NCBI GenBank assembly: GCA_964016885.1
Contig: OZ024741.1
Span: forward strand, 392,398,001 to 392,462,000
Length of the DNA: 64,000 nucleotides
Source of the DNA: Eledone cirrhosa
Lineage: Eukaryota
Direction of reading: 5' to 3'
The stretch's first letter is position 1, and every line of letters starts with the position of its first letter. Below the pieces are notes generated by a model that had not been told where the DNA came from, ran no database searches, and saw only the letters and a program-made list of their open reading frames with translations. The translations under genes were made by a program, and so were the position numbers. Positions 1 through 64,000 of this stretch are shown here, piece by piece.

Positions 1-234
1 GGTGCCACAGCAAAAAAGCACCCAGCCCACACTGTAAAGTGGACGTGTAGGCGCCACGAAAAAGCACCCAGCACTCACTGTAAATGAGGTTGGTGTTAGG
101 GAGGGCATCCAGCTGTAGAAATCAAGCCAAAATCAGTTCCTGTATGAGCAAGACATGGTCAGCCGACCAGACACTGCCCACAACAGGACAACCCGTCTAA
201 CCCATGCTAGCATGGAAGAACGGATGTAAAACGG

Positions 235-270
<36 letters not shown>
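1..270 (+). mobile_element. 3' end of an RTE LINE or RTE-tailed SINE with (GAT)n tail
   Basis: Near-identical to the 3' UTR of the RTE copy at 52440-52690 (ggtgccac..aaaagcacccagc..aacccatgctagc..(gat)n). Confidence 0.85.
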
Positions 271-273
<3 letters not shown>

Positions 274-709
274 CATTTTAATTTTTGATATTTAAATTTT
301 ATTATTTGTGAAGTTGCATAGCCTAGCGATTACAATGTTGGGCTCACAATCATAAAATTGTGAGTTTGATTCCCTGTCCAGATGACACATGAAGTGCTTT
401 CACCTATCCATATCATTTCATGCTGCTCTTGCTCACTTATATGAACAAATAAGTACCAGTGGCAGTTGGGGTTGAAATAATAATACTGACATTTCATCCT
501 GTACTCTCAGTCACTGCCTCCTGGCTTGACACAGACCTTGAAACAAAATTAGTATGAACAAACCGTCTAACCCATGCTAGCGTGGAAAATGGACGTTAAA
601 CGAAGATGATGAGATGATGATGAAAGGTATGACCTTTTTTTTGTTTCCTTAAGGGTCTGAATTGATGGAAATTTGGTAACTATTTCTAGCAGATCAAATG
701 ATTATGTGA

Positions 710-720
710 AGAGAGAGAGA

Positions 721-792
<72 letters not shown>
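710..792. repeat. (GA)n microsatellite
   Basis: Direct reading. Confidence 0.97.
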
Positions 793-795
<3 letters not shown>

Positions 796-1292
796 GAAAA
801 GAAAAAATTTCAATTTATAACCTCAACATAAAAGAGTGGCAGCATTTATTTTTAGTTCTAAGTATATTTATCAGCCTTGACGACACTATAATAAATCTTG
901 AAAATTTACTGCTAAATGTCCTAAATGTTAATGGTTAAATCAATGTACATAAAAGTACTGACCTCTTTTTTATCTTTTTTTAAAATAATTTTCATGTTAA
1001 AACTGTTTTTTTTTTAATGCTGGGAAATATGGTAAATTGCAGTCAGATTTAGTCAGTAGGATTTGGAAGTGGATTGGACCTGTGTCTTGTTTGTAAAGTG
1101 TAACGTGTAAAATATAATTTTACAATAGAATCCCTTTATTTATATAATTTACAAGTGATGTAAATGCTTAAATATAGTTAACACACCTTCCGGATGCAAA
1201 TAATTCTGCTAAATATTGCTTTTAGAGAGCATATAAAAACTATCCACCTATTAGGGTAAATATGTTTGTCTTGATTAAATGTCTCCGCCTCC

Positions 1293-1479
1293 TGGCAGTA
1301 TTGGTAGAGGGTCGGACATGCTTTCCAGCGTAGTTACGTCCATTTACGATCTGAGTTCAAACCCCGCCGAGGATAGCTTTGCCTTTCATCCTTACGGGGT
1401 CGATAAAATAAAGTACCAGTAATTATACTGGGTAATTGCTGGCCTTGTGCCAAAAAGTAGAAACAATTATTATTATTAT
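1293..1479 (+). mobile_element. tRNA-derived SINE, family A
   Basis: A-box-like TGGCAGTATTGG, B-box GAGTTCAAACCC, central GCCTTTCATCCTTACGGGGTCGATAAAATAAAGTACCAG (resembles the Meta-type SINE domain), (ATT)n tail; more than 15 copies in the window. Confidence 0.85.
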
Positions 1480-1599
1480 GTCAGAGATGTATCAACTAGA
1501 TTTCTCTAATGCGCCAGTGTGGACCTGGACCAACCACATAGGTTCATCTGGATTGTATATATAGGTTCTTGATTAGGCAAGTAAATAAGGATAGAATAG

Positions 1600-2055
1600 G
1601 GTGCCCACATTTTCAAACAGTCACCTATTCAGATCACAAGTTTGTGATCTTCGCCCACTTATTCCTGAGAGGGTGGTGGGGGCAGAGTCCTCAAACACTG
1701 CTTCCAGCAGGTCCTGTCAGAAGCAACTGTCTCCAACTGATCTGGTTAGATCACCAAGCAAGACCAGCCAAGCTCATGGATGTTATCCAATCATCTTGCT
1801 CAATGTCTACCCCTGGGTATCCTGCCAGTTGGTTTTGCGCATAAAATCTGTCCAGTAATTCTTTTCTGAGATATTCTAACTACATACCCATAGTATCAGA
1901 GCTGTGATCTCTCAATTCAGAGAAGTAGCAGCTCTATCTGGAGTGACTCTCTGATCCCTGAGTTATGCACTTTATCAAGTAACGTAACTCCAAAGACCCT
2001 TTGGAGGAATCCTATTTCGCCAGCTTGTATTCACGATCTTTGGCTCATTTCCCAA
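1600..2055 (-). mobile_element. RTE-clade LINE 3' fragment, degenerate
   Basis: Homologous to 43390-43780 and 63620-63925; minus strand gives an RT C-terminal-like frameshifted peptide. Confidence 0.65.
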
Positions 2056-2175
2056 ATGTATTGAAAATGATAATTAAAAAGGGCTAAAATATGGAAAAAC
2101 TACTTTTATTTAAAAAAATAGATATTTTTTGACACAAAATATATAATACACAATGGCAACATTTATTGTACTAAC

Positions 2176-2348
2176 CTGCTGAAGTTCTCCTTCCAAATCT
2201 GAATTATCACTGCTCACTCGACGATCAGAGAGTTTCTTCTCAGCAAGTTCAACATTCAGAGCGCATTGTTGAATCTTTTTAGCTATTGGTAGAAAATGTT
2301 CTTCAACCATATATGGTGTTGAGTTACCAATGATTGGTTGAACTCGAG
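2176..2348 (-). CDS. RyR: RyR exon 16 (gene continues beyond position 1)
   Basis: cttttag|CTCGAG...CAGCAG|gttagt; 173 nt, phase 1/0; SRVQPIIGNSTPYMVEEHFLPIAKKI...DLEGELQQ. Confidence 0.94.
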
Positions 2349-2536
2349 CTAAAAGAGTTATAAAATTCAATTATTCTAAATAGCTCAGAAATAAAGTAAA
2401 TATTATTTAACCTTGTGTTAAATTTCAAAGCAAATGAAAAACATAACACATTTCTCCTAAATAACAACAAAAAAAACAACAACAACAACCCAGATAATGT
2501 GTTTTGAAAATATTCACATCAATGGAATAATTTGTA

Positions 2537-2722
2537 TAATTGTTTCTACTTTTGGCACAAGGCCAGCAAATTACCCAGTGCATTACTGGTACTTTATTTT
2601 ATCGACCCCGTAAGGATGAAAGGCAAAGTCAACCTCGGCGGGATTTGAACTCAGATCGTAAAAGGGACGTAACTATGCTGGAAAGCATGGCGTCCGACCC
2701 TCTACCGATACTGCCAATCCAC
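2537..2722 (-). mobile_element. SINE family A
   Basis: Reverse complement of 1293-1479. Confidence 0.88.
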
Positions 2723-2949
2723 AATTTGTATAATGATGGTAAATGTATGCAATCAGTGAAAAGATAAATCTTGATAAACATACATTTATTTGAAATACAT
2801 ATATGTTTATCAATTTTACTGGAAGAAACTATTCCATCAAAATGTCACTGGTAGAGAGAGAATGAAATGAGAAAACAAAGTAACAATCCATGTACAGTGC
2901 TGCTAGAATGAAAATCAGAAGTAGAGAGATGAACATGTCTTTTTAGATA

Positions 2950-4146
2950 GATACATACTATAACGTGGCACCCTTATAATATGTCTCTGTATGTCTGACT
3001 GTCTGCATTAGATACATAGCTATAACGTCGCACGCTTATAATATCTGTCTTTCTGGCTGCCTGTCTGCATTGACTTCGCTTCTAACCAACTTTTAATTAA
3101 TCCAGTGCAAAGATACCACACGTCCTCTCAATGATTAATTATATATATATATATAATAATAATAATGAATAATGTACAAATGTCAGGAATATATATAATT
3201 AGTAATAATAATAAATGTGAAGACTAAAATCCAAAGAGGGCTCGATAAGGATAAATATATATCAAATATATAAGAACCCTAGAGCAAATATTGTTCTCAT
3301 TGCTGACGTATTATCTTCGCTTTTTCCGTTCATTGCCAGGGAATGTCTACACGAACCAAATTATCATTTTCCTGTTTTCCTTCAGTTGAAACGTTTTTTG
3401 AAATATTTACTTCTTTGCTTAAGCTTTAATCTGTTATTTCAATATATATATATAATTATATATTTGTGTACAGATATTTTTGCATACACAAAAACGAAAT
3501 ATAAACAAACGTATTTATTTCACGACAGCACAGACGGCTTATCATCATTGTTACTGCCAATATGCCACCCAAAATGTCCCAGCCTGGCCACAAGATCAGA
3601 TTTTCCAGAAGAAAAATTGTTACTAGAGCAACAGAGAGACTAAGCTTCATGATTACCATCAACAAAGCTCAGGGTCAAACCCTAAAAGTGGCTGGCCTTC
3701 ATCTGGGAAGGCCATGCTTCTCCCATGGTCAATTGTATGTAGGATGCTCTAGGGTGAGCTCGCCAAACAATCTCTTCATCTTTGCTCCCGAGGGCCGAAC
3801 AAAAATATTGTATACTATGAGGCTCTAACAATGTAATTTATGTATTTTCTGTTACTTGGAATTTCCATTATGGTTGTACAAATTATTGTAAAGTTTGTTA
3901 AAAAATTTGTTCTCTGTTCAGCCTTTATTGTTGTAATTATCAATTTTCTTTAATGTACTGGCTGCTGAACTGGGAATCCTAAAATGTATTCAAACTCAAC
4001 ATCAGAGCAAGTAACCCCCCCCCCCCCCCCCCCCCGTCGCTGGCGTGAGAGGCCGTGCGGTATCTTTGCACCGGAGTGGAGGGGGATTCCTGAAAAGATA
4101 AAATTGCTGGTATACCTAGCCAGGCGCCAGCCGGACGGCCAGCTAG
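2950..4146 (+). mobile_element. Internally deleted Helitron with PIF1-type helicase C-terminal remnant
   Basis: 3640-3825 encodes TINKAQGQTL...CFSHGQLYVGCSRV (helicase motifs V/VI); GC-rich subterminal inverted repeat followed by CTAG|T at 4143-4147; 5' boundary approximate. Confidence 0.82.
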
Positions 4147-4352
4147 TACTAAATAAAGACGAAAGCCTTCAGTTATGTTCCAATGACAGGTTATGGAACA
4201 CCTCATACTCCACACCAGATATAGAACAAGCTAAACTTCGCATTTGCTGCTTTTAATCTTATATTACTGATTTGTAAGGAATATATCACAACTCCAACAT
4301 TTGGTTGGTTTGAGAGAAAGGAGAATAAAAGATAAAAAAAATCAACACTCAC

Positions 4353-4468
4353 ATGCAATACGATTCATCCAGGAAGCATTTGGATTATTGACATTGTTCA
4401 ATATGAGACGAAGTACTTTCCCTAATACTTTGTTCATTAAAGTTGCTGTTACAGTTGTCACATGGTTA
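4353..4468 (-). CDS. RyR: RyR exon 15
   Basis: ttccag|TAACCA...TTGCAT|gtgagt; 116 nt, phase 2/1; NHVTTVTATLMNKVLGKVLRLILNNVNNPNASWMNRIA. Confidence 0.95.
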
Positions 4469-4629
4469 CTGGAAGAAATATTTCCACCATTTAATTTTAA
4501 ATGAGATATTAAGATGATGATGATGGTTATGATGGTTATAGAACAGTATTTTTTACAGCAAAAGGCCAAAAGAAAAGGCTTAATAGATTCTATATGAACT
4601 GAATATACAAAATACTGCACATTTGTTTA

Positions 4630-4930
4630 CAGGATAAAGTTTTAAACACTGAGGTCCTCCATTGCTCAATATTGTTTAGTATCCATAATTTCTTAAGTGA
4701 AGCCCAGCTACACTGGTCTGGCCAAATTGCCAGAATGGATGATGAATATCCTTGCTATGGCAAGTTTGTAGGTGGTAAATGTTTGGTTGATGGACAACAC
4801 AAAAACGCTCTCAAGGTTTCTTCAAACAACTTTAGCACCAATCCACAGTCAAGAGAACCTTACTACTGAGAGATTTAACTGTGCAGTTTCATGAGGATAA
4901 GTACCATAGCATCTGAGCAGCACAAAAATA
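4630..4930 (+). mobile_element. RTE/BovB-like RT C-terminal fragment
   Basis: AQLHWSGQIARMDDE...YGKFVGGK matches the QLRW.GHV.RM..R.P....YG.L..G.R pattern. Confidence 0.65.
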
Positions 4931-5059
4931 ACCGAGAAGGTCCAGTGCCAATGATATATTGGATAAAAAAAAGGACTTTTTGTCAGCTATTCCTGATTTT
5001 CACTTGTATGACATCAGTGGTAGTTTTTATGATAGCCATTAAAGACAGGCATTCACATT

Positions 5060-6305
5060 TTGAGTTCAAATCCCACTTAGGTTAAGCTTTGTCTGTCATC
5101 CTTATGCGATTGATAAAATATAGTACCAGTAACACACTGGGGTCAATTTAATCGACTTATCCCTCCCCCAAAATTGTTGGCCTTTTGCCTAAATTAGAAA
5201 CCATTATTTTGAAAATCGGTGGATTATTGGACATATGCATGAGTAATATTATGGTCATCATCCATGCTGATGGATGAACTAGTATATAACTAGTTGCAAC
5301 AAGTTATAGTCATTGTAGTTATTATTTAAAAAAATAATTGTTTCTACTATTGGCACAAGACCAGCAATTACTCCAGTACATTACTGGTACTTTATTTTAT
5401 CGACCCCGTAAGGATGAAAGGCAAAGTGAACCTCGGCAGGATTTGAACTCAGATCATAAAGGGGCCTAACTCTATGCTGCAAAGCTTTTTATTATTTAAA
5501 AAAAAATAATTGTTTCTACTTTTGGCACAAGGCCAGAAATTACCCAGTGCATTACTGGTACTTTATTTTATCGACCCCGTAAGGATGAAAGGCAAAGTTA
5601 ACCTCGGCGGGATTTGAACTCAGAATGGCAAGGGCTGTAACTCTATGCGTCAAAGCATGGCGTCCGGCCCTCTACTGATACTGCCAAAAAAAAAAAAAAT
5701 ACAAATAGATATAAGGGTGGTGGATTGGCTGTATCAGTAGAGCATTGGACAATATGCATTAGGGCATATAGTTACTGCCTTCCATATTCTGTGTTCAAAT
5801 TCCACCATGGTTAGCTTTGTCTTTCATCCTTATGGGATAGATAAAATAAAGTTCCAGTAACTCACTGGAGCCAATTTAATTGGTTTTCCCCTTCTCTTCA
5901 AATTGCTGGCTTTGTGCCAAAAGCAGAAACATTTATTTTAAAATAATAATATCATTGAATATCTAAGACTTTTGTCATGCCTCTACAGCCTGGTCACTAA
6001 TATTCTATTTCACTGACACAGAGGCAAGTGGCCACAAGTCATAGATGTGAGATAAAGACTTTGATAACTAACAGTATATGATATCAAATAATAGCCATTA
6101 AAACTGTTATACATCTTTATTCATTTTTATTTTATTTTGTAATATACATAATTTTTTCAAAATAATGATTTCCAATTTAGGCACAAGTCTTTGGGGAGGG
6201 AAAATCGATTATATCGACCTCAGTACTTGACTGGTACTTTATTTTAAAGCCTTCAGAAAAATGAAATCAAAGTTGACCTCAGTGGGAGTTGAATTCAGAA
6301 TGCGC
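5060..6305. mobile_element. Cluster of family A SINE copies in both orientations
   Basis: Copies at about 5060-5205(+), 5333-5486(-), 5505-5686(-), 5716-5935(+), 6165-6305(-). Confidence 0.82.
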
Positions 6306-7023
6306 AGAGCATTTATTGAATGTTTTAATAACACTGCCAACCCAGTGTTATTCGAAGTAGTGATAATAAAATATAAATGAATATAACAGTCTATTCATGC
6401 TTTTAATGGTTACAATAAAAGCTACCACTGATGTCAAACAAATGCAAATTAGGAATTATAGAAGTAATTTTTATGAAAATATTTTATATGATAATAAAGC
6501 ATGTATAAAACAAAATTTCAAGTGTATGATAATATATCTATTTCACTTGATTTTCTTATAAGAATTTCCCTCTTCAACAGAATTTGAGTAATATTCCAAT
6601 TTAAGGAAATTAATTATCCATGTTAATGTTCAAACTCTCAGAATTGCGACTATAAATATAAATATATGTATATTCATCTATATATAAGGCATAGAGAACT
6701 TCAATGTAGTTAGTTCATCTGCTCAATGTAGCACATAGCTTACTCAGAAGATCCTCTAATATTCATAAAATATTTTAGGTCTCATGACATCATACAAGCA
6801 ATAAAATCTGTAATATCAGATATTGTGTGTGTGTTGAAATTGCTCTCCAATTTTTGTAAACTGCCACTGTGCCACACATCTATTATTCATGCTGAGCTTG
6901 AGTAGAGCTGCTTCAACAACAACAAAGTGAACACAAACCAATAATACATTTAAGGAACAGTAAGTTTAAAATGAAATAAAGGATTCAATATTATTTCTAA
7001 ATAAAAACAGAGAAATAACTTAC

Positions 7024-7077
7024 CCATCTGTAGAAGAAGCATTGTCAGGTCCCTGAGACCACCAGAATGGCAAATAA
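7024..7077 (-). CDS. RyR: RyR exon 14
   Basis: tttatag|TTATTT...AGATGG|gtaagt; 54 nt, phase 2/2; SYLPFWWSQGPDNASSTDG (conserved SYLP.WW..GP.N). Confidence 0.95.
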
Positions 7078-9165
7078 CTATAAAATGGTAAAAGGGAATA
7101 TCAGAGAGAGACTATGTGCTTTTAGAATATAAAAAAATAGTAATTTGTTTAAACAAAATTATCTAGAATCTAATATTTTCACACATTTACTTTATGTAAA
7201 ACTTATAAAAAGTCCATCAATGCATTGAAATGAAAAATGAAAAATGAATTAAAATGACAATAACCTGACAAACAATATATTACATTAAACAAATATGAAC
7301 ATACTAAAATTAACAAAAGGAATACAATTTATATTTTAAAGTTGAGTATAGACATAGAAAAGATATGAGAATACTGAAGGAATAAGTGCTGGTAAATGTA
7401 ATGTTTCATTACAAATTGATGAATATATCCTTAAATAGTCCACAAAAAACTATGTCTGTAAAATCACATTTACAATTCTTGCACAACTCTGTTTCTGTCT
7501 TTTGTCACTTATTTTATTGGGTCTTTTTTTTTGTTTTTTACAATACCCACTACTTCTGGCTGAGCATTCATCATTGATTTCTTATTAAATAAACATCAGT
7601 GTGGTCAAAAACCCAACCAATTTGCTGTGGTTTCCAACACATACACACACAGGTGGAAAATTAGCTGAGTCGTGGTATTTATTCTGGGCCCTTATGTTCT
7701 GAGTTCGAAGTTTCTCTTATGTCAACACTCTGGTGTCTAAAGCAGAATCATTAGACCATCCGATAGGATGCCTTGCAGTTTTTTCCAGCTCTTTACAATT
7801 TGATTTTAAATAGCCTACTTGTGTGGCAGACTTAATTGGTCACCCAGTTAAACAATAACGTGTGGCCCTCAAGTGCTTTTGTGTAATCCAATCTGTTGAA
7901 AGAAATTCATACAAGATCTACCTTGCTCCCACCAGTCTTGGAGACCCTGAAAAATGGCATAGACCCTGTCTTTCTTCCTGACTAAGTAAAAAAATATATA
8001 TCATCATCATTATCAGTATATGTCCATTGTCTATGCTGGTATCCAAGTCAGTTACTGGCCTCCTAGATGGGTCAGGGGATCACATCACACACATACATTC
8101 CAATTGTAGCTGCATTACCTTCTTTAATGCCAATTACTTCACAGAGTGTATTGAGTGCATTTTATAATGGCGCCAGCTCTAGAGGGGTCTGTAATTCACA
8201 CTGTCTGTGTTTGATCATCAACCAATTTACAGATTGTATAAGGTATCATTTATCATGGTATCAGCATTTGAGAGGTTGTCTGGTCCACTACAAGGCTAAA
8301 GAAACTTAACCATTCTGTTTTTTTTCAGGAAAACATGATTGAGAGGAGGATTTGAAGAGGAGTGCTGACCAAAAGTTGAAAAAGGAGAAAGTATGATTTG
8401 AGTTTGAAGGAGGAAACAGAAGGTGGGTAGAGAAGGGAAAATGTGGTGTGTAGGAGGCTGAGTTGTGGAGTAGCATGAGTAATGTGTCATGATAAGAGAA
8501 AGTGAATAATGGGCACCATATATTCTTAACTGTCTTCAATTGACCTCAATAATTTATTCATAGTGATTTTATCAACCTTGGAAGGCAAAGTTGATCAGGG
8601 GGAGATTTCAACTTAGCAAAAGTATGTTGGACCAATTCCATGCTTACCCTGTCTACATAAACCTATTTCCAATACATAAATTAAACAATTTACTGATGAT
8701 TAAATTTAGAGCGAACACATTTTCCTAGCTATCTTTAATTAGTTATCTTTAGTATGTATATTGAAAATCTCATTGCATAAAGGTGAGGCAATAACATTTT
8801 CTTGTAATAAGCTTTTCCCTATCTTTTTTTCATATTTAATTAAAAAATTGAAAGTCTAAAAATGATAGAAATCCCTCTAAAATCACACCTCACCATCTCA
8901 GTAGATAATGAATAGGAAAAAGACAGGATGGTCATGACTGGAATACTTTTGATCATAGGTCTGCTCAATTAGGTCTGATCTGGGGGTATAACAACTTCAG
9001 TAACAGAAATAGAAATTATTCAATATATGTTTTAATATAATTGTCATAGCCCCACAAAATATGTTTTGAAAGAGATTCTTTCTATTGTCATGGCTATGAG
9101 ATCCTTTAATTTGGTGTTAGAAAACTATCATCTAAAAACATCAGCTTGTGTGTGAAGAATCTTAC

Positions 9166-9301
9166 CTGCATAACATAGGTAAAGTGACATCCATTATATG
9201 TGGAGAATCTTGACAATCTCCTCCAGATTCGGCAAGTTTATCAATATCTGTGATGATATTCTCCAAGCTGGGCACACATTCTGATAAATTATCCATAACA
9301 T
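9166..9301 (-). CDS. RyR: RyR exon 13
   Basis: ttcacag|ATGTTA...ATGCAG|gtaaga; 136 nt, phase 1/2; DVMDNLSECVPSLENIITDIDKLAESGG...PHIMDVTLPMLC. Confidence 0.95.
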
Positions 9302-10530
9302 CTGTGAATAATAACAATAACAATACAGTTGTATTATAGTTCAGCATTTGGTATAGTTAAAATAGTATCTCACATGTGGACTCTATTTCTGGCATTATTT
9401 ACTGAAATATATAAAAGAAAGTAAATAAAATACTTCAGTCCTCAGACAATTGAAATTGTCTTTATATGTACACTGAAAATTAAACCTGTATTTACATTAG
9501 ATTTTACAAGATAGTCTTGCCATATATTATTTTTAATTAAACATTTCCAGCTGAGGAAATATTAAAAGTGATATTTTAATGATATGAAACTTCTTAACTA
9601 ATTTCTTCATACACTCATTTTCTTATCAATGTATTTAATAAATGTTATATGATTTATAAAATTGTGTAATAACTGTTATATGTTCTATAAGACTGTTTAA
9701 AATTATTTACCTTTTTAAAGATATACATTTTATAAATGGATGAGCAGAAGAAATTAATGTTATATATATATTATTTCTAATATTTTATAAACAAATATTT
9801 CAATAAATTGACAAAATATTATCATTATAGAAAAACACTATTTAAATTATATGTTTCTACTATTTTACAAAATTATTTGATTATAAAGATAACAACTCTG
9901 TTTTTAAATATATATATCAATAAGGCATAAGATATTCCTTAATAGTTAAAATGTTTCTAATAAATTTGAAAGAAAATACACATATGAACCTAATAAATAA
10001 CAAAATAATAACAAACAATTAAATAGTCATGTTAGTTAATGTTCTAAACGTACAACAAAAAATGTTATGAAAAAATTATATTAAATTAGTTAACAGAAAA
10101 ACAATAAGAACGTTGTTTAATTAAAACTTAATATTTATACTAAATACCTGATCCTGATGAATATTAATTTCACTTTTTTTTAGAAAATGTTTAGAATGGC
10201 AGTGCCCTAGCATGGCCTCAGCCTGTTGGCTGGAACACATGATAGAGTAATTGAGTAATAACATTTATATTTTCATTTGTGAATTTTACTTTAAAATATT
10301 TTGAATCTTTAAACCAAACTGTAATGAATTATGTTATTTTAACTACTGAAATAGAAATACATTAAATTTTTTGATGTGGATAAACATCTATAATCTATTA
10401 AATTTAAAAAGAAAAAAAACCGAATTATAGCGATATGAGATTACAATTTGGCGAGATGTTGAAATTGTATCTATTTGAGAAACTTTGATATGTGTGGGTT
10501 GGGATCTTAATTTATTATTGTTGTTATTAC

Positions 10531-10735
10531 TGGCGGTATCGGTAGAGGGTCAGTCGCCATGCTTTCCAGCATAGTTATGTCCCTTTATGGTCTGAATTCA
10601 AATCCTGTCGAGGTTAAACTTTGCCTTTCATCCTTATGGGGTTGATAAAATAAAGTACCAGTAATGCACTGGATAATTGCTGGCCTTGTGCCAAAAGTAG
10701 AAACAATTATTATTATTATTATTATTACTATTATT
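10531..10735 (+). mobile_element. SINE family A
   Basis: tggcggtatcggtagaggg...gaattcaaatcc...aacaatt(att)n. Confidence 0.85.
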
Positions 10736-10739
10736 GTTG

Positions 10740-11005
10740 TTGTTGTTATTGTTATTGTTGTTATTATTATTATTATTATTAGTCTTATTATTATTTTGGC
10801 TATTACCACTGCATTTCTGAGCATAGCTCTGCGACTTGGTTATGTGCAGTGTTGTTTTTGGTGGTGTTGTTTCTATTGTTTTGAGAGCACTCTCAATGCT
10901 TTTTTCTGTATGTAAATTGTGGGGTTTTGGTTGTGTATCCATCTTTATACTTTTGCCAAAAAACCTATTATTATAGGGATTGTTTCAGTTTTCATCATCC
11001 ATATC
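10740..11005 (-). mobile_element. R4/Dong-like non-LTR 3' fragment
   Basis: Minus strand gives KTETIPIIIG (endonuclease C-terminus); 3' UTR similar to 17690-17760 and 18455-18520; (TAA)n tail. Confidence 0.55.
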
Positions 11006-11009
11006 TGGA

Positions 11010-11985
11010 TATGTATGACATAGGGAAATAAGAAAGAAAGAGGTACAACAGAAGGAAGGACAAAATATAAGAATGATCAACAGGGAAATTAAAGTGATAT
11101 GAAGAAAGCAAAGAAGCAATGGGTAACTAAGAAACATGAAAACATTAAAGTCAGCCTTTCTAAAGGAAGGAATTTCAGCTGGTAAAATATCAAAGAAAAT
11201 CAACATCATCACTAACAAAAATGAGAGAAAACTCACTGAAGAAAAAGAAGTAATTGTAAGATGGACAAAGTACTGTTCAGAACTGTACAATTGCCAAAAA
11301 CAAAAGGAAAGCCAATGTGCTGTACATACTGGATTCCTCCAATGAGGATGACTACCCTATACCATCGGAAGAATTTAAAGTCGCAGTAAGGTTGCTGAAA
11401 GACAGAAAGTCAGTAAGAGTTGACAACATCCTTACTGAACAACTGAAGCACAGAGGAGAGGCCACTATAGACATAATTATGATCATCTACAATAAGATCT
11501 GGAAGACTATTGAATGGCCAACACTCTGAACTTTGTCACTTATAATAGTACTTCCCAAGAAAAGCAACTGCCAACTATGTTAGAACTATTGTATTATCAG
11601 GCAAGCAAAGTAATGCTTAGAGTCACTCCTCACACAGAAACTGCCATAGCTGTCAGCTTCTGCACTCTCTCTGAGAAATATATTCAACACCAGAAAAGAA
11701 TTGTACCATGTCTTCAGAAACATCATGAAGGCATTTCATAGAGTCTGGTATGATGTTCTATGGGCAAGCATGAGCAAATTTAACACATGGGAAGAGTTGA
11801 CTCATATTATACAACTTTATGCCATGGCAACCAGCACAGTATTTGCACTGCCTCCTTTCACCTAAACTGTTCAACAACTTCCTGGTATGGTGATGTGATG
11901 CGCATGGATGATGACTGGTGAGTGAAGAAGTGCCAGGTAATCCCAGTGGAAGGAAGACGCAGTAGAGGAAGACCATGGAAAACTT
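11010..11985 (+). mobile_element. Degenerate RTE LINE fragment
   Basis: LTEEKEVIVRWTKYCSELYN; AVRLLKDRKSVRVDNILTEQLK...IWKTIEWP; many frameshifts and deletions. Confidence 0.8.
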
Positions 11986-12150
11986 TGGGAGAGTCATGTT
12001 GCCAATAAAAACACACACACCTGTTAGTTTTCCCTTCAATTTATTATAAATTTCTGGTTGGTTAGTTGGTTGGTTTGATAACCGGACGGTTGTTTATATA
12101 TTGTCAAAGCTCTTTCGTCACAATTCTGTGACCTCCTCAATGACTAGGTT
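11985..12150 (-). mobile_element. Penelope-like terminal repeat fragment with degenerate hammerhead motif
   Basis: Shares sequence with 31992-32135 and 32736-32895; minus strand reads GTCA-TTGAGGA-G-GTCAC-agaatt-GTGAC-GAAA-GAGCTT-TGAC. Confidence 0.55.
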
Positions 12151-12320
12151 TTTATTTTGTGTATCTCTCCTTTGTTCTGCCCTACACCATCTTGTTGGCA
12201 TATGCGTTAAGTGACTGAGAGTACAATACTCCCCCCCCCCGCCCACCAAACAGGGTTAAACTCCCATCTATTGTTGGTACTCATTTTCAGTTGAGTATAC
12301 TGGAGCAATATATATATATA

Positions 12321-12860
12321 CTAGCTGAGCTACCCGGTAATTCCTGGCTATTTTATTAAAGTTTCAATATTTGACCATTGAAATATGATTGCTGAATTTT
12401 AACTAAAGTAGGAATTATAGTAGAATCTTTATTGCCGTTTGTTTAAAGCAAATCATGTAGATAAAAATACTATTAGTTTTGTCTAGTGGTGATTTTTTTA
12501 AATACTGCAGCCTATTACAGTCAGAATATATAATGCTTTGCACTTGGAAGAATCATTAAGTATGTTGTCAGTGAAAAGGGCATGACCCAAAAAATAAATT
12601 TAGATTTTATTTACCCCTTTTTTTTTTTTTTGCACGATCAGAACCTCTGAAATTCAAACAATGCAAGGCAGGCAACTCTGCTATTCTAATTTCTTCCCCT
12701 TTTCGAACATACTTTATTGCCATGGTTTTTCCATAAATCGAATCGTTGCTCATCTCTCGGGGGCATTTTACCCAATTTTCTAATCTGTTATTCATAGTAA
12801 TCGACTGTAATTACAGTTATTTTTTGCATTTGGGATTTTTACATTTTCTAAGAATATATA
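12321..12860 (-). mobile_element. Non-autonomous Helitron-like element (3' terminus at 12321)
   Basis: Minus strand ends gccaggaattaccgggtagctcagCTAG|T (imperfect hairpin then CTAG); extent of the body uncertain. Confidence 0.45.
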
Positions 12861-13156
12861 TAAATATATAATACATATATACATATATATATAACACAAT
12901 CGTACACACTTACATACATAGAAACTACAGCCCCCCCTCCACACATACACTTAAACGCACACAAAAAAACTAAAACCTCAAAGGCGCACACATACTAGTG
13001 TACAGACATCAACATTACAAGACTCTAGGATACCCACGTGGCCACAGGCACTCATAGTCTGAAGCAATACACATCTACCAATTTCTTCCCTTTAGCAGAC
13101 ACACAACCAAACCCATGACATCCCCATACCCTCCACTCTTTTGTTTTGTTTCATTT

Positions 13157-13158
<2 letters not shown>

Positions 13159-13235
<77 letters not shown>

Positions 13236-13255
13236 GTGTGTGCACGTGTGTGTAT

Positions 13256-13286
<31 letters not shown>
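13159..13286. repeat. (TG)n microsatellite
   Basis: Direct reading. Confidence 0.97.
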
Positions 13287-14822
13287 CATATATATATACA
13301 AAGAATAAATAAAAAGAAATTAGTATCAGGGAGCTGCAGGATCTAGGCTCCAAAAGCTCTTTGAAATGAATCAACACCATTGAAATTATAATTGGTATTT
13401 TTTATTATGGGAGTCAACCATATTTTCTGTATGGATCATGAACTAAAAAATTAGTTTTAGTAGTATATTATTAAATGAATAATCACATCACTGTGTTCAT
13501 GAACAGGTGGAATAGTTTTCACTTAATATTATCTTTGATTAACAGATAAGTAATAAATAATGCTGTAGCAAAAGCTCCCAGTATCTAGGTACAAAGAGGA
13601 GAATTTTGTCATTCTTACTCTAATTAACAAGCATAATAGGCCAGAGTAAATATTGTGTTTACCTACAAACTTATAACTAACAAGTGATGCATTGACACCA
13701 GGAAATAAAGCTATAAGATAAATGTATAGCAGATTCTAGTTGAGTTGTATATTATTAAGAACGATATGTAATTTTTCAACCTACTAGGCCCATTTGTAAT
13801 ATGAAAAACTAAAAAGCTTTGGAAGAAGTAAATAATTATTAAATAAAATTATCTATATCAGAATAAATAATAAGTTAAAGGAAATCCATTATTTCATCAC
13901 ACTGGGAAACAAAAATATCAAATTAATCCAGAATTTGCTTCTATTTGTGAAAACAGATAAACAAATTTTTTCCAAAACTTTAGGAACAAAAATTCTTTTT
14001 AATGAAAAATTATTATAAAGAAATAAAATAGAAAATGAAATGAAATAAAATAAAATAAAAGTTCAACATCCACTTTGAATAGAAAAAATGAAATGGGTTA
14101 TTAGTAATGTCAATGATTAGAGAACAAGTATATTAGTGAAGACGAATGATGGCTTTGATGTTTTATATAAAATTTTGCATAATTATTTCCTTGCAGATAA
14201 AGGAGAGAGAAATGAAAGAAGTTGGAAGCAATTGAGAATGCAAATTACTTAATTTGCAATTATTTCAATTTAAAAGGATTCATCTGATAAAAATAGCCAG
14301 GAAAATATATAAAATTCTCTAATTTCTAATTTCTCACCACACTCTTTTTATGAAACTTAGAAAATACTTCACTATGCATTATAGAATTACAACAAAATAA
14401 CATATACCTAAAATACTTCATAATTTAATTACTCTAAACATATTTTTAATTTGTGCATGATTTCATCTTTGATTTCTTTAATAAAACTGTAAATATGTAA
14501 AATCTGCAGCCAAACAAAGTAGTTAAATAAATTAAATAGACTCTTGAGAAAAAATACCATCAAGATATCTAACTCTGATAGAGGAAAAAAAATGATTTGG
14601 AAAATGTCAAAGAACCCTCAAATTCCTTTTCTTTCATTCCTGAAATCTTTAAAGACTAAAAATATATATTTTAAAAAACATTTTGTTTCTCTAATAAAGA
14701 GAAAGAAAATGAAATATTTTTTTTATTGACATGACTTAAATAAACATATCTTTGTCTCTGTCTCTTAGAAACCATCAGCTTAAATTAGTTAGAAGATAAA
14801 AAGTGCATAGAGAAGACCATAC

Positions 14823-14873
14823 CATCATCCTGCCCTTTTTCAGGCTTAGCTTCGTTTTCTGATGAACTGACAT
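14823..14873 (-). CDS. RyR: Candidate RyR alternative cassette exon (51 nt)
   Basis: gtttacag|ATGTCA...ATGATG|gtatgg; phase 1/1, open in the RyR frame (DVSSSENEAKPEKGQDD); purine-rich; TGCATG just upstream of the acceptor; flanking exons also join directly without it. Confidence 0.55.
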
Positions 14874-15431
14874 CTGTAAACACATGCATGAACCAGAAGA
14901 CCAATTAAGAACTATCAGACATAATTTGGAAATGTTCCAATACTTCCTCTGGTTATGGAAGAACACACCATAGGATCATGATATTTCAAAAATTACAAAA
15001 AAAAAAAAAAATAATAAAAATTGTACTTCAGTTGAAATATCAAAGCCTAAGGCCAAAACATATATATTGGTCTGTTGCATGATTTTAAAGTATGCATTTA
15101 ACTTTACATCTAATTTGACAGAGGAAAATACTAAAATATACAATCAATATATAAATAGACAAAAGTTCAAAGTAAATAGAACTATGAATTAGCAAACATT
15201 GTGTGTAATAGTCAGTATAAAGAATGACATATTTTGGAATAAAAAGACAATTATATATATATGTTAGTGAAGATATTAAAATAAAGATATATAATAAATG
15301 CATGTTTTATTGGTATTCATATTCATAATACACACAAACACACACGCACACACACACACACATATATATATGACAACTAATTTATGTATTTAATCAAACA
15401 TTCTGTGTTAAAAATAATGACAAGGATGATG

Positions 15432-15486
<55 letters not shown>

Positions 15487-15499
15487 ACCATGTCAGATC

Positions 15500-16200
15500 A
15501 ACCAAAATTGTGACAGCTGGCATTCGTAGTAAAGTTTAAGATGTTGGCTGTGTTCTTGTTCATGTATGAGGAAGGTGTCATGCAAAAATATTTAGGTGAT
15601 ATGCATATCAGCTATGTGTTGATGTTGGTTTTCACACCTCTATTGAAGGTTGTTTTTGAAATCTCTGATCCTGGAAGAAGTGAAAGTTTGATTTGATGTT
15701 TTTAAGTTACATCTGAGGTTAAAGAGGAATGTGTGGTTATGTAGTTTGAAGTAACAAATATATCATTAATCTTAATATCTTGAAAGAAAAGTATTGAAGA
15801 TATAACCCAGCCCTGAAGCCCATCAAAGTTGATAGAATGTGAAATAGAATGAATTCTATTAATGCATGCTAGAATGAAAAGTTTTGATAAGAGATTTGCA
15901 ATGCAAGAGATGAAAGATGGATGATAACTCATAAATAAGAAACTTAATTGGAAGATTTTCATACATGACATAGAGAAAACCTTTTTTTATATGGTGTGTG
16001 ACAACATTGTTTTGATCAAAGCTTTGAGAAGCAAAGGCAATAGGCCAGAAGTTGATCTGTTTTGAGTGGTAATGTCTGTTTATGTGGATTTGTATAAATC
16101 CCTACAGAGAGAGAAAGATTGAAGGGATTTGTGTTTAGATGTGCAGGAAAATGTCAAAAACACCATTAAAACTGACGGCTTTGCAGATCCTTCTGAAGGT
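15500..16200 (-). mobile_element. Highly degenerate Penelope-like RT remnant
   Basis: Traces YTNPH (cf. LYTNIPH), CIANLL and KINDIF (cf. RYIDDIF) in the expected order on the minus strand. Confidence 0.35.
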
Positions 16201-16705
16201 TAAACTGTATTTCTATGTAAACTATGATACATGTTACAAATCTTCAAACTCAACAACTGTAAAAAATAGTTTTATTGAATAGTGTTTTCCTCATTTAATA
16301 AAATCAGAAAAAAATTGATGTAGAGTTGTATTAATCAAAACTGAAAATCAGCTTTGAATTATTTCTGTATTAACCCCTTTGTTACCATATTTCTAATGAA
16401 AAACAATTAATTCCCTATGATTTTCAAATAATAAAAAAAAAAAAAATCAAAATAACTTTCTTATTATTAAGCTGGTGTTTCTTACATGAATTTACGATGG
16501 AATGTTTTTAGATATACATAAACACTTTAAAGTAAACAACTATGTGTTTTAAAATAGATGTTGTTTTAGGCAGTTTGGTATCAAAAGAGTTGAATACTCA
16601 CAAAATTTAAAGTATGACAATATCGACAGCAGACTCACATAATGATCTGAAAACGTTTTACATCTGTCAATTAAAAAGATGTATTCAATTAGTTTTAAAA
16701 CTTAC

Positions 16706-16854
16706 CTTGTGCTTCCAAAGAATGTTCAGCAATGTTTCCTTTAATGCCATACATAACTGAAAATTTATTAAATGTATTGAGGTGTGGCTCCAAAAATGCC
16801 ACAGGGAAGCAGCTTGCAAAAGCCCCAATGCACTCACCAAGAACAGGTCGGTGT
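16706..16854 (-). CDS. RyR: RyR exon 12
   Basis: cttcag|ACACCG...CACAAG|gtaagt; 149 nt, phase 2/1; [26 protein letters not shown]...IAEHSLEAQ. Confidence 0.96.
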
Positions 16855-17649
16855 CTGAAGATTTTCATGATACACACAAATAAAAAAAATAAAAAAATAA
16901 CATTAGATTTCATTTAAAAGAAAACAAAGAGCAGAAAATGAAAGCAAATAAGTTTAATAATATTCTGAATTGGTTATTGTTTCCTCCAGAAGACAAATGA
17001 TCTAAAAATAAAATAACTCAATAGAATATAATTTTAAATTATTTCCATTATAATGAAATAATATAGGATAAGAAACAAAGATTTAATATGAGAGGGAACC
17101 GTTTTGAGAATATTGCACTGAAACACCATCCTCTTTAATGCAAAAAAGATATTGAACTTGCTTACAGTTAAGAAATTTCAACCATGACATTTCTTTATCA
17201 ATGAGAATAATATACAATTGTTTTAGTTAGTAAACAGATAACAAAGTTGCTTTTAAACATAGCTTTAGCTAAATATGTTAATAAATTAATACAGTTTTCA
17301 TTATTAAAATATCTTTGATTTTATGAGAAATAATTAACAACTTAATATTTCTGAAAGTATATTTTATATACAAAAATTAACAATTTTTTTAAAAAGCACT
17401 ATAAATTAATACTTTATGAAATCATTAAACATAATTATAACGCAAGAAAATCTTTACTGCATAAAGCAAGTAGAAAGCTGGTTTAGTAAGAAGTGAGATT
17501 GAATTAAGGCACAAACATCTGTCAACATTAAGGAAAATAACTACATGGAATACTTTTAGCAAATTAAAAACAAAAAATACAAAATGAAATAACATGCAAA
17601 AATGATAGACAGTTAAAAACAGTTCTAACTGAATAAATTGTGTTGTTGT

Positions 17650-18085
17650 TATTATTATTATTTCTATTATTATTTTGATTGCACATCATTACTGTTTTAC
17701 CGAGCACAGCTCTGTGGGCCTTGGGTATGCACAGTGTAGTTTTTGATGATGTTGTTTATTATTATTGTTCTTTGAGTCTCAATCATTGATGTTATTTAAC
17801 TGGAAAGTTTGTTGAAATGAATATCAAGCCACTACCAGCAGCCTCAGATATTCAGGACGTATCGGAGGGTTCTTGCTGTTCCCAGGAAGCATGCCTTTTG
17901 AAGTGTTCCAAAAAGCGGGGCTGGACTAATCTTCTTTAACCATCCTTGGAAACTCTTTGAGATAGTACCTAGTGCTCCTATGACAATCGGGACAACCTTG
18001 ATTTCATGGCAGTTCCGAATCCTTTTTAACTCCCACTTTAAATCCTGGTATTGGTTAATTTTCTCCCTCTCCTTTTCTTGCACTC

Positions 18086-18086
<1 letters not shown>
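17650..18086 (-). mobile_element. R4/Dong-like non-LTR 3' end (restriction-like endonuclease C-terminus)
   Basis: EKEREKINQYQDLKWELKRI...VVPIVIGALG...LQKACFLGTARTLRYVL; flanked by (TAA)n. Confidence 0.8.
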
Positions 18087-18132
<46 letters not shown>

Positions 18133-18224
18133 TTTGTTGTTGTTGTTACGTACTAGTCAATACAGGGGATGATTTAATTGACTAACCCCGCCCCCAAAAT
18201 TGCTGTCTATGCTTAAATTAATGG

Positions 18225-18440
18225 AGAAGGTGGGTAAAATCATTATGGCATTGGACAAAATGCTTTGCAGTATTAGTTATGGCCTTTTATATTCTGAGTT
18301 CAATCCCACTGAGGTAAACTTTTCTTTCATTCTTTTAGGGTTGATAAAATAAAGAACCAGTCAGACACTGGTGTCGATATAATTGAATTTCCCCATCCTT
18401 CAAATTGCTGGCCTTGTGCTAAAAGTAGAAACAATTATTT
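18225..18440 (+). mobile_element. SINE family A, older variant
   Basis: gagttcaatccc...tttcattcttttagggttgataaaataaag...gctggccttgtgctaaaagtagaaacaatt. Confidence 0.75.
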
Positions 18441-18900
18441 TTATTGTGCAACATTACCGAGCACAGCTCTGTGCACCTTGGGTATGTGCAGTGAAGTTTT
18501 TGCTGATGTTGTTTCTATTGTATTGGTAGTACTTTTCGTAATATGTGTGAAGTGCCTAGTAGTGCTATTTTCTGTATGCTGTATATATTTGTAAGTTGTG
18601 GGGGTTTGGTTATGTATCTGCTTGTGTATTTTTTATCATTCCCAGAGCATCTATTATTATAGGAATTGTTTTAGTTTTCAGCATCTGCATATGGGTTAAT
18701 TCTATCTCCAGATCTTTAAAGTTGGATAATTTCTCTATTTTCTTGGTAGATATATTGTCATCTGTGGGGATAGATACATCAATTAGAGGACAACTTTTAA
18801 TCTTTTTGGTCTTTGATTATATCTGGTCAGTTGGCTTTGATCTCCCTGTCTCTGTATATTGGCATATTCCAGAGTATGGTTGCTTTTGTATGGCATCCAA
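18441..18900 (-). mobile_element. R4/Dong-like non-LTR 3' fragment
   Basis: Minus strand gives KPTDQI...LIDVSIP...KDLEIEL...KTIPIIIDALG...KIALLGTSHI (frameshifted). Confidence 0.7.
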
Positions 18901-21900
18901 ACTAATTGCAATAATATGTCTATATATCATTAATTATTATTTAGAACTTGTATTTTAATTAAGGTATTGAAAGATGATATTTTATGTTTGACAATGTTAT
19001 TGAAATATAAAATAAACTAAAATAACCTGTTGTAAGAAAAATATAGTATATCTAAAATAATTCTTCTTTTTAAATTTTTTATAAATATAGAATCCTTATC
19101 ATCATCATTTAAAATCTGCTTTCCTTCTTAGCAAAGGTTGGTTGGGTCATCAGCAGACCAGGACGGTACTCAAAACAGAGGTACTGATCCCACAATGGGC
19201 TGGGAGACTGCATCTCACTTACAAATGTTCCTGCACTCCACTTAGTGCTTAGATGGGCTGGTGGTCTGCAACTCGCTTGCATAAAATCCCTCACACAGCT
19301 GAATACATTTTATCATGACACCAGCACTAGGGATGCTCTTATGTCTTTGACACAGCTGAACAGTCCTCTCAACTCATTGTTTGGTAGATTTTCTATGGCT
19401 GGATGCCCTTCCTATCAACAACCACTTTACAGTGTTTCCTGTGTGCATTTATTTTGTAAATCATCAATACTAGAGGGGTTAGCTGAAGGGTCCTCCTGAC
19501 CCTTTGTCTGGCAAACTTTCTACAGCTAGATGCCCTAATATTTTTATAGAAGATATTTTGTGTTAAAAAATCTATGGACATTAGTTCAAAAAGAAATGTG
19601 AAATATCTGATAAACATTTCTTATTTAGGCATGGGATCTTATGTATGTAAGAATAATAGATGTGTGGTTATAATATGCATACTTAACAATATCAGTCAGA
19701 AGTTACATCTAAAATAAAGCTACATCTTAGAAATCAGTGTTCAAGAACATCGGGGTTCTTGGCATAGAACCTAACATGTATGATAATAAGCAGAGAAATA
19801 AAGTGTTAGAAAAAAACAACAACAAAAAATACTCAAAATCACAAACATATTAAAAGCAATCTAAAATAATTGTAATAATACTTGAACTAAAAATATTTAA
19901 TTTCCAAAACCATTTACTTTCAAAGAGTAAGGCGATGAATAGAATTATAGTAAGCCACTGGCTTGGAAACAAGCTGCAACTTTAAATTGTATGGCTCTGA
20001 ATTCCATCTAAAATACATACATTGGTGTTATTTCACATTGTAATTCATAATTTGCTGCTTTAATTTAAATATAATTTGAATAATTATAAAATATGCAATT
20101 TGAAATAGGACAAGGAAGGCAAACAATAAATAGCAAAACAAAATAACAATGGCAAGAATATAGGTGGAATAATGGTGATAATTGGCTTTGCAGCAGTGAG
20201 ACAACAATGAAATTTATGGCAGATTCACAAATATTGGAATAGATGTTTTGATATACTTGTGTATCTAGAAATATTTGAAGAAGTGTGTCTGAACTAAAGT
20301 AATCTACCCTTATCCAACAATTTGATGTACCAAGCTGACTAGATGTTTTGTGCAGTGCATCAAAAGGAGAGAAAAATGTGAGAAACTGAAAATATTGGGG
20401 GAAGAGGGAATAATAAAAATGGTGATGCTTTAACAAATAATGTATTTTTAAAAAATCTTATAAAAGTACTTTCCTTTTATTTAAAAAATCTTTAATTTCT
20501 TTTATCTTAAAGAAATCTAAAAGAATATGTAATTTAATTTGAAGCTATTTGTTGGTTAAAAATTACTTTGTCAAGCTATTTATAACATTAATTAAATGCA
20601 TTTAATTCAAATATAAAGTTTGTAATATCCCAAAGAAATATTGATATGCTGTTTGAGTCTGATTCTTGAAAAGCTGAAAATTATATAGAGTTATTTATTA
20701 CATTAGTTTTAAAATACAGCCACTAAGTATGAATCTGAAAAGTTTTTTTATCCAAATAGGAAATGTTAAAGTACAATTGATATTGTTCCAAATTAGAATG
20801 CTTTGTTCTGATTGTACTAATGATCAAATATGTTATTTTATGAGAGACAAAGGTGAAATAACATAAAAATGGACATACAGTAATGTATAAGAGCACATAA
20901 AGGCATGTAAAGGTTAGTGTTTAGCATTAAAATGATAGTCTATTCAAGGTTCCTAGAAAATCTGATGACTATGTCTGATAACATAGAATTGTAGATTCAG
21001 GCAAGAAAGATAATACAATAGAGGTGAACGATATGTTTATGTATAATAAGCATACGCAAGATATTTTTGCTGAAGGTACTTTATGCTGTAATCATATTAC
21101 AACTACCCCAGTAATCATGAGAAAATTGCCAAATATTAGTTTTTCAACATTTTTATTCACCATCAGTGAACAATTACTCAGTCAGTATTCAGACAAAGAA
21201 GCATATACAATATGTTTATGTATAATATGCATAAGACTCACTGTTGGTACTTTAAGCTGTGGTCATGTCACAGGAATCATGTGAGAACACCAAATACCAG
21301 TATTTTGGGATCTTTATCTATCATCAGCAGTGATGTTTTACCCACTGAGTAAGTAAGCTAATAACTTATATATAGATTTCAGAGATGCTCATTTGCATAT
21401 AGTGCAGGCTTGATGGGCTAGAATTAATTAACAGTAGCACAAACACAGTGTGATTCAGAATTGAAGAATATTTTTGAAGTAGTTGTGATATGATCATAAG
21501 TTAAAATACCAACAGTGAGACTTATGTTTTTTATGCATAAACATATTGTATGTTTCCATATATACCTCCATTGTATTTACTTATTTACTCCAGTACCAAG
21601 AAAATGTCATTGATGATGGATAAAGATCTTGAAATACTAGTATTATTTGGTATTCTCACATAATTATTGAGGTATTTGTGATATGATCATAAGTTAATAT
21701 ATCCACAGTAAGACTTATGTATGTTTATTATACACAAGTAACTATACTTATTATACACAAGAAACTATATCTTTCCATATATGACTTTATTCTGAACCAT
21801 GCTGTATTTGTGCTATTGCTAATACATAATAAAATGTCTGTAGTGGATTTAAAGAAATTAATATCTATTAGTTGGAAGTCCACTGACATTTCCAGTCAAC

Positions 21901-24900
21901 TATTTTAGAAGTGCTGTTATATAAACTGCTGATCCTATTGTAATAGAGATAGGTGACAATCAGTAAAGATATAAAAAAAGTTGTACAATGAAAATGTGAC
22001 ATATGAACCAGTGGCTTATCAGCTTATCAATCTCATACATTTCGGTTTGATGTTTAAATTCTTTTATACTTTTATTCTTTCACAGGTTTGATCCATTGCT
22101 CTATGATCAAGCTGGGCACCATGCTGAAGGGTATGTTTGGCAATTATATTGAACCTAGCCCTTAGTCTGGTACTCATGTCATTGATCTTTACTTATTGAA
22201 TGAATGAGTTCACCTATTGTGTTTCATACCTTTAAGGAATTACTTTGCTTTAGAGAGCAAATACAACAAGGAATTTAACACAAATATAAAGAAAAATGGA
22301 TCTTCTATTGGTTTTGATAATGAGTATTCCAGTTGTCTGATTAAATGAACTACCTACTCATTGAATTATAATGTAAATGGTTGAGTATTCCAAAGTTATG
22401 TGTACCTTTAATGTAATCCTCAAATAGAATCAGCATGATAGTGTTTGAGAAGACTGGCCTTTTGAATTACAGGTACAGTTTATGCAAGTGGCTTCCAAAA
22501 CCTTTCATCTATTCACTTTTATTCACAAGACTTGGGTTTACTGAAGGATTGAACTCAGATCCACATGGATGCAAAGTAAGCTTCTTAACCATTTTATCAT
22601 GCCTACTTCTTACACAGATTTATATTGGTGTGCTCACATGCATACGCCCCCCCCCCCCACATACTTCTGCACAGTTTTTTATCTATCAAATTTCACTCTC
22701 AAACTATTTGTTAATCCAAGGCTGTAGTAGAAGATATTTACCAAAGGTGCCATGCAGTGGTACTGAACCCAGAACCACATGGCTGTGAAATAAACCTCTT
22801 AACCACACAACTATATCTGTACACATAGTGAGAAATAAACTATAAAATACCTTGCTTGTGTGGTTAAAAAGTTTGCTTTATGACCACATGGCCCATGAAT
22901 CCTACTATCACCTCTAGTTGACTAAAGGCATGTGAGTGAAATTTGTTCAATAGCATCTGTGAGGAAGTCCATTAGGTGTGTATTTTGGCATGGAATGATA
23001 GATTGGTAAAAATGGGACATAGAAAAATAACTGTGCCATTTGAATCTGTCTTGATTACTGATTATGTCACTATGTCCCCTACTGATTCTGACTTTCATCC
23101 TTCTTCAAAGTTGATAAGATAAGTATGAGACAAAGCTCTGGTGTCAAAATAGTGAACTAAATACTTTGAAGAAGTGTCCTGTTATGATCAGAGGCAGTGA
23201 ATTCAAATGAAAGAATAAAACAATAGCTGATAATTAATCTCTAATAACTTATGTTCTACTGCTAACATATCCAGGATTAATTAAAGGGAGGAATTAAGAC
23301 TCAATTTAAAATTACGCAACAGGATGTTCAAGTAGCAACAAAAAAGACTATGGATTTCCAAAAATAGCAGTACCTTATTTCTAATGATGTAAATATGCTA
23401 AATAAATCTGGTCTTAACTTATTTACTTAATTGACATAACACATCACATGACATGAGACCATCCACAGTCATGACTGTCAGTGGGTTTGCACCTGGAAAG
23501 TTCCTCTCCAAGTCATGAGTCTGGGAAATGTGTGTCATAGGGTGATATAACCTGGTACTAGTGTTAGCAACTAATTTTTACCAGCAGAGTGGACAGGAGC
23601 AATGTGAAATAAAGTGTCTTACTCAAAAACAAAATGTGCTGCCTGGCCCAGCAATAAAATGCACAACTTTGGTGGTAAAAAAAATAGTTTAATATTGTAA
23701 CATGTAGAATGATTTATCAGATAATGTCAATGTGTATGAACATGAAGCAACAAATGAGATGAGTGAAAAACTGGGAAGAAGAAGAATCAGATCTAGTGTC
23801 CAATAAAAATAATGCTGGTATGGATAGGAAATGCATATGGAACATGACAGCTGGGTAAAGAAGTGCCTAGAAATCTTAATGGAATAAATCTACAGAAGAG
23901 GAAGAACTAGGTATGATGTCTGTATGAAATTATTTCTAAAAGTTTGTATTGAGGACCAGACATAATCCAGAACATACATAAAAAATCTTCTTTCTGTAAT
24001 CTGTTCAGATTTCCTTTGATATAAAACTCATAAGAAACAAATCAGAATTGGAAATTGGCAGAAGATTTCTAGTTTAATATGCATGATATAATATCAAAAA
24101 CTGCAAAATTAGATATAGATGTAATTTTTCTTTTAAGGGTATTAAAAGAAAGGATTCATTATCATTTGAAAAATCAAAAGAACGTCAACTCATTATAACA
24201 TTTAAAAAATTTTGTATGTTAAGAAAAATTTGGTTCATTGGTGATTCATAAATTCAGAAGGAAATTAGAGACAAAATTAAAGATAAATGAATTAACATAT
24301 TTCATAATCAATTTCAGTATGTACTATACAATCTCAAGCAAAAATAAAAAAAATATCCATTATGCATTTAATAATTGTAATATCAAATTGGAAAATCTTC
24401 AGATTTAAAAATGGATAACAGAAAAACAAATATTACATTTAAATCAGACAAAAGAAAAATAGAAATATTGCTATGGAGATATTAAAGTCTGTATATTTAT
24501 AACTTTTTTTGATAAATGTTTCTGAAGTATTTATGAGTTTACTATACAGATTGATAATATTTTTAATGGTTACCATAGAGCCTCAATAACAGATATTTGC
24601 AGACTTAACACATATTTCATGTTTCTTTTTCCTTTAAAGTCAATTCATTTCACTGTCATGCTCAGATCCTCTATTCCTATTTAGAAACATGTCCATAGAC
24701 TGGAATCAAACTCAGAACCTTATCTTTAATGCAAGAATTTAATTCTTTTCAGCACTATGTGACAGACTTACAATGATTAAGATGAAATAGATAGTCTAGA
24801 TAGTTTTTATTACTTAATCTAAGAAATTTTGATAAATAGTAGAGTTCTTTTTTCTTTTAGATAACATTAAAATACTTTTGACATTTAATTCCTTTCATAT

Positions 24901-27266
24901 AAATATTTTTAGACATATAACTATTTTGATGCCAGCTTCTTATCAAAGAAGAATATTATTGGTTGTTTCATATTATACTGGTAGGGTTATTAAAAAATCC
25001 CACAAAACAGTTATAGTCATTTGAAACATTTTTGTTGTTGATCCATCAGGCTAATGATCAAATGTAGTACAGCCATGATCATTCTGTTTTTTATATTTCA
25101 GATATAATATATCTAGTACTATATTATTCAATCCTACTCTTCTTTAAATAGTAGAGTGTGAAAGGAAAATTTGAATGCTATTTCTAGCTCATGGATGTTA
25201 CATATTTACAAAAAATGTGCCAAACAAATGACTTATGAGGGCAGCCTACTTGATCTTAGCCATGTACTACAATACTAGCTAAACAATATTATATATAAAA
25301 TTTTTGTCTGAATTTCTGATACGAGGAATTATTATACATTGATTTATTCAGAATAGTTCCTTCAGTTTTGTTGTTATAGTCACAACATTTTGGTTATTGT
25401 ACATTCCAGCTTTTTTCAGATATCTGCCATATTTGGTAACTTTCTTGGAAATTCAAATCAAATTCTTTATTCAAAACATGGAGGTAGATTGTTCTCATTC
25501 TATTATCTATGCCCATGATATTCTTGTACTACTTGTTTTCGTACTTGTATACCATTTGCTCATTTTATTCAAACGAGAGTATATAGAAATCCACTGACTC
25601 AGCAATTTATTTCATGCCAACCAAGTAAACCACAATACTTAATCAATGCATATGTTCCCATAGGACAATTAGATGATGAAAATTAGGAGCTTTAAACATT
25701 ACTTATTCTTATGGTTTTGGGCTGAATGTTCTTTCTTAATTAAACTTAGAGATGCTAGCTATTGCAAATTAAAGACAAATTTTAATCTATTAACTGAGAG
25801 AAAACAGCTACAGATTCTGAAAAAGAAATGGGGATAATTTCACATTGAACAAATACAGACAGTTGAATCAATGTTATAGTAGACTAGCACATAAGAGTGG
25901 TCTTCTCCAAATTTCCAAAGATAATATTCTACTAAGATCTATAATCAATTGTTAGAGCTCAGCATGCTATCTGCTGATATAAGGTTAGTTTCAGGCAGTT
26001 TCATATTAAAAGGGTTACAGATGCTTCTATTTATTCCAGCCAAATGGTGAGCTTAAATGTGATGAGCCTATACTTGCTTTACCAGGAAGTTGTGCAAGTA
26101 CTACAGAATTATGTGAACTCAATAATACCTTTAATGTAGTTAACAGAAAAAGAAAAAGGACAATAAACTGGCCAATAACACAGAGAGAGAGTGGATTTAT
26201 AACATCTAGTTATCACAAACCCATATTCACTGGACAATAACTGAACTTTGATTCTCATCATGCATACATGAAGAATGCGATTATTTACAGTCAACAACAC
26301 TAAATATAACTCATAAGCAGTGACCCAAACGTCATACCAACAAGAGATGATTGGGATTAGAAAGAGCTTTTGATTAACAACTACCTTGTAAGTATAGCAT
26401 CCAATTTCTAAGAATAAAGGGCTGTGAACATGAGTACAAAACTGTCTTACATTGGAGGCATGTTATAGATATGTAGTCTCTATAACATCATGGTAGAACT
26501 TAAAAATAGGTCTGCCCATTACAGATATATCTCATAAGGAAATCCTCCATTAGAAGAGACCTAAAATCTGTGTGTAGTCCATCCCATGCAGTTGTAGCAG
26601 GGAATATAAAAGTCAAATCAGATGTTCTCTAAAAGTGGCATGACTGAAGATTTGTGAAAGGAAAAGGAGAGTCACCAGCTATTGAAATATAGCCAAGGTA
26701 ACAAGTAAGGAACATTAGACAATAAGATAATCAAAAGAATCAGCACATATTCTTCGCTGCTGAGATAACCTCCTCCATGGCCTGGAGTATATGTGAACAT
26801 CACATGGGGGCTTTTAATTAAGAATGAAAGAATATTAAGCTTAAGACAATAATAACAATGAGTTTAAAGTTCCTAATTTTTACCATGTAATTGTCCTAGA
26901 GGACATGATGAACATAAGCATTGTAGTTTATCTGGTGGGCATGAGTTCAGTCACTGGCTCAGTAAATTTATATGTAAACAGAACAACCAAGCAACATCAC
27001 AAGTAGCCATTTAAAAAAAAAAAAAGAATTTGGTTAAATATTCTAATATTATTGAATATGACAAGTATCTGACAAAAGGCTGGAGGGGTATAAATGTCAA
27101 AATGTTCTGATTATAACAACCAAGATGAGGACCCTAGTCTGAATTACATGGATATATAAATAAATAAATAATATATATATATATATAATTGAAAATGAAC
27201 AAACAAAACACAGGAGACAACTGTACACAGTTATATTAGGCTCACGCTTGGTGGAAGTGGAGAAGG

Positions 27267-27302
27267 TTTCGACATTTCGGACAGAACTCCTTCATCAGGA
27301 AA
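27267..27302 (-). ncRNA. Minimal type-I hammerhead-like motif (Penelope type)
   Basis: TTTC-CTGATGA-A-GGA-gttctg-TCC-GAAA-T-GTC-GAAA: stem I TTTC/GAAA, intact core, stem II GGA/TCC, GUC triplet; stem III carries T in place of the usual C. Confidence 0.65.
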
Positions 27303-27639
27303 GTTTGGATAGGGGAAGAACAGAAACTCCAAGGAGTAGTAAGGGAGGATTAAGGTGGGAAGGCAAAAAGTAAAAAATATAAAATGAAAAAATAAAAAGT
27401 AAAAGTAAAAATAAAAAGGACAGGTGGGTATAGGTCCAGGTTGGGTGTAGGAAGCAAGTGGGAGAAACTAATGAGGTGGGAAGGGGTGTATCTGTAAATT
27501 CTATATGTGCGAGTGTGTGCGAATGCATGTATATGTGTAGGGCTGGGTGTGTGTGGAAGAGTGTCAGTGAGTGTGTCTACAGGCAGGTGTAAATGTAAGT
27601 GCGTATAAAGTTATGTTTGTGTGTGTTTATCTCTAACAA

Positions 27640-43389: not shown

Positions 43390-44590
43390 TCACTTAATCC
43401 TGAGAGGGTCATGAAGGAAGAGACCTCAAACATATCCACCAGAGGCTCCTTTCAGAAACAACTGTCTCCAAATGAGATCAACTGAGCCCATAGATATTAT
43501 CCAACAATCTTGCTTGGGACATACCACTGGGTCTCCTGTCAATTGGTTTTGCATGTAAAATCTCTCCAGCAATTCTCTCCTGAGACATTCTAACCACATT
43601 CCTGTAATATTGGAGCTGTGATCTTTCAATTCAGAGAAGTAGCAGCTCTACCTAAAGTGGCCCCATGATCTCTGAGCTATGCAGCCTATTGAGTAACATT
43701 ACTCCAAAGACCCTTTGGAGGAACCCCACTTTGGTTGCTGGTATTCACGATCATATTCTTTTGGTCATTACCCAAGATTCACCCAGTAAAGGTTGGCATG
43801 AATACCAAATGGAAGATAACAAATTTGAATTTTACACCTACTCATTTTTTCTTATTACCAGCTCCAGCAATTTTTGCATTTAATTCAGCTTCCTTCCTTT
43901 CATCACTCATGAAAAAAGCCTCAAGATACTTGAACTTTTCCACCTGCTTCAGTGGAACTCCATTTACATATAACGTGCACTGCACTAGCTTTCTTGAGAG
44001 GATGAGAGTCTCAGACACCCACATTGAATGGTTTCGACTGCTTTAGCTGTTAAATGCTGCAGGTGAAAGTGGCTCAGCATGGTGCCACAAGGATAAAGAT
44101 GCAAGCTGAGCAGAGAAGCAGACTTACAAAGCTTGGTTTGGATAAACGTTTTCCTTCTTCCACTCATGGTGCAAGTAGGTGCGAAATGTCATAGAAGAAA
44201 CAAGGAAGTCATCCAAGGTTAAGACATGGGAGAACTTTTGGGTTAAACTGGTACTTGAATTTAGATCAGCAAATAAAGTGTTCTAGCAGATCATCTGTCA
44301 ACTTCATAATAACAAGTCCCCCTCCACACCTACTATCTGGTGGGATGTGCATCCTTGGATCAGTAAAGAAGGTATGCTCTGGATGACTTGTGTGGATCTC
44401 TGGAAAGGCATCAGAGCAATGACAATTGGAAGTTATAATCCCAATTTTCAAAAAGGGAGACAAGAAAGATCACTCTAATTATAGAGGAATCTCTTTGGTA
44501 AGCCTCTCTGGTAAAGTGTATGTTAAACATCTGGCAAAGAGATGTAGGGATATTGTTCAGTCTAAGCTGGCTCAATGAACAGTGGCTTTT
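43390..44590. mobile_element. RTE LINE fragment with inverted 5' part
   Basis: 43390-44100 minus strand gives RT C-terminus (LKQVEKFKYL); 44170-44590 plus strand gives RT N-terminus (IIPIFKKGDKKDHSNYRGISL). Confidence 0.75.
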
Positions 44591-44860
44591 GCTCTAGTAT
44601 TTGTATTTGGATAAAATTCAACTCAAAAAGACGAAAGGCAAAATTTGATCTTGGTGGGATTTGAACTCAGAACACAAAGAGGCATTTTGTCAGACACTAT
44701 AATACATTTAATAATTTGTATCATTAACTTAGTCTTAGGTATTAGGAATTGTGCATTGATAGAGCTGTATGAATAATAGACTTTCAGAAAATAACATTCA
44801 AATATGAAAAAGTTACATAATGGAATGAAAATATTATTTAAATGTTGTGTGTTTACATAC

Positions 44861-44971
44861 CTTGCATCAACAGCTTGGACAAGCACTTGTAAGCATCTTA
44901 CAGAGATGTTGACATCATGACCAAATGCATTAATTTTGCTTCTTAATGCCTGGGCCAATTTACAGAAAAGA
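44861..44971 (-). CDS. RyR: RyR exon 8
   Basis: ctgtag|TCTTTT...TGCAAG|gtatgt; 111 nt, phase 2/2; [36 protein letters not shown]. Confidence 0.95.
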
Positions 44972-45740
44972 CTACAGAATAGAAGATAACATTAAATATA
45001 TTTTTAAAATCATTTGAATTAATATAAATAATCAATTTGTTATAATTAAAAATAGAATCAATATATTTGTGATATGTTGTATCTCTAACATTTGTAGACC
45101 CTTTCACACTGGTGAGATAGTTGTGTTTGATGTTCAGTTTCAACATCTATAGATCTATACTTATTACTAATTTTTCACAAAATGTAATTAAATAATTATC
45201 ATAATAATCACCATCTTTTAATGCTCATTTTCCCTGCTAGCACAGCTGGATGGGTCATCACAGACAAAGTCAATACTTGCTCAGTGAAGCTGGGAGCTCA
45301 TATCTTGCTTACATTCATTCCAGCATTCTGCATTTTATCATGGCATCAAGGTTAGGGAAGTTGTCATGTCTTCGACAAAGCTGTTTTTGGGGGCGTGAGG
45401 TTTTCTGGCTGGATGTCTTTCATATCCCTAACCACTTTACAGAGTGGAGTTGATGTGTTTATTGTGTAGATCACCAAAACTAGAAAAGTTGTCATACTCT
45501 TGACACAACTACAGAGTAGCATCCACTCAACTTTGTTTGGCATTTAAATCTAAGAATTGGCACTATTGAGTTCCTTATTAAGAATAAACCCTACCTCAGA
45601 ATACATTTCTTGGTGTATTTTGAAAAATGTATATATATATATAGCATATTTAGCAATATACTGTATGTTTAATTAAAAACACCTTGAAGACCGCTTGCAA
45701 ACCATCTAGGAGAGTTACCATTCCGAATAAATTGGTGCAG

Positions 45741-46025
45741 GGTAGAGAAGTCCCCTAAGTCCAGTAAGACAACTTCCCTAGTGCTGGTGGCATGAATAAA
45801 AGCACCCAGTCCATGCTGTAAAAATGGAGGGGTGGATAGGGTCCCTGAGTCCAGTAAGACGACCTCTCTAGTGCTGGTGGCATGAATAAAAGCACCTAGT
45901 CCATGCTGTAAAATGGAGTGGTAGAGAAGGCCCCTGAGTCCAGTAAGACATCCTCTCTAGTGCTGGTGGCACAAATAAAAGTCCATGCTCTAAAGTGGTG
46001 CTGGTGTTAGGAAGGGCATCCAACC
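45741..46025 (+). repeat. Three ~90-bp tandem repeats forming the 5' leader of the downstream RTE
   Basis: Units start at 45741, 45831 and 45920; the array ends in ggtgttaggaagggcatcc. Confidence 0.9.
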
Positions 46026-49000
46026 AGTATATATACTACTGCCAAAAACTATGAGCACAACAAATGAGAATTGCAACAACTGCGTCAACAGCAATAACAC
46101 TAACCATGTTAGGGCTGCGCACGGTAGTGGGGGGGGGGGGGGGGGCTGGTGAGGCCATGTGCGAGAACCTCCCGACCTTCATAAAGCAATCGCACAACAA
46201 CAACTGTGTCAACAGCAATAACACTAACCATGTTAGGGCTGCGCATGGTAGTGGGGTGGCTGGTGAGGCCATGTGCGAAAACCCTCCGACCGTCATTGAG
46301 CAATCGCACTACAGGAAAAAGAACAAGAATATGAAGACATCGCGTCTCAGAGTTGCCACACTTAATGTTAGACCTGGTGAAATATTGGAGATGCTGGAGA
46401 GAAGGCATGTGGATGTGTGCTGCGTGCAAGAGGTGAGATGGAGAGGTGTCTCTGTAAGATTAATCGCAGGCAAACATCTTAGTTATAAGCTTTTCTGGGT
46501 GGGTAATGATGATGGGTTAGGTGGAGTAGATATTTTACTGGCTGAGAGATGGATCGATAAGACAATAGAGGTAGTTTGAGTTAGTAATAGAATAATTAAG
46601 CTTAGATTAGCTGTAGGCAAGAGACTACTGACAATCATCTCTGCCTATGCTCCCCAGGCAGGCCTAGGTAAAGAAAAGAAAGACTGCTTTTACGAGCAAC
46701 TTTTACAAACAGCCACAATGACAGAGGACGGAGACATCGTTATGCTAGCAGGAGACTTCAATGTTGGACATTGAAGGGCAGCTCCAGGATGAACAGCTCA
46801 GGTTGAAATGGGGTACATGGTGGGCACGGTTACGGCTCAAGAAATGAAGGAGTAAGGCTTCTTGAATTTTGTGATGCAAGTGCACTAACCATTTGCAACA
46901 CTAATTTCCAGAAACCTGCCAACCACCTAATAACCTACAAATCAGGCAAGCACATATTGACTTCTTGCTAGTTAGGCAGCGGGACAGGCAGATGGTGTCA
47001 AATACCAAGACATACCCCGGGGAAGAATGTACCCTATAGCATGGGTTAGTTGTTAGTGATATCTCAGTAAGCAAGAGACAGAATGAGACATACAGGAAGG
47101 TGTGGAAAAGAAAGGTCTGGAAGCTAAAAGACCTTTCATTAAAATATAAATTTTATGACGAAAAAGAAGACAATTTAGAGTCGTATGACATAGATGATAA
47201 CTGGAATTTCTTATGTGACAACTTACTGCAGGCTACTGAAGAAACTTATGGCTGGAACAGAGCTCCAACCAGACAGAGAGTGACCTGGTGATGGAACAGC
47301 ACAGTAGATAGGGCCATTAGAGACAAAAGACTAGCATGGAATGCTTGGAAAAATTGTGGGAGTAGAGAAGGATATAAAGCCGCTAAGAGAGAAGCTAGAC
47401 ATCAGGTGTAATTAGCACGAAGAGAGGCTGAGAGTAGGAGGTTTGACAATGTTCTGCAATGGGAAAATCAGAGATGTGCGGTGTTCCGCATTGCAAGGCA
47501 GTGTGTCAGTGCAAATCAGGATGTTGTTGGAGATAAGTGTGTCTGGAATGATGCTAGTGTACTTAGTGTCACGAATGATCAGAAAAAGGAGGCCTGGAAA
47601 TGTCATTATGAGAGACTGATGAATGTGGAGAATGAATGGGAGAGAGAGAAATTACCCCCAGTAGATCCGACAAAGGGACCAGCTATTGAGATTGACGAAT
47701 ATAGGGTCCAAGAGGCGATTAAGGAAATGAAAAATGGTAAGGCCGCTGGACCGTCGGTGATAGTTGCTGAGATGCTGAAGATATCAGGGCACATTGGCAC
47801 TAAACTGGTTGCACGCATCATCAATCAGGCTATATATGGTGGTGTCATACCCAAAGACTGGTGCAGCAGTATTCTCAATTGCTACAAAGGTAAAGGGGAT
47901 GCTCTGGAAAGGAGCAATTACAGGGGCATAAAACTGATGGATCAGGTTATGAAAGTGGCAGAAAGGATATTAGCACAACTAATTAGAGAAAGGGTCAAAC
48001 TAGATGAGCTGCAGTTTGGTTTTGTGCCTGGAAAAAATACAACAGATGCCCTCTTCTTAGTGAGACAACTACAAGAGAGGTCTTAGAGAAGATTAGCTTT
48101 TGTTGACCTAGAGAAGGCCTTTGATAGGGTACCCCAATTTGTCATCTGGTGGTCCCTAAGGAAACTAGGTGTTGAGGAATGGCTTGTGAGGACATTGCAA
48201 GCTTTGTACAGAGGTGCTGTCAGTAAAGTGAGGGTAGGAATGGAGTTTAGTGAGGAATTCCAGGTACAAGCAGGAGTACATCAGGGTTCGGTCCTCAGCT
48301 TGCTCTTGTTCATTATCGTCCTCCAAGCCATAACAGAGGAGTTTAAGACTGGCTGTCCATGGGAACTTCTCTATGCTGACGATCTGGTACTTATAGCAGA
48401 ATTAGTAGAGGAGCTAGAGAATAAATTCTGGCTATGGAAACAGCAGTTGGAATTAAGAGGACTGAGAATGAACCTAGCTAAGACAAAAGTGTTGATGAGT
48501 AGAAAAGAGGACAAAACTCTGATTCCGTCAGGGAAATGGCCATGTTCGATATGCAGAAAAGGAACTGGTATAAATTCTATAAAATGTACACAATGCAGAT
48601 CTTGGGTAGACAAGAGATGTAATGGGATAGCAGACAAACTAACAGGTGGGGAAAAATAAGTATGCAGTAGATGTACAGGGAAATTTGACAGTAGAAGTCG
48701 CATTGATAGACACATTTTTCAAATGCAAGTGTGTTCTATAGAAAGGGTTGATAGCTTCCGGTACCTAGGTGATCAGATTAGCATGGGAAGGGGGTGTTCC
48801 GAGGCCATAGTATCTAGAATAAGGATGGATTGGAAGAAGCTTAGGGAGTTGCTTCCTCTACTGACAAAGAAGGGTTTCTCCCTGCATACGAGAGGCCGGT
48901 TATATGATGCCTGTGTGAGGTGCGTGATGCTGCATGGTAGTGAGACATGGGCAGCAACTGCAGAGGATATGCGATGGCTGGAGAGAAATGAGGCAAGCAT

Positions 49001-49332
49001 GGTCCGTTGGATGTGCAATGTCAATGTGCGTGAATGACCAAGCATGGATGTGTTGAGAGGGAAACTGTGTTTAAGAGGGATAAGTTGTAGTGTGCGGGAG
49101 AGAAAACTGTGATGGTATGGACATGTGATGCGCATGGAGGATGACCGCTGGGTAAAGAAGTGCCAAGAAATGTCAGTTGAAGGAAGACATAGTAGAAGCG
49201 GACCACAAAGCTTATGGTGGAGATGACGAAGGACCGTGACAAGTGGAGAGATGCTGTGCTGAATGGGGCCCATCCCACTCTTACAAGCAGGGAAAAGCGG
49301 ACATAAAATGATGATGATGATGATGATGATGA
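45741..49332 (+). mobile_element. Near full-length RTE LINE (APE endonuclease plus RT with Cys-rich insert), inactivated
   Basis: ATG at 46051; RVATLNV, CVQEVRW, SAYAPQ, AGDFN; NYRGIKLM, QFGFVPG, GVHQGS, LLYADDL, CSICRKG..C..C, YLGD; several stops and frameshifts; (GAT)n tail. Confidence 0.95.
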
Positions 49333-49688
49333 TTATATATATATATATATATATAAATATATACATCTATAACATTCAATTCTAATAAATAGGGTCATGA
49401 GTGGACAAACCCCTGGTAAAAGAGGTATGAAGATGATGGTTGAGTAACATCAGGAAGTGGACAGAGAGGATTTTTGATAACCTGTTTGCATTTTTTGCTG
49501 GGTCCTTACAAAATTATGGATTTTGATTGATTGAAATATAAAATAAAAAATATATATAATAAAATAGATATATTTTTTATAAAGGATAAAAATACTTGGA
49601 TACAAAAGCAAACTGGAAAATATTTTAAACATTCACTTGAAGTAGGTCAATAATTTAAGGATTAATAATAAAATGAAATTATACTCAC

Positions 49689-49807
49689 GTGGCAGTCATT
49701 TCTTTTTCTTTTGATGATGCCATGCCTGATGAGCTTGGAGAAGTTGGTGATGCAATAAAATACAAGCGGTGGGCATGGAAATACCTTTCCACAAATGGTA
49801 AAACAAC
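49689..49807 (-). CDS. RyR: RyR exon 7
   Basis: ggcag|GTTGTT...TGCCAC|gtgagt; 119 nt, phase 0/2; VVLPFVERYFHAHRLYFIASPTSPSSSGMASSKEKEMTA. Confidence 0.95.
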
Positions 49808-50191
49808 CTGCCATTAAAGGAAATCTATTAAATTATTTACTAAATTATTAAATAAGACACTATTTTAACCCTTTTATGAAAGTTTTAACACAGCTGTATG
49901 TTTTAATTAATTTCCAGAATAATTAAAGAAACTGAGAGCATGGTGACAGAGGAGCCTGATATGATTATTGATCTTAATGAATATAAGGTGTTCCAAGGAT
50001 TTAAAACCAAGTTTGATGTATAAGTTTAATTCTCACATAATTTTATTTCAAGTATCTCAGTAGCGTAAACTTAACATAATGATTTATACATTTAAAATTA
50101 GGAAAATATTTCAAATTGATTTGAAAAATCATAAATATTTTTTAAAATTAAATTTCAAAATTTTATTTTAATATTTTTAAGAATAACTGAC

Positions 50192-50423
50192 CTTTCCAAA
50201 GAATTTTACATCTTCTGTTGCTGTTGTGTAACTTTCTCGTCGGCTGAAACGACTACTAGGTTTGGTTTGCTTCATGTTAATTGAGGCTTTGTCAAGATAT
50301 TCTAAAAGTTTCTGTAATAAACTATAAGCAAAACGTTTTTCTGTGGCTGATGCTGATGCACCATCATTATCTTTACCATGCCGTGATGAAGATTCATGCG
50401 TGTGTTGAGTCATACCACTGCCA
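50192..50423 (-). CDS. RyR: RyR exon 6
   Basis: tttatag|TGGCAG...GGAAAG|gtcagt; 232 nt, phase 2/0; ...[26 protein letters not shown]...TEDVKFFGK. Confidence 0.95.
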
Positions 50424-50503
50424 CTATAAAGAAATAAAAATGATGACAGCTACATTTATTTATTCACTTTGCAGTCAGATAGTATAGTAAAAATAAACTT
50501 AAT

Positions 50504-53342
50504 TACCATAAATACTTGAATATAAGTCTAGGAATATATAACCAAAAAACTGATGGTAAAATGGAAGGTCAGCTTATATTCTGAGTCAATATTTAATGAT
50601 TTTCACCAACTTCAAATTCTACGTAAATAAGCTTCTAAAATATCTGGAGTGATTAATTCATAATGAAACACTGCTTTTCTATATTTACTATATCGTTGTG
50701 AGTTTGCTATGTGCATTGTGTTGAGGACATTTTCAACAAATTTTTATTACTTTTTAATACATAAATATCCCTTCACAGATATGCATACACACACATATAG
50801 CTGCCGAGATGCTGAAGGCATCTGGGTCTGTAGGTCACACTATAACCACACGTATTGTTAACCAGGTAATACTAGAAGGTATCATACCAAAAGATTGGTG
50901 CAGTAGCATCATTGTCAACTGCTACAAAGGTAAAGGCGATGCACTAGATAGAGGAAACTATAGAGGTATAAAGTTGATGGACCAGGTCATGAAAGTAACA
51001 GAAAGAGTTATAGCACAGCTGATTAGGGACCGGGTGAAAATAGACGAGATGCAATTTGGGTTTGTACCAGGAAGAGGCACCACTGATGCCCTCTTCCTTG
51101 TGAGGCAATTACAGGAAAAGTACCTAGCTAAAAGTAAGCCACTCTACTTGGCATTTGTCGACCTTGAGAAAGCTTTTGACAGAGTTCCACGTGCTGTAAT
51201 CTGGTGGGCTCTTAGAAAACTAGGAGTAGATGAATGGCTTGTGAAAGCCGTACAAGACATGTATAGGGGGAGCAGTCAGCAAAGTTAGGATTAGCAATGA
51301 GTATAGCGAGGAATTTAGCGTACAGTTGGGGTCCACCAGGGCTCTGTTCTTAGCCCCTCCTGTTCATCATAGTCCTGCAGGCAATAACGGAGGAGTTTAA
51401 GACCGGATGCCCATGGGAACTCCTGTATGCTGATGACCTCGCACTCATAGCTGAATCTATGGTAGAACTAGAGAATAAATTCCAAACTTGGAAGCAGGGA
51501 CTAGAAAGAAAGGGTCTCAAAGTCAACATGACAAAGACTAAGGTCCTTGTAAGTAGATGAGAAAACAGAACCCAGATCCCCTCAGGGAAATGGCATTGCT
51601 CAGTATGTAGGAAAGGTGTAGGTAGGAACTCCATTCTCTGCCCCAAATGCAAACAATGGGTACACAAGAGATGTAGCGGGATCTCAGGAAGCTTAATTAA
51701 GAATGTAGGCTTCACATGCAGCAGCTGTGCTGGGACAGCAAGCAGCAAACAGCCACAGGAAACAAGTACCACCAATCTCTGGGAGGGCTCTGTAGAAACA
51801 GTAGACAGCTTCTGCTACCTAGATGACCGAATTAGCAGCGGATGTGGGTGTTCAGAAAGTACAATAACTAGGGTAAGAACGGGATGGAAGAAGTTTAGGG
51901 AACTACTACCACTGCTAGCTGCAAAAGGCTTCTCCCTCAGAATGAAAGGCAGATTGTATGATGTGTGATTCCGAACAGCGATGTTGCATGGTAGTGAGAC
52001 CTGGGCGTTGAAGGTGGAAGACTTACGTAGATTAGAGAGAAACGAAGCCTGCATGCTCCGATGGATGTGTAACAGTAATATATGTGAACAACAAAGTATA
52101 AATGAATTGAGAGAGAGACTGAGCATAAGAGGAATCAAATGCTGTGTGCTGGAGAGGCGGTTGCGCTGGTATGGACATGTGATGCGTATGAAGGATGACA
52201 GCTGCATAAAAAGGTGCAGAGCACTAGAAGTTGATGGAAACCGCGGAGTCGGGAGACCCAAGATGACCTGGGATTAGGTGATAAAAGCCAACCTTACCCA
52301 ATTACACCTCTCAAAGGCAATGACACACGACCGTGACCTCTGGCGTCACGCAGTAATACAGAGTACCCGACCTCCCATGGGTACAAGCTGAAGCATATAG
52401 ACAATATGCCCCCACACCCCACACCGCAAGGTGGTCGTGGAGGTGCCACGGCATAAAAGCACCCAGCCCACACTGTAAAGTGGACGTGTAGGCGCCACGA
52501 AAAGCACCCAGCACTCACTGTAAATGAGGTTGGTGTTAGGAAGGGCATCCAGCTGTAGAAATCAAGCCAAATCAGTTCCTGTATGAGCAAGGCATGGTCA
52601 GCCGACCAGACACTGCCCGCAACAGGACAACCCGTCTAACCCATGCTAGCGTGGAAGAACGGACGTAAAATGGTGATGATGATGATGATGACACATACAT
52701 GTGCATACATACACGTACACAGACTGTTTTTCTCCGTGACTTAAACATACCTTTTCTTTCAATCTTGTTTTGTTTTATTTCGCTTCCTTACTTGCTCTCT
52801 CTTTCCCTCTCTTTTTCTCGCTCTGCTTCTCCTCTCCCTCCCTTACTGTCTCTTCCCCCCTCTTCTACTCTAAATCCTTATACAGTGTACTCTTATTTGA
52901 TCTCTTTCAACCATTCCCTATTCATTTTGATCTCCTCCTAGTGTTTTTAATGATCATCATAATGGTTAAAGAAAATCTTTTTTTAAAATAATATCTTAAA
53001 CTAAAATATAACTCCATTTCTTTATATTATGTTAATATAGAATTTTTTCATGCCTTTTTTATTTTCTAATTATAAAGAAATAAAATTTTCTATAAATGTG
53101 GGAAGAGATTATTTTATTTTCTCTTAGGGGTTTTGTATGTAGTGGATTTGCGAAAGAAAAACTATACTCTAAACAACATTTAAAACTTCATAAATATGTT
53201 ATCCGCTCATGAGAATTTCAAAACCACACCTAATGTGTTGATTAGCAGCCTCGGCTTATAAATGGGGTTTGGATTTTTGCCCATTTCTCAGACATAAAAT
53301 AGGCTTAAATTCAAATCAGATTATATTCGAGTATATATGGTA
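50504..53342. mobile_element. Tc1/pogo-like non-autonomous element interrupted by an RTE insertion
   Basis: Inverted termini TA-CCATAAATACTTGAATATAAG and TTATATTCGAGTATATATGG-TA. Confidence 0.6.
50798..52690 (+). mobile_element. 5'-truncated RTE LINE with complete 3' UTR
   Basis: RT motifs NYRGIKLM, FVDLEKAFDRV, LLYADDL, LRWYGHVMRM; (GAT)n tail; probable 7-bp TSD acacata at 50791-50797 and 52691-52697. Confidence 0.95.
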
Positions 53343-53871
53343 TTGCATTTTTATATTTTAAATAACAATATATTATAAAATGAAAAGAAGCCAATCACCA
53401 GATCAGACAAAGGAAACAATGAGAGAAAAGGTGAGGTTTTGAAATCAAAAAGCATAGAGCCAGATCAGATACTACAAAGCATCCGGTTTGGCTTTAACAA
53501 TTCTATCAATCCACTACCTCTCGACTGTTATTTTGCTTATTACCCTTGAAAAGATGAATGACAAAGTTGACCATGGCAGGATTTGAACTCAGAACTCAGT
53601 GAGTTGGAATAAATATTGGGGTATTTAATCATATGCTGTAATGACTGCCAATTTACCACCACTGTACTAGATGTGAAAAATTACTCTATTTACTTTAAAT
53701 TTAACAATTTGTGAAATAATCATTATAAACAATTAAAAGATGAAACTTAAATCAGTATTCATCATAATCAGTTATAATAAATATAAAATAAAGAAACTTT
53801 TTTTGACAAAATATTTCAGAACCCTGCAGTAGATTCAAATAAAAAATATATCTATTTAAAATATTACATAC

Positions 53872-53995
53872 CAACTGATTCTAAAACCTAAAAACTGCAA
53901 AAATTTAAGAAGTTCTTGGGCATGTTCTTTATCTTTTTTCTTTTCATGATCTGTCAGACTCTCATATGGTACCAACAATGGATGAATTCCCCCAC
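53872..53995 (-). CDS. RyR: RyR exon 5 (repeat 4)
   Basis: tacag|GTGGGG...CAGTTG|gtatgt; 124 nt, phase 1/2; [41 protein letters not shown]. Confidence 0.95.
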
Positions 53996-54254
53996 CTGTA
54001 ACAGAAAATCATAAATAGAAATCTGACATTGTTAACAAAAACTATCAACGTAGTTATCCTCACCATCACCATCATTTAATATCCATTTTCCTCATTAGTA
54101 AGGGTTGGACAGGTTGTCACAGACTAAGTCAGTATTTATTGGAGCTACTGACCTTTAAGATGGGCTGGGAGCCTGCATCTCACGTACACACATTCCTGCA
54201 TAGTTCACTGGGGTATAAAAAAAATATCCCTTAAAATTCTTGATTATTTAAAAG

Positions 54255-54725
54255 GGTTACTTCTGGCACGGGTGTTCAGCAAGGAGACCCACGCAGCCCA
54301 CTTATCTTTGCACTGGCAGTCGACTAAGTTGCCTGCTCAGTCCAGTCACCTTCAGTGTTTGGTACCTGGATGACACGACCCTGAGTGGCTCGGCTGAGAT
54401 GGTAGTTAAGGACCCTCAGCAAGTCATCCCAGCTCTAAAGCTCCTCGGACTCGAGATCAACCCATCCAAGTCCGAGGTGACAAACATTACCTACAGTGAG
54501 GCCGAATTCCCCGATGCCATACTCAGCACTCATCCCATCCTCTCTGGGGCTTGGCTAACACCCAAAGACACTGCATGCATTCTTAGCTCTCCAATTCTCT
54601 TGAAAGCCATAAGAGAGTGCTTGGAGACTTGTCCTGAATGGCGGAGAGGCTGCATATTTTTGATGCGCACACAGAGTTCTTCCTCTTAATGAACTGCTTC
54701 ACCCTCCCCAAATTTCTGTTCACGT
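54255..54725 (+). mobile_element. CRE-like non-LTR RT fragment
   Basis: TGVQQGDP..PLIFALAVD...YLDDTTLSG...LGLEINPSKSE; GC-rich island. Confidence 0.65.
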
Positions 54726-55029
54726 TGCATAATGCACCTTGTTACCCTCACACAGATCTTTTTGGTGAACTCGACGTTACCATCCAATTTTGAAAAATGT
54801 ACAAATTTTGGTGCAAAACACAAAATATATAAATGTAGGAAAACTACTATAATACTGGATTTTTTGACAAAATGCATGAATGCATGATTGAAAAATAAAA
54901 TGCTGTATATTCTTGTGTAATGCTTGAAGGTCAAGAAGCTTGGATTAGTCATGGCTGATATACCCCTGATAATAGGCTGTTCAATCAAGGTTGACATTGG
55001 CTAAATAACAATATTAATTGCCAACTTAC

Positions 55030-55105
55030 CAATTGATTCTAAATCTAATTTCTTTTGTTTAAACCAAACTTCATGAGTATTTTCTGCTAACCTTTCTGCT
55101 AAATT
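55030..55105 (-). CDS. RyR: RyR exon 4 (repeat 4)
   Basis: cacag|AATTTA...CAATTG|gtaagt; 76 nt, phase 0/1; NLAERLAENTHEVWFKQKKLDLESI. Confidence 0.94.
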
Positions 55106-55497
55106 CTGTGAATTATATAAAAATTTATTTTACAGTATTGACTAAAATATTCAAAAGCAACTGAAAGTTTTTAATTTAAAAGTTTAAAATAAAAAACAAA
55201 AAAAAATACAATTAATGAAAATTAAGTTATTTATCCAATAATTAACTATTATACATGGTTATTTTCATGCAGAAGAATCGCTTCCATTTATCTCTATAGT
55301 TTAACATGTTACTGCTATTTTTAAATAAACACAATCTGTTTTATAATATATTTCAATGTCTGTTGTAAATTAACATGATAGGAAATAAAACTGAATTGAA
55401 ACAATTATGTTCTCTTTCTTTATATCTGAAATTTGTATTAAAATTTATATTAATTTCATAGCAAGTACAGGAAAATATATATCTGAGCCATAATTAC

Positions 55498-55563
55498 CTG
55501 CATTTCTCGTGTTACAGTCATATTACGGAGATCATAGGGCCGAGGGCTGTAGCCTTGATCATG
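55498..55563 (-). CDS. RyR: RyR exon 3 (start of repeat 4)
   Basis: tttatag|CATGAT...ATGCAG|gtaatt; 66 nt; HDQGYSPRPYDLRNMTVTREMQ. Confidence 0.93.
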
Positions 55564-55850
55564 CTATAAAATATGAAAATAATAAAAAAAATTAAGGAAA
55601 ATATAAACACCCGCACTTGTAATATACGTTTGAAGTTATACTCAAACTTCCTCATGGTGTTTGTCTAATTTTTGTAACTTAATTATATCTTTTGTATTAT
55701 TTGATTTGATTAAAGAAAATACTAAATCTATAAAAACTAACTAGGATATTAATAATACAACAGATGAATTAATATGCTGATTAGATATATTAGTACATGG
55801 TTTGTTGTTCTACCAATGGAATAAGTAATATTCTGTTTCATTATATTTCT

Positions 55851-56425
55851 TCAAATCCCGCCGAGGTTAACTTTGCCTTTCATCCTTACGGGGTCGATAA
55901 AATAAAGTACCAGTAATACACTGGGTAATTGCTGGCCTTGTGCCAAAAGTAGAAACAATTATATTTCTTCAGTGGTGGATTGGCAGTATCGGTAGAGGGT
56001 CGGACGCCATGCTTTGACGCATAGAGTTATGGTCCTTGCCACTCTGAGTTCAAATCCTGCCGAGGTTAACTTTGCCTTTCATCCTTACGAGGTCGATAAA
56101 ATAAAGTACCAGTAATGCACTGGGTAATTGCTGGCCTTGTGCCAAAAGTAGAAACAATTATATTTCTTCAGCAAACTGTTAAGATATGATGTTTGTGAAT
56201 TCATATTATATAAATATATACACATTTATATGATGGTATACATTTATAATTGTTTCTACTTTGACACAGGGCCAGCAATTATCCCAGTGTATTACTGGTA
56301 CTTTATTTTATCGACCTTTTAAGGACGAAAGGCAAAGTTAACGTCGGCGGGATTTGAACTCAGACCATAAAGGGCCATAACTCTTTGCTGCAAAGCAAGG
56401 CGTCCGACCCTCTACCAATACTGCT
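55851..56425. mobile_element. SINE family A: tandem plus-strand pair followed by an inverted copy
   Basis: 55851-55970(+, partial), 55972-56170(+), 56246-56425(-). Confidence 0.88.
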
Positions 56426-56896
56426 CCCCCCCGGTATACATTTATAATAAACATATATAAGTCTTGTTTTGAGTGTTTTAAGTTATGCTCATGTCACAAC
56501 TATCTCAATAGCTTAAAACACTCCTGGTGAGACATATATGTTTATCATAATAAACATACTGTATATGCCTTTATATACAACTATTATAAATCATGCTATG
56601 TTAGTGCTACAGCTAATTATTTCCAGCCAATCAAGCAAAGGAACTTCTCCAGCAGATATTTAATATATAATATCTATATAAACTACAACTTATTCTTTTC
56701 TCAGTAACAAGTGAGAAAACATTTTTATGATGGATACAATATTGGGAAGCACTAGTATATGGCGTTCTCACATGACTACAGAGAAACCTGTAACATGATC
56801 ACAGCTAAAAACAATCACATTGAAACTTTTATATATGCTTATTATACAAAAACATATGTATGCCTTCATAAATCATGCTCTCTCTCTCTATATATA

Positions 56897-57260
56897 TCAT
56901 CATCTTCATCAACATCACCGTTTTACGTCTGTTCTTCCACGCTAGCACGGGTTAGACGGGTTGTCCTGTTGTGAGCAGTGTCCAGTCGGCTGACCTTGTC
57001 TTGCTCATACAGGAACTGATTTTGGCTTGATTTCTACAGCTGGATGCCCTTCCTAACACCAACCTCATTTACAGTGAGTGGTGGGTGCTTTTTCGTGGCG
57101 CCTACACGTCCACTTTACAGTGTGGGCTGAGTGCTTTTTTGCCGTGACACCTCCACGACCACTTTGCATCTCATTTCTACAGCTGAGTAAACTGGAGCAA
57201 TGTGAAATAAAGTGTCTTGCTCAAGGAAACAACACATCACCTGGTCTGAGAATTGAACAC
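56897..57260 (-). mobile_element. CORE-like tRNA SINE with RTE-derived tail (family B), head truncated
   Basis: Minus strand: B-box GTTCAATTC, ccttgagcaagacacttt..., then the RTE 3' UTR module and (GAT)n. Confidence 0.82.
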
Positions 57261-57739
57261 TAATTTACATAATAGACGAATAATAAAATTAGTAACCCTC
57301 AAATGTGTTTTATTGTAAACCTTTTAAAAGAGATTTAACAGAGATACAATAGCTGGGAAAATTTAGATTATGATTATATTGGTGGAATTTACAAACATAT
57401 TTTTCACAATTTATAGTTGTAAAAATAACATTTTTTCCTGCATAAAATCTATGACATTATCCCAATTGGTATCATTCCTTAGCAACATAAAATTGAAGGC
57501 ATGATGGAGAAATTTCTGAGTTTATGTTTAGCCTACTACAAACTTAGACTGGAACATATTTAGTAAAAAAGACATGAATTAATGGAAATATAGAATAATG
57601 AAAGTCTAAAAAAATAATGTTTTTAATTTCCTCGACATAATTGTAGTCTATGTGTCATTGCAAAATTTCATTAAAGCATTTGCATCCTAAAGAAAATTAT
57701 GGGGAAACAAAGTTAACAATGCACTAAACTGAAGGTATG

Positions 57740-58490
57740 TATGGTGTTACTGGCAACATGTAAGCCAGTACAACCTGTGCTTGGTTGGATCGTCAGAGAC
57801 TAAAACAGCAACCCCATCAGCTTGCTTGGTGAGGAGGGTGATTTTAGACACCCTGCAGGATCAAAAACAAAATCTGTCAAAGGCTGGAGGAACTCAGGTG
57901 AGTCAACGGCCATCCAATAAGTATTTTTTTTTAGTGGGGTAATTGAGTGAGAGACCCCTAGTCATTATTAAGATATCTCTCAAGGAGACGGTCACTCTGA
58001 TATAAAACCTGTGACTTCGTTTGTATCCAATGATGTAGACCAATTCTACTTTTTGGGTAAATACATTTGATGTTCAGAGAGTGGGATTGGTCCCCCTGCA
58101 AAGCCTTTCCTCCCTTAAAAAAGTTTCAAGCACAGGCATTGCTTGATATGTGACATCTTTTGCATTGCATGGCATGGCTGGCTGTAGGCAAGTCCCTAGA
58201 AGGACTAAAAAGCCATGTCCGTGCTGCTCATGCTTAAGTATCAAGTAATAGTATAACACAAAATTGAGTTGCAGCCATCATGAATGTATGCATATCTGTC
58301 AGGTCGCTTTTCTGCGCTACTGTTAACATGTAAGCCAGGACAACTTCTGCATGGTCAGGTCATCAGTGACTAAACCGGCAATCCCACCAAGCTTGCTTGG
58401 TGAGGAGGGTGATTTTAGACACCCTGCGGGATGAAAAACAAAACCCATCAAAAGATAGAGGAACTCAAGAGAATCAACGGCCATCCAATA
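57740..58490 (+). mobile_element. Diverged copies of non-autonomous RTE-derived family N
   Basis: 57740-58280 and 58297-58490 align with the element at 59310-59920. Confidence 0.7.
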
Positions 58491-58816
58491 AATTTTTATT
58501 TTTGTAAAGTGAGAATTTAGACATCAACTAGGTAAATATGTATGCATGTCTGTATGCATGTGTTTGTGTGTGTATGCACAGGTAGGTATGGATGTTATTG
58601 TATGTGTGGATTTGTATGCTTTGAGTTATATGTGTGCATGTGCATATGTTTTGTATCTACATGTGTAGATGCAGTTATTACATGCAGAATTTTTGGAATG
58701 TTTTACATATTTTTACAGTTCCATTAATGGATTGAACTTGTAATTTCCTAACTAGGCAGGTTCTTTCTGTTTCTGTGAAGCCCAGCAGCTCAAGATTGGT
58801 ACTGAGGCAGTTAATA

Positions 58817-58847
<31 letters not shown>

Positions 58848-59087
58848 TGTACGTATGTATGTATGTATGTACATTCTGGTTTTATAATTTTATAAATTTT
58901 TGCCAATAGAGAGAGAGCCAGTTTCTAACATAGTTACAAGACTCCCTCATTGGAATTTACACATCAACTAGGTAGATATGTATGCATGTGCATGCATGTG
59001 TGGATGTTATTCTGTGTGGATGTGGATGTTTTGAGTTATATGTGTGTATGTATGTATGTTTTGTTTTTAGTATGTATGTATGTATGT

Positions 59088-60369
59088 AGGTTTTGTTTTT
59101 AGTCCTGCAGGATGTCCAAAGTCACCCTCCTCACCAAGAAACCTTGGTGGGGTTGCCAGTTTAGTCGCCAACGACCCGACCATGAGACAGGTTGTACTGG
59201 GATACATGTTACCAGTAGCACCAACTGGTGACCTGACATACATATATATATACATACATACACACATACACACACATATAGATACATAAATACATATATA
59301 TATATACATGGTGGCTGCCAACTCGTTTTCGAGTACAGCCACTATTTTATATCCATGTAGGAGAACCCCTACTGATGCGCTGAACGAGTGTGACTTTTTA
59401 GTCTAGCCAGCGACTTGAAAACTCTGGTACAAACACTACACTTGTACACAATCATTGACACATAGTGCTGGGTCCATGGTACCATGTGACGACAAGTGCA
59501 GAGAGATCTCCAGATATAAAGCAATGCCTGTGCCGTGAAGCTTTCATAGTGAGCAAAGGCACTGCACAAAGCCAGTCCCACTCTCTTAACCAAGATGATA
59601 TTTACCAAAAAGAAGAACAAGTCAATATCATTGGATACCATCAGGGTTGCAGGTGTTATATCAGAGTTTTCCTTCTCCTAGAATTCTGCCTTGACAAAGG
59701 CTAAGGAGTCATCTCTCCCGGTGATTTTGGATGGCCATTGACTCTTAAGAGCTCCTTTGCCCTTTGACAGGTTTTGATTTTAGTCCTGCAGGATGTCCAA
59801 AGTCACCCTCCTCACCAAGAAACCTTGGTGGGGTTGCCAGCTTAGTCGCCAACGACCCGACCATGAGACAGGTTGTACTGGGATACATGTTACCAGTAGC
59901 ACCAACTGGTGACCTGACATATCAAAGGGAAAAGGAGCTCTTAAGAGTCAATGGCCATCCAAAATCACTGGGAGAGATGACCCCTTAGCCTTTGTCAAGG
60001 CAGAATTCTAGGAGAAGGAAAACTCTGATATAACACCTGCAACCCTGATGGTATCCAATGATGTTGACTTGTTCTTCTTTTTGGTAAATATCATCTTGGT
60101 TAAGAGAGTGGGACTGGCTTTGTGCAGTGCCTTTGCTCACTATAAAAGCTTCACGGCACAGGCATTGCTTTATATCTGGAGATCTCTCTGCACTTGTCAT
60201 CACATGGTACCATGGGCCCAGCACTATGTGTCAATAATTGTCACAAGTGTACCAGAGTTTTCAAGTCGCTGGCTGGACTAAAAAGTCACACTCGTTCAGT
60301 GCATCGGTAGGGGTTCTCCTACATGGATATAAGGTAGTGGCCGTACTCGAAAACGAGTTGGCAGCCACC
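59088..60369. mobile_element. Rearranged dimer of family N forming a long palindrome
   Basis: Arms 59310-59767 and 59922-60369 are near-identical reverse complements; 59088-59239 is a direct repeat of spacer 59768-59920; carries the RTE 5' motif CTAGGAGAAGGAAAACTCTGA and a terminal C2H2 remnant. Confidence 0.9.
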
Positions 60370-60419
60370 ATGTATGTATGTATGTATGCATGTATGTCAC
60401 ATTGAATTAGAGGCTAAGA

Positions 60420-60770
60420 TTGTGGTATATGTTTCCTTTGTACTCTCTGTACTCATCTGAGACATGGACGTTGTACACCCAGCATGTTAAAATGTTAGAG
60501 CAGTTTCACAAAAAAATGTCTCTGGCATATAATCATAATAAGCTGGAACACACGCTGGGCAAAAGGTTAAATAGTAAACCAAGGAGGAGATCCAGAGACT
60601 CTCTAAAAGCGAACTTAAAATGCCTTAACATATCCTACAAAAATCTTGAATCATGTGCAGTTAGATAGAGTAGCCTGGAGGAATGCCATTTGAAATGGAG
60701 TTAAAGCATTTGAAATGGAGAGGGTAAAACATGCAGAACTGAAATGAAAAGTGTACAAGAATGAGACCAA
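60420..60770 (+). mobile_element. RTE/BovB-like RT C-terminal fragment
   Basis: LYSSETWTLY..HVKMLEQFH...RDSLKANLK. Confidence 0.7.
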
Positions 60771-60776
60771 CAGTAA

Positions 60777-61278
60777 TAATTGTTTCTACTTTTGGCACAA
60801 GGCCAGCAATTATCCCAGTGCATTACTGGTACTTTATTTTATCAACCCCGTAAGGATGAAAGGCAAAGTTAACCTTGGCAGGATTTGAACTCAGAATGGC
60901 AAGGGCCCTAACTCTATGCATCAAAGCATGGCGTCCGACCCTCTACCGATACTACCAATCCATCGCCCCTTTAATAATTGTTTCTACTTTTGGCACAAAG
61001 TCAACAATTATCCTAGTGCGTTACTGGTACTTTATTTTATCGACCCCGTAAAGATGAAAGGCAAAGTCAACCTTGGTGGGATTTGAACTCAGACCGTAAA
61101 GGGGCGTAACTCCATGCTGCAAAGCTTGGCGTCCGATCTTCCACCGATACTGCCAATCCACCGCCCCTTTAATAATTGTTTCTACTTTTGGCACAAGGCC
61201 AGCAGTTATCCCAGAGCATTACTGGTACTTTATTTTATCGACCCCGTAAGGATGAAAGGCAAAGTTAACCTCGGCGGG
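60777..61278 (-). mobile_element. Tandem trimer of SINE family A
   Basis: Units at about 60777, 60973 and 61171 (third truncated). Confidence 0.9.
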
Positions 61279-61394
61279 TGGTTTTCAAATGCCTTGTGTG
61301 TGATTATGTGTGCATGTTTATTTACGTTTACACAGCTTAACTTTTTCCATGGACTGTCATCAAGATAAGGACACACATATATATATATATATAT

Positions 61395-61775
61395 GGAGGC
61401 ACATGGCTTAGTAGTTAGAGCATTGGTCTTGCAATCGAAAGGTTGTGAGTTCAATTCTCAGACTGGGTGATGTGTTGTTTCCTTGAGCAAGACACTTTAT
61501 TTCACATTGCTCCAGTTTACTCAGCTGTAGAAATGAGATGATAGGGACTGAGGTCCATATCATTCGACTGCAAAGTGGGGATGGAGGTGCCACGGCAAAA
61601 AAGCGCCCAGCCCACACTGTTAAGTGGACGTGTAGGCGCCATGGAAAAAAAGCACCGAGCACTCACTGTAAATGAGGTTGGTGTTAGGAAGGGCATCCAG
61701 ATGTAGAAATCAAGCCAGAATCAGTTCCCGTCCCACCCTTGCAAGCTGGGAAAAGTGGACGTAAAATGATGATGA

Positions 61776-61778
<3 letters not shown>
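61395..61778 (+). mobile_element. CORE-like tRNA SINE with RTE-derived tail (family B), with complete head
   Basis: A box TGGCTTAGTAG, B box GAGTTCAATTC, CORE-like CCTTGAGCAAGACACTTT...CAGCTGTAGAAATGAG, RTE 3' module, (GAT)n. Confidence 0.85.
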
Positions 61779-61828
<50 letters not shown>

Positions 61829-62280
61829 TACATACAAACAGAAAGCTATAGACAGTGATATAGATATAACATAAAGATAGAGATATAAATATATTTGGCA
61901 GATAGACTAAAAAACAGAACATTTTCTCTTCTTTTGTGTGTCTACTTTTAACTAATAAAAACTTCTTAGAAATAGTAGTGACATCATTACACAATGATTA
62001 TAATATGGAAGTATAAACTTTACAAAATATGTTGTATAGATTATGAGCAAATCAATTTCTGAAAATTATTTGTGTTATAAAGAAGGTAATGAAATTGTAT
62101 TTCAAGATGGACTAATGTAATTCTTTATTGTTTATTTACTTTAATAACCTCAAATCCTAATGCATGAATCAAGTTAGAAAATGAATGACATGACGGAGAA
62201 TGAATATTAAGATAGAAAAATTTATGTAATGCCAAGAATGGCAAGATAGAAAAGTTGATGTCAAACTGATGTAATCTTAC

Positions 62281-62418
62281 TACATTTGATTTTGAAGCTC
62301 TTCTTTTGATGCCTTCATTTGACTGCAAAATTCTGTTGTCTTCACAATCCAACGACCATCCTAGAGCAATAGTACACTTCAACGAACATCGCACTGGTTC
62401 GGTGTATTTGAACTTTTC
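62281..62418 (-). CDS. RyR: RyR exon 2 (end of repeat 3 plus phosphorylation loop)
   Basis: tttacag|GAAAAG...AATGTA|gtaaga; 138 nt, phase 0/0; EKFKYTEPVRCSLKCTIALGWSL...KRRASKSNV. Confidence 0.93.
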
Positions 62419-62564
62419 CTGTAAATAATCACAAAACATGATTCTGAAATCAAGGGAATTACTGTGTATGTATATATATATTTATTAATATATTTTATCA
62501 TTTCATTGAGATGTCTAAGTAAGTATTACAGACAGATAACTTTATAAATTGATATATATATATG

Positions 62565-62970
62565 ATGGCTGCAACTTAATTTTGAGTAATACCATCGCTT
62601 AATATTTAAGCATGAGCATCATGGATGTGACTTTTTAGTCCTGCTAGGGACTACCAGGCATCGCAAAAAATGTCACATACTAAGCAATGTCTGTGCTTGA
62701 AGATTTTTTAAGCATGGAAAGGCTTTGCAAGGGGCCAATCCCACTCTCTAAACATTGAATGTATTTGGCAAAAAAGAACTGGTCTCCATCATTGGATGCA
62801 AATGAAGTTGCAGGTTTTATACCAGAGTGACCTTATCCTAGAGAGATGTCTTTATGAAGACTAAGAGTCTCTCGCTCCACATAATTGGATGGCCACTGAT
62901 TCTCCTGAATTCCCCTGCCCTTTGACGTTTTTTTTTCCATCTCGCAGGGTGTTGAAAATCACCCTCCACC
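62565..62970 (-). mobile_element. Diverged family N copy
   Basis: Reverse complement of the 57830-58280 type sequence. Confidence 0.7.
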
Positions 62971-63424
62971 CACACATATTTATTTTTTTTATGTTTGTTC
63001 CTCTTCTCACTCTCTATACTTCTATTTAATCTTTTATTTCTCATTCTGTCTTCTGATGGACTATATCAAGTGTTAAAGTTTTATATTTCTTCATTGCACT
63101 ATGTTCTTTGCTTTCTTGTTTCTCTTAACTTTTTGCATATATATATATATACACGTACATGTATAGGTGTGTATCTATATTCAGTTGTGTTTAATAGTGG
63201 GCTATGTTGCATTTTTCCATATTAACAGAGCTCTAGACTGAAATAATTACTGAAGTTGATATGACAGACTAAAAACCTTTTAAAGTTATGCTCCAGCATG
63301 GTCACAATCCAATGACTGAAGCCAGTAAAAGAATAAAAGAACATATGCTTAAATAAGTATTTAATACACTATATACATACATATATTTATGTGAACACAC
63401 ATACAGAGAATGAAATCTACATAC

Positions 63425-63514
63425 TGCCTCGGTAAGAAGATGATATGGTTTCAGTGATGGGTGAGTTTTCTTGTCTTCATTATATTCAGTCCCATAGACC
63501 CATGTTTGGTCAAC
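63425..63514 (-). CDS. RyR: Ryanodine receptor exon (window exon 1), RyR repeat 3
   Basis: tttatag|GTTGAC...GAGGCA|gtatgt; 90 nt, phase 0/0; VDQTWVYGTEYNEDKKTHPSLKPYHLLTEA matches the RyR-repeat pattern W.YG....KTHP.L.PY..L. Confidence 0.93.
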
Positions 63515-63619
63515 CTATAAAAATGACAAATAATAAACCATGGATGTTCTAATGAAAGACATTGCTTATTATTTTCATATAACTTTGAAAATAGTCAAGA
63601 ATTTAGAGAGATATAGATT

Positions 63620-63925
63620 TAGAGTCGCTCCAGGTAGAGCCACTACTTCTCCGAATTGAGAAATCACAGCTCTGATATTATGGACAAGGGGTTAGAATGT
63701 CTCAGGGAAGAATCATTGGACATATTTTATAGCCAAAAACCAACCAGCAGGAGACCCATAGGTAAAACGCCAAGCAAGATGGTTGGATAACATCCATGAG
63801 CTCGGCTGGTCTCACTTGGGGATCCAGCCAGATCAATTGGAGAAGGTTGCTGCTGACAGGACCCGCTGGAAGGAGTGTTTGACGACTCTGCTCCCATGAC
63901 CCTCCCAGAAATGAGTGGGTGATGA
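63620..63925 (+). mobile_element. RTE-clade 3' fragment
   Basis: Reverse-complement homolog of 1650-1950. Confidence 0.7.
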
Positions 63926-64000
63926 AGAAGAAGATAGTAATATAAATTTATCATTATTATGCTGGTGTTTGGGATGTAACTTAAAAGTTCTTACAATGAT

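Follow-up and report, generated by a model that had tools for sequence, protein, structure and literature searches.

Tandem putative mini-pseudoknot units and an adjoining conserved hairpin in RTE-type elements of Eledone cirrhosa: a candidate cis-element for protein recognition

Described systems and the module

Pieces of RTE 5' UTRs have repeatedly been kept in SINE bodies and in bipartite elements (PMC5786205, PMC7245038). The SINEs with RTE 5'-UTR fragments described by Kojima (2018/2020; PMC5786205, PMC7245038) share a tRNA head, an internal 5'-UTR piece and an RTE tail with elements of the present genome. The conserved domain of that work is located directly upstream of the array analysed here, and the module is a different piece, the core motif of which gave 0 matches in the supplement (PMC5786205). 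In the text of PMC5786205 that was covered no structure is proposed for those elements; here, autonomous LINEs hold the piece in the 3' UTR and have a leader without it. By eye, the published RTE/Ceph domain opens with a further 23-nt stretch of mini H-type form, loop 3 of which reads YAAA; squid SINEs and an amphioxus RTE do not differ in this stretch (PMC5786205, supplement).

To initiate TPRT, the R2Tg protein binds to a small pseudoknot in the 3' UTR (PMC12222951). This pseudoknot is like the module in being small, in its A-rich strand and in belonging to a non-LTR element, and it is proposed as the functional model. It differs in clade and sequence, and it is single, terminal and solved, whereas the module is tandem, movable and predicted. 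Twister (RF03160) and HDV-like ribozymes heading RTEs are found in the same leader region as the module (PMC8501958, PMC6765202). In contrast to them, the module has no Rfam match, no UA-A cleavage junction beside a P2 stem and no fixed 5' end, and it also occurs in 3' UTRs.

Tandem small H-type pseudoknots with stems of 3-6 bp and short loops are known from plant-virus 3' UTRs and picornavirus leaders. Their likeness to the module is one of geometry only, with neither a sequence nor an Rfam match. In the literature searched, no paper described a pseudoknot like those drawn for the module in SINE bodies or RTE leaders, the search having left aside Repbase, patents, Ohshima and Okada 1994, Gogolevsky 2008, bioRxiv supplements and Fig. 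S4 of PMC5786205. The module sequence itself is probably already catalogued, and its structure may be described in sources outside the search.

Location of the module in LINE families and SINEs

The window is a stretch of 64,000 nucleotides of E. cirrhosa DNA. Family A is a decayed RTE-type LINE, the 5' leader of which holds a 90-bp tandem. A tandem module of this kind had been recognised by a sequence-only reading of the window, and its presence was confirmed: the array (45740-45981, + strand) comprises 2.7 units and is located directly upstream of the AUG at 46051, which opens the endonuclease frame. Each unit consists of an outer stem with the pattern PK0, followed by PK-A and PK-B. PK0 of unit 1 (45755-45770, +) retains its GTC/GAC stem, and its CTG/CAG stem is broken family-wide (CTA/CAG or TTA/CAG in each of the five most frequent types, from 30 copies of the family); intact PK0 patterns are located at 45845-45860 and 45934-45949 (+). 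PK-A is found at 45781-45806 and 45871-45896 and, truncated, at 45960-45981 (+), and PK-B at 45807-45828 and 45897-45917 (+). Unit 3 of the window copy has lost 7 nt of PK-A/PK-B. A further hairpin with its predicted pairing strand, PK-C (46006-46043, +), absent from the earlier drawing, follows the array. Behind the decayed single ORF (endonuclease and RT; 46051-49333, +) come a short tail, from which the module is missing, and a (GAT)n end.

At least 40 genomic copies matched the array at 88-100%, with a variable number of units, mostly 2-3. In an old family the PK0 counterpart kept the outer stem and GTC/GAC and lacked the CTG/CAG stem. A piece at 45697-45731 (+), complete in other family-A copies, resembles by eye sequences in the supplement of PMC5786205. 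In family-A copies extending upstream of 45697 (e.g. L005, L013, L554), an HDV-like order can be drawn by eye in the conserved RTE 5' domain, which gave no Rfam match. About 4 of some 50 family-A copies stop just before this domain, and several unlike upstream sequences join there.

The comparison copy at 52434-52530 had been given as the homologous module of another RTE. It is located not in a 5' leader but in the 3' UTR of the young family B, between the stop codon (52389-52391) and the tail. The window holds the 3' half of the ORF of a 5'-truncated family-B copy (50790-52391, +), followed by two 49-bp PK-A/PK-B units and PK-C (52434-52568, +); behind these, a start-like ATGAGCA, apparently vestigial, precedes the tail and (GAT)n. 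Families A and B share 64-69% DNA identity. The junction between ORF and module was kept at 97-100% in 40 copies. Among 20 full-length family-B copies, the conserved motif was located 3.0-3.2 kb past the endonuclease start in all 20, PK-B was found behind the ORF in 19, and the module was absent from the element's own leader in all 20, two upstream matches being separate insertions. An intact ORF of 1041 aa was present in 2 of the 20. It encodes PF03372 and PF00078 domains in a single frame, that is, an AP endonuclease and an RT with no ORF1; together with short 3' UTRs, (GAT)n ends and a by-eye match of the upstream domain to the supplement of PMC5786205, these features are of the RTE type. 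A PHD-like finger (PF00628, at cut-off) directly follows the RT domain in the intact protein (L477:1407-4529). The leaders of family B (L240-L268) are mosaics, variable upstream, with a CCAAT box and a (CTA)n tract and no module.

The module was also located 3' of the ORF in a third group, C. A family related to C, not linked to the C tail, had a leader without the module in 2 copies. A-type tails followed an ORF end without the motif in 12 cases and the motif without an ORF end in 43 cases (SINEs); 7 had neither and 0 had both. In a non-random sample of 307 motif-bearing elements, 139 had an ORF end upstream and 50 a SINE head, 2 of these having both, and an ORF start was located downstream in 21. 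The start-like ATGAGCA stands behind the motif in family B as it does in family A. Because this vestigial start context follows the motif, the family-B arrangement suggests, on sequence grounds, a captured 5'-UTR piece.

A tRNA-headed SINE at 61402-61760 (+) contains B-type units, PK-C and a family-A-type tail. This element and 39 + 9 further copies combine a tRNA head, an RTE 5'-UTR piece and an RTE tail, as expected of bipartite RTE-derived SINEs. The non-coding SINEs retain at least one whole unit plus PK-C. In the CORE-like part of the SINE body (61520-61545) a PK-B look-alike is found, CAG...CTG-TAGAAA with a CTCA/TGAG stem, behind which most copies carry a perfect 9-bp hairpin. Further module copies are located at 1-270 (+), about 56930-57230 (-) and 19371-19421 (-). 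Since no more than 2 copies of the motif came from twenty arbitrary 10-kb stretches, the searches were targeted, and the samples are therefore non-random. Outside this genome, PK-A/PK-B were encountered in sequencing runs of three other organisms alone, and were absent from the contigs of other animals. An octopus-SINE form of PK-A had only 4 genomic matches. In viral contigs one match was obtained, by chance.

A self-cleaving ribozyme or an exonuclease block that defines the RNA 5' end, possibly a degenerate twister, is a very improbable explanation of the module. PK-B sits where the twister 3' half sits in foreign elements, with a likeness visible by eye, and a 40-nt family-A piece, chosen post hoc, beat base shuffles (0-31 of 1000). 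The twister ancestry of the unit was suggestive by eye and not significant (109-1177 of 2000). A hammerhead likeness of PK0 was rejected by eye, its core being incomplete. The Rfam search called for in the sequence-only reading, which had described an RNA device it did not recognise, matched no family for the window copy and locus L014, and gave no ribozyme, the twister covariance model included, at E up to 10. The nested double pseudoknot, P1.1, P4 and catalytic C of HDV-like ribozymes were not recovered in the module, which had no Rfam match and in which their order could not be drawn by eye. If the RNA were cut between ORF and tail, family B would be broken, yet 20/20 of its copies span the module. 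Insertion 5' ends were scattered and not fixed at a cleavage site: of 27 family-A arrays selected solely on PK-B, 18 continued upstream into the conserved RTE domain, and true truncations in B and C were scattered, apparent clusters being variants of unit number. By contrast, 9/9 twister-headed RTE copies in this genome, used as positive control, began at AA with unrelated flanks; they scored 39.8-49.8 bits, below cut-off, and the leader of this lineage lacks the module. Its copies (L299-L307) show a type-P1 twister-like structure, then a hairpin of their own, followed by GTAAAA; the loop might pair with a GCTA further downstream. Since insertions span the module, no fixed 5' end exists and no Rfam family matched, self-cleavage of the module is unlikely. 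Of the four functions offered earlier, 5'-end processing and exonuclease resistance thus fit poorly, as the module is internal, stands between ORF and tail in family B, and has no 5' ends clustered there; recognition by the RT or protein fits best.

Pairing and covariation of the drawn stems

Patterns were counted by a loose H-type rule, fixed after the drawing had been seen, against 1000 dinucleotide shuffles. Under this post-hoc rule, three non-overlapping mini H-type patterns were present in unit 2 (reached by 0/1000 shuffles) and three at 52430-52532 (1/1000), and units 1 and 3 were weaker under the same post-hoc rule (27/1000 and 21/1000). The proposal that every unit forms a string of pseudoknots held for the complementarities of unit 2, but not for unit 1, with its broken PK0 stem 1, nor for unit 3, short by 7 nt. 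The same topology had been claimed for the 52434 module, in which PK-A stem 2 of the second unit contains a C-A mismatch, common to the family. Nested folding energy was ordinary (z = -0.66), no better than that of shuffles.

PK-B stem 2 was counted with an anchored script, MAFFT having shifted the 3' strand of PK-B by one base. The 565 anchored units include tandem copies, and some types derive from few loci. Pairing at the core positions of stem 2 was found in 546, 547 and 560 cells; one pair occurred as C-G, U-G or U-A, and another as A-U or its swap U-A. At least 4 contiguous pairs were formed in 15/15 types seen at least 4 times, which was equalled by 70 of 10000 permutations. The three stem-2 variants singled out by the sequence-only reading proved to be family-level differences and not noise of single copies. 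At the flanking pair, C stood opposite G in 38 of the first 100 genomic matches listed (counted by eye), versus 2/362 when the base was A. The drawing of PK-B with 5 bp leaves a loop 1 of zero length, which the classic H-type fold disallows. PK-B stem 1 (CAG/CTG) was nearly invariant, with 44 U-G variants (TAG/CTG) and 20 breaking CAA variants among the 565 units. In PK-A, stem 1 showed double changes at 3/7 pairs among 16 representative types (162/10000 permutations). Stem 2 (GGTG/CACC) did not covary: it was paired in 78% and did no better than swapped partners (4652/10000 in fixed register, 451 in free register).

Covariation in both crossing stems was not found; double changes occurred at 3/7, 0/4 and 0/3 pairs, in one stem only, and the crossing stems of PK-A, PK-B and PK0 had no double change in any. 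Selection on RNA structure is thus supported for PK-B stem 2 and PK-A stem 1, but not for the crossing stems. Two hairpins explain every double change, because the two covarying stems do not cross. Both stems were complementary with feasible loops in most units, PK0 of unit 1 and PK-A of the B2/C types being broken, and energies were marginal. In rough energies (stacking plus an assumed penalty of 7.0 or 9.6 kcal), PK-B and PK0 were level with or below a single hairpin in stability, and PK-A was level or better. The pseudoknot topology of PK-A, PK-B and PK0 is a plausible model. Since types share ancestry, the number of independent compensations is small, namely about 3 for PK-B stem 2, 2-3 for PK-A stem 1 and 1 for PK-C.

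The array may also be a passenger, in which case only PK-C would matter and PK0, PK-A and PK-B would be VNTR-like weak hairpins expanded by slippage, with little or no selection for pseudoknots. Unit numbers from 1 to many fit this explanation, as do the lineage restriction of the units, nested folding no better than shuffles, and the breakage of crossing stems in successful young families. Free minisatellites exist as well; module units were expanded to repeats of 36, 48 and 89 bp (L486, L487, L516-L527, G000:C9:11736589-11737235). However, most of the substitutions that separate families in PK-B stem 2 keep the pairing, and where one end pair of this stem was lost, the other end was paired in 160 of 186 units. 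The retention of a whole unit in SINEs also argues against a passenger, which we regard as improbable.

LINE promoters typically comprise tandem units within the leader, and an internal promoter or enhancer with incidental pairing would act at the DNA level. Binding of regulators has been suggested for conserved RTE 5' pieces (Kojima 2018, PMC5786205). The double compensatory changes and the one-sided G-U changes on the sense strand point instead to RNA, and neither a 3' location nor a Pol III SINE context needs a Pol II promoter. A DNA-level element therefore hardly comes into consideration.

PK-C and the proposed role

As judged from sequence, the best-conserved part is PK-C, the AGGAAGGGCATCC hairpin with a predicted pseudoknot that adjoins the module. 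The hairpin has the form GTY-A-GGA/TCC-RRC, and its loop AGGGCA is predicted to pair with TGCC at 46040-46043. The 13-mer core had 140,253 exact genomic matches, versus 4 for the control. The motif (46006-46024) was also found in metagenome contigs (at least 120 loci) and in animal-like contigs inside prokaryote assemblies; it is kept in RTE leaders of other animals. The animal-like RTE sequence in contigs of prokaryote assemblies (L314, L369, L407, L408, L312, L313) is probably host contamination. For comparison, 27 foreign rows, perhaps 8-9 families, were picked by eye from 105 loci, and 42 other rows served as control. Of 314 own copies, 307 had T-A beside the bulged A, and of 27 animal-like contigs, 26 had C-G there; among the controls, which are chance bacterial matches, this position was paired in 13 of 42. 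In an old family of this genome the hairpin has an A-G mismatch.

The loop, itself fixed by the search pattern, can pair with YGCY 13-19 nt downstream. This stem 2 had at least 3 bp in 292 of 314 own copies versus 142 expected, 262 of them at one offset, and at least 4 bp in 25 of the 27 foreign rows picked by eye, versus 6 expected. At 4 bp or more no excess was found in own copies (75/314 versus 69 expected). Changes in stem 2 were wobbles only, in 11 G-U cells. The dominant SINE-like family of the metagenomes kept the hairpin and not stem 2 (7/116 versus 14 expected). This family (L081-L200) has a sharp start at CCTTC, which could pair with the purine loop of the motif in place of the downstream strand.

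PK-C may act in translation. As a ribosome element in leaders, it would place the start codon for cap-independent initiation, which is required once a ribozyme has cleaved; in 3' UTRs and SINEs, it would tether the RNA to ribosomes near nascent RT, like an Alu domain. In 26 of 30 family-A copies, an AUG follows the stem-2 strand at a distance of 6-7 nt; in three foreign contigs with a frame that leads into the endonuclease, the distances are 9, 11 and 20 nt. In five foreign contigs, PK-C stands directly behind a twister-like core (31.9-48.8 bits, below cut-off), and ribozyme-headed leaders support translation (PMC8501958, PMC6765202). However, family B translates with no module in its leader, no ORF stands behind the module in the SINE, and other contigs, which are probably non-coding, have a spacing of 21-166 nt to the AUG. 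RTE 5' pieces are retained in a hagfish SINE despite its Alu domain (PMC7245038). Overall, a translation element is a rather unlikely explanation; of the four earlier functions, translation is one that PK-C, as the neighbour of the module, may have.

The reading preferred here, held tentatively though with some expectation, is that the module could be a structured cis-element for recognition by the RTE protein. One module location was found per autonomous family: 5' of the ORF in A, where it is absent from the 3' end, and 3' of the ORF in B. The module would be a handle by which the endonuclease-RT protein of the element recognises its RNA irrespective of position; it would be needed once per RNA and would work together with the 3' tail to select the RNA as template. 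The ancestral place would be the 5' leader, where PK-C follows the twister-like core in other animals, and family B would have taken up the module at its 3' end from a bipartite element (5' UTR plus tail). PK-C is predicted to be the core, with the PK-A/PK-B units as lineage-specific accessory hairpins; for these to form H-type pseudoknots, which would be marginal, Mg2+, adenine triples in loop 3 or a bound protein are predicted to be necessary.

In a wider and less probable version, RTE LINEs across animals would carry PK-C as a pseudoknot cis-element required once per RNA and able to work in either UTR or within a SINE. This would be the reason why RTE-mobilised SINEs keep a 5'-UTR fragment, and PK-C would also position the start codon after twister cleavage. 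As part of this joint reading, and with equally guarded expectation, the tandem pseudoknot array would be an elaboration of PK-C in the present lineage.

Template RNAs of RTE-1 have been built with both cognate UTRs (PMC13708176). RTE proteins are under engineering as RNA-templated gene writers, and a published structural reason for templates carrying both UTRs was not found. The module bears on the question why RTE-mobilised SINEs retain an internal 5'-UTR fragment. The present genome constitutes a natural transplant, with the element 5' of an ORF, 3' of an ORF and in SINEs, together with an intact young ORF and ready compensatory variants. This setting makes the question testable with a 45-nt core.
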